From Pristiophorus japonicus (lineage: Eukaryota), in assembly GCF_044704955.1 (NCBI RefSeq), contig NC_091992.1, positions 22,506,001 to 22,570,000 on the forward strand: 64,000 nt of DNA. The letters run 5' to 3'. The position numbers and the translations under genes are program-made. Position 1 is the first letter of the stretch; each line of letters begins with the position of its first letter. Shown piece after piece: positions 1-64,000 of this stretch. The notes beneath the pieces are model-generated. The model searched no databases and was not told the origin of the DNA. It was given only the letters and a program-made list of their open reading frames with translations.

Positions 1-899
1 TGGAAGCAGAGTCAGAACAGCTGTGTTGCCTGCATAAGATCCAACGCACCAGTAAAATTTTGACTTACACAAGTAGTAGCAGTTCCAACTAGATTCTTTT
101 AATTGACTTTCTGATGAATATAATGTGGGCATGCAACTCCGCGGACCTCTTCTCACTGCAACAATGTGAAAACAGGTAGGGAAGCAGGGAACAGGAGATA
201 TAAGGAAAACAATCAGAACTTGTATGATTCCAAAAAGCATGCTTTGGCACATCAGATCAAAAAGGTTCTTTCCTAATAGGCAGGCAATCATGTTATTAAT
301 CTATTTTACCATTCATATGGATAGGACGGGTGAACAGTAGATTTCTGGTCATTCGGTGGGTTTCACATGTTCTTGATATCTAACTTACATATGAAGCAAT
401 TACCTGCTCTCAAATAAACAGCTTGGCTCTGTGAATAATCTCTGAGTAAATGACACGAGTCCGCAAGTTCTTATGAACTTAAGCTTTCAAAAGCATGAGA
501 TGATTTCTAGTGCAGCTGGCTTATGAATACGGATATGTAATTTCACTGGTGATATCTTGGTTTTGTATATTGTTCTTTTTTCCCCAGAGGGACAAAGGAA
601 CTGTCACAATTAATTTTGCTTTAAAATCGTATGAAACCATACAATAAAGAAATTGTATAGTTTGAAGCATTATGGTGGTCTACTCCCTACACAATGGTCT
701 TAGAAAAGTTTTTGCTGGAAACTATTAATGTAATAAATAAGACAGAAATTGCTTTAATTCACAAACACATTCATTATAGCCTAATTAACATATTTCAATC
801 AAAAGGAGAGCTGATCAAAATAGGGACATTAGAGTCCATCTGCAGGTGTAGCCTTGAATGAAAATCAATCTGAGGGATCATTTTACATCTCAAGATGAA

Positions 900-1335
900 A
901 GAAACTCACATTTCTATTGCAAGTTTCACAACATTAGGATGCTCCAAAGCACTTCACAACCAAACTTTGAAGTGCAGTCACTGTGGTAATGTAGGGAAAT
1001 GCGGCAGCCAATTAGTGCAGAGCAAGGCCCCACACATCAATGAGATTAATGAGCAGATAATCTGTTTTAGTGATGCTGGTTAAGGGATAAATGTTGATCA
1101 GGATTTCAAGAGAATTCTGATACTTTTTTTGAATGGTGCCATTGCATCTCTTATCAGCACCTGAGAGGGAAGATGGCCTCTGTTTAACAAATCCTCTGAA
1201 AGATGGAACCTCCAATAGTGCAACACTCCTTCAGTGCTACACTAAAGTAGTTACCTAGATATTATGCTCAAGCCTCTAGAGAGGGGCTTGAACCCACAAT
1301 CTTTGAGAGCGCTACCACTAAGCCAAGGTTAACAT
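900..1335 (-). mobile_element. tRNA-derived SINE (SacSINE1/DeuSINE-like), degraded
   Basis: Reverse complement matches the full copy at 25685-26150: tRNA-like head (cttgaacccacaatc...ctaccacta agcca), central domain, and tail ccaaagcacttcacaaccaa. Confidence 0.75.
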
Positions 1336-1427
1336 CTTAGGATGTCCATGCAAATTGGCAGTATAACTCAGGAGACTACCAAGATCACTAAATATGAAAC
1401 CCCTCCAAGAGGCTGTTGACACATTTT

Positions 1428-2198
1428 GAGGCCACAATTGAGCCTCGCCCCAAACGGGGCAGACCGACTGGATTTGAAAGTTTTTCTCCGGCCCAGGCTA
1501 TGGGGCGCAGAGACTGGAGAAATTCAGGACTCTGAATTTTTTTTTTGCGTCGGTGAGATATTCCGGTCGGGTACGCCCGGACCAGTCACTTGCGCCACAT
1601 TGATAATGTCAGCGCATCGCTGATGCATCACGACGTCTCTCCCCTTCAGTTAAAGGGGAGAACCGCTGCGATCTCTGCATACTTTCAAGTTAGGTCCACT
1701 GGGCCACCAGGGAGGGTTTCGGCTGGGGCAGTGGCCCGGCACCCAAGAGGGGGTACCAGGCTGCCTGTTGGCGGCCCAGCCGAACCCAGGGGCATAATTG
1801 ACTGATCAATCTGGCAGTCGGCCGACAAAAAAAATTAACATGGCGGTTGCAGCAGTGCGCCCTCCCCTTTAAGGGCGGACGGGCCGCCATGCTACGGAGT
1901 GTGTACCGACAGTAAAAGCTGTCGGGGGCACCGACCGGCTCCAGGGCTGCTCCCACGGGGCAATTGTGGAAAGGGGCAATTTCGCGAGTGGGTCTCCGCC
2001 AGTTGGAAAGAGGTTGGCGCGCATGCACACTATGGTGGCAAAACAGGCCGAGTGGCCCCAGACACCGCTCGAACCCTGAGGTAGGGCAATTGGCAAAATG
2101 ATGGCCCCTCCGCAGAGAGTCGATAGCCATTCTGCGCTGCCCCGCAGCTGCTGCTTTCAGGCGGCCGTAGGCCTCATCGGGGGGACAATTTCAGCCCC
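1428..2198. mobile_element. GC/CpG-rich non-autonomous DNA transposon (Harbinger-type MITE)
   Basis: Imperfect terminal inverted repeats gaggccacaattg ... caatttcagcccc; sharp GC-rich block in AT-rich flanks; 3-bp flanks ttt/att (one mismatch). Confidence 0.55.
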
Positions 2199-2487
2199 AT
2201 TGTATTTGCAAGGAATGCAGTATAAATCCAGGCTTCCTGATATCTCTTTAATTCTCTATCTTTCTTTCTATCATATGTATGCATTTGTTCCAATTCTGCC
2301 CACTACTCAATCTATCTCTGACCTCCTGCATTCTTCCTCATAGTTTGCCATGCCCCATAGCTTGGTATCATCAGCAAAATTTGATAGTTCCTCGATGCTC
2401 AAATCTTCGATGCAGACAAAGAACAAGTGAAGTTCCAACACAGATCCCTGGAGCACACCACTAGTTACTCCTGCCAACCAAACATCC

Positions 2488-3330
2488 AGGGGGGAATTTT
2501 AACCTAAAGAAAAGTGAATTTGGACCGTGGGGTAGTTAAATTGGATTCCCAACCTGAACCCGCCCACTTCTGGTTTTAACAGAGGCATGACGGGAAGTGG
2601 GACGGGGGGGGCCAGCCAACCCACACCCTGGAGGCGGAATTTTCATTTCAATATTTATGAGGCTGGAAGCCTCTTTTTTCATGGAGTGATTATTTGCAAA
2701 GCATTTTTGACTGTCTCTGCGCATGCTATCTGTTTGGTACCACACATGCACACTCAATCCGGTCACGCATGTGCAGCACCAACGCCCTTGGGCCTGCTAT
2801 CCTCTGCTCCATTTGGAGAATGTCAGGGGATCAGGCTGATGGCCGGGGGTAGGGGCGGTGAGGAGGAGAAGGGATCGAAGGGGGGGGGGAGAAAGAGAGA
2901 GAGAGAGAGTCAGGATCGAAGGGGGGCAGAGAGAGGAGATCAGAGGGGGAGGGAGAATCGGAGGGGGAGAGAGAGAAGATCGGAGGGGGAGAGAGAGCGA
3001 TCTGAGGGGGAGAGAGAAATCAGAGAAGGAGCTCAGAGAGGGAGGAGCTCAGAGAGAGGGGAGAAGGTCAGGAACTCTGAGAAAGAAGGTCAGGAACTTT
3101 TTTGGGGGGTGGGGTAGTACAGTGAGAACAGTGGAGGAGGGAAGAATGTGATCCAGGTTTAAAGAAGCCGGGCGGTGGGGGTGGAGGGCTGAGAGCAAGA
3201 ACATGATCGAGATGGGAAGATGGATAAAGTTCTCCCGCCCTTTGTTAGGCCTGGATCATGGTAGTCCACACCCACCGCCTTTAAACCTGCACCACGTTCA
3301 CCCTCTCCCCCTCCGCCCGCGCCCCAGGCT
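2488..3330. mobile_element. Non-autonomous DNA-transposon fragment with internal GA-rich simple repeat (about 2850-3150)
   Basis: The 5' end (gggggaattttaacc...ccagccaacc...aatatttatgaggc) is similar to the element starting at 17410; internal purine-rich low-complexity tract. Confidence 0.5.
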
Positions 3331-3399
3331 GCAGCAGTTCAAGAAGGAACCTCACAACCACGCTCTTAAAAGAAACTAGGAAAGGAAGAAAATAAATAA

Positions 3400-3991
3400 A
3401 ATCATAGAATCATTACAACAAAGGAGGCCATTCGGCCCGTCGAGCCCGTGCCAGCTCTCTACAAGAGTACTTCAGCTAGTACACTGCCCCGCCCTTTTCT
3501 CGTAGCCCTGCAATTTTTTGTCCTTCAGGGACTTATCCAATTCCCTTCTGAAAGCCATGATTGAATCTGCCTCCACCACCCTTTCAGGCAGTGCATTCCA
3601 GATCATAACCACTCCCCGCGTAAAAAGATTTTTCCTCATGTTGCCTTTGGTTCTTCTGCCAATCACCTTAAATCTATGTCCTCTGGTTCTCGACCCTTCT
3701 ACCAATGGGAACAGTTTCTATCTACTGTCTTAACCACTCATAATTTTGAACACCTCTATTAAATCTCCTCTCAATCTTCTCTAAGGAGAACAACCCCAGC
3801 TTCTCCAGTCTATCCACGTAAGTGTAATTCCTCATTCCTGGAATCATTCTTGTAAATCTTTTCTGCACCCTCTCTAAAGCCTTCACATCTTTCTTAAATT
3901 GCGGTGCCCAGAATTGGACACAATACTCCAGTTGAGGCCGAACCAGTGTTTTATAAAAGTTCATCATAACTTCCTTGCTTTTGTACTCTAT
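3400..3991 (-). mobile_element. CR1 LINE 3' end
   Basis: Minus-strand ORF fragments RPQLEYCVQFWAP...LERVQKRFTRMIPG and RTRGHRFK...FTRGVVMIWNALPE are the CR1 ORF2 C-terminus; atcatagaatc tail; cut by the MITE at 3992. Confidence 0.9.
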
Positions 3992-4645
3992 GGGCTAGAC
4001 TTTACCTAAAGCCCCCCACTGCCCGATTGCCGCCCAGAAAGACCGCTAAGATTCTTCAAATAACGCTGGTGAAAAATTCCATAAAAAAAGGGAAAAAATG
4101 CTGCCCAGTAAGAAAATGAATCTTACACGAAGATTCTCGGCGGTTTAAGGCGAAACTAGGTAAAATGGGCGGTTCTTACCGGAATGGACGGTAAGTACTC
4201 AAAATTTAGACCAAGGCTGCGGTTGGGTCGAGGGAGGGGGGAAAACTCAAAAAATATTTTTTCAATTAAACAAAAAGTAAAAAGTTAGAAAACATTCTCC
4301 AGACCCTTTTTAACGTAATCGTCGTTAGAGAATTTTTAAAATAATTATAAAAAACCTTGAACTCACCTTTCTTTGCAGGGTACTCATCTACCACTCTGTT
4401 TGCGGCAGCTTTTCGTTTCCTCGGCGGTATGTACGGGTCCCCATTGAGGCAAAACTTGGATCCTGGCGGTTTTCTCGGCGGTGCACACAGATGTATATGG
4501 GCGATTTGCTCCCCTGCGGTATTTTCAAAATGTCGGCGGAACTCTTTTTTTTAAAAAAAAGAGGAAACTTTCGCCGGGCGGTTTTTCACTGAAAAAGAGC
4601 TGTACCACCGAGAAAACCACCAAAAATGAAGGGAAAGTCTAGTCC
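3992..4645. mobile_element. PIF/Harbinger-type MITE
   Basis: TIRs GGGCTAGACTTT / AAAGTCTAGTCC; 3-bp TSD TAT (3989-3991 and 4646-4648); inserted in a CR1. Confidence 0.85.
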
Positions 4646-5431
4646 TATGTCTCTAATAAACTTTAAGAAATTAGAGCGTATACAGTGTTGGTCCTACAAC
4701 ATGCGTAACATTACACTTGTGTGTTATTTGCCGTACTCGACTATTCCAATGTTTTCCTGGCCAGCCTCTCACCTTCCATGCTCAATGAACTTGAGCTCAT
4801 CCAAAGCTCTGCTGTACATATCCTAACACACAGCAACTCCCATTCACCCATCACCACTGTGCTCGTCAAGCTGTGCAGCTGTCTGGAGGTCCCGAGCAGC
4901 ACGTTAAAGGGACCGCGCACCCAAAAATAAATAGGGGGAACATTGAAATAAAAACAGAAAGTGTTGGAAATGGGTCATCGACCTGCAATGTCAACTCTCT
5001 TCCTCCACAGCTGCTGCCTGTCCTGCTGAGTATTTCCAGCACTTTGTTTTTATTTCAGATTTTCAGTATCTGTAATAGTTTGCACTTTTATTAGGGGAAA
5101 CATTGTCCACCAATACCTTGATTTTAAAATTCTTATCATCATGTGTGTTTAAATGACTATAGTCAGAAATATCAGAACCTTTTTTTTTTACAAACTTACT
5201 TAGTGATTATTCACTTCCTTTAAGAGATTAAACAAGGTGGAGAGAGTCAAAGTAGTAGCTTGACTCATGGGCCAAAGTATCTATGCTTTAATTGAGGCAA
5301 TCTAAGTGTGCAATTATACTATTACTCTTCTGCAAAAGCTGGAGATGGTTCAAGAAAGTATTAAGTTATTAGTGATAATTCCAGAGAAGGAAACAGAAAT
5401 AACAAAAACAGAGAAATTACTAGATGCTTTT

Positions 5432-5633
5432 TGTTATGTCTTGAATAAAGAGTCAGACTAGATACTGCAAGCTCAAAGTAAGGTGTGACCGTAGTCCTTT
5501 ATTACAGATCTCAGAGTGCCTCTCCAGCCTGTGAGGTCTCCTTATATACAGGTGCTCCCAGGGGATTGTGGGATCCCTTGGGACTCCAGGGGATAAGCCC
5601 TCTGGTGGTATTTACAGGTTTACATACATAACA
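5432..5633 (-). repeat. 3' LTR of Gypsy element
   Basis: Direct repeat of 9717-9908; TG...CA ends; adjacent poly-purine tract on the minus strand. Confidence 0.95.
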
Positions 5634-5713
5634 ACACCCCCCCCCCCCCCCCAAGTCAATAGTGTAACTATTTACAATTTGAGTCGATCTGGGGCCTTCC
5701 TTTCCCTGGTTGA

Positions 5714-6592
5714 TCATCTCGGTGCAAATGTTGGTGTTGGTGAGTCATTTGTTGGGCCTTCGCTGGGCTGCTGCGCAGTTGGCCTTGCTGGGCTGCTGTG
5801 AGTGGTGAGTCTTGCTGGGTTGCTGCGGGTGATGGGTTCTGCTTCGTGGTCAACCGCTGGGTTGGTTGCCACTTGTGTGTGTGTTGGAGGGTCGAAAAAG
5901 GTAAAGTCTATTGTGGGTTGTTCTGGATAGTCAGTAAATCTGAGTTTGGTTTGGTCCAAGTGTTTCCTGCAGGTGAGTCCATTCGCGAGTTTGACCACAA
6001 ACACCCCACTCCCCTCTTTGGCCAACACAGTTCCAGCAAGCCACTTGGGACCTTGGCCATAGTTCAACACAAATACAGGGTCATTTATTTCAATTTCACG
6101 TGACACATTTGCGCGATCATGATATGTATTCTGTTGAAGCCGCCTGCTCTCTACCTGTTCGTGTAGCTCAGGGTGGACTAACGAGAGCCTTGTCTTAAGT
6201 GCCCTTTTCATGAGCAGTTCAGCGGGAGGAACCCCAGTGAGCGAGTGGGGTCTTGTGCAGTAACTAAGCAGGACTCGGGATAAGCGAGTCTGCAGTGAGC
6301 CTTCAGTTACCCTTTTCAAGCTCTGCTTGATTGTTTGAACTGCTCGTTCTGCCTGACGGTTGGATGCTGGTTTAAACGGGGCAGACGTGACATGTTTGAC
6401 CCCATTGCGGGTCATGAACGCCTTGAATTCGGCACTGGTAAAGCACGGCCCATTGTCACTTACAAGGACATCAGGCAGGCCGTGAGTGGCAAACATGGCC
6501 CGTAGGCTTTCAATGGTGGCAGCGGATGTGCTTGCCGACATTATCACACATTCAATCCATTTGGAGTACGCATCTACAATCACTAAGAACAT
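5714..6592 (-). pseudogene. Gypsy integrase core (rve) fragment
   Basis: VIVDAYSKW...VSDNGPCFTS...SNRQAERAVQTIK (D,D35E region). The zinc-finger part (HSTHPGIVMMK...CHKCNTC) is in a separate frame at 6649-6852. Confidence 0.92.
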
Positions 6593-7469
6593 TTTTCCAA
6601 GAATGGGCCTGCATAGTCAATATGAACCCTAGACCACGGTTTGGAGGGTCAGGACCATAAACTTAGTGGCGCCTCCCTGGATGCATTGCTTAACTGGGAA
6701 CATGTATTACATTTGTGCATGCAGGACTCCAAGTCTGCATCGATACCGGACCACCACACGTGGAATCTGGCTATCGCTTTCATCATTACGATGCCTGGGT
6801 GGGTGCTGTGGAGATCACTAATGAAGGTGTCCCTGCCCATTTTTGGCCCCACTACCCGATTACCCCATAGGAGGCAGTCTGCCTATATAGACATTTCATC
6901 TTTGCACCGCTGGTACGGCTTTATTTCTTCCTGCATCTCTAACAGGACACTAGACCAACTCCCGTGGAGCACACAGTTTTTTATTAAGGGGTCCTGGCTC
7001 GTCCAGGTTCTAATCTGTCGGGTGGTAACAGCTGATTGCTCATTCTCGAATGCTTCCATTACCATAACTAAATCTCCGCCCCTGTGATGGGCAATGGCAG
7101 CCTACTGAGAGCATCGGCACAGTTTTCTGCGCTTGGCCTGTGGTGGATGGCATAGTTGTATGCGGACATGAGCGCCCATCTCTGGATGCGGGTCGATGCA
7201 TTCGTATTTATCCCCTTACTTTAATAGAGGGATATAAGCGACTTATGGTCGGTTTCCAATTCAAATTTGAGCCCGAGCAGATATTGATGCAGTTTCTTTA
7301 CCCCGTAAACACACGCTAATGCTTCTTTTTCGATCATACAGTAGGTCCTCTCAGCCTTAGACAGACTTCTGGATGCATAAGCAACTAGTTGCAATTTCCC
7401 AAATTCATTAGCTTACTGCAATACACACCCGACCCTGTACGAGGCGCATCACATGCTAGTACCAAACAC

Positions 7470-8762
7470 TTACATAGATCGTATAACACAAGCAATTTGT
7501 TTGAACAGTTTCCTAGCTTTCTCAAAAGCATTTTCTTGGCTTTTACCCCATACCCATTCATCTCCCTTACGCAGTAAAGACTGCAGGGGTTCTAACAATG
7601 TGCTAAAACCCAGTAAGAAGTTAACAAAATAGTTCAGGAGTCCTAGAAACGACCACAGCTCCGTCACGTTCTGTGGTCTCGGTGCGTTCTTGATTGCCTC
7701 CATTTTCGAATCGGTGGGCCTGATACCATCCGCCACGATTTTTCTCCCCAGGAAGTCCACTTCGGGCGCTAGGAAAATGCACTTTGAGTGTTTTAGCCTG
7801 AGCCCCACACATTTAAGCCGACTAAGAACCTTCTCCAGGTTCTGCAGATACTCGACGGTGTCCCGACCTGTAACCAAGATGTCGTCCTGGAAGATCACGG
7901 TGTGTGGGACTGACTTCAGCAAGCTTTCCATGTTCCTCTGGAATATCGCCGTGGCCGATCGAATCCCAAATGGACATCTGTTGTAATTGAAGAGACCTTT
8001 GTGCGTGTTGATGCAAGCGAGGCCTTTCGATGATTCTTCCAGCTCCTGCATCATGTAGGCCGAGGTCAAGTCCAGCTTCATGAATATTTTTCCTGCCGCC
8101 AGCGTCGCAAATAGGTCATCTGCCTTTGTTAGCAGGTATTGATCCTGCAGTGAGAAACGATTGATAGTTACTTTGTAATCACCACAGATTCTGACTGTGC
8201 TGTCTTCCTTGAGGACTGGAACAATCGGACTGGCCCACTCATTGAATTCGATCGGCGAAATGACGCCGTCTCGTTGCAGCCTGTCCAGCTCGATCTCCAC
8301 CCTCTCTCTCATCATATACGGTACCGCTCTCGCCTTGTGATGGATGGGTCGCACCCCCGAAATCAAATGGATCTGCACTTTTGCTTCTTGGAACTTCCCG
8401 ATGCCTGGTTCGAACAGCAAGGGGAACTTGCTTGGGACCTGGGCACATGAGGGGTCGTCGACGGATGAAAGCAGTCGGACGTCGTCCCAGTTCCAGCTTA
8501 TCTTTCCCAGCCAGCTCCTGCTGAACAGCATGGGGCCATCGCCCGGTACCACCCAGAGTGGTAAATCGTGCACCGCTCCATCGTAAGAGACCTTTACGGT
8601 AGCACTGGCAATTACGGGAATCAGTTCCTTTGTATACGTTCTCAGTTTAGTGCGAATGGGAGTCAGGACTGGCCTTGAAGCCTTGCTGCACCACAATTTA
8701 TCAAAAGTCTTTTTGCTCATTATGGACTGGCTTGGGAGTCCATTTAATTCAACCTTCAGCAT
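7470..8762 (-). pseudogene. Gypsy protease remnant + reverse transcriptase
   Basis: WASPIVPVLK, RICGDYKVTIN, YNRCPFG, IFQDDILV (YxDD equivalent), FLGLLNYF; frameshifted before RNase H. Confidence 0.93.
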
Positions 8763-9698
8763 TATTGGGGGATACTTTGTGGTAAATGTGTATACCCCAT
8801 ATACTTATTGCCTCCTTGGTCTGAGGCTCTGGTTTGTCGTGATCCACCGTGGATCTGTTCTCTTCTGCAACATGGTGGTTTGCAGTATTAGCAGGGTTTG
8901 CAGCTCGCCTGCACACGCGTTGGAGGTGTCCCATTGTTCCACAGCCCTTGCAAACGTATCCTTTGAAGTGGTATGAATGGAAAGGATGATCATCCCTGCA
9001 GCGCCAACAAAGTGTTAATGGCCTTGTATTCACCACTCTTGATGGTGGACTCTGAGTCATCTGCGGGCATGCAGCTGCAGGCGTGCAAGTCCTGCCATGT
9101 ACATTTCGATTCGAAAACGTTACTTTGTTCACACATCTTGCAGCAGCACGAGTGTGCTGAGAAATTTGTTTGGTATTGTCACTGGTGGCGATAGATGCCT
9201 GGACTATCGCTATGGCTTTACTCAAGGTTGGGGTCTCTACAGTCAAAAGTTTGTGAAATATTACTTCATGGCCAATGCCAAGTACAAAGAAGTCCCTGAG
9301 CATGTGCTCCAAGTGTCCTTCAAATTCGCAATGTCCTGCAAGGCGCCTTAGCTCAGTGACGTAGCTCGCCACTTCCTGGCCTTCAACCTCTTGTATGTGT
9401 AGAATCAATACCTTGCCATCAGAATGCTTTCCTTCAGGTTTAGATGCTCCCGGACCAGTGTGCACAACTCATCATACGACTTCGCTGGAGCTAGTAGGTT
9501 TTTCATGAGGCCATATGTTGGTGCCCCACAAACAGTGAGGAGGATCACTCTTTGTTTGGCAGCATTCGCTACTCCTTCCAGCTCGTTGGCCACGAAGTAT
9601 TGGTCGAGTCGCTCCACGAAGATTTCCCAATCATCTCCCTCCGAAAATTTCTCCAGGATGCCCACGGTTCTCTGCATTGTTGCGGTGGGGTTCGTCAT
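8749..9698 (-). pseudogene. Gypsy gag (frameshifted) with zinc knuckles
   Basis: W..FVERLDQYFVAN, LLTVCGAPTYGLMKNLLAP, YVTELRRLAGHCEF, CWRC...H and CKGCGTMGHLQRVC. Confidence 0.88.
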
Positions 9699-9704
9699 CT
9701 GTAT

Positions 9705-9714
9705 CTCGTCGCCA
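9705..9714 (-). other. Primer-binding site TGGCGACGAG (complementary to the 3' end of tRNA-Ser(GCU))
   Basis: Lies 2 nt inside the 5' LTR. Vertebrate tRNA-Ser(GCU) ends ...CUCGUCGCCA (recalled, not searched). Confidence 0.75.
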
Positions 9715-9716
9715 GT

Positions 9717-9908
9717 TGTTATGTCTTGAATAAAGAGTCAGAGTGGATACTGCAAGCTCAAAGTAAGGTGTGACCGTAGTCCTTTATTACAGAGTGCCTC
9801 TCCAGCCTGTGAGGCCGCCTTATATACAGGTGCTCCGAAGGGATTGTGGGATTCCTTGGGACTCCAGGGGATAAGCCTTCTGGTATTTACAGATTTACAT
9901 ACAAAACA
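9717..9908 (-). repeat. 5' LTR of Gypsy element
   Basis: Direct repeat of 5432-5633 with a few substitutions and short deletions; followed by TSD CTTTT. Confidence 0.95.
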
Positions 9909-10304
9909 CTTTTATTCGCCATACTCATTGTGGCAGTATAGGGGTGATTGCAACACACCCAGTCTGGATGAATATTTATCGTCCCATTCCAATTTCTTTC
10001 CCGCTGACCACCAATTAACCATACACTTTAAAAAATAATCAATCAAGCCTGCCCGGGGTCCTCATGAAAGCATGCAGCTGAAGTACCATGATGTCATTTA
10101 GGACCCCACGCAATAACAAAAGTCCCATCCAGCGCCCAATCCTCTCGTAAAAGCTAATGGGATTCTCCCCAAGAAGCACTATTTAAAGGGTCACTCAACT
10201 TCAAGTAATTGGATCCTAGGGATCTGTGCGCCATTGTGGCTGTATTGCCAGGTACTTTTCCAGCTTCCAGATTGCTTTGTTCTGAGATTATTTGCTCACA
10301 CATT

Positions 10305-11362
10305 TTCAGGTTGGCAGGCTGTAACTAGTGGGGTGCCGCAAGGATCAGTGCTTGGGCCTCAGCTATTCACAATTCGTATTAATGACTTAGATGAGGAGAG
10401 CGAGTGTAATGTATCCAAGCTGGCTGACAATACAAAGCTAGGTGGGAAAGTAAGCTGTGAGAAGGACACAAAGAGCATGCGCAAAGGGATATAGACAGGT
10501 TAAGTGAGTGGGAAATACAGTAACAGATGGGAGTATAACGTGGGGAAATGTGAGGTTATTTACTTTGGTAGGAAGAATCGAAAAACAGGGTATTTTTTTA
10601 ATGGTGAGAAACTATTAAATGTTGGCATTCAGAAAGATTTAGGTGTCCTTGTACAGGAAACACAGAGCTAGTATGCAGATACAGCATGCAGTTAGGAAGG
10701 CAAGTGGCATGTTGGCCTTTATTGCAAGGGGGTTGGAATACAAGAGTAAGGAAGTCTTGTGACAATTGTACAGGGCTTTGGTGAGACCACATTTGGTGAG
10801 ATTTTTTTTAAAGTTCTGGAGTACTTTGCACAGTTTTGGTCTCCTTATCTGAGGAAGGATATACTTGCCTTAAAGGTGGTGCAACAAAGGTTCACTAGAT
10901 TTGTTACTAGGATGAGAAGGTTGTCCTATGAGACAAGATTGCATTGATTGGGCCTATACTCTCTGGAGTTTAGATGAATGAGAGGTGATCTCATTGAAAC
11001 ATCTGAGATTCTGAGGAGGATTGGCAGGGTAGGTGCTAAGAGGTTGTTTCCCCTGGCTGGAGAGTCTAGAACTAGAGGGCATAGTTTCAGTATAAAGGAT
11101 TGGCCATTTAAGACTGAGATGAGGAGAAATTTCTTCACTCAGAGGGTTGTGAATTTTCTGCCCCAAAGGGCCGTGGATGCTGAATTGTTGAATGCGTTCA
11201 AGGCTGAGACAGATAGATCTTTGGACTCTCGGGCAATCAAGGGATATGGGGATCGAGCAGGAAGATGTTGAGGTCAAAAATCGACCATGATCTTATTGAA
11301 TGGTGGAGCAGGCTCGAGGGGCCGTATGGCATACTCCTGCTCCTAATTCTTATGTTCTTAAC
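10305..11362 (+). mobile_element. 5'-truncated CR1 LINE
   Basis: [44 protein letters not shown]; 3' UTR ending ttcttatgttctta. Confidence 0.92.
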
Positions 11363-11428
11363 CAGTAAATCACTTTCCTCACTGAGGTCAATAATCGACA
11401 GGAGAGAGCCAAGGGATTTGCAGCAGTG

Positions 11429-11561
11429 TATATAAAAGCAAAATACTGCGGATGCTGGAATCTGAAATAAAAACACAGAATGCTGGAAATCTCAGCGGGT
11501 CAGGCAGCATCTGTGGAGAGAAAAACAAAGTTAATGAATTGGGTCGACGACCCTTCATCAA
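11429..11561 (-). mobile_element. Short Penelope-like terminal repeat insert with 13-bp TSD
   Basis: Same family as 40889-41074; flanked by the direct repeat atttgcagcagtg (11416-11428 and 11562-11574). Confidence 0.75.
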
Positions 11562-12136
11562 ATTTGCAGCAGTGGCTGGCTTCCTTCGCATCCAGGGCAT
11601 GATACACTGCACACATGTTAATCTCAGGGCATTAGACCAGCCTTTGTAAATAAGAAGGGTTATCACTCAATTAATGTGAAGCTCGTCTCTGATCACAAAA
11701 ACAGGATAATGCAAGTTTGTGTAATGTTTCCAGGCGGCTATCACAATGCTTTCACCCTGTGACACTCAACTTTCTCCACCCCCCGCCCCCCAATATTTGA
11801 CCCTTCAAGGAACATGACAGGATGGCTGCTGGGGAAAAAGGAATACCTTCCACGTGCATGGCTCATGACACCGCTCTACAACCCCACAAATATAATTAGA
11901 GCCATGGAAACACCAGGGTTATAATTAAGCACATTATAGAGCTCCTCAGATAAAGGTATCTCAACAGGTCTGGGAGTTTCCTACAATATGTTGCACAATA
12001 TAGTGGTGAGCCACATCCTGCACAGCCTTGCCATCCAGAGAAGGATGCATTTTGAGGAGACATAGCAACAGCAGCCTTCACAGATGAGGAATGCCAGGGT
12101 GAAGGTGAGGAAGGAACAGAACAGGAGGGCCACCTC

Positions 12137-12339
12137 TGTTATGTACTCAATAAAGATTCAAACTGAGTACTGTTTAACTAAGCAAGGTACGACCTTGCCT
12201 GTGCTTTATTTAGTTCCAAAGTGACTGACTCACAAAATGGCTGGTCTTTTATACCCGAGCAGCACCATGTGCGTGCTGCTCAGTGGCCTCCAACAATGAC
12301 ACCATCTGGTGGCTCCAAACAGCATGTACATACATGGCA
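12137..12339. mobile_element. Solo LTR (Gypsy-type, 203 bp)
   Basis: TGTTATGTA...TACATGGCA termini; 5-bp TSD ACCTC on both sides; same size and start motif (tgttatgt...aataaaga) as the LTRs at 5432 and 9717. Confidence 0.85.
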
Positions 12340-15300
12340 ACCTCAATGTTTTGCAGTCAGAGATGCCAGAAATGAGTTAAAAGCACAGCTATTCTGGTGC
12401 CTGGCTCTTCCTCCTCCCCTGAAAACTCACACAAAGCCCCTCTGCTTTAAAAGATCTTGTTACCCCCTTCAGGTGTCCCAAGATGGGATTCTGATTCTGC
12501 AAGTGCTACTATGTAAGAGAATGCTGTTAGTATCTGGTAAGAGGACCGCAAAGGAAAAGGTGAGTGTGTTCGGGATGAGAAAGGGAGGTGGTCCACTGTG
12601 TCCTTGTGATTGGTGGTGAAGGATGTGATGGGGTGGGAGGTGGAGGGATAAAAGGAATGTTGCCAGATGAGGGCCTCCTGAAAATATCTGGGCTGAATCT
12701 TAGCCACCTATCTATTCAACTTACGATGTGCAATGGAAGTGTATAGGAAAAGGCAGAGTGACAAAGTTTTGTGAATACCAAAAGCAGAGGTACCACAAAA
12801 ATAGGATAATGCAAGGTTGTGCAGATGCAGCTTACCACTATATTGTGCAGCATATTGTAGTGACCTCCCAGACCTGTTGAGACACCTGCACCTTTATTTG
12901 AGGAGCTCTATAGTGTGCTCAATTGTAACCCTGGTGTTTTCATGGCTCTGATTATATCTGTGGGGTTGTAGAGGGAGGTCATGGTCAGAGTCAATTTTAA
13001 CAATTTAGAACAAAACAACCTTTGTCCTCAGGAAAGCTGATTTTATATTATCAGATAGAAACAGTTTTGAGAATAAAAACATTGCAAAGGGTATATTTAT
13101 GGCATCAAATTGATTAAATTAAGAATTCAGCTTGAGGTTAATTTGATTGCAAGCATTTTGTGCCATCCCTCATTAAATCCACTGACTAATTGTATGCATG
13201 GGTTGACTAACATTCCCACCACTATATGTAATCCCTCCTTTCAGCACAACAATTTCTCCAAACAATTAAAAACTCAGACTGGCAGATTGTATACACATGT
13301 TTCTACCGCAACCTCTGATGTTGTTAAAAAAAAAGTCGAGATTCCAGTACAAAACAAAATACATTTATGACAACGCTTCTCTAACTATTCTCTATTTTTA
13401 TTCATTACATCTAACTATTTGTGTTTCTTGTAAACAGGATAAATCCATGGGAAAATACAAACATGTAAATGGCTTTCAGTAGGAGTACTTAGTAAAGAGG
13501 ATAATATTCAATAGAAAATATGCTGGATATTTTGGGCAGCATAATACATTAGACAAGTGGATTTTACATAATTATCATTCACTTAACGCTGAATATACAC
13601 AAAAAGTCCTTTGCAATGAAGAACACAGTACTCTGTTCTTTTATTTTTAATTGCTGTCTCTGTTCTTGTTTTGAGAGAAAATGTAATGTGCTGGAAATGT
13701 TTACATTAGTTTGTACATGCTGTTTGTACAAATGTTTTCATGATTCAAATACATTACTGTGGCAGTAAATTAATTAAATGGCAAAAAAGCCTTCATGTTA
13801 ATCATGGATGCAAATGGTTTTGCAACACTCCAGAGAGCATGTTTGCTGCTTTTAATCATTTCTAGAACATTCTTTGTTTTCAGCTATGAATGGTTTACAG
13901 AGAAGTTGTACAATTCATCCTGGATTATCTGTAAACACTTTTTTGTCATGTACAATACAGTAACAGTTTTAGGGACAGTTTTAGTTTGACCTATGTTAGC
14001 CGAGTCCAATCATCAAAAACCCAAACTGTGCCATCGGGACAACCGTGTTTCTGGCTCTAATCTACTGCCATCCCACTTGGCTCTTTTTAACCACTTTCCA
14101 GAATATTGGAGAAGTTAGAGCAAAAAGTAATTCTCATCCGGGTGAGTAAACTTTGTTAACATGCAAGTTAGAAAAATGAAAACCTTGGAAGTAGCTTGTA
14201 AGAAAAAGAATTTGTATTTACAGTTTAAAATACAATCTTTCGTACTTGTATCCTACCACACAGCATTTATTAATTGACAAATAATGGAATTAGCCGTGTA
14301 CAGACGATTCAAGTAAAGTACACACTACACTAGAAATCCTTTCGGCATGCTCCATGTGATGATAATATTTTGTGACTTGAAAGCTATTGATACTAACTAT
14401 CCAAGCATTGGTAAATGTCATTTCCAATACATTGTAGTAGAGTAACAGTTATCTTTTGTAATGCATTTCAGCTGTTCATCAGATTTAAAAAAATAAGTTT
14501 ATTAGGTTGCACGGAACTACATATTCTGAATATACCAAAATGTATTCTTAATTATTTGCAAGTATTTTCTTTAATTACTTCTGTAACTTTTGTTTCATGT
14601 TATAATGCTGTTGGCTGCCGTGTTACCTTACATTACAACAGTGACTACACTTCAAAAGTACTTCATTGGCTGTAAAGCACTTTCGGACGTCCTGAAGTCG
14701 TGAAAGGTGCTATATAAATGCAAGTTCTTTCTTTTTCTTTTTTTCATTTTTGGTATGGTCATATCAGGGGCATTACATCTGTTCTAATATTTTTACAAGG
14801 GGCTGTTTAGGTTCTTAAGGTTGTACTATCAGTTTTAATCATTTAAATATTGATTCTTCCACCCCCCTTTTAACTATTCGTTTGCCCAACCTGCCTTTCC
14901 CAACTGATTGTGGGCAGGCAACCTGCGGCCACGGATCTGCCAAATTCTGCTCTTAAACGTGCAATTGCAACATGTCTAACAATGGCCTGGATGACATGCA
15001 CCTCACCTCCATTCTGCACTATCTTCTAGATTGCTTCTCTGGGATTGGGGACTTCCTATGCGCGTAATTCAAATAAAAATACCAAATAAAAAGAAAAAAA
15101 GGGAAATCTTAAATGAAAACAGAAAATACTGAAAATCAACAGCAGGTATTTCAAAATCTGGAAACCGAAAAGACAGGTTAATGTTTCGGCAAAGGATGTT
15201 TACCTAAAGTATCAATCTGTCTTTTCCCTTTGATGGATTCCTGTTTTAATTGCCATTAATAAGCCGATGTATTCTCTACATTTCCATATAAGAGGAATAT

Positions 15301-16214
15301 TTGTAGAACTAGGTTCTAAGTACAACTGTTATGTCTCAGTATTCAAGGTTTATTTTTCTTGGTACCTCCAAAGGATCCCCTTGTAAATTGGAACATTGAT
15401 ATTTTGCATGTGTCTGTTGTAGTCACATATTTATTTGGAGTATAAAAATTGAAATGTACAAAAATAAATCGATGGAGATAGTTTTCATGAGAAAGCATCA
15501 ATTTATATGGATGTACCTTATAGAAAAAATAGTTTGGAATACTCTAACCAGTAAAGTTAAAATGTATTATAATTTCTGCACAAATCATGCAAAGTAATTG
15601 TGCTAACTTTATCTGATGATTTTAAAATCTGCCATTATATGATGGTTTGGTATCACTGGATTGATACTACATTTCACGGGTGTCACAAACCATCTTAACA
15701 TACCATAGCAGCAGTACAGGTAAAACTGCATTATGGGATTGTGCTGGGTAATGCTTTGAGTCCAGGCAAGCAAATACATACACATATGCCTTGATTTAAA
15801 AAGAATTATGGTGAAGCAAAATGATTGTGTTATAATGGAAATGCTGATATTATTCATCATTTTACTTATGGAAATGGCATTCTACAAAGCCATCTGATAG
15901 CATTATTCATGCAATTTATGAACTCATTTGGAAAAACCACACAACTTAATTCCTTGTGTGTCACGCAGTCATTTCCACCTCCATGACACCACACCACTAA
16001 CAATGGGGCATTTGTTTTTACTCCTCCAAATCTTTGATTATTTGTATTAAAACTCAAATATCCATGACACATATTATTCTTGGGTTAACATTGTTACTAA
16101 CTTAAAAGAGAACCTTGTCAAAGAAAACAGTTATCTCAAGTCACTTAGGGAATACTAGGTAAGGTTAATGTGCCTGATGTCAATATAATCTGCTTTCTTT
16201 TCTACAGATAAAAA

Positions 16215-17297
16215 ATGGGTGATTGGTCATTACTTGGCCGTCTCCTAACTGAAGTTCAGAACCATTCCACAGTAATTGGGAAGATCTGGTTGACAATGTT
16301 GCTGATTTTTCGCATTCTGCTGGTCACATTAGTCGGTGATGCAGTATACAATGATGAGCAGTCCAAATTCACCTGTAACACCCGCCAGCCAGGGTGTAAA
16401 AATGTTTGTTACAACACCTTTGCACCTATCTCTCACCTGAGATTCTGGGTTTTCCAAATTGTTTTGGTTTCGACACCATCAATTTTCTACATCGTGTATG
16501 TCCTGCACAAAATAGCGAAAGATGAAAAATATGAAATGGAAAAAGCACATGAACTGGAATTATCAAACAATCCTATATCTAGTGGACACAACCCAGAAGA
16601 TGAAACCTTGAGTCAAAAATCTGATATCACCATCTCACAGAAAAGTGAATTTGATCTAAAAGATGGAGAATATGAAGTAGAGCATATTAAAAGTAATAAA
16701 AACAGTGACCCAATCTATCTATCAAACAAGGTTTTAACTGTATATGTTATACATGTAATGCTGAGAGCAGTTATGGAGGTTACATTTTTGCTGGGACAGT
16801 ACTATCTGTATGGATTTAATGTTCCTTGTTTGTTTGTCTGTTGGACCTATCCATGTCCAACCAAAACGGACTGCTTCGTCTCCAGAGCAACAGAAAAGAC
16901 CATCATTTTGAACTTTATGTTTTGTATCAGTCTCGCATGCTTCTTGCTGAACATTGTCGAGCTTCATTATTTGGGCTGGGTCTACATTGCACGTGTGTTA
17001 TGTACGACTTGCTCACCCTGCTGCAAGAAGAAGAAACAAAGGGAAGCAGTGCATCGGTATTCACAGCAAAACCCTCTTCTATTGGCACTAAAAGATTCAT
17101 TTTGTGACAATTTAATGTTGAAGTCATCTGCAGGATTGTTGCATCAGAGACCAGGCTACCTCCCACGTCAAGTAGCAATTTCATTTGAATCTGCACCAGT
17201 AGAAAGCACAAAAAAGAATCTTGATGAAAAGGAACATGGCAAGCTGCAAAGTGGAAATCTAAATAAGCCTGGAAAAAGCAAGAAGGTTTGGCTTTAA
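16215..17297 (+). CDS. gjd5: Connexin (gap-junction protein), delta-like group, most similar to fish Cx39.2/gjd5 ('GJD2-like'); 360 aa, single coding exon
   Basis: N-terminus MGDWSLLGRLLTEVQNHSTVIGKIWLT; EL1 C-x6-C-x3-C (CNTRQPGCKNVC); EL2 C-x4-C-x5-C then FVSRATEKT; four TM segments; splice acceptor tttcttttctacag ending 16207, with the ATG 7 nt into the exon. The connexin call is certain; the subfamily and symbol are from recall. Confidence 0.9.
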   Translation: MGDWSLLGRLLTEVQNHSTVIGKIWLTMLLIFRILLVTLVGDAVYNDEQSKFTCNTRQPGCKNVCYNTFAPISHLRFWVFQIVLVSTPSIFYIVYVLHKIAKDEKYEMEKAHELELSNNPISSGHNPEDETLSQKSDITISQKSEFDLKDGEYEVEHIKSNKNSDPIYLSNKVLTVYVIHVMLRAVMEVTFLLGQYYLYGFNVPCLFVCWTYPCPTKTDCFVSRATEKTIILNFMFCISLACFLLNIVELHYLGWVYIARVLCTTCSPCCKKKKQREAVHRYSQQNPLLLALKDSFCDNLMLKSSAGLLHQRPGYLPRQVAISFESAPVESTKKNLDEKEHGKLQSGNLNKPGKSKKVWL

Positions 17298-17409
17298 AAA
17301 AGTAAGAGAGGGTTTGTAACAGATTGAGTTACATTCTGAATATAATGTTCAGAGGTACTTTAAATTCAAAACAGTAACAGAAAGTTTGCTAGTAAACACA
17401 ACACCTTGA

Positions 17410-17996
17410 GGGGAATTTTCACATGAAAAAACAGGTGGGTTGGAGGACAGGGGTGGGGGGGGGGAGAAGTTAAAGTTATAAAAATCTAAAACCTGACCCC
17501 CAACTCGCCTACTTTCACCTTTGACTCAGGTGGAACGGGGGCGAGCAGCCAACCAGCTGCCAGGAGGAGGGTTGGCATTTTAAATATTATGAGGCCTGAT
17601 GACTCTGCTCGGGATTCCTGGTAGCTGCAGTGAGGTGAGCACAGCCTCGGGGACCAAGCCTAATGGGCTGGGAGGAGAAGGAGTGCTTCCTCCCGGATCG
17701 CACAAGCTCACTCACCAGCAACCCGCCACCCCCCCTCCCCCAGGAGTCGGGCTTGGACCCCCCCACCCCCCTCGGGAATCGAACTCAGCCCTGGAGTTGG
17801 GGATCAGACACCCCCCCACCCCCCGCGGATTGAACTCAACCCCGAGGTCAGGGATCGGAACTCCACCCCCCACCACCCCTCGGGGATCGAACTCAGCCCT
17901 GGGGTTGGGGATCAGACCCCCACCCGCCTCCAGGGATCGAACTCAGCCCCGAGGTCGGGGATCGGACCCCACCCAGGATTGGGGATCAGACCCCTT
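17410..17996. mobile_element. DNA-transposon-derived fragment with ~50-bp GC-rich tandem repeat (17720-17996)
   Basis: Head resembles the 2488 element; unit gggatcgaactcagccc(t/c)ggggttggggatcagaccccc repeated about 4-5 times. Confidence 0.65.
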
Positions 17997-18679
17997 TTAT
18001 TGTGTTGCAATAAGGCAGTTCAGAAAATCAAAAAATATTAAATTATCTTCATTTGAAACTGAAATGGAGAGGACACACTTCTGAAAAACTAAATTAAATT
18101 CTCATTCTGTGTTAAATTTTCACTTGTCTCTGTGACATAATGACCAGTAATGCCCTCAAAGACCTAAATAGGCACTCTGGCAAACTTTTCTGATCAAGAA
18201 AGCTCTAACTCAAAACTTTCAACCTACTCAGAAGCTGTAAGGTTTATAATTTGCCACTGTAATTACTCAGTATGGATACAGCTGGAAATCCTTTCTCCAC
18301 ATCAATCCTTGGATGAGGATAAAATGTCCCCTTTTATGGCCCTATCACTCAACAATACTTGACTCAAACAAACTATCTGTAATGGTGAAATACCATCCAA
18401 TAGTACCCCTAACAATTAAAGGTGACAATTGGTTTATCTCATCATTAAAATGCTCCAGGGCACACTTTCCTTTCCTCATTATATTGTAACGCCAATTACA
18501 ATTCTCCTTCTCTGTATTAAATCCTAGACCTGGCATTTGACTTACTAAGCAAATAGCAATTTCATAGAGAAATCTAAATTATTTTTCAAAGCTTGACTGT
18601 ATTTAGCACAACACCAACTACATAGGTATCAAATTTACTATGACAACCAATAAACATATTCCATTCAGAGTTTAACTGG

Positions 18680-19010
18680 ACAGATTAAAGGGTGATCTAA
18701 TTGAAGTATTTAAGATGATTAAAGGATTTGATATAGTAAACAGAGATAAACTATTTCCTCTGGTGGGCTAGGCTGTTCAAGGGTGATGTCAGGAAGCATT
18801 TCTTCACACAAAGGGTAGTAGAAATCTGGAACTCTCTCCCCCCAAAAGCTGTTGAGGCTAGGTCAATTTAAACATTCAAAACGGAGATTATAGTTTTTTG
18901 TTAGGCAAGTGTATTAAGTAACCAAGATGGAGTTAAGATACAGATCAGCCATGAATGAACGGCGGAACAGGCTCGAGGCGTTGAATGACCTACACCTATG
19001 TTCCTGTGCT
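18680..19010 (+). mobile_element. CR1 3' end, degraded
   Basis: ggggtgatctaattgaagt..., ttcttcacacaaagggtagtagaaatctggaactc and the CR1-type 3' UTR. Confidence 0.75.
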
Positions 19011-19789
19011 ATATTCGGTCTTGGTTTTTGGGTGACAAATTATAGCAATTTCTTTGTGTCACAGAAAACCTTTAAAAGCAACCATTTAAAGTTTTGGCTA
19101 GTGTATTGTGTTAGCACCCTATTCTTTTGGCATAGGAACCTGTGCTCAATCCAGCCATTGCTGGTAAGGGTCCATCTGAAATTAGTTCAGGGCAGACTTA
19201 ACCTACTTCCACATCGTGTGGATCTACAGTATAAGATTGATTATAATTTGGCACTAAATTCGCAGTCTTGCTCAGGCAGACCACAAAGATGTTATGTGAG
19301 AGAAATTAAAACATTTATAATAATGTAGTGGGGAGTTGTCTTTTAAGGTGAGGGTGAGGAATGTACCGTGCTTTACTCTACAATTGGTCCTTGCTATATT
19401 CGAACTAGGAGTATTTTTATGCTGACAGTTGACACCAACAGCAAAAAAAATTGTTTCACACTCTAGCCCGAACTACCCTCATTTTAATATATACAAAAAA
19501 GAACCAAAATATTCATCACAAGATAATAATGACAATTTAAAGCAGCAATAAAAAATTTAAGTATTTGCGAAACAATCTGAGGTTCAACTGCAGATTTTCA
19601 AAACTGAAAACGAATTGGAAGAAAACAAATCAATATAAGCTAGAAAGAAATTAAAGTTATTAATAACATCTGATACATTTCTCAGCGCATTTCTTAGTAG
19701 TATGTAAGATTAAAAATCTTCTGTCACTTGTATTAATTTCCCACCCAAGGTACTCAAGAATTCTGTCTAACAATTTCCAGCAAGATGAA

Positions 19790-20190
19790 ATAATTTGCAT
19801 TTATATAGCGCCTTTCACGACCACAGGGCATCCCAAAATGCTTTACAGCCAATGAAGTACTTTGGAAGCATCACTGTTGCAATGTAGGAAACGTGGTAGC
19901 CAATTTGCACACAACAAGATCCTGCAAACAGCAGTGAAATAAATGACAAATGATAAATGTTTTTTTAGTTGTTTGATGGATAAATGTTGGCCAGGAAACC
20001 AGAATTCCCCTTGCTCTTCTTTGAATATTGCCGTGGGATCTTTCACGTCCACCTGAGAGGGCAGACAAGTTCCCGGTTTAACATCTCATCTCCATCCTAG
20101 ATTATGTGCTCAAGTCTTTGGAGTGAATCTTGAACCCATGACCTTCTGATTCAGAGAAAACAGTGCTACCACTGAGCCAAAGCTGACATC
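19790..20190 (-). mobile_element. SacSINE1/DeuSINE-like SINE
   Basis: Reverse complement of the 25685-26150 family, from the tail (ttgcatttatatagcgcctttc) to the tRNA-like head (cttgaacccatgaccttctgattcag). Confidence 0.88.
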
Positions 20191-20389
20191 TAAGAAAGGG
20201 ATTGCCTTGCCAGTCTTTGAGGCTGCATCAAAAGCATTACTTTTGTTAATGATCAGACTTTTCCTATAGATTATTCAAATTTTTCCTTTGTACTTTTCCT
20301 ATATTTTCTTAGTAATATTTCTTCACATGTACTTTTGGATGAGAATACAGCAAGGAATAATTGAACTACATACTAGTGTATTAAGACAT

Positions 20390-20820
20390 ACTGGGGCTTA
20401 AAAGGTTTAAACTATGAGGGTAGGTTGTATAAACTTGGCTTTTATTCCTTTGAGTTTGGAAGGTTGAAGGATGATTTAATTGAATTGTTTAAAATGATAA
20501 AGGGATTTGATAGGATACATAAAGATAAACTATTTCCTCGGATGAGGGGAATCTAGAATAAGGGGACACAAACTTAAAATTAGAGTTAGACCATTTAAGA
20601 GTGAAATTCGGAGGAAATTTTTCACACACAAGTTTGTGGAAATATGGAACTCTCTCCACAAAAGGCTGCGGATAGGGAGTCAATTGCATTTATCAAAACT
20701 TAGATAAGAGTATCAAGGGTTATGAATCAAAGGCAGGTAAATGGAGTTGAGGTACAGATTAGCCATGATCTAATAGAATGGTTGGAGGGGCTGACTGGCA
20801 TAGTCCTGTTCCTATGCTCC
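20390..20820 (+). mobile_element. CR1 3' end, degraded
   Basis: aggggacacaaacttaaa and ggaaatttttcacacaca...atatggaactctctc, followed by the CR1 3' UTR. Confidence 0.75.
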
Positions 20821-21056
20821 TTAGATACTTTGAAAATATTTCAGTTCAAATCTCCATAGACAGATGAGTGAGTGTTCATACCAATATAATACTGTAAAGT
20901 GCGTTTACACTGAGAAGTTTGTTTATTAGTTAGTCTAGACTTTATTTGCTCCAGTCTGAATGTCAGTTTAAATAGATCGTGGCTGTAATGTACACATACC
21001 AGTTTGAGACTGATACATGTTGAGAGTAATGTAGAGTCAGCAGATGCAAATTACAG

Positions 21057-23873
21057 GCCTCAATATCAACTTCGAGGCACGTTGGGAGAAGGGGGGGTCT
21101 GATAGCACGTGGGAAATCTGGAAGTAATTTCAGCGCGTCTGTCTGTGGCATTTTAACGCAGGCATCTTATTATAAATTGTTACAAAAGCAAAATACTGCG
21201 GAAGCTGGAATCTAGAATCAAAACTGAAAATGCTGGAAATCTCAGTGAGTCAGGCAGCATCTGTGGAGAGAAAGCAGAATTAACGTTTCGGGTCCCGATG
21301 ATCCGGGTTTGGCATCAAATACACGGCAACGGGAGTGATATTTAAAGGGGCAATCCGGAAATGGAATTTGGAGGAGTTGGGAGGTTTGGCACAGAGACAC
21401 CAATTGCAGAAGATGGACTCAGGACGCTCAAAGACTGCACCCCACTTTAATGACACCTCCCTTGATTAACTGCCGGGGGCAGTGAGGAGTTGGAAAGTCT
21501 CTTCCCCAGCAATGGGAGGAGGAAACCTGCTGTTGCTACAAAAAAATAGGCGTGGCTGGAGATGTCCCAGGAAGTCAGCAGCAGGAGCATTGTATCACGC
21601 TCCTATCTTCAGTGCAGAAAGCACTTTAATGACTTAACTAGGTAAGAAAGGTGAGTACAGTTACACATTCACCTACATCCTGTTGTGCGCATTAACCCCC
21701 CTCGCTCTGCCTTGACAAGCTTACTCCATCACATCACTCCTCGCATCCACTTACCTTCAAGTTCATTCATCCTTCCCTTTCTATGCACTTCCTCACATCC
21801 CCATCTATCCTTCCACCACTGCCACTCATCCTGATCCTTATGCAATTTAATGCCAGTCTCTGATAGTCACAGACAACAAATGCGCTACCATTACACATGC
21901 CATCTGAGCAGATTGCCTCTACTTCTGCTGAAGCCACAGGAGTTTCACCATGTAGGAGTAGGAAAAGGAAGAAACAAGCTTTGTAGTTGCATAAGAGTAT
22001 GGACATTGATGTTATTAGAAAATGTTATGTTTTAAAATTTCTGTTCTTTGGTAGAATAACATAAAATTTATTACTGTTACCCATTCTTGGTTGCTGGGTG
22101 GCAACTTACCTTTTCAGTTGTTTGTTGAAGAATGGGAAAACATGAATTGACGGTGACCAATGGCGGGGTGGTGGGAGGGGGGGTAGGGTTGGCGGCTGTG
22201 CAATGGGTGGTTGGTTGGTAGCAGGACTGATTTGTGTTAGTGGGATTGGTGGCGGGAGTGAGCGGGAAATGAGAGTGGCTGTTAGATGTGGTTGTTACAT
22301 GGGTCCAGTGGTGGTAAACTAACTGAACCTTGCAGCTATAAGGGAATCCCTGGTATCCTGGGCAGCAATGTGAGTGGCTGGTGCTGCATTGGTGTTGCCA
22401 TCCTCCTCTTCCTCAGATTAGTCTGCAGGTAATGTGTGCTCAGTGCTTTTTTTCCTCCAGCAGATCCAATCCTCGCTGCTGCACAATGTTGTGCAGAGTT
22501 CAGCACACTGCGATCATTCTGGAGACCCTGACTGGTGACTACTGAAGGGTGCCTCCAGATCTGTCCAGGCACCTAATGCGTATCTTGGGCATGCCGATCA
22601 CTTGCTCAATGACATATTTGGTTGTCATATGGCTTTCATTGTACTGCTCTTGGGCTTCATTGGTTGAGTTTCTCACGGGTGTCATCAGCCAAATTTGAAG
22701 GGGGTATCTTTAATTTCCTACCAGCCAGCCCTTAAGTTTGCTTGGTGGTCCAAAGAGCTTGGACTGCTGCATCATGGCAGCTTCTGGAAATCTGACGCAT
22801 ACCTACATAAGCCTTTTCCTGTGGTTGCACACACAGCTGCGCATTGATGGAGTGGAAGCTCTTGTGGTTTATGAATACTCCTGATTAATCTGGGGGTGCG
22901 TGGATTGCCATGTATGTGTAGTTTATATGCCCTGCCCAGCCAACCCTAATCTGTGGTAAGTCAGCTAATGACGCAAAGCCAAGAGCTCGCTCATTCTGAC
23001 TGGAGTGCAGTTGGCATAATTGCCCTGACAAACATCTCATCAGTGACCTGCCTTATGCATTTGTGTGCAGTCTACTGAGAGATCTTGGATATGTCTCTGG
23101 CATTGCCCTGGAAGGATCCGGAGGCAAAAAAAAGTTGAGGGCGGTGGTCACTTTCACAGCCACTGGTAATGCGTGGCCACCAGGTCCAGCAGGGGGCTGG
23201 TCTTCTTCTAGGAGGCTGTAGATGTCTGCCACCACAGACTCTGGAAGCACTGCTCTTCCGAGATGTCCAGAAACCTGAGTCTCTGCCTTTACACCCCGCT
23301 ATGTGGTTAGTGCCTCCTGCGAGCCTGACCTCTCTATTGCTCCAGTCTTTGCTCACCACCTACAGGTCTCTCCACAGCAAGCTGTTGCAACTGCTAATGG
23401 TCATCTTGCTCCTTGTCTCAGGTCCAATCTAAGGCAGCCAAATCGCCACCATCCTGATTCGAGTTTCAAAACCTCCAAAGTATAGAAACTAATCTCTCAC
23501 TACAAGTATTCTGAACAGACCTTTTCCCAGCGGAAGAAAATAGCTGACATCAGTAAGTACTTATTGCAGTATTTGCCTGACTTTTAATAAGCCCCATGAA
23601 TTGCCATTGTGTTCTCGCCTTGGTTTCAATGTCGACTTTCAAGAAGCCCGAGAAACCCATGGATGCACCATTAAGTTCGATTATACGTTGAAATATCGCT
23701 ACAATGAAGCGATTAACATTATTTAAATTGGTAACCCGCTTCTCCGGAGGGATTTATGTGCAATCTGCTGAACGCGCCCAAGCTAAATCCAGAAGTTGAT
23801 GCATTTTCGGCCACTTTATCTCCCCACCCCCACCATACCTAAACCTGTCAGCTGCTCCACTTAAAAATTTCCC
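21057..23873. mobile_element. Decayed autonomous-type PIF/Harbinger element with both genes (Myb/SANT-like on +, transposase on -)
   Basis: Plus 21414-21655 reads APHFNDTSL...AWLEMSQEVSSRSIVSRSYLQCRKHFNDLTR followed by a gtgagt donor. Minus 22330-23300 reads ALPVAVKVTTALNFF, HKSFHSINAQL, GWLVG..YP, VIEQVIGM, CLDRSGGTLQ. Element ends are approximate. Confidence 0.82.
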
Positions 23874-24849
23874 TGTAGTGTCAGTTCCACATTACTCCTT
23901 TGCAGGGAAGAGAGGTCTGTGCATGTTGCTTGCACACAGGTATCTGAATGCCAGTAGGATTTTAAGGATGCTGAAAAACTAACAGAATTAAAATTACATT
24001 TCAAAAGTTCCCAAGCTCTCTATTGGACTGCCTGGGAACTTTTTAAAATTCACTTTCCACCTGCAGTTACTCTGCAGCTAGTGCGAAGCCAAATTATTGT
24101 GAGAGTAGCTCCCTGGGATTATCTCACGCTGGTTGTCTAAATTTGATTTGGATGACTTCACATCCAGGGTACACGACATAGTTTGCATCAATGCTAAGTT
24201 AAAATTGCTTTGCATCAATGAAAAATGTGTTATAAGTGCCTATATGAGATAGATTCACTTGTAGGTGTTGATACAAGTAATCAAAATATCACTTGTAGAT
24301 TAACCCAGTAATTAAGGCTCTCAGTAACTTTGTATGTATTAGACATACAATGCTGTCCCAATGATAATGTTAATAAAATAAGTTGGTTGCATTCGCCAGT
24401 TTTTTACTTGAAGGTAAGAGTATTCAGCTCTTATATTATACAATTAAAGCAAAAAATGCTGGCATATAGCATGTGAGTCAGGAACTGAAAGGAGAAAGGT
24501 TAACATTTCAGGTCAGATCTTCATTAGAATTGATCAGAACTGACAAATGATGTAGCCTAAAATATTAACTGTTCTTTTTAAACATTAGCCTATCTTTTTG
24601 TTTCAGATGCTGACATGCTTGTTGTGTGTGCTAGCATTTTCTGGTTTTATTGGAGACTTATAACATTTGTGAATTTTGTTTTAATTTCTTCTGTGCGATG
24701 CAAGTAGATCTGTCTTGGAATGTGTATCAAAGGTGTAACAATCCAAAGGTTCAGTTGATATAAACTGCAAACAAACTTGAATGGTTTATAAAGTAATTTT
24801 GAGTTCCTGGACTATGACTACACCTCCTAGTCATTACTCTTCCCAATAT

Positions 24850-25270
24850 TAGGTCTCGTTCACCCATCACCTCACTAGATTGGCCTAGATTGCAAAGCGA
24901 ATTTAAAAATTCTCATCCTTGTTTTCAAATCCCTCCCTGGCCTCACCCCTCCCTATCTCTGTAATCTCCTCCAGCCCAACAACGCTCTGAGATATCTATA
25001 CTCCTCTAATTTATGGTCTCTTAAGCATCCCCGATTTTAAACACCATTGGGGCTGTGCCTTCAGGTGCCCAGGCCCTCAGCTCTGGAATTCCTTCTCTAA
25101 CCCTCTCCACCTCTCTTTCTTTCTTTAAGATGCTCCTTAAATCACACCTTATCTGCCCTAATATCTCCTTATGTGGCTCGGTGTCAAGTTTTGTTTTATA
25201 ACGCTCCTGTGACGCGCCTTCGGACTTTTTACTACGTTAAAGGCACTATATAAATACAAATTGTTATTGT
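24850..25270 (+). mobile_element. L2-clade LINE 3' end
   Basis: tttaaaattctcatccttgttttcaaatccctc...ctctggaattcc...; tail aaaggcactatataaatacaa. Confidence 0.8.
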
Positions 25271-25684
25271 TAAATAGTTAATTAGGCAATTGGATGGGTG
25301 TGTGTGTTGGTACTTTGTCCTTTCACCTTTGAGATGTAAATTTAATTCATCTCAGACTGATGAAATAAAAATCTCTGATCTTGGTCAATTTCAATGATTC
25401 TAAATGGAATAAGTTTGGGTAGTTTCAACCCAGTCCATCGTGAACAAGTTCACAACAGAAAGCTGTCTATAATTCAGCATCAGATTAGCAATTTCACTCG
25501 GGGAAGCCAGCAATATGTCTTGTATGAGAAATAGAAAAGGTTACATTGGTGCATTGGTAGGAATGTGGTCTTCTGAGGTTGGGATTAAGGTGCTTTGTTG
25601 AAAATGATTGGAATTCTACATCTGACCATGCTATGTGAGATGCTTGTACTATATTTGTAGTGTGCATGTGAGATGGTGACCTTA

Positions 25685-26150
25685 GTGTCAGCTGTGGTTC
25701 AGTGGGTAGCACACTTGCCTGAGTCAGAAGGTTGCGGGTTCCAGTCCCACTCCAGGAACTTGAGCACATAAATCTAGGCTGAAACTCCAGTACTGAGGGA
25801 GTGCTGCACTGTAGGAGGTGCTGTCTTTTAGATGAGACGTTAAACTGAGGCCCCGTCTGCCTTCTCAGGTGGACGTAAAAGATCCCATGGCACTATTTCG
25901 AAGATGATCAGGGGAGTTATGCCCGGTGTCCTGGCCAATTATTATCCCTCAATCAACATAACAAAAACATTATCTGGTAATTATTACATTGCTGTTTGTG
26001 CGAGTTTACTGTGCACACGTTGGCTACCGCATTTCCCACATTACAACAGTGACTACACTCCAAAAGTATTTCATTGGCTGTAAAGCGCTTTGAGACGTCC
26101 AGTGGTCATGAAAGGCGCTATATAAATGCATGCCTTTCTTTTTCTTTCTT
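25685..26150 (+). mobile_element. Near full-length SacSINE1/DeuSINE-like SINE
   Basis: tRNA-like A/B-box head (gtggttcagtgggtagc...ggttccagtccc); Deu-type core (gatgagacgttaaactgaggcccc...gatcccatggcactatt); L2-like tail aaaggcgctatataaatgca followed by ctttt repeats. Confidence 0.9.
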
Positions 26151-27629
26151 TAGCAGCTGTAAGTGAAAAATTGTTGCAGTCAACACTAACACCCCTCGTG
26201 CTGATGAGCACAAGTCACCTACATATTCTTCTGTTTTGCAGTTTTAATTGATTTCTACTGTTACCTCTGACAACTCTGCTCATTTTGTTTTAGTATTTCC
26301 CACTGTTACCAATGGTATCAAGTTGTGTCGTTCAGGTCTGTGTACAGTGGCAGCAGGAAGTGGTGAGACAGGGATATCTACTATCTTTTAAATATATCTT
26401 ATATAAAGTATAACTGGATGAACCATCTACACTCTTTGATGCTAAATGCCACATTAGCCAGAACATGTTCCTTTGATTATTTTAGGCACCTTGAAATAGT
26501 TACTTGCCGTTAAAACTTGCTTTCTACTATGCAGTGTTAATCATCACGTAAACATTTTAAAAATGATAGTGACATAGTGTTTGCGCTTTCTTTATATTTA
26601 CTTCACTATTGAATAAGAACTCATCTTGTGAGATTTCTTGAAAATTTTAAATCATATTCATGTTTTTTCTTAATAACCAGAATTCAAATACAATGCAAAT
26701 CTCAACACTTTTCTATCGTATTAAGTTTGCCATCCTTAAATTAGTTAATATTTACCAATATTTTAAGAAAATGATACATTGTGAAAAATATTATGATCAT
26801 TTTCCAATAAATTTGCTTCCCAAAGAACAAAAGCAAAAAAAACAAAAGCTTTGCAACAGTTGACATTGTCGTTTATAAAACAGACAGAAGTACAAAATAA
26901 GTTTTGTTTTCCAGATGAAGAACATGTTCCTACCATTTTCTAGTTCATTTTGCTCCCTGCCTTTTGACCTCAATGAAAAAAGCATAAAACCAACCTACGC
27001 TAAGCACTCTGGTATTATGCTACTGTACAACTGGGTGCAGAATGTGCAGGAGAACAGCTCTCTGATACCTAATGGTCCAGTTGAAATTGTGAACTTGCAA
27101 TACAGGGCACTGTGGATGTCCATGATGCTGTATTATTGGGCAGCTGTTCAAAGGCATTTATTTTTACATTAAAAGATTAAAGGTAGATTGTCATCATCTG
27201 TTCTGGAGTCTTGGAGATAGGTATCAGAATCAAGACTGTCTCATCAAGATTCCGTGATCATCTATAGATCAATGTACTTCCTGGTACAAAAATAGTGGCT
27301 TCATAATCAGTATGCTCTGGAGCTAAATCCAAGAGTTAAAAGACAGGTTTAATCTCATCTTTCTTGACTGAGTCACCATGGACATGCTTCAACGATGCAC
27401 GCTATTCCAAATTACAGAATGCCACAACCCATATTTAAGGAATTATTTTAAAACTATGATGTTAAGCATTTTATATAAAAATAGTAAGTTAATTCTGATG
27501 AAATTAAAAATGTGATTATCAACAAATTATGCAAAGATAAATGTGATTAATTTGATCAAAATACTGTTAGTACTGTGGTAAAAAATATGTGGTTCCTAAT
27601 TTTAATGGCACAAATTTATGTCTCTGCAA

Positions 27630-28375
27630 TATAGAATCATGGGGCACAGAAGGAGGCCATTGTGTCTGTGCCAGCTCTTTGAAGGAGCTACCCAATTACT
27701 TCCACTCCCCTGCTCTTTCCCATAGCCCTGCAGATTTTTCCTTTTCAAGTATATATCCAATTCTGTTTTGAAAGTTACTATTGAATCTGTTTCAACCATC
27801 CTTTCAGGTAGTGCATTCCAGATCATCATAACTCACTGCGTAAAAAATAATTCTTCTCACCTGCTTACCTTAAATCTGTGACCTCTGGTTACTGACCCTC
27901 TTGCCAGCGGAAACAGTTAATATTATTTATTCTACCAAAACCCCTCATAATTTTGAGCATCTCTTATTAAATCCCTCCTTAACCTTCTCTGCTCTAAGGA
28001 AAACAATCCTAGTTTTTCTCCACATAACTGATGTCTCTCATCCCTGGTATCATGCTGATAAATCTCCTCTGCACCCTCTCCATGTCACCATGACATCCTT
28101 TCCTAAGTGTGGTGCCTCTGGACACAATACACCAGCTGAGATCCAACTAGTGATTTATAAAGGTTCAGCATAACATCCTTGCTTTTGTACTATATGCCTC
28201 TATTTATAAAGCCCAGTGTCCCTTATGCTTTTTAACAACTTATCCTGCTACCTTCAAAGATTTGAGGATGTGAACCCCCAGATCTCTCCGTTCTTGCACC
28301 CCCTTTAAAATTGTACCACATAGTTTATATAGTCCCGCTCAGTCTTCCTCTCAAAATGCTCCACTGCACACTTCT
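27630..28375 (-). mobile_element. CR1 3' fragment
   Basis: IWNALPERMVETDSIVTFKTELD; atagaatc tail. Confidence 0.85.
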
Positions 28376-29270
28376 GTATACAATATACTAAATAATAACT
28401 GGAATTTTAATGAAAACCAATACAATGCTCGACATTGAGTTTTAAGCTGCAAGCATCTTCCACCAGGGGGTGCTAAGTTTTTCTAATTTTACAGCAACTG
28501 GCATTTCTGCCTGTGCAACCAACATTTTAGTTTAATCTATCCTCTATTACGCAATACATCACCTGATCGAGAGGATTCTAACCTGCAAGTCTTGTTTCCA
28601 TGCTAACTATGCAAAAGTCACCAGTTGAATGAAGTATAATTTCCTAATTCTGAAGTTGATTTTACTGACAAACATGATTCAATAGTCCATGTTTGTATGC
28701 CACCTTCTGAAAGTAGATTCTAATAGCTAATAATAGCTTTGCACTAACAGACATTCTAGGGTGATTTGAACTGTCTTCAAACACCAGGAAAGAAGAGGGG
28801 GGAGCAGTCAAAATGGAGCGGCTCCATTTCCTGCTCTGTTCCAGCTGATCTGCAATTTTAACGTGCTGGTTTTGGCATCGGATGAGGCTTCCACCGGACT
28901 CTGGCTGGAGCCTCATTAATAAATTATTAAAATTCCATTGGAATCCTGTGAAGTAATTTTAACACGGTGCTAAGTGGGATGCCAACCGCAAACCGTCCTT
29001 GACCTCACACTCCCAAGCGGGATTGACATCCGCTCCTACCGGCAACCCACCGGGAGTTAAAACCAGCCCTCCAGTATCCAGTCCAAACGTTTCTATAATC
29101 TATTTGAGTAAATAGTCTTTGCTTACACTAGCCACTGGAGGTCAGAATGGACACAACGTTTGCCAATATAAACTCAGTTTATTTTGTATTCTGAATTGTT
29201 CCCAGCATAAATTAAACCAAATATTTGAGGTAGATTTCATGCTAACAACATGTACTTATATAGCGCCTTT

Positions 29271-32200
29271 AAGAACATAAGAAATAGGAGCAGGAGTAGG
29301 CCACCTGGCCCCTCGAGCCTGCTCCGCCATTTAATAAGATCATGGCTGATCTGATCATGGACTCAGCTCCACTTTCCTGCCCTCTCCCCATAACTCTTTA
29401 TTCTCTTATCGCTCAAAAATCTATCTATCTCCGCCTTAAATATATTCAATGACCCAGCTTCCACAGCTCTCTGGGGCAGAGATTGCCATAGATTTACAAC
29501 CTTCTGACAAGAGAAGTTCCTCCTCATCTCAGTTTTAAATGGGCGGCACCTTCTTCTGAGACTATGTTCCCTAGTTTTAGTTTCCCGATGAGTGGAAATA
29601 TCCTCTCTGCATCCACCTTGTCTTGCCCCCTCATTATCTTATATGTTTCGATAAGATCACCTCTCATTCTTCTGAACTCCAATATGTATAGGCCCAACCT
29701 ACCTTTAAGTCAACCCCTCATCTCTGGAATCAACTGAGTGAACCTTCTTTGAACAGCCTCCAATGTAAGTATATCCTTCCTTAAATATGGAGTTCAAAAC
29801 TGTACACAGTACTCCAGATGTGGCCTCACCAATACCCTGTACAGTTGTAGCAGGACTTCTCTGCTTTTATACTCTATCCCCTTTGCAATAAAGGCCAACA
29901 TTCCATTTGTCTTCCTGATTACTTGCTGTACCTGCATAACTACCTTTTTGTGTTTCATGTACAAGGACCCCCAGGTCCCTCTGTACTGCAGCACTTTACA
30001 TAGAAACATAGAAAATAGGTGCTGGAGTAGGCCATTCAGCCCTTCAAGCCTGCACCACCATTCAATAAGATCATGGCTGATCATTCACCTCAGTACCCCT
30101 TTCCTGCTTTCTCTTCATACCCATTGATCCCTTTAGCCGTAAGGGCCATATCTAACTCCCTTTTGAATATATCCAATGCACTGGCATCTACAGCTCTCTG
30201 CGGTAGGGAATTCCACAGGTTAACAACTCTGAGTGAAGAAGTTTCTCCTCATCTCAGTCCTAAATGGCTTACCTCTTATCGTTAGACTATGTACCCAGGT
30301 TCTGGACTTCCCCAACATCTGGAACATTCTTCCTGCATCTAACCTGTCCAGTCCTGTCAGAATTTTATATGTTTCTATGAGATCCCCTCTCATCCTTCTA
30401 ATCTCTAGTGAATACAGGCCCAGTTGATTCAGTCTCTCCTCAGATGTCAGTCCTGCCATCCCGGGAATCAGTCTGGTGAACCTTTGCTGCACTCCCTCAA
30501 TAGCAAGAACGTCCTTCTTCAGATTAGGAGACCAAAACTGAACACAATATTCCAGGTGAGGCCTCACTAAGGCCCTGTACAACTGCAGTAAGACTTCCCT
30601 GCTCCTATACTCAAATCCCCTAGCTATGAAGGCCAACATACCATTTGCCTTCATCACCACTTGCTGAACCTGCATGCCAACTTTCAATGACTTATGTACC
30701 ATGACACCCAGATCTCGTTGCACCTCCCCTTTTCCTAATCTGCTGCCATTCAGATAATATTCTGCCTTCATGTTTTTGCCACCAAAGTGGATAACCTCAC
30801 ATTTATCCACATTATACTGCATCTGCCATGCGTATGCCCACTCACCTAACCTGTCCAGGTCACCCTGCAGCCTTTTAGCATCCTCCTCACAGCTCACACC
30901 GCCACCCAGCTAAGCGTCATCTGCAAACTTGGAGATATTACACTCAATTCCCTCATCCAAATCATTAATGTATATTGTAAATAGCTGGGGTCCCAGCACT
31001 GAGCCCTGCGGTACCCCACTAGTCACTGCCTGCCATTCTGAAAAGGACCTATTTATCCCGACTCTCTGCTTCCTGTCTGCCAACCAGTTCTGTTTCCACG
31101 TCAGTACATTACCCCCAATACCATGTGCTTTAATTTTGCACACCAATCTCTTGTGTGGGACCTTGTCAAAAGCCTTTTGAAAGTCCAAATACACCACATC
31201 CACTGGTTCTCCCTTGCCCACTCTACCAGTTACATCCTCAAAACATTCTAGAAGATTTGTCAAGCAGGATTTCCCTTTCATAAATCCATGCTGACTTGGA
31301 CCGATCCTGTCACTGCTTTCCAAATGTGCTGCTATTTCATCTTTAATAACTGATTCCAACATTTTCCCACTACTGATGTCAGGTTAACCGGTCTATAATT
31401 ACCTGTTTTCGCTCTCCCTCCTTTCTTAAAAATTGGTGTTACATTAGCTACCCTCCAGTCCATAGGAACTGATCCAGAGTCGATAGACTGTTGGAAAATG
31501 ATCACCAATGCATCCACTATTTCTAGGGCTACCTCCTTAAGTATTCTGGGATGCAGACTATCAGGCCCTGGGGATTTATCGGCCTTCAATCCCATCAATT
31601 TCACCTACACGATTTCCTGCCGAATAAGGATTTCCTTCAGTTTCTCCTTCTCACTAGACCCTCGGTTCCCTAGTATTTCCGGAAGGTTATTTATGTCTTC
31701 CTTCGTGAAGACAGAACCAAAGTATTTGTTTAACTGGTCCGCCATTTCTTTGTTCCCCATTGTAAATTCACCTGAATCTGACTGCAAGATTGTTTTCACT
31801 AATCCTTGCAATTTTTCTCCATTTAAATTATAATTTGCTTTTCTATTTTTTCTGCCAAAATGGATAACCTCGCATGTTCCCACATTATACTCCATCTGCT
31901 AAATTTTGGCCCACTCACTTAGCCTGTCTATATCCCTTTGCAGATTTTTTTGTGTCCTCCTCACAATTTGCTTTCCCACCCATTTTTGTATCATCATCAA
32001 ACTTGGCAACATTACACTTGGTCCCTTCATATAGATTGTAAATAGTTGAGGCCCCAGCTCTGATCCCTGCAGCACCCCACTAGTTACTGTTTGCCAACCG
32101 GAAAATGACCCATTAATTCCGACTCTCTGTTTTTTGTTAGTTAGCCAATCCTCTATCCATGCAAATATATTACCTCCAACCCCATGAACTTTTATCTTGT

Positions 32201-33115
32201 GCAGTAATCTTTTATGTGGCACCTTATCGAATGCCTTCTGAAAATCCAAATGCACCACATCCACTGGTTCCCCCTTATCCACCCTGCTCATTACATCCTC
32301 AAAGAACTCCAGCAAATTTGTCAAACATGATTTCCCTTTCATAAAACCATGCTGACTCTGCTTAATTGAATTATGCTTTTCCAAATGTCCTGCTACTGCT
32401 TCCTTAATAATGGATTCCAGCATTTTCCCCAACGACAGATGTTAGGCTAACTGGCCTATGGTTTCCTGCTTTTTGTCTGCCTCCTTTTTTAAATAGGGGC
32501 ATTACATTTGCAGTTTCCCAATCCGCTGGGACCACCCCAGAATCCAGGGAATGTTGGTAGATCACAACCAATGCATCCACTATCTCCGCAGCCACTTCTT
32601 TTAAGACCCTAGGATGTAAGCCATCAGGTCCAAGGGACTTGTCCGCCTTTAGTCCCATTATTTTAGCAAGTACTACTACTTTAGTGACAGTGATTGTATT
32701 AAGTTCCTCCCTACCTATAGCCCTTTGATTATCCACTATTGGGATGTTTTTAGTGTCTTCCACTGTGAAGACCGATACAAAATATTTGTTCAACATTTCT
32801 GCCATGTCCCTGTTCTCCATTATTAATTCCCCAGTCTCATCCTCTAGGGGACTAACATTTACTTTAGCCACTCTTTTCATTTTATGTATCTGTAGAAACT
32901 CTTACTGTTTTTATATTTCGTGCTAGCTTACTCTCATAATCTACCTTCCCTCTCTATCATTTTTTAGTCGTTCTTTGCTGGCTTTTAAGTTTCCAAATCC
33001 TCTGGCCTCCCACTAGTCTTGGCCACCTTGTATGCCCTTGTTTTCAATTTGATACCATCGCTTATTTCCTTAGTTAGCCACGGATGGTTATCCCTTCTCT
33101 TACGGTCTTTCCTAA
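29271..33115 (-). mobile_element. CR1 LINE (aagaacat-tail family), split by a second CR1
   Basis: ORF2 fragments at 29794-29997 and 31806-32880 ([28 protein letters not shown]); sequence rejoins across the inner insertion. Confidence 0.92.
29998..31805 (-). mobile_element. Nested CR1 LINE (catagaaa-tail family), 5'-truncated
   Basis: Own 3' tail acatagaaacatagaaa at 29998; RT ORF pieces 30220-31604 ([15 protein letters not shown]). Confidence 0.92.
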
Positions 33116-33129
33116 TCATTGAGAGAACT

Positions 33130-34350
33130 TAGTAACTTAGTAAAGCAACCCAAGGCACATCACAGGATCATTATCAAACAAAATTTGATACCGAGCCACA
33201 TAAGAGGATAATAGGTCAGATGACCAAAAGCTTGATCATTTAGGTAGGCTTAAAGGACCGTCTTAAAGGAGGAAAGAGGTAGAGAATTTCAGGGAAGGAA
33301 TTCCAGAGCTTAGAGCCTCGGCAGCTGAAGGCACAGCCGCCAAAGGTGGAGCGATTAAAATTGGGGATCCGGAAGAGAGCAGCATTGGAGGAGTGCGGTG
33401 ATCTCGGAGGGCTGTAAGAGGTTACAGATATAGGGAGGGGTGAGGCCATGGAGGGATTTGAAAACAAGAATGAGAATTTTAAAATTGAGGTGTTGCTTAA
33501 CCGGGAACAAATGCAGGTCAGCGAGCAAGGGGTTGATGGGACGGTGTGAGTTTGGATATATGGAGCAGAGTTTTGATGAGCTTAAGCTTGAGGAGGGTGG
33601 AAGTAGGGAGGCTGACCAGGAGTGCATTGGAATAGTCAAGTCTAGAAGTAACAAAGGCCTGGATTAGGGTTTCAGCAGCAGATGGACGGGGTTGGGCGAT
33701 GTTAGAGGTAGAAACAGGAGGTCTTAGTGATGGGGCGAATATGTGGTCGAAAGCTCATCTCGGGGTCATATACAACACCAAGGTTGCGAACAGTCCGGAT
33801 CAGGCGCAGACAGTTGCCAGGAAGAGGGATGGAGTCGGTTGCTAGGGAATGGAGTTTGTGGCAGGGAACAAAGACAATGATTTTGGTCTTTCCAATATTT
33901 AGTTGGACGAAATTTCTGCTCATCCAGTACTACATGTCAGACAAACAATCTGACAGTTTAGTGACAGTAGAGGGTCGAGAGACATGGTGGTGGTGAGGTA
34001 GAGCTGGGTGTTGTCAGCGTACATGTGGAACCTGACTGTTATCAGATGATGTCGCTGAAGGGCAGCGTGTAGATGAGAAATAGGAGGGGACTAAGGATAG
34101 TTCCTTGTGGGACACCAGAGATAACCATGTTGGAGCAGGAAGAGAAACCATTGCAGGTGTTTCTCTGGCTATGACTAGATAGTAAGAATGGAGCCAGGTG
34201 AGTGCAGTCCCACCCAGCTGGACAACAGAGGATAGGAATTGGCGGAGGATAGTTTGGACAACTGTATCAAAGGCGGCAGACAGGTCGAGAAGGATGAGAG
34301 GAATAGTTTGCCGTGGTCACAGTCACATAAAATTTCATTTGTGACTTTGA
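33130..34350 (-). mobile_element. L2-clade LINE (its extreme 3' tail is at 29245-29272)
   Basis: QLNIGKTKII, VRNLGVVYD, LDYSN-type and LHLFPVKQHLNFKILILVFK motifs. Confidence 0.85.
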
Positions 34351-34779
34351 TAAGACCAATTTGCTAAGACCAATTTAATAGTAAACATTTACCAGATGTG
34401 TTTTCTGCCTCTTCTCCTGAAGGCACTGACTCAGCATGAGATTAGGTTCCATGGGTGGTGCTAACCCTTTAGTATCTCTACCAAATGACCAATCTTTGTG
34501 TGTGATTGTAGACAATTAGTGTCAGCATGCTATTTAAATGCAGGAGACAACACAGCCCAGCTTGATTCTATTTTCAACTAATGTACACACACATGTACTT
34601 TCCAGCAAGAGTCAGGAAAGAGATAGCCCCACTGATTCTTCCCTTCATCTCTTGGAGTCATTTAGTTGGATGTGACAATGTGGGAGAAGTACAGGATTTT
34701 TCTGGATGGATGAATTAAGATGGAACAAATGGACTTCCTCATGAGTATTTATCTTGTGATTTCACCCAGGGGCACTGTG

Positions 34780-35218
34780 TAGCACACTTGTCTCTGAGTC
34801 AGAAGTATGTGGGTTCAAGTCCCACTCCAGGAACTTGAGCACATAAATCTAGGCTGACACTTCAGTGCAGTGCTGAGGGAGTTCTGCACCGTCAGAGGTG
34901 CCGTCTTTCAGATGAGAAGTTAAACCGATGCCCCATCTACCCTCTCAGATAAGAGATCCCATGGCACTATTTCGAAGAGCTGGGGAGTTATCCCCAGTGT
35001 CCTGGCCAATATTTATCCCTCAATCAATATAACAAAACATTATCTGGTCATTATCATATTGTTGTTTGTGGGAGTTTGCTGTGTGCAAATTGGCTGCCGC
35101 GCTTCCCACATTACAACAGTGACTACACTCCAAAAGTACTTCATTGGTTGTAAAGCACTTTGAGACGCCCGGTGGCTGTGAAAGGCGCTATATAAATGCA
35201 AGTCTTTCTTTCTTTTTA
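34780..35218 (+). mobile_element. SacSINE1/DeuSINE-like SINE
   Basis: High similarity to 25685-26150. Confidence 0.9.
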
Positions 35219-35687
35219 TCACCACTGTGGATGGGATTAGTGCTTTTCTGTGAACTGGACATGCTCGGTTCTTCTATTGCATCTACTCCGCTGTTTCCAA
35301 TTTTGATGAAGGTCTATATGCGCTAAATATCAATAAACTGCCTTTTCTCTTCACAGGAATTGACCGACCTGGATATTTCTAGCAGTTTTTTGTTTTTATT
35401 TCAGATTTTGAGCATTTGCAGTTTTTTTCTTTTTTTGACTAATATTTCTGTGATCTGTTCTCCTTTCCATTTCAACAAATGCTGTGGCAAACAAAAAGCT
35501 TTGCTTGTACATACTGGTGAAATTACATGTAAATAAACAAACCAAATAAAAATGATTACATGCATGCAGCTACCCATTGGGAGAAAGCAGTGTGAATGGA
35601 GGTCTAGTAATATGTATACTGTGCTTGGATGAAGGCATTGACATTTAACACAAACAAAACATTTCTAAAAATCGCCTCACTAGAATA

Positions 35688-36118
35688 CAGGTGCAGTGTC
35701 GAGAATCCGGAGTTCTGGAATCCGGACAGATCGATGGCAGGGTCGTCCGGAATCTGTAAAATGTTCCGGAATCCAGACCCGACGACCCCGCCGACCTCGG
35801 GGGCTTGCCGCCACTGCCCTTACCTCGGGGCTTTGCCAGCCCGCCCGACGACCTCCTTGGTGGAACCCGCTCGACAATGACATCCTTGGCGGGGCCCGCC
35901 TGACGACATCCTCCTCGGTGGGGCCGGACGGCCCGAACAGCTCTTCGGCGTGAATTCCCCCCTCCGCCTTTCTGATATTCCGAAATCCGGAAATAGCCGA
36001 ACCTGGGCTCGGGTGTTTTCGGATTCGTGACGTCAAAAAACAAATCGAAAATCCGGAAAAGCCCGGAATCCGGAATGGCCTCGGCCCCGAGGGTTCCGGA
36101 TTTTAGGCGCTGCACCTG
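35688..36118. mobile_element. Tc1/mariner (Tigger/pogo-like) MITE, CpG-rich
   Basis: 24-bp imperfect TIRs CAGGTGCAGTGTCGAGAATCCGGA / TCCGGATTTTAGGCGCTGCACCTG with TA on both sides. Confidence 0.88.
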
Positions 36119-38454
36119 TATGACAATCTTTTTATATGGGTATATGTCTCTTAACTAAAACTGCTAACAGCTGAAATATCTCCCCTTCATGGACAAAAAT
36201 GGTGACTTGTATACAATGTTGCAGAAAGGGAATTGTGATTGAGTATGAGGTCACTGTAACCTCAAGAAACAGGAATGAGCAAGAATATTGAATTTAATAC
36301 TCTAGTTGATGATGCAGTGTTACAGCTTTTTTAATTTTTAAAAAAACTGGCCAAAACAGTTCTTAATAAATCAAGTCATATATATTTCTTAAATTTGTGT
36401 GTGAATTTCAGTTTAACTTAACGTTATGAGATTCAACAAAGGCATGTTATTTTTTCTAAGATAGCGTTGTGTTGCTTGACAAAAAAACTATTTGGAGTAA
36501 TCTCCCATTACCACACTTTTAACATGTTGAATTAGATTTTTCTTCTTGAATAGGAAATCACTTACTATATGACACTTGTCGTATGGCTGTGTATCATTAT
36601 TCTTGGAACAAAAAACTTTTACCTAATGTCTAAATGTTATTAAGTAATGGATAAATTGCCTATGACTCTGCTGATCTTGGTGTATGATTTTGATGACAAA
36701 GTGAGAATGTTATACTACAACATTGTGCTATAATTAACAAGTTAAATGTCAATAACTAACATCAGTTAATTATCGACTGTGCTGGAAAAATCTGTCTCTT
36801 TTTGAAATACACAATTTGATATTTCCCAGTGTCTCAGCTTTCAGAATGTTTTCATAGAGTTTCTGCTATTTGTTTAATTATAAGTTCATTTAAAAAAAAA
36901 TTACAAAACTGATATATATATTGGTGCCAAAATAACTCCCCTTAACCAAAAAGGACACCAAAAAATGAATTGGAACAGGAGCTGGGCTGATAAGTTTCAG
37001 GGGATAAAATACCAGTGGGAGGTGGAATAATGATTATTGTTATTAATATTTTTTATTAAAACTGTCGGTGTATCCCAGTTACTACAGGTTACCTGAAGAT
37101 TTGAATGACAAAGGCATCTCAGACAGACATACGATCGAAATATTATTCCCAAAGTTTATGAAATCTCCTTCACCCTTTCCTCTTTTTAATCTTCCTCCCA
37201 TCCCTATTTTCCTTTCTCTTCCCATCCCTTACTTTTCTTCCGTTTTCCCCCTTTCTTCTTTTTCCTTTGGTTTGCAACCCTCTTGTAATCATTGCTCATC
37301 TTTAATACCTTCCTTTATTCTGCTAACCTAGAAATATCCTACAAGTAAGCATGTTACAAAGCATCTGATCAATGATTAAACTCCAAATTTATTCAGCAAG
37401 CACAGACATATATTTCATAACATATGGAACACTACCTGCATTCCTAAAGCTCAACAATTTCTAACTAATTTAAGGAGCATGTGGGTAGTTCCTGTCAAAA
37501 CAACAAATGAGAAGGAGACACATAAAATTACTGGGCAAGTTATTCAGTGGGTGCTGCTACATTACCACAAATGCTTTAACAGAGTTGAAGATGTTCTGCT
37601 GTTCTAAGGGTTGGCGACAACAACCTGTATTTGTTTAGTGCCTTTAATGTAATAAAATGTCGGCACAGACACGATGGGCCAAATGGCCTCCTTCTGCGCA
37701 GTAAATTTCTATGATTCTGTGTCCCAAGGCACTCCACATAGAAAAATTAAGAAAGTTGATTGAATACATAGTCAAAAATATAGATTTGCAGTAGGTGTTT
37801 AAAGGTGAGGAGAGAAGTAGCCAAGGCAAAGAGGTTTAGACAGGGAATTCCAGCAGGACTGTGATTGCTGAGAGTTCTGCCAGTGAATGCGGAGCACTGA
37901 AACATGGCCAAAAAGTCTGAATCAGAGGATATATGATTAGCCTGATAAGTAGGTTTGAAAGAAGTTGCAGAGGTTAAGGTAGAGCAATGCGATGAAATAC
38001 AAGGATTTTGAATTTGGAGTTTTTGAGGCGTTAGTGGAAGTCAGTGAGAACAGGATGTTGGGTGAGTGGGACTTAGTGAGGGACAGAATGTGGATGGTGG
38101 AGTTTTGGATGAGTTGGGGTTAAAACCAAAAATGTATAATCACAGAAAGAGGCCACTCAGCCCATCATGGCTATTCTAATTCTTTCTTAGAACAATCTAA
38201 AATTAATTCCACTGCATCTCAATCTCCTTCCAGCTCCTACATATATATATATCTTTGTTTCACATATTCATCCAATTTTCCACTAAAAGATGCAACGGTT
38301 TTTGTTTTAACTATTCTCCAGCAACTCCCTGCATAAAATGTTTTTCTCCTGAACTCTCAGTGACAATTTGAAATTAATGACCCCTCATTACTGCATCCCC
38401 AACCAGAGAAAACAGTCATTTCCATTCGCCTTATCACAATCTTTAGTTGGTACG

Positions 38455-38845
38455 GTAGTGCTATGGTTATGTTACTGGACTAGTAAGAGGCCTGCGCCTT
38501 AATAATCCAGAGAATGAGAGTTCAAATCCCAGTTTAAGGAATCAAATTCAGTTTAAAAAAAAAAAGAATTCAGGAAAAAAAAAGCTGGCATCACTAAAAT
38601 TGACCATAAAGTTGGCGGATTGTCATAAAAAAAAATCAACTGGTTCACTAATAATGTCTTTTAGGGAAGGAAACCTGCTGTCTTTACCCGGTCTGACTTA
38701 TATGGGTCTCTGGTGCCACACCAATGCTGTTCACTTTTAACTGCCCTCTGAAGTGGCCTAGCAAGTCACTCAGTTTCAGGGATAGGCAATAAATGCCGGC
38801 CTTGCCAACAACATCCACATCCTGAGAATGAAATTTAAAAAAATG
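38455..38845 (+). mobile_element. Second tRNA-derived SINE family, inside a degraded CR1
   Basis: tagtg..tatggttatgttactggactagtaa...gagttcaaatccc head; ends ggcaataaatgccggccttgcc...catcctgagaatgaa + A-tail; related tail fragments at about 3330-3400 and 39200-39275. Confidence 0.7.
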
Positions 38846-40888
38846 TTTTTAAACATTTATTAAATCTCCTCTTAGCATTCACTGCTCCAGTGGAAACAGT
38901 CCCAGTATCTCAATTCTCTCCTCATAACTATAGTGTCTCATCTCTGGGATCATCCTTTCTATAATGAGGCACCCAAAACTATACACAGTAATTTAACTGT
39001 GGCCTAATCATTGTTTTGTAAATAGAAGTGGAGCTGAGCAAGAACCGTCTCCTGGAGGTAGATAATGGGGGCGAGAGTGTGCAGCATAGAGTGACTGACT
39101 GTGTTGAATGACATAGAGGGGTTGAGGAGGACAATATGGTTTATCATGTTTTAGTCACACGGAGAATTAATGCACTATTTACAGGACACTCTACCTTCTC
39201 AGAGCAACAAGGGATGAGCAATAAAAATGCAGATTTGCCAGTGTCACCCACATACTGGCATCAAATTTAAAAAAAAGAGTGAATGACCTATTCTAGTTCT
39301 AAGATTCTTATCGTCCACAGGAGTGAATACAAAGAACAAGTGAAGAATCACATACATATTAAAAGTTGGAAAGCGTAAGAGTTTGAACAATAATGAGAAA
39401 TAGAAATGTCTGATTTTGAAAATGATGAAGGAACATTATATATAATTTAAGCTGAATTGAATGAAATCTTAATATGAATATATTAAATTACAAGTACTGA
39501 AAGAATATTTTAAAAATTCTAATGAAAACATTGGTCAGTACACATTAGTGGGGTGTCATTTTGTGATTATGCAACTTGCATATTCTTTGCTGTGTGACTC
39601 ATAGCCTAATTTCACAAGCATTGTGAAATGAAAATCTAAGTAATTCAATGCAATGTACTGTACAGAGAAGTGGTTCGATCTGTGTTAGATTTCCCACACA
39701 ATGAGTTCACAATCTAGACTTCTCCATTGAGATTAGGCATTGAATGAGGCATAGACGTTTCTCTGCAGTGAAGAAGAAAAATATCAAAGGACAAGTCACC
39801 CTGTGCCATTAGTGACTGGCTCAAGTACAGAACTTGAAGCAGCTGGTCTCTCAGCTGGAAATACCGAGGGGGAAAAAACAGAATCTTTTTTTCTCCCATC
39901 ACTATTTCCAAACAATGCACGTGATTGTAAACTAATAGTTCCAACTTACGTGCTTCAGTGAACCTCAAATAGCCAGATATTGCTGCATGAATCCAAATCC
40001 AAACCTCTCATGCTGCACATTACTCTTCGGCCTTCTTTCATTTTGCCCCATTTTCAAAATGTTCGGTTTGGGTCTCTCTCTATTACCTGACATTCCTTTG
40101 ATGAGAGGCCAGGTGTAAAGCTCCTTCTGCCTTGCTAAACACCATACTAAAACTGGACATTAGGAAGTGCTGAGAATAGCCTTGTTTTCTTTTTGGTGTT
40201 TGTTCTCTTCCAGTGGTAGGTAGAGCACCAATTCTGTGTTTGCACCTCTTCCCAATAGGGTTATCCAACCTTGCAAGAGTGTCCTAAAGTCTCCAGGAAT
40301 TAAAGATTAAGTACCTGGCCACTGCTGTGAGCAACCCAGGAGAAAAGTCGTGGGAGCATTTAAAAATGCTTCTTTTTTTCATTTGCTTGGAATACTTTTA
40401 TTTATTAGTTCTAAAACGACTGGAGATGGTTAAAAAAAGGCTGTGATTTAGCAGGGCGGTTGGAGGTGGGAAACCTCCAGAAATTCATCCAACCCTACTT
40501 TCTGACAGCATATTTCAGAGCAAGAATTTGTCATATGGGGAAGAAAACATGTGAAACTGAAATAATGTGAAATCATCTACCAAGTGCACAATGAACAGTG
40601 TAATTCAGTGTGATTGTATTACATTAGTACCAAACATGTAGTATAACTTAGGCATCATTTGGAACAGGCAGATCTGCTGAAAAAAACTAAAGTGGGGAAA
40701 TTCAAGAAAGAAAAAGAACTAAATATAAAGGCAGTTGACCCAGATTCAGTAATAACTTCACAGCTCATCCCTAAAGCCCTTGACAGATATTACTCAAGAG
40801 TGGATTCCCAAGTTTAATTGGAAGAATGCCAGTAATTCTAAGCTTGGTTGTGCTTCACTGATCCTGAAATGTGTTTCCTTTATATTGA

Positions 40889-41074
40889 CAGAAAATGCTG
40901 GAAATCTCAGCGGGTCAGGCAGCATCTGTGGAGAGAGAAACAGATGACCCTTCATCATTGACCTGAAACGTTAACTCTGTTTCTCTCTCCACAGATGCTG
41001 CCTGACCCGCTGAGATTTCCAGCATTTTCTGTTTTTATTTCAGATTCCAGCATCCGCAGTATTTTGCTTTTGAG
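40889..41074. mobile_element. Foldback Penelope-like insert (57-bp perfect inverted repeat) with 13-bp TSD
   Basis: 40888-40944 is the exact reverse complement of 40976-41032; flanked by tcctttatattga at 40876-40888 and 41075-41087. Confidence 0.85.
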
Positions 41075-41314
41075 TCCTTTATATTGAGTTCTGTTTCACT
41101 AACATATCACCTATGAAGGAGTTTCTTTTAAAATTTACATTCCGAATGTCTATTGACACCATGGCCGTCCTGCAGAGAACCGTTTTTTTTGGACAGCTAC
41201 CTCAAAGCGTCCACTGACCGATGTGCTACGAAAATGGACGTCAAGTAAAATGATTATTGATCAACTGCCTATTTCCAATACCTCTCTAGCTGCTGAAATA
41301 TTTTACAGTCGAAG

Positions 41315-41855
41315 GAGGAGACACTTAGAGAGGGTACATAAAAGATTCACAAGAATGGTTCCAGGGATGAGGGACTTCAGTTATGTGGATAGACTGGGGA
41401 AGCAGGGTTTATTCTCCTTAAAGCAGAGAAGGTTGAGAGGAGATTTTATAGAGGTGTTCAAAATCATGAGGGGTCTAGACAGAGTAGAGAGAAAATGTTC
41501 CCTTAGCAGAAGTGTCGAGAACCAGAGGACTAAGATTTAAGGTAATTTGCAGAAGAACCAAAGGCAACATGAGGAAAAACCTTTTTACGCAGCGAGTGGT
41601 TAGGATCTGGAATGCACTGCCTGAGAGGGTAGTGGAGGCAGATTCAATCATGGCTTTCAAAAGCCGGGCGCCGCGAGCCGAGCCCCACAAGCAGCAGCCA
41701 GGGAGCATTGGATAAGTACCTGAAAGGAAAAAGAAAGTGTAGGGCTATGGGAAAAGGACGGGGGAGTGGGACAAGCTGAAGTGCTCTGGCAGGGAGCCAG
41801 CATTAGGCTTGATGGGCTGAATGGCCTCCTTCTGTGCTGTAACCATTCTATGATA
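41315..41855 (+). mobile_element. CR1 3' end carrying a 44-bp foreign insertion
   Basis: LERVHKRFTRMVPG...RVVRIWNALPERVVEADSIMAFK; same family as 3400-3991. Confidence 0.9.
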
Positions 41856-42220
41856 TTCCTAGAATATAATGCCTTTATATGGTGTAATGGTTTGCGATGG
41901 TGTTTCTCTGTTTTTCTGATGAGAAAGCAAGAAAGAAATGTTTAAATACAAGTAAAGCGCAGCAAGTGGGAACACCAAAATGGCTCTCTACATTTCCTAC
42001 ATTACAACAGTGATTACACTCCAAAAAGTACTGCATTGGCTATAAAGCACTTTGAGACATCAGGAGGTTGTGACAAGCGCTATATAAATCCAAGTATGTA
42101 TTTTTTTTTCTTCCTGTGAAATAACTTTCCCATTTCCATCTGGAAGATACCCAGTCAGCCTCACTCAAGCAAATTCCTGTTCTGTTAATGGTGAGTATCC
42201 TCAACATACATCTGCAGTTA

Positions 42221-42755
42221 CATAAGAACATAAGAAATAGGAGCAGGAGTAGGCCATTTGGATCCTTGAGCCTGCTCTGCCATTTAATAAGATCAGGGCT
42301 GATCTGATCATGGACTAAGCTTCACTTCCCTGCGCCCCATAACCCTTTATTCCCTTATCACTCAAAAATCTGTCTATCTCCGCCTTAAATATATTTAATG
42401 AACCAGCCTCCACAGCTTTCTGGGGCAGAGAATTCCATAGATTTACAACTATTTTAGTGTAACGTAAAATCAGGTGTCCCCTTTCGGCGAAGGTACCACA
42501 ACCAACAAATTTCAAATTAAACTTTACCAGTAACTTACATCAAATTAAAATTTGGTTGTTGGGGGTGATGATGCACTCCAGTTCCATAGATTTACAACCT
42601 TCTGAGAGAAGAAATTCCTCCTCATCTCGGTTTTAAATGGGCGGACCCTTGTGACTATGTCCCCTAGTTTTAGTTCCCTCTATGAGTGGAAATATCCTCT
42701 CTGCACCCACCTTGTCGAGCCCACTCATGATCTTATATGTTTCGATAAGATCACC
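42221..42755 (-). mobile_element. CR1 3' end (aagaacat tail), interrupted at 42450
   Basis: cataagaacataagaa tail; VVNLWNSLPQKAVEA. Confidence 0.88.
42450..42581 (-). mobile_element. Extremely 5'-truncated L1/Tx1-type insertion with 17-bp TSD
   Basis: TSD ttccatagatttacaac (42433-42449 and 42582-42598); the minus strand begins with an ORF end, LECIITPNNQILI*, followed by a short 3' UTR. Confidence 0.7.
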
Positions 42756-42789
42756 TGGATAGATTCTGTGCTGTCGTCATTCTATGATT

Positions 42790-43045
42790 CTAGATCCGTG
42801 CAGCAGAGCTGGTCTCCAGTCGTCTTGGTTAATCCTTGCTACTGGGCCAAGACCTAGCTCTGTCAAGCCCGTGTGGTGGCTGGTGTGCAACGGCCACCAC
42901 ACGTTAAAAAAATCCACGCACAGGCATCTTCCACACTTCAAGATTTAGTTCATCTGGAATTTTAGATCCTTCATTGAAACACCTGTGAACCTTTTGACCT
43001 GGAAGCAAGTCATCCTCGATTCGAGGGACTGACTGCCTATGATTC
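42790..43045 (+). mobile_element. RTE-like non-autonomous repeat
   Basis: Ends ggaagcaagtcatcctcgattcgagggactg...cctatgat; second copy on the minus strand at 62518-62810 with a (tga)n tail. Confidence 0.65.
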
Positions 43046-43139
43046 TTGTAAGAAGCTCACCACACCTCATCAGCAGCCAGTTGGGTTTGTTGTTTTTTTT
43101 TAAAAAAAAATAAAAGAACATAACATATATATAGATCTC

Positions 43140-43480
43140 CAGGGGCAAAGGGAGCGTCTCCAGCCGCTTGATGGTCACAGTTCGAGGTCTTGGCGGGGCG
43201 GGCTGAGGCGGAGCAGTTGGCTCCGGCGGCGCGTGGCCGGCAGCTGCGCAGTGACGGACGCTCCCTGGCTGCTGCTGCTTGTGGGGCTCGGCTCGCGGCG
43301 CCCGGCGCGAGCACACGCACGCAGCGCCATTTTAACCGTCTCGGAGTCGCGCGGCGGTGGCAGAGCAGCAGCAGAAAGAGAGAGAGAGAGGCGATCGGGC
43401 TGTCAACGGCTGGATCACAGCAGCAACACCCACAAATAATGCACGCTCCTGCTCCTCTCGGTGAGTACCTCACGCCCGTT
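43140..43480 (+). promoter_or_regulatory. MYO18A: CpG-island promoter and probable non-coding exon 1 of MYO18A (donor after 43460)
   Basis: Unique CpG-dense island; GC box ggcggggcggg (about 43192); YY1-type cgccatttt (about 43326); strong donor CTCG|GTGAGT; lies 9.7 kb upstream of the MYO18A ATG exon. Confidence 0.75.
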
Positions 43481-45924
43481 TTGCTTTTTAATTCAGCTTT
43501 GTTCCCCCCCCCCCTCCCCAAACCCACCTTTTGATATTTTATTTTTAACTCCCGAGAGTTTTTTTGGGGGGCGGGGGGCATCATTAACATTCCTGAGTGA
43601 TAATTAAAAACAAAAATTATGTTGGGCTTTTTTGTGTGTGGAGGAGGGAGGGAGTGAGTTTTTTCAGGAAGCGAATGCCAGGCGTTTTCCAGGAGGGAAA
43701 AAAACCCCCAGAGAGACAGACATTGATGAAACTGAGCTCTGCAAAGGGAAATTAAAATCCTGTTTCAGTGAACGACGGATTTGACAAAAAAGAAATCCGT
43801 CTTTTGTGTTGAGTTTTCCCTACTGTTGCTGGACGGTGTCTATTGTGTTGCTAATTTCGATTGTAGGCCAAGCTCAGTACCTACAGCTCTGGCCTACCTT
43901 GCAGTTGGGAATGTGCATTTCGCAAGGTAAGAGGTACGAGTAGGGCTTACCCTTAAAGGTACAGTGCGGCTTACTACAGTAGACGAGTACTGCAAGCAAA
44001 TGCGACCGATTTCTGTTCAAGCTACATTGTTGCAACATGTCGTTTTAATGTCTAGACTCAAAATTTGAGTTGCTTCGAAATTGATGCAAATTTGACATCT
44101 TGATGATACGTGCTTAAAATAAAATTCGTTTTATAAAATAAATTGTTTTCGAGCTATACCAAGGCCCATCAATTTTTTTTTACAAAATCACAAACAATGC
44201 TACTTAACTTTACCACCTCCAGTGCTATTAAATTGCCCTGTGCTCGAGAATATCCTTTGTAGTCTTGCGAAAACATTGGCAACTGTGGATCACTCTTTCA
44301 ATTATTTTTAAATCCTGTATATAAGGAGCTTATTGTTTAGTTTCTCAGTACATTATAGATGAATAACCAATGATTATCTCGTGCATTTCCTTATTAGAAG
44401 ATAAATGTTTAACCAAACATTTGAGAATTATATTATTGATTACAATTCCTTGTGTGAATATAAAAACATAGAAAATTTTCAGCATTTACTTTCCATTAAC
44501 AAAAGGCGCTATATAAATACAAGTTGTTATAGTGATAGGAAAACTGGTTAAGACTGCTTAAAAACTGTTCTGTTCACAAATAGGTTACATTTTTATGTGA
44601 CTGTTCAGCACTATCTAATAATGCCCAAAGCACTGAGGCAAAATTGCTCTCGGTTGCAATGTAAACTGATATTAACACAATAATTTGATAATATTTAGTT
44701 GGGTACCTAATTTAGTACTGTTTGCCCTTCACTTTAGAATTGGTTTTGCAATTCCATGTGCTTATTTATACAGCCATTGTGGAATTCTAGTTTTCACCAC
44801 AGCAAAACTCCCTAATATTCACTTGGAGTGACATTCCTCTTTTTAATGTTAAAGTGGAGTACTTATTTTTCTTGTTATAATTAACAAAAAAATAAAAATA
44901 TAATTTCATTTAATGAGTTAATTATGGAAAAAAAAATGTGCTTTGGCTTTTTTTATTGACGTCTTTTACCCCTTGTATTGGGTAGTTAGTTCATAAACTA
45001 TAGTCACCTTTTATTGTCTTCCTCAGTAAAACTTGCGTTTAGACATATACATTGCTTTTCTTGCTGCTTTACACCAGGATATTAGCAACATAAATGCTGC
45101 TAACAGAATAACTTTTTTTAATCAAGATAGAGATGTAAATTGGTGTTTGTGTCTGCAACATTAAGGTTTATGTGACTTTTTTAGCCTTAAGGCTCCCTTT
45201 TGAACTATTGTTATATTAGTGTTGTGCAATGACATCACCTACTTTTTAAGCTCCTTTTTTAAACAAGTATGTTGTGGAGCATATTGATGCTCCAATATTA
45301 GTGCGAGATACCTGTGACTCTCTTAAACATAGGCTTCAGGTATTAGTTGTGGAGAAAGGGGAGTTCACATGGGAGTTACCTTTGACTCATGCACCTCTTT
45401 TGAGTAGCTGAATCAAGGTTGGATTGGCAGAGGTAAATGATCAAGACTACTTATGTGCTGTATCCAAAAGACACTGGTGTGTGATATCTGGGAGCATCAA
45501 AGTGAAAAAAACATACATTTTGAAGGGCTACTGGCAACAAAGGAACTTGGGAGAATTTTGTGTAATCACCAAAGCTTTCACATTTTAAAATGATACATGG
45601 CATAATATAGATCCTTAATAATTTTAAAACTCTCTTTCAAATCCCCAATATGTTGAGTGTAGTTGTGCAGTTTGTTTACTGTGAAGATAAGTAAGCTGGG
45701 TAATTTGCTGCATCTGCATGTTGCCATTTCGTTCGCATTTTGTTGTTGCAACCAATTTAATTTGGCGAAGCAGGCAACTGGCATAATTCCAGAATGGATG
45801 TACAGAGCATTTGGAAAATGGTTACATTTTGAATACATTTTAAAATAAATACAAACTTGGCTCTAATCTTAAGGATAATAACGTAAAAATTTTTTTTCTC
45901 AATAAGCAAAGCCAAGAACAACAT

Positions 45925-47200
45925 TAACTACTTGCATTTATATAGCGCCTTTAACGTAATATAATGTTCCAAGGTGCTTCACTGGAGAGTTATCAAACAA
46001 AATTTGACGCTGGGCCACGTAAGGAGATATTCAGGCAGATGAGGTAGTTATTAAGAAGCATCTTAAAGGATGATAGCGAGGCGGAGAGGTTTGGGGAGGG
46101 AATTCCAGAGTTTAGGGCCTTGACAGCTGAAGGCATGGCGTTCAATGGTGGAACAATTAAAATCGGGGATGCTCGAGAGGCTAGAATTGGAGAAATACAC
46201 AGATATTGGAGGGGGTGGAGAGGAGGAGCAGGTTGGGGTGCAGGTGCTGGAGGAGAGTACAGAGATGGGGAGGGCAAGGCTATAGAGAGGTTTGAAAACA
46301 AGGATGAGGATTTTAAAATCGAGGCGTTACTTAACCAGGAGTCAGTGTAGGTCAGCGGGCCGAAGGGTTCTATGTGAATGGAACTTGGTGTGAGTTAGGA
46401 CATGGGCAGTAGAGTTTTGGATGACCTCAAGTTTAAGGAGGGTATAACATGGGAGGCTGACCAGGAGTGTGTTGGAATAGTCAAGTCTAGAGGTAATAAA
46501 GGTAGGTTTCAGCAGCAGATGAGCTGAGGCAGGAGGGAAGTCAGACAAAGGTGGAAATAGGCGTTCAATGATGGCGCGGATATGTGGTCGGAAGCTGATC
46601 TCTGGATCAAATATGACATTGTGAACTGTCTGGTTCAACCTCAGACGGTTGCTCGGGAGGGGGATGGAGTCGGTGGCTTTGGAACGGAGTTTGTGACCAG
46701 GACCAAAGACAATGGCTTTGGTTGTCCCAATATTTCGTTGGAGGAAATATCAGCTCATCTAGCACTGGATGTTGGACAAGCAATCAGACAATTTAGGACA
46801 GTGGAGGGGTCGAGAGAGGTGAGGTAGAGCTAGGTGTCGTCAGCTTAAGTGTAGAACCGGATGCTGTGTTTTCGGATGATGTCGCCGAGGGGCAGCATGT
46901 AGATGAGAAATAGGAGGGGGCCAAGGATAGATCCTTGGGGGAACACCAGCGGTAATGAGGTGGGATTGGGAAGAGGAGCTATCGCAGGTGATTATCTGAC
47001 TACGACTGGTTCGATAAGAATGGAACCAGGTGCGCATAGTCCCATCCAGCTGGACGACAATGGAGAGCTGTTGTAGGAGGATGGTGTGGTGAACCATGTC
47101 AAAGGTTGCAGACAATTCAAAAAGAATGAGGAGGAATAGTTTACCTTTGTCACAGTCACATAGGATGTCATTAAGCTCTGGAATGGAGTCAGGACCAAGC
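45925..47200 (-). mobile_element. L2-clade LINE
   Basis: Tail ttgcatttatatagcgcc; FITSRLDYSN and LSATFDMVHHTILL RT motifs. Confidence 0.87.
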
Positions 47201-47326
47201 TTTGGGCACCGATCGGTGCTTTTATTTTTGAACAACTTTTGTGAAGGTAATACACAGTGAGAGCAAATTACTGTACACAGCTCAGTAATATTTCCTGATT
47301 TCTGTTGTGCTGAATCTACCACATGT

Positions 47327-48399
47327 GGGCCCCTATTTTCGCTACGATTGTGCGCTGTTTTTGGCGTCAAATACTCACTTTCCAACTTTCGCCAACGTTT
47401 GGACGCCGGCACCGACCATGTGCGCCTGTTTAAAAAATGTTGACACCGGCCCGAGTCAAAACGGGATCCGGCGTTGTTTTTATGGACTTGATTGATTTTG
47501 GTCGTCCACGATTTTTTTCAGCACGCCGCACACTGCCTAAAAGCTCCACAAAAATAACCATACATTAACTTAAGGAATCAGTGCGGCGCACAAGAGGACA
47601 GGAGCGAGGCAATAAGAATGCACAATAAAATACCTTTTTTTTTTCCCACAGGGATCTCTTTTTGGAGCAAGGGAAGAAGAATTCCGGACCGAAAGGACTG
47701 CTCCACCCACTGCAATCTCGGGCCGAAAGGACTGCTCCCACCAGCTGGAACCTCTGCAATTCCAGGCTGAAAGGATTACTTCCCCCCCCCCCCCCCCCCC
47801 CCCAAAAGCTGGACCTGCTGCAACCCCGGGCCGAATGGATCCCCGCCCGCTCTCCCTGCTAGTTGAAGTTTGGGAGCGGAAGGGCCATTCGGCCCAGGAT
47901 TGCAGCAGGTCCAGCCGGTGGGGAACAGTCCTTTTGGCCTGGGATTGCAGCGGGTCTAGCTGGTGGGGAACAGTCCTTTCGGCCGGGTTTGCAGCGGGTC
48001 CAGCTTGGGGGCAGGGGATGCAGGGAGCGGTGGCAGCAGATTCAGCCAGGGGGGTGCGGAGTGGTGGCAGCGGGTCCAGCTGGGGGGAGGGGGGTGGGGA
48101 GTGGGAGATGTCCTTTGTGGCCCTTTCGGCAACGGTGGGATAGCAGTTCTTTTGGGGGAGTGGGCTTCAACTTGCTTCAGCATCTCTGGCAACTTCAGCT
48201 TTTCACGCATGCCCAGAGAGTTTTTAGCGCAGACTTGAAGCTCCGCGCCCCCAGACTAACTTCGGAGAGCGCTGCGCCAAATTCAAATATTTCAATGGCG
48301 AAAGTCCCGTTTTTTTTTTTCTGGCGCAAACTTACACACAAAGATGGTATGTTAACATATGCGGGCGCCAAAAATCCAGCAAGTGGAAAATAGGGGCTT
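47327..48399. mobile_element. Harbinger-type MITE with internal inverted repeat array
   Basis: TIRs gggcccctattttc / gaaaataggggc(tt); 3-bp TSD TGT. Confidence 0.78.
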
Positions 48400-49369
48400 T
48401 GTGCTGTGGGATGCATTCAGAAGCAATATGAACCTGTGCATTTAGATTTTCATGAAGATGTCAATATGACTTCATGTGTAGTCGCATTTATGATTCTGCT
48501 GTTCTGGCCATGGACTTAGCCCGAGGTTGGGGGAGGAAGTGTAGAGGCCATCATTGCTGGTGTCTAAGATGAGCCAACTGTCCAGCATATTTATATAGGC
48601 ATGAACCAAAATTGTGGACCTAAATAACATGCTGCCGTATATACTGTTTGTGTATGCATTGTTTGTTGCTGGATGTTTGGATTGAAGATGGTGAAGAAAT
48701 TGTAACTGCCTCTAATGCAAAAATGTTGGCATGTTTATATGTGAGATTGCTGCTGAAGTAGATAACGCTGCTGTATAAAGGGGGAAAAGAATTATGCATT
48801 TGGTCTAAAACCGAAACTGAGAGTATACCAGTTTGGCTGCAGCTTCGCTTTGAATTTTGCACCTGTGAAACTGAAACTTGCAGCAATGCAAAATAAGTAA
48901 TGTAAATGGAGCTTTTTTAATTGTTAAGGGTTCTTAATATCAGAATTTGTGCATTAACCTGAGCAAAATTGGTGCAAGGTTTCTTTGTAAAATTAAACCT
49001 AGGTTATAGTCAAGATTTATTGTAATTTTTCATGTTGCAAGGTAAATTGTTGTCTTTTAGGTTCCAGAAATGGTCTCTAGGGAAGAATTCCCTTTTGTTT
49101 GCTATTTGTAGTGAAGTTATCAATGTATTCTTCATACGTGTGTACAATTTTACCATGAAATCATCAGGAATAGAAATTTCCCCTAGTGTGCAATGCTACC
49201 ATTTATTTTTAAATATTAGAAGACTTCCTGCCAGTTCTATAACTCGGGTCAATGATTTATGACTATTGGCTGCCATTTCTGTTGTAGAAATATAATCTAG
49301 TGAAGTTTGTATTATTGTGACGTCCGGAAGTGGTACTAATTACAACCTGCCATAGTTGCACTTAAGTCT

Positions 49370-50823
49370 TAGAAACATAGAAAATAGGTGCAGGAGCAGG
49401 CTATTCAGCCCTTCTAGCCAGCACCGCCATTCAATGAGTTCACGGCTGAACATGAAACTTCAGTACCCCCTTCCTGCTTTCACGCCATACCCCTTGATCC
49501 CCCGAGTAGTAAGGACTTCATCTAACTCACTTTTGAATATATTTAGTGAATTGGCCTCAACTACTTCCTGTGGTAGAGAATTCCACAGGTTCACCACTCT
49601 CGGTGAAGAAGTTTCTCCTTATCTCGGTCCTAAATGGCTTACCCCTTATCCTTAGACTGTGACCCCTGGTTCTGGACTTCCCCAACATTGGGAACATTCT
49701 TCCTGCATCCAACCTGTCCAAACCCGTCAGAATTTTAAACGTTTCTATGAGGTCCCCTCTCACTCTTCTGAACTCCAGTGAATACAAGCCCAGTTGATCC
49801 AGTCTTTCTTGATAGGTCAGTCCCACCATCCCGGGAATCAGTCTGGTGAATCTTCGCTGCACTCCCTCAATAGCAAGAATGTCCTTCCTCAAGTTAGGAG
49901 ACCAAAACTGTACACAATACTCCAGGTGTGGCCTCACCAAGGCCCTGTACAACTGTAGCAACACCTCCCTGCCCCTGTACTCAAATCCCCTCGCTATGAA
50001 GGCCAACATGCCATTTGCTTTCTTAACCGCCTGCTGTACCTGCATGCCAACCTTCAATGACTGATGTACCATGACACCCAGGTCTCGTTGCACCTTCCCT
50101 TTTCCTAATCTGTCACCATTCAGATAATAGTCTGTCTCTCTGTTTTTACCACCAAAGTGGATAACCTCACATTTATCCACATTATACTTCATCTGCCATT
50201 CATTTGCCCACTCATCTAACCTATCCAAGTCACTCTGTAGCCTCATAGCATCCTCCTCGCAGCTCACACTGCCACCCAACTTAGTGTCATCCGCAAATTT
50301 GGAGATACTACATTTAATCCCCTCGTCTAAATCATTAATGTACAATGTAAACAGCTGGGGCCCCAGCACAGAACCCTGCGGTACCCCACTAGTCACTGCC
50401 TGCCATTCTGAAAAGTACCCATTTACTCCTACTCTTTGCTTCCTGTCTGACAACCAGTTCTCAATCCACGTCAGCACACTACCCCCAATCCCATGTGCTT
50501 TAACTTTGCACATTAATCTCCTGTGTGGGACCTTGTCGAAAGCTTTCTGAAAGTCCAAATATATCACATCAACTGGTACTCCTTTGTCCACTTTATTGGA
50601 AACATCCTCAAAAAATTCCAGAAGATTTGTCAAGCATGATCTCCCTTTCACAAATCCATGCTGACTTGGACCTATCATGTCACCATTTTCCAAATGCGCT
50701 GCTATGACATCCTTAATAATTGATTCCATCATTTTACCCACTACTGAGGTCAGGCTGACCGGTCTATAATTCCCTGCTTTCTCTCTCCCTTTTTTTAAAA
50801 AGTGGGGTTACATTGGCTACCCT
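49370..50823 (-). mobile_element. Young 5'-truncated CR1 with a 394-aa uninterrupted RT ORF fragment (49557-50741)
   Basis: [45 protein letters not shown]; tagaaacatagaaa tail. Confidence 0.95.
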
Positions 50824-51379
50824 TGATGTAGTTTTAAAAATCTATTGTAAAGGTTTTCAATTATTGTTCCTGAAAGATGACCAGATAATAGGTTAAGTAG
50901 ACTAAATAATACATTGATAAAAATTGAACTGCCAGTTTAACGGGGAATGACCCCTCAGCCTCTGGATTATTGTGCATCAGAATAGGATAATGCCCTTAAT
51001 GAATGTCACCAGGCCACTTTTTTTTAAAAAAACTTAAAATTAACATTATTTTGAACTCTGCATTTTGCTGCAGAGTTTTTTTTTGTTGATCATGTAATTA
51101 AGGACACAAACCTGGGAGTATGAAGGATCTGACACAAGATACATGGTTGATGCTATATCATGTTTGCATTCATTGATGCATCTCAGCTGCTATTTATTCA
51201 TTAATCCCTTTAAAGATGATTATTGCTATAAGCAGTCATTGCTGTAAACAAAAACATATTAAAACTGATAGGAGCATATTAAATGTGTAAATATCCTGCA
51301 TTTCATTTTCAAAAGGACAGTAGTGCTCTCTTTTTTGTTTCGTTTAGTTTTCTCACATCCTTTTCTGAAGTTTCTTGAT

Positions 51380-52520
51380 GAGGAAGGCCATTCGACCTTT
51401 TTTGGTTCATCCATCCAGAGATATCCTAATATCTCCCATTCCAATATCCCATATCCAATTGTTTCTTAAATAATTCCAAAGTTTTTGCCATCATTGCACA
51501 GAAAGTTTATTCTAATCCTTCACTCTTGTATGAAGAAGTTGTTCCTGATTTGCCTTTTTGCCTTTTACTAGCTTGAACCTGTGTCCCCTAGTTCTACTTC
51601 TCAGTTTAATTTTAAGTTGTATTCCATTCAACTTTTTCTTTACCTTTTGTAGTAATTTTGTATACTTCTAGAAGATCATCTCTTGGACACCTCCTTTCTA
51701 GGCTGAAAAGTCCAAGTCTCTCCAGTCTTTTCTCATAATTAGGACTCCACCACCATCTCTTGCCCCCCCCCCCCCACTCTACTTGGGATCAATCTAGTTT
51801 CTTGGCAACCAGAACGGGATGCTGTATGTAGAATGTGCTTTGACTAGAGCAGTATAAAGTTTGATCACTACCTCCTATGACTTGTGTTCTACTATTTTTG
51901 CTATGTAGTTTAACATCCTGTTGGCTGTGTTGATCTGCATTGGTTGGGTATGTTTAGCATCGTATTTACTAAGATTCTCAAGTCTGTGGGGTTCATTCTT
52001 GGATATGTTTAGCATCATCTGTGATGTATGTATGTGACTACTTTGACTTCTATATGTAGTACTTGACACTTGTCAGCATTAAATTTCATCTGCTATTGTT
52101 CTGGCTGTTTACATATTTTGTTGAACATATTCTGTGATTTCAGAGCTGCCTCCACTGATTCCACTGCCCCTTCTGCTTTGGTATTGTGAAAACTTGGCCT
52201 ATTTGCACTGAGCTTTTGAATCTGGGTCACAAGTAAATTAGAAACAGCGGTGATCCCAGCGCTGAGTCCTGAGGCTCCCCCTAGGCGCTTGTCTTCCCTG
52301 CCCCCTCCTCTCCAGTTAGACATAACTTCTCTAATAAATACTTGTTTCCTACCCTTCAACCAGTTTCTTATCCCTTCTGAATCCCCACAGCTTTGAGTTT
52401 AACTAATAGTTTGTCATGTGGAATTTTATCAAAAACCTTTTAGAAGTCGAGGTACACAATATCATAGAACTCACCACAATTCACTTGGCTTGTCACTTCG
52501 TCAAAGAACTCGAGGAGGTT
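51380..52520 (-). mobile_element. Old, degraded CR1
   Basis: Recognisable minus-strand CR1 motifs (cttgaacctgtgtccccta; aaaaccttttagaagtc). Confidence 0.6.
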
Positions 52521-53267
52521 GGTCAGGCAGGATCTTCCCCTTTCATGTTTGTGTATGGTTTCACAGGTGCCACTTCCTGTTGGTGGCGTTCTCCATGTGT
52601 GAGCATAGATGGTGAATTCATCAACTATGGGGAACTATCGCAGTCAAGCCCAATCCACTCCTCACTTGTCAACCACATATACACCTTTTTCACAGAATTT
52701 ACTGAGGATGATAATTGAGGGAAACTTGGTCATAGCTTACTTGTTCCTCCCCATAGCTCAGGGACACTGGCGAATTGTAGCAGATCCACCAGTAACCTGC
52801 CTGAGATCAGTTAACTCAGCACAGATCAGGAATTTAATTTGGGACCTTTCTGGCCTATACGACTCAGTTCTGTACTGACTTGCAAGTTATCAAATTAACT
52901 ATTTGGGAAGTTATTATGGTGCATCTGAAAACATGTTCATTTTTGTTATTTATGCTATTGTACTATCCGTAATTGAGGTGATGTGGATAAACTTGGAAGA
53001 TATTTCCTATGTGAAATAGCAAATAGAAAAATGTAGTTTTAGAAAAATGAATATTGGAATTGAGTACTGAACAGTTTAGTTACATTTGTATTTCTGTTGT
53101 AACTATCATTTTGATGTCATTTCAGACACACAACATTATATCTGGTCGTACCTGATTAAGAAGAAAAGTGACTTGCCCCTGATTGCAGCTGGACCATTAA
53201 AAGATTCTGTCTTTATTAATAATTTTTTCACTCTTTAATAATTTGCACACAAAAGTAAACATTGAAA

Positions 53268-54278
53268 ATGTTTAACTTAATCAAAAAAGACAAAGATAAA
53301 AAGGAGAAGAAAGAAAAGAAGGAAAAGCGGGAGAAAATGTCTGTAGCAGAATTGAAAAGTCTCGAGGAAGTTGGTCTTCGTCGTGGGCTCTTCAGTTTGA
53401 ATCGATCTTCAAAGCGGGAATCAAAGGCGAAACTGGAAATTTCAGCCCCTATCCCAATAAAAGTAGCTAGTAGTTCGGATCTCAATCTTACTGATATTGA
53501 TTCAGACACTATTAGTAACAGAGGAAGCATGATTTTTGATTCTGAGCAGTTGAGTACTGCCAGTTCCAGTGATGACCTCAAAATAGATGAGTGTAGTTTG
53601 AAGGGATCAGTACTTCAGCGCGCAGCTCTGTTTGGCTCTCTTGCTAAACAGAATTCAGTCCAACTCGTAAAGAGGTTCTCTTTTTCACAAAAGAGTCGAG
53701 AAGAGACAACATCAGAAGTGTCGACTCCATCAGAAAATTCTGCAACTCCTTCACCACAGGTAGAAATGAGAAATGAAGGCCTACTACTTGAGTACCTAGA
53801 AGAAGTGCCAATAAATGTGTCCAATACAGTGTTAATGGCAACTCCTGATATTCAGATTCCAGAAGTTGTGGATAAAAGTTTTGTTGCTGATCTACGGCTT
53901 CCTCCTATGGTACCACCTTTGCCTACAGAACCTAGAGAGCTTGTATTGCAGAGAAGAAATACAGGAGACTTTGGGTTCTCTTTACGGAGAACAACCATGC
54001 TGGACAGAGGACCTGATGGACAAGTATACCGCAGGATGGTTCATTTTGCAGAGCCTGGGGCTGGTACTAAAGATTTAGCATTGGGTCTGGTGCCAGGCGA
54101 CAGACTGGTGGAAATTAACAGTAAGAATGTTGAAAATAAATCACGGGACGAGATAGTTGAGATGATCCGTCAATCTGGGGACACCGTGAGATTGAAAGTG
54201 CAGCCAATCCTTGAGTTGAGTGAGCTCAGCAGATCTTGGTTGAGAAACCATACAGGGATTCGCAGAGATGCTTTTGGC
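53268..54278 (+). CDS. MYO18A: Unconventional myosin-XVIIIa, first coding exon (KE-rich region + PDZ domain, alpha isoform); gene continues beyond the window
   Basis: [18 protein letters not shown]..., [13 protein letters not shown], and PDZ segment [19 protein letters not shown]...[11 protein letters not shown]...LKVQPI match MYO18A. Acceptor ttcag ends at 53125; donor GGC|GTAAGT after 54278 (337 codons, phase 0). Confidence 0.96.
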
Positions 54279-56747
54279 GTAAGTACTAAAAAAAAAAAAA
54301 AAATTTTAACTCTTGATTTTATCTAGTCTTCAGCTTTGAAACTGTAGTCTTGTTGTAGCTCCAAACCACTGGAGGGAATTCTGCTTTTCAGATGTTATCG
54401 AGTCGAAGGTCCTGCTAAATGAGAATTCTGAGATCTTTATCTAGCAAGAATCCGACATCCCACAATTGAGAAACCGGTTTACTTATTACTGAACCGCAAT
54501 CTTTTAAGATTTCTTTGTGTGTAGTGGGATTATATATCGATGGTATAAAGCATTTTTGGGAGTATGGATCTTGGAGATTGTATTTAAGTGGTTTCTATAA
54601 TCACAATTGTACATGTTAAAATGATGTGATACCTCAAGCTGTTATACCCTCGGGAGCTTAATTGGCAAACTCAATTTTTCTTTTGTTCTGGTTGTCAATA
54701 ATTATAATTAGTGACAAACTAGTACATAGCTTAAATGCAAACCCCATTTTTTCTAACACTGGAGTGCTTCATAGTATTTGCATAGATCTGTGTTCCTTTT
54801 CAACCAACCTCTATTAATATTAGCATTACTGAATAATGCAAGATTTATGAAAATGCAGCAAAATAATTGTTTTGGCACATTAAGTAGAATTTTATATTTA
54901 ACTTTGACGCAGCTCTGTGTTGTCATCTGTAAAATTCCATGTCTTTTCATGTTGTGCTGTGTTTAATGGTTCACCTTGCTTTAGGGATGTGAAACAGGGG
55001 GTGTGAAATTGGTCTTGGTCAGTAGCGCGGTGACAGTGAATAGGCAGCCCGTTTTACATAGTACCCGATTTTCTTATCCATTTAATTTCAATGGAAAAGA
55101 AATTTGGGCTAAAGTACACAATTTCAGGTTTATTGAATAGGGTACTTCTGAATTATGCGTGTGTGTGTAGTTTTTTGTGTTTTTATTTTTGGCTGTACTG
55201 TGGCTTTTACCTGTAGCCATTGTTGCAATCATGATGGAGAAAAGTGCTGTACTTCACTGGTTAACTATGAATTTCAATGCCAAAACATATGATGGGGGTT
55301 CCTGTGTATTTGCATCCAGAGATGCAAGTAATTGGGGTGTTAGGCAAATATCCGGCATAAAAGGTCAAAGAAACTCGGGTGCACGTAATTACTCTGCACC
55401 TGAATTTCCTCATTTCTTTTACGCTCGTTTGCTCCTTGCACCTGAATACATTTCAGCTCATTATAATGGTACCCCCTCCCCGGCTTAAGAGCTGTACTCG
55501 CAAATTTCCTGCACTGATCCTGGTTCAAAGCAGGTGCAAAATAAAGCCCAGAATTTTAGACGCAGCAAACAACAAAGTAATTTTTCCAGTGTTTCATTAC
55601 GATTTAATTTTTTTTTCTGAGTAATTAATTTAAAAAGAAAATATCCTCAGACCTGCACTTTTGCCCCTATTTCTCAATGCACTTAATGGCCTCAGTATAA
55701 GCTACATTAACAATTGAAATGCTTTCGTGATTGCACGCCGTTGAATTTCCTCAGATTTTTGTGTTTCTGTCCAGACATGTGTAATCTGGGCGCAAACCAA
55801 ATACATGGCTTAAAAGATTGCGGGATTTTGGGTGTAAATGAGTTACGCGTATAACTACAATACGACGAAATTGCTTTGATCTTTACAGCTGTCCATTGAT
55901 TTCTCCGCCCAAGCACACCCCAATTGCGCTTATTCAGAGGCTTTCTTAAAATTACGACTAGATTTAGGGAACAGTCATTTTTCTGGTGTTTTATTGAAAT
56001 GTTTTGAATGCTTTTTTAAAATGTATCCTCACTTCAGTTAGGTAATGTTAAAAATTGTAAAGTTTGCCCCGATTGCAGGTTCCTAAACATGCTATACCTA
56101 ATGTGCATGAATGATGGTTAAATGAAACTACATTCGGGCGTATTCTATTGAGATTGTCAGGAGATTCACTCGTGATATGATAGTGGCAGAATGGGCACGA
56201 GAATGGGGCATTTTTGGGCCAAACTTCCAGGTTGCACCAATGGAGAAAATTTCAGGCCAACATATTGTGCATGAATGATGGTTAGATGGCTTGAAACTTT
56301 AATTTTCATACTTAAAGAAGGAATATATGGTGTGAGTTTAGCTCTTTCCTCAAGGCCTGGATTCTTTACTTTGATTAAAGCTTTGTTTACGCCCATTTTT
56401 ATGTTCCCTTATATGTTAATGAGATTAGCAGAAAATTTGGGTGTAAGTAGACATTGGCAAAATTGGCGCATGAATGGATGCAATTTCAGGTATAATTTCT
56501 CAATTATGTCCCCACAGAAAATTCCATTCCTATATGACCAATGTGATTATATAACCAGCATGTTTGTTCCCTCTCTTTTTCTAATACATAAAATATCAAA
56601 AGAATAAATATAACTAAAGGTATATTTACAAATCAAGTAGTGCACAAGTTTATTTTATTATGTATAGTATTTGTGGGAAAATTCATGTACAGAATTTGTG
56701 GGTAAATGCATTAGACATGTAAAGGGATGTTGCTACCTTCTGCACAG

Positions 56748-57610
56748 TTAGAATAATAGAATGATACAGCACAGAAGGAGGCTATTCAGCCCATCATACC
56801 TGCTCTTTGAAAGAGCTATCCAATTCGTCCCATTCCACTGCCCTTTCCCCATAGTCCGGCAAATAGTTCCCCTTCAAGTATTAATCCAATTCCATTTTGA
56901 AAGTTATTATTGATTCTGCTTCCGCCCTTTCAGGCAGTGCATTCCAGATCAAAACTGCTGTGTAAAAATATTTCCTCTTATCTCACCTCTGATTCATTAG
57001 CCAATTATCTAAAATCTTACCCTGTGCTAACTGACCTTTCTGCCACTGGAAACAGTATCTCTTTATTTAATGATTTTGAACCTTTCCATTAAATTTCTCC
57101 TTAACCTGCTCTGTTCTAAGGAGAACAACCTCAGCTTCTCTAGTCTCTCCACGTAACTGAAGTTCGACATTCCTGGTACCATTCTAATAAATCATCTCTG
57201 CCCCCTCTCTCAGACCTTGACATCCTTCCTAAAGTGTGGTGCCCAGAATTTGACATACTACTCCAGCTGGGGCCTAACCAGTGATTTTATAAAAGTTTAG
57301 CATAACTCCCTTCCTCTGTTTATAAAGCCAAGGATCCCGTATACTTTTTTAACAGCCGTCTCAACTTGACCTACCACCTTCAAAGATTTGTGTACATATA
57401 CCTGCAGGTATCTGCTCCTTCATCCCCTTTAAAATTGGACTATTTACTTTATATTGTTTCTCCTCATTGTTCCTACTAAAATGCATTGCTTCACTCATCT
57501 GTACGTTAAATTGCATCTGCCATCTGCCATGTGTCGGCCCAATTCATCAGTCTGTCTATTTCCTCAAAGTCTGTTACTATTCTCCTCATTGTTTACAACA
57601 TTTCTGAGTA
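56748..57610 (-). mobile_element. CR1 3' fragment
   Basis: tagaataatagaat tail; same family as 27630-28375. Confidence 0.82.
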
Positions 57611-58924
57611 ACTAATGTAGCAAACTTAAATCTTTTGCAAATGCACACGAGCCTTGTCACGCTGATGCCATTCAATTCCTGTGGCCAAAGGGACATATTT
57701 TATCATTGCGCATGGATTTTTTTTTCCACCAGATGGTTTTATTTTAATTTTGAATTTCAGAAATTGTTTATTCCTGTAAGTCAAATTACAATGATTGCCA
57801 AAACTGCATCTTGACTAAAAAAGCTATGTTTTATATTAATTTAAAACAGACTCTGCTGTGTATTCTTTAGGCATGCTTTGCCTGAAAAATTGTGTACACA
57901 GAGTTGTTTACTTAAACTGCTTGTTTATCAATCGTTGCTGATTAGCAGAAACGTGTGCAATATGTGACAGATTAAAATAACAGTTAAGAGAGTGGATTCA
58001 CACGTTGAAGTACACTTTACTCGGTTCTGTGAAAATACAGCATTATTGCAATTTTTGAAAGGAATCTTTCCTTCCTGGTATTTTTGGAATTCTTATTAAA
58101 GACAGGTGGTTTTTCAAAATCTGTTTAGCGTAGATCTATTGTTTGAAATGCAGTTATAATACATCATTTCATGGAATCTTGAACAGAAACAAGGCATTGT
58201 GTTAAAATATTATGCTGTCTCTGGGCTTCTAGAAGAATAGTTTGGAGAATAGTTTAAGTAAAGGCTAAACTGCTGATTGTAGAGATGTACTACACAGGAA
58301 GTCAGGCACTCTTGCAATAGTATGAGTTATATTTAATAGTTCATTTCAAAAGCCCTTGGCAGTTCTCCTGTTTGAGCTCTCTTCAGCTTCTGGAAAAGTT
58401 CTAGCTTAGAAATAGTGTTTAAAGACACTTTAGAAAACTAAAACTTGTGCAATAATTCAGACAAAGCAAGGCTGCTTCAAACTTCTTCATGACAAAGCGA
58501 TAGATTTTAGATACATTGCAGATTTAATTTTGTTGTTTATATTCATCATTATAACTCTTCATTTTTATCTTTATTTTTAATATTCAGATTTTTTGATAGT
58601 TTTCTTGATTCATATTTTGATGCAAGTTCTCCTGATCCGTGATGTATTAATACAAATGAAAGTTTGTGGCTTTTCACACACAAGAAAAGCCTAGAAATGA
58701 ATACAGATGATATGTAACATTTAAAGCAATTTGCTGAACAACTTTTTTATATAAATGCAAGTTTTTTTTTCTTCTTCTGAAAAACTAAGTTTGAAATGAT
58801 GTCATTAAATGCAATTGTGACTGGCTTGTACTTTATTTTTTTTTAAATCATTAAACTAGGTACTAGAGTAACAGCCAGTTTATAGTAACAACCAGGAGCT
58901 AATTCATGCAGAAACTGAATTAAT

Positions 58925-59400
58925 GGGCCCAAGTTTCGGGCCGCGCCTAGAACGGCACAGCCCCGACCTGGATGCCCATTTTTCGCGCCACGAAGTGTGT
59001 CTAAAAAAAACTTAGAGATTCTCCGGCTCTCTGCTGGTCCTCTGGATCTGGGCGCGGCGCAGCACGAGCTGCAGGGGGTGGAGCCAGGTCCCTGCGCTGA
59101 AAACAGTGCCGGGACTTCTGCACATGCGCGCTACAGTAGGCGCACATGTGCAGTAGCTCCAGGCGCCCAAAACTGTGTGGGAGGAGCCCGAAGCACGCAG
59201 CCTCTAGCCCTGGCCGAATGGCCTCACAGGGGCTGCATGCATAAGGCTGTTTCCTTCCGACCCGACTCGACCCCGCCTGACCCGACCCTTGCTTCCGACC
59301 CCGGACCTGACCCGACTCAACGCCATCGACCTGTAAATCTGGTGCTGGGGACGGGCCCTGCCCGAAGTCTTGGGCCCGGCCTGTTCAGCCCCCCTTCAAC

Positions 59401-59451
<51 letters not shown>

Positions 59452-62258
59452 TCTTTTCCCCCCCCCCCACTTCTCCTTCTTCCCCCCCCCCCCACTTCTC
59501 CTTCTTCCCCCCCCCACTTCTCCTTCTTCCCCCCCCCCCACTTCTCCTTCTTCCCCCCCCACTTCTCCTTCTTCCCCCCCCACTTCTCCTTCTTCCCCCC
59601 CCACTTTTCCTTCTTCCCCCCCCACTTCTCCTTCTTCCCCCCCCCACTTCTCTTCTTCCCCCCCCCACTTCTCCTTCTTCCCCCCCCACTTCTCCTTCTT
59701 CCCCCCCCACTTCTCCTTCTTCCCCCCCACTTCTCCTTCTTCCCCCCCCACTTCTCCTTCTTCCCCCCCCACTTCTCCTTCTTCCCCCCCCACTTCTCCT
59801 TCTTCCCCCCCCACTTCTCCTTCTTCCCCCCCCACTTCTCCTTCTTCCCCCCCCACTTCTCCTTCTTCCCCCCCCACTTCTCCTTCTTCCCCCCCCACTT
59901 CTCCTTCTTCCCCCCCCACTTCTCCTTCTTCCCCCCCCACTTCTCCTTCTTCCCCCCCCACTTCTCCTTCTTCCCCCCCCACTTCTCCTTCTTCCCCCCC
60001 CACTTCTCCTTCTTCCCCCCCCACTTCTCCTTCTTCCCCCCCCACTTCTCCTTCTTCCCCCCCCACTTCTCCTTCTTCCCCCCCCACTTCTCCTTCTTCC
60101 CCCCCCACTTCTCCTTCTTCCCCCCCCACTTCTCCTTCTTCCCCCCCCACTTCTCCTTCTTCCCCCCCCACTTCTCCTTCTTCCCCCCCCACTTCTCCTT
60201 CTTCCCCCCCCACTTCTCCTTCTTCCCCCCCCACTTCTCCTTCTTCCCCCCCCCACTTCTCCTTCTTCCCCCCCCACTTCTCCTTCTTCCCCCCCACTTC
60301 TCCTTCTTCCCCCCCCACTTCTCCTTCTTCCCCCCCCACTTCTCCTTCTTCCCCCCCCACTTCTCCTTCTTCCCCCCCCACTTCTCCTTCTTCCCCCCCA
60401 CTTCTCCTTCTTCCCCCCCCACAATACTATCTCTTTTGATCTCTCTTCCCCCCCCACTTCTCCTTCTTCCCCCCCCAAACTTCTCCTATGATCTCTTCCC
60501 CCCCCACTTCTCCTTCTTCCCCCCCCACTTCTCCTTCTTCCCCCCCCACNNNNNNNNNNNNNNNNNNNNNNNNNNNNNNNNNNNNNNNNNNNNNNNNNNN
60601 NNNNNNNNNNNNNNNNNNNNNNNNNNNNNNNNNNNNNNNNNNNNNNNNNNNNNNNNNNNNNNNNNNNNNNNNNNNNNNNNNNNNNNNNNNNNNNNNNNNN
60701 NNNNNNNNNNNNNNNNNNNNNNNNNNNNNNNNNNNNNNNNNNNNNNNNNCCGCCCCCCTCACTTCTTCCCTCCCCCCCCACTTCCTTCTTCCCCCCCCCC
60801 ACTTCTCCTTCTTCCCCCCCCACTTCTCCTTCGTCCCCCCCCACTTCTCCGTCTTCCCCCCCCACTTCTCCTTCGCCCCCACTTCTCCTTCCCCCCCACT
60901 TCTCCTTCTTCCCCCCCCACTTCTCCTTCTTCCCCCCCCACTTCTCCTTCTTCCCCCCCCCACTTCTCCTTCTTCCCCCCCCCACTTCTCCTTCCTTCCC
61001 CCCCACTTCTCCTTCTTCCCCCCCCCCCATTCTCCTCCTTCACCCCCCCACTTCTCCTTCTCCTCCTTCACCCCCCACTTCTCCTTCTCCTCCTTCACCC
61101 CCCACTTCTCCTTCTCCTCCTTCACCCCCCACTTCTCCTTCTCCTCCTTCACCCCCCCACTTCTCCTTCTCCTCCTTCACCCCCCACTTCTCCTTCTCCT
61201 CCTTCACCCCCCACTTCTCCTTCTCCTCCTTCACCCCCCCACTTCTCCTTCTCCTCCTTCACCCCCCCACTTCTCCTTCTCCTCCTTCACCCCCCACTTC
61301 TCCTTCTCCTCCTTCACCCCCCCACTTCTCCTTCTCCTCCATCACCCCCCCACTTCTCCTTCTCCTCCTTCACCCCCCCACTTCTCCTTCTCCTCCTTCA
61401 CCCCCCCACTTCTCCTTCTCCTCCTCCTCCTTCACCCCCCCACTTCTCCTTCTCCTCCTTCACCCCCCCACTTCTCCTTCTCCTCCTCCTTCACCCCCCC
61501 ACTTCTCCTTCTCCTCCTCCTTCACCCCCCCACTTCTCCTTCTCCTCCTTCACCCCCCCACTTCTCCTTCTCCTCCTNNNNNNNNNNNNNNNNNNNNNNN
61601 NNNNNNNNNNNNNNNNNNNNNNNNNNNNNNNNNNNNNNNNNNNNNNNNNNNNNNNNNNNNNNNNNNNNNNNNNNNNNNNNNNNNNNNNNNNNNNNNNNNN
61701 NNNNNNNNNNNNNNNNNNNNNNNNNNNNNNNNNNNCCTTCTCCTCCTCCTTCACCCCCCCCACTTTTCCTTCTCCTCCTCCTTCACCCCCCCACTTTTCC
61801 TTCTCCTCCTCCTTCACCCCCCCACTTCTCCTTCTCCTCCTCCTTCACCCCCCCATTTCTCCTTCTCCTCCTCCTTCACCCCCCCCACTTCTCCTTCTCC
61901 TCCTCCTTCACCCCCCCCCACTTCTCCTTCTCCTTCACCCCCCCCACTTCTCCTTCTCCTTCTCCTTCACCCCCCCCCACTTCCTCCCCCTCGTTGTCAG
62001 AAACGCAGACACACTGTGGGGAGCTTTTTTCGAGCGAACAAAAATCTTCACTTACTCCACTCTAAGTTAGTTTGGAGTAAGTTTTCACTGCCAAAACTTT
62101 CAAAACGGGCGTAAAAAAAATTCTGTTCCAAAGTGAAACTGTTCTAACTGACTAGAACTGGAGCAAACTAAATGCCGAGAATTTGAATTTCTAAAATACT
62201 CCATTCTACACCAGTTGCTCCAAAAAATCAGGAGCAACTGAGGCCGAAACTTGGGCCC
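58925..62258. mobile_element. Harbinger-type non-autonomous element containing an expanded polypyrimidine satellite
   Basis: 15-bp perfect TIRs GGGCCCAAGTTTCGG / CCGAAACTTGGGCCC; 3-bp TSD AAT (58922-58924 and 62259-62261). Confidence 0.9.
59404..61990. repeat. (CT)n followed by a 21-bp minisatellite CACTTCTCCTTCTTCCCCCCC, grading into ~27-31-bp units; two N gaps (60550-60750 and 61578-61735)
   Basis: Directly visible tandem units. Confidence 0.97.
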
Positions 62259-62517
62259 AATGTTTCTTCTATTTGTAATTATGAACCAAAAGTCCAATGA
62301 AGGAAAAAAAATCAACGAACCATCCCTTTGGGTGTTGAAAACTTGCAGTCAGAGGTTAATATTGACTTGACATTCTCCACTATAAACTCTGGTAGACTAT
62401 CATAAACTGCATTTCAAGGGTTTTTTGTCCCTTGCAGACTTCTTTGGGATAGGTCTCTTGTTTGCATGAATCAAAAATTGCCCACTTCAGGAAAATAGTT
62501 TAAAAAATTGCATATGC

Positions 62518-62810
62518 ATCATCATCATCATCATCATCATAGGTGGTCCCTTGAACGAGGATGACTTGCTTCCACATGAGTTCACAGATGTTTCGATGAA
62601 GGACCAGTGTTCCAGTCCTGAACTCCAATTGAAGGGTGGAAGATGCCTGTGTGTGGATTTTTTTTAACGTGTGGTGACCATTGCACATTAGCCACCACAT
62701 GGGCTTGACAGAGCTAGGCCTTTATCCAGTGGTAAGGGTTAGCCAGGACGACTGGAGACCTGCTCTGCTGTACGGACTGAGGGCACACATATCGCAGTGT
62801 GGACTGGCAT
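62518..62810 (-). mobile_element. RTE-like non-autonomous repeat with (TGA)n tail
   Basis: (cat)n tail then aggtggtccccttgaacgaggatgacttgcttcca; homologous to 42790-43045. Confidence 0.65.
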
Positions 62811-62889
62811 CAACACACTGTAAATTCACATTATATGAAATGCTTTTTTTTAATAAACTTCGACATTTCCAAGATTTCAAACAGCCCTA

Positions 62890-63280
62890 ACCATAATCAC
62901 GAATGGCAGTCTCTGTGACTGACCATGATGCATTATATCTCCTTGTCATCATCGACCTCTCTACAGCCATTGACATGGTTGACCAGACCATTTTTCTCCA
63001 ATGTCTCTCCCCCATGACCCTTCTCAGAGACTCTCCAGTGTTGGCTCCTTTTCCCTACCTACATCACCTCAAATCCCCCAAAGATCTATACTTGGGGGCC
63101 CCCTCTTTGTTATCCACATGCTTCCCCTTGGTCACATCTGCAGAAATAGAGCCGCTTCCATGTATATTCTGATACTGAGCTCTACCTCTCCACGGCATTT
63201 CTTAACCCCCGACGCTATCTTTGTGCTATTAGATTGGTTGACTGGCATCCAGTCACAAGTGAATCACCATTTCATAAAGA
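62890..63280 (+). mobile_element. L2 RT fragment, degraded
   Basis: LLVIIDLSTAIDMVDQTIFLQ and PQRSILGGPLFVIHMLPLG. Confidence 0.75.
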
Positions 63281-64000
63281 AGGGCGATGGTGAATTGAAT
63301 CAGTTCTTAACAGGATTTCAGACACAAAGTCCTGGAGAGGCCTCTGAGCTTAATGTTGCTAGAGAAAAGCCAAGATTCATTCAGTCATTGCTGAAGTTTT
63401 CAAGTCAGCACATTAAAGCTATTCCAAACATTTTTTGCCTGTTGGGTTATTTTTATTCTAACCTCTCATTGTCCAAGGAGAGAAAGTGGTCCTGTGAGGA
63501 AACTCCAATTCCGTATTGAAATGTGTTGACATCTGTATTTAGTCTAACTGATGAGCCATGTGTGCTGGTTTCCTGATGTGTGTTGCATTTCTGTTTTGTA
63601 AAATAAAAATTGAGGAATACCACTTGTGAATGTTGAATTAAATTCTGATTCAGCGAAGAATCTGTCAAATTAAGTAGTTACTGCTGTATTATTTGCAAGG
63701 TGCTGTGAAAAAACTCTGGTCTGGATTATTTGTTGATAGAAAATCTATCTCTCCAATATAGTTCATTGAAAAAATGTTTAATTTTTACTATAATGAGAAT
63801 AGCATTCTTTGGGGCGAAGTGCTTTTAGTCCACAATACTCTCCCATCCCCCAACCACCCCCTCCACGAAATGCTTTAATATTCTTTAAAATGTTTCCGAC
63901 TTCACGAAAGATATTCTCATATGACCAGTCAAGGCTGCCTACAGGATAACCTGCTATATTGGGTTTCTGGCCATTTATTAATGTTGAGAAATTTGAGGTT

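Follow-up and report, generated by a model that had tools for sequence, protein, structure and literature searches.

A short inverted copy of DNA from a neighbouring putative promoter within a CR1-like fragment of Pristiophorus japonicus: a probable scar of local template switching

Short inverted copies of nearby DNA have been described in several systems. In human germline structural variants, stretches of less than 1 kb are inserted in inverted orientation within 5 kb of their template, which is ascribed to template switching (Sudmant et al. 2015, PMC4617611), and the part of that report on complex deletions lists 871 sites with a local template and 17 with an RNA template. The insertions designated MMB-TI (Osia et al. 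2021, PMC8421209) are likewise germline inverted templated insertions, of at least 25 nt, for which interrupted microhomology ("microhomeology") is described; the search setting used in that study limits the templates to those within 100 bp. The templated insertions of polymerase theta (TINS) measure 3-30 bp, with tracts rarely longer than 10 bp, and are AT-rich and derived from flanking DNA, with distal templates in less than 0.1% of repair (Carvajal-Garcia et al. 2020, PMC7165422). In the inverse-repeat class of TINS, priming is intramolecular and the first alignment often has less than 3 bp of microhomology or none. In four-point template switches (Loytynoja and Goldman 2017, PMC5453318; Walker et al. 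2021, PMC7954356), described in these sources as short-range, synthesis switches to the opposite strand, copies in reverse and switches back, which leaves an inverted copy. Class 2 TSIP (Onozawa and Aplan 2016, PMC5110952) carry a microdeletion and lack both a target-site duplication and poly(A); their donors are described as distant, and RNA is the proposed template. A literature search for templated insertions in shark genomes, judged by titles and the opening of abstracts, found none.

The window analysed here is a stretch of 64,000 nt of the P. japonicus genome (contig NC_091992.1). Positions 41663-41706, on the minus strand, are an inverted copy of positions 43260-43306 on the plus strand, which lie in a CpG island at a likely promoter and first exon. 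The inverted arms are 100% identical over 36 nt (41663-41698 and 43271-43306) and over 17 nt (41690-41706 and 43260-43276), and a gapped alignment matches 44 of 47 positions, with one CAG absent from the insert, as the original prediction had stated. The insert is 44 nt long with a GC content of 80%, and the donor is downstream of it at a distance of 1.55 kb (about 1.6 kb; 1572 nt as the spacing is counted in the survey described below). The number of genomic copies was determined with the 36-nt exact part of the insert, which has one forward and one reverse match in the 5.92-Gb assembly, compared with 0 for a reversed-sequence control; the expectation that only two places would be found, the insert and the donor, is thus confirmed. 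A dispersed repeat as the origin of the insert is ruled out by these two genomic copies of the 36-mer. An inverted copy, a single template within 5-10 kb and an intact template, which define a local inverted duplication, are all found here. The insert is real and locally templated, with a single donor.

The insert splits the 3' end of a 5'-truncated LINE (approximately 41324-41854, plus strand), a CR1-like element according to the original prediction, whose family name fits the tail motif. A genome search for sibling copies returned 3913 candidates, of which the best 40 were scored and 30 were fetched, leaving 29 besides the host. The insert is present in none of these 29 copies from among the best 40 of 3913, and all 29 hold 4 nt at the site, which indicates that the insert-bearing state is derived. 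The 4 nt read GGGA in 20 of the 29, in agreement with the earlier statement that the insert replaces the ggga of the element, and the possibility raised with it, that the 44-mer belongs to many CR1 copies, is contradicted by its absence from all 29 siblings and by the two genome matches. A 4-nt gap also separates 15 of the 19 flank pairs matched in other CR1 copies of the survey sample. The host bases replaced number 4, or 3 if the first G of the insert is counted as the host's. The insert is accompanied by no target-site duplication and no poly(A), and it contains no splice junction.

At the true junctions, the host shares 1 nt (G) with the donor on the left and 0 nt on the right. The AGGGA match to the empty site, which had been read as junction microhomology, sits 2 nt inside the insert and is followed by a donor-derived GC; it therefore counts as microhomology only with a retained 2-nt GC bulge. 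Among CpG-island windows, 10 of 276 (3.6%) contain a 5-nt match to the site no more than 2 nt from one of the ends, as do 1325 of 19,936 local windows (6.6%). With a chance occurrence in 4-7% of windows, the offset match is suggestive at most as microhomology, and that element of the original prediction is weaker than it was put there.

A comparison with the described systems places the insert in a common known class, of which the human "Inverted Dup" is the closest form. It resembles the "Inverted Dup" and "Ins with Dup and Del" variants (PMC4617611) in that a short inverted copy lies less than 5 kb from its template and bases are lost at the site. It differs from the "Inverted Dup" of the same source in its smaller size (44 nt), in its near lack of microhomology and in the means of detection, which was the empty repeat siblings here and population genotyping there. 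The donor at 1.55 kb places the insert outside the MMB-TI definition, whose 100-bp limit is a search setting (PMC8421209). With 44 nt, 80% GC and a donor 1.55 kb away, the insert also departs from canonical TINS as characterised in PMC7165422, and the polymerase-theta label applied earlier fits poorly on the same grounds, although the insert is comparable with the inverse-repeat class in its minimal first alignment. The strand switch, reverse copying and return are those of the four-point template switches, whereas the jump here is on a kilobase scale (PMC5453318, PMC7954356). The microdeletion and the lack of a target-site duplication and poly(A) are shared with Class 2 TSIP, whose donors are distant, unlike the local donor here (PMC5110952). 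The loss of 4 nt, together with the same two absences, does not agree with Class 1 TSIP or LINE-mediated insertion.

Like events were searched for in 1.8 Mb of the assembly, taken as six blocks (1.864 Mb including the window). The survey started from 9015 runs of 18-mers that occur twice, of which 4728 were 25-250 nt long and not of low complexity, and filters for rarity and identity left 506 pairs. The empty-site test flagged 12 of the surveyed pairs, among which 41663-41706 is the only clean local inverted one. Among the 506 pairs, 27 were at least 30 nt long with at least 98% identity; 23 of these run into longer repeats and four are sharp-ended. All four sharp-ended pairs are inverted, with spacings of 415, 959, 1097 and 1572 nt, and one of them is the 41663-41706 event. 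The inverted bin of 0.3-2 kb represents 0.18% of the pair opportunity, yet it holds all four.

The other three sharp-ended pairs are perfect inverted copies of 91 nt (L045, 3630-3720 and 4136-4226), 68 nt (L156, 2912-2979 and 3939-4006) and 65 nt (L185, 4003-4067 and 5165-5229), each 100% identical. The copies lie 0.4-1.1 kb from donors that are not promoters, and each adjoins a repeat; microhomology at the far junction amounts to 5, 5 and 7 nt, respectively. In two of the three, the repeat breaks off in mid-element and does not resume, so that a deletion probably accompanied the event. The third copy begins where its repeat ends naturally and includes a truncated portion of the repeat that neighbours the donor. 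The three pairs were also considered as terminal inverted repeats of DNA transposons and were rejected as such: no target-site duplication is evident, and for each pair the 39 other matches among the best 40 cover the flanking repeat only, ending 5-14 nt into the arm.

A second survey, looser and masked, reduced 2320 matches to 92, then 35 and finally 25 pairs; the masking caused it to miss the 41663-41706 and L045 events. Its sharp pairs within 10 kb comprise seven inverted and nine direct pairs, which indicates that the inverted orientation is not exclusive. The empty-site check covered inverted pairs only, five of them, and confirmed two; the resulting tally of six inverted events among six is accordingly not used as a test of orientation. 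These two are older inserts, both inverted and within repeats that have clear empty sites: one of 91 nt and 90% identity (C16, about 22,920,403-22,920,493) replaces 16 nt in a repeat and has its donor 1.1 kb away, and one of about 110-128 nt and 88% identity (C8, about 90,029,475-90,029,602) replaces up to about 20 nt and has its donor 4.0 kb away. The three sibling donors that were measured, with a GC content of 0.34-0.44, did not qualify as islands in the test applied; one sibling donor has a CpG observed/expected ratio of 0.09 and spans a repeat boundary. Island-like donors number one in six, against 85 of 18,622 windows, a ratio that carries no evidence because the 41663-41706 event was picked for its promoter.

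Locally templated inverted inserts of differing age thus recur in this genome. From the three perfect events that were not preselected, a frequency of approximately 0.3-4.7 per Mb is estimated for the 1.864 Mb (95% Poisson interval), which would correspond to some thousands to tens of thousands of events in the whole genome. The single event, a clean and datable scar beside a promoter, is of little weight; the survey is more useful in that dense repeat families supply an empty-site control for each event, so that the donor spacing, the orientation and the kind of template of such mutations could be measured in a slowly sampled vertebrate lineage.

The insert is most probably the scar of a switch between DNA templates, triggered by a break or by a stalled fork. 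The event would have been a single one in the germline: synthesis from a DNA end that had broken or stalled within the old CR1 fragment would have moved to the other strand and continued there for about 45 nt before the ends were rejoined, with 3-4 nt lost. One route is a move of the left 3' end onto the top strand 1.55 kb ahead, in the manner of FoSTeS/MMBIR; the other is a fold-back on itself of the right end after resection. Both routes give an inverted copy and are compatible with the far-junction microhomology of the siblings. The sequence does not separate them, and we lean only slightly to the FoSTeS/MMBIR type. The CAG unit would have been lost by slippage, during or after the copying. 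The promoter is likely to have been merely the DNA within reach. Of the mechanism proposed in the original prediction, the local template and the recent date are retained, as is the view that the insert is neither an artefact nor part of a dispersed repeat, whereas the RNA-templated patch offered there as an option is not needed. Some observations weigh against a DNA template switch. The junctions have 1 and 0 nt of microhomology, unlike the 5-7 nt in the three perfect siblings. Furthermore, the donor approximates the variable spacer of the promoter, with its end at 43260 in the range of possible transcription starts, as would follow directly if the template had been RNA.

The CpG island that holds the donor has 27 CpG in 43201-43400, with an observed/expected ratio of 1.08. 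Two conserved blocks on the plus strand flank the donor: the upstream block (43222-43254) was not copied, and the downstream block (43303-43352) overlaps the donor by its first 4 nt only. The upstream block contains the motifs CAGCTG at 43241, TGCGCA at 43245 and TGACG at 43252, the first of which is an E-box; the downstream block contains CGCCATTTT at 43325, presumably a YY1-like motif. A GC box is present at 43195, about 60 nt upstream of 43260. None of these five motifs (GC box, E-box, TGCGCA, TGACG and YY1-like) occurs in the insert, and the claim that the insertion duplicates GC-rich sites is therefore overstated. A GTGAGT splice-donor-like site (43461-43466, plus strand) probably closes a first exon. 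A large coding exon on the plus strand (53268-54281) begins with a KE-rich segment and encodes a PDZ domain; a PDB search returned general PDZ proteins only. Motifs of a myosin motor lie approximately 140-170 kb downstream of that exon on the same strand, at window-relative positions of 191.5, 193.1 and 224.8 kb. The order of KE-rich segment, PDZ domain and motor fits the architecture of MYO18A.

Relative to this species, promoter contigs of two other organisms, B and C, show 12 differing letters (5 substitutions and 7 gap letters) and 20 differing letters (13 substitutions and 7 gap letters), respectively. All of these differences lie within 43255-43302, and none is found in 43222-43254 or 43303-43352. 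The donor thus has the lowest conservation within the promoter and is a variable spacer between two conserved motif blocks. The 48-nt spacer itself, with invariant blocks on either side, nearly coincides with the copied stretch. The geometry of the motifs allows a transcription start at about 43255-43315.

That the template was RNA is improbable, although this alternative survives better than the others. The left end would have been primed on the sense transcript at 43306, copied to the 5' end of the RNA near 43260 and joined bluntly. The polarity is right, in that a primer at the left end can be extended only along the top (sense) strand, and run-off would account for the 0 nt of microhomology at the right junction. 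RNA-derived patches have been described, but those in PMC5110952 derive from distant loci, and local templates far outnumber RNA-derived ones in the human data cited above (871 and 17; PMC4617611). YY1 sites favour a position immediately downstream of the transcription start (PMC11269187); whereas the GC box at its distance of about 60 nt suits a start at 43260, the YY1-like site at 43325 would imply starts nearer 43300-43315, with most of the donor untranscribed. The insert has neither a splice junction nor poly(A). Additionally, the five like events have donors outside the CpG-island-promoter class, two measured donors being below the GC thresholds used, which indicates that an RNA template is not needed. 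We consider it quite unlikely that the insert is a germline-fixed cis cDNA patch from the transcript of the neighbouring gene, with run-off at a cap at 43260 and a start site recorded in the end of the insert. If an RNA template were correct, the locus would represent an uncommon natural example of a break repaired in cis from an RNA template and then fixed in the germline.

The age of the insert bears on a further alternative. Compared with the majority letters of the family, the host CR1 differs at 34 of 483 positions (7%), or at 29 of 463 non-CpG positions (6.3%), and it keeps 4 of 10 family CpG sites, whereas the insert has 0 substitutions and keeps 5 of 5 CpG. The joint chance of this if the insert were as old as the host is 0.001 (for CpG alone, Fisher p = 0.042). 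The insert is younger than the host CR1, and the earlier observation that all of its CpGs are intact and that it is recent holds. Additionally, the insert carries this species' version of the promoter and not that of B or C, and so probably postdates the splits from both organisms. A jump of the CR1 reverse transcriptase to local DNA or RNA and back during integration of the host is therefore rejected as highly improbable: the insert does lie within the 3' end of a LINE, with CR1 sequence on both sides, but it would then be as old as its host, and neither a target-site duplication nor poly(A) accompanies it. Insert-bearing contigs were not found in the runs of organisms B, C and F, where absence from contigs does not show absence from the genome; B and C have donor orthologues, and no promoter orthologue was found in the contigs of F.

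Short reads were available from runs X1 and X3, which come from one sample (S1), the sole sample of the species with useful depth and possibly the source of the assembly; runs X5 and X7, from other individuals, have no depth on unique DNA. Five X3 contigs fall on the promoter: two promoter pieces (depths of 15.6 and 17), the shared 36-mer (depth 42) and two junction pieces. The left-junction contig has 27 loose CR1 letters behind 43306 (depth 24), and the right-junction contig has 64 loose CR1 letters before 43260 and leaves out the 3 letters CAG (depth 17.6). Contigs of both X1 and X3 hold 41669-41770, across the right junction. The junction depth is similar to the promoter depth, which fits an insert on both haplotypes of S1. 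At 41725, 19 nt from the insert, the short-read contigs read G and the assembly reads A, which may reflect a second haplotype that also bears the insert or an error in the assembly.

The apparent presence on both haplotypes, with S1 differing from the assembly at nearby 41725, could suggest that the insert was kept for a function, either as an additional regulatory element or to pair with the promoter, and the arms of insert and donor have a predicted duplex energy of -71 kcal/mol if single-stranded. A spacer of 1.55 kb between the arms makes cruciform extrusion unlikely. The upstream arm would be outside the mRNA, the insert derives from the promoter stretch with the lowest conservation and has none of the motifs checked, and like events are common; a function is thus very doubtful, and the insert, which bears no sign of one, is likely to be neutral. 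An artefact of assembly or polishing, the least credible reading, is rejected: the possibility that reads lack the insert had been raised, and although S1 may be the assembly's own source, so that the short reads exclude an assembly artefact without serving as a population test, both junctions and the missing CAG appear in separately assembled short-read contigs, which also carry a differing base at 41725.

Other features of the window were observed. Positions 40888-41032 form a perfect inverted repeat of 57 nt with a 31-nt loop and fully matched arms; 14 matches in the survey sample, itself included, span both arms, and the hairpin-shaped relatives elsewhere indicate that the inverted repeat is a feature of a repeat family. 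A long, strongly skewed pyrimidine-rich tandem array with two N stretches occupies 59300-62100 in an intron. In the first intron, an open frame of 416 aa on the minus strand (49557-50807) appears by eye to be a fragment of a CR1/L2 reverse transcriptase.
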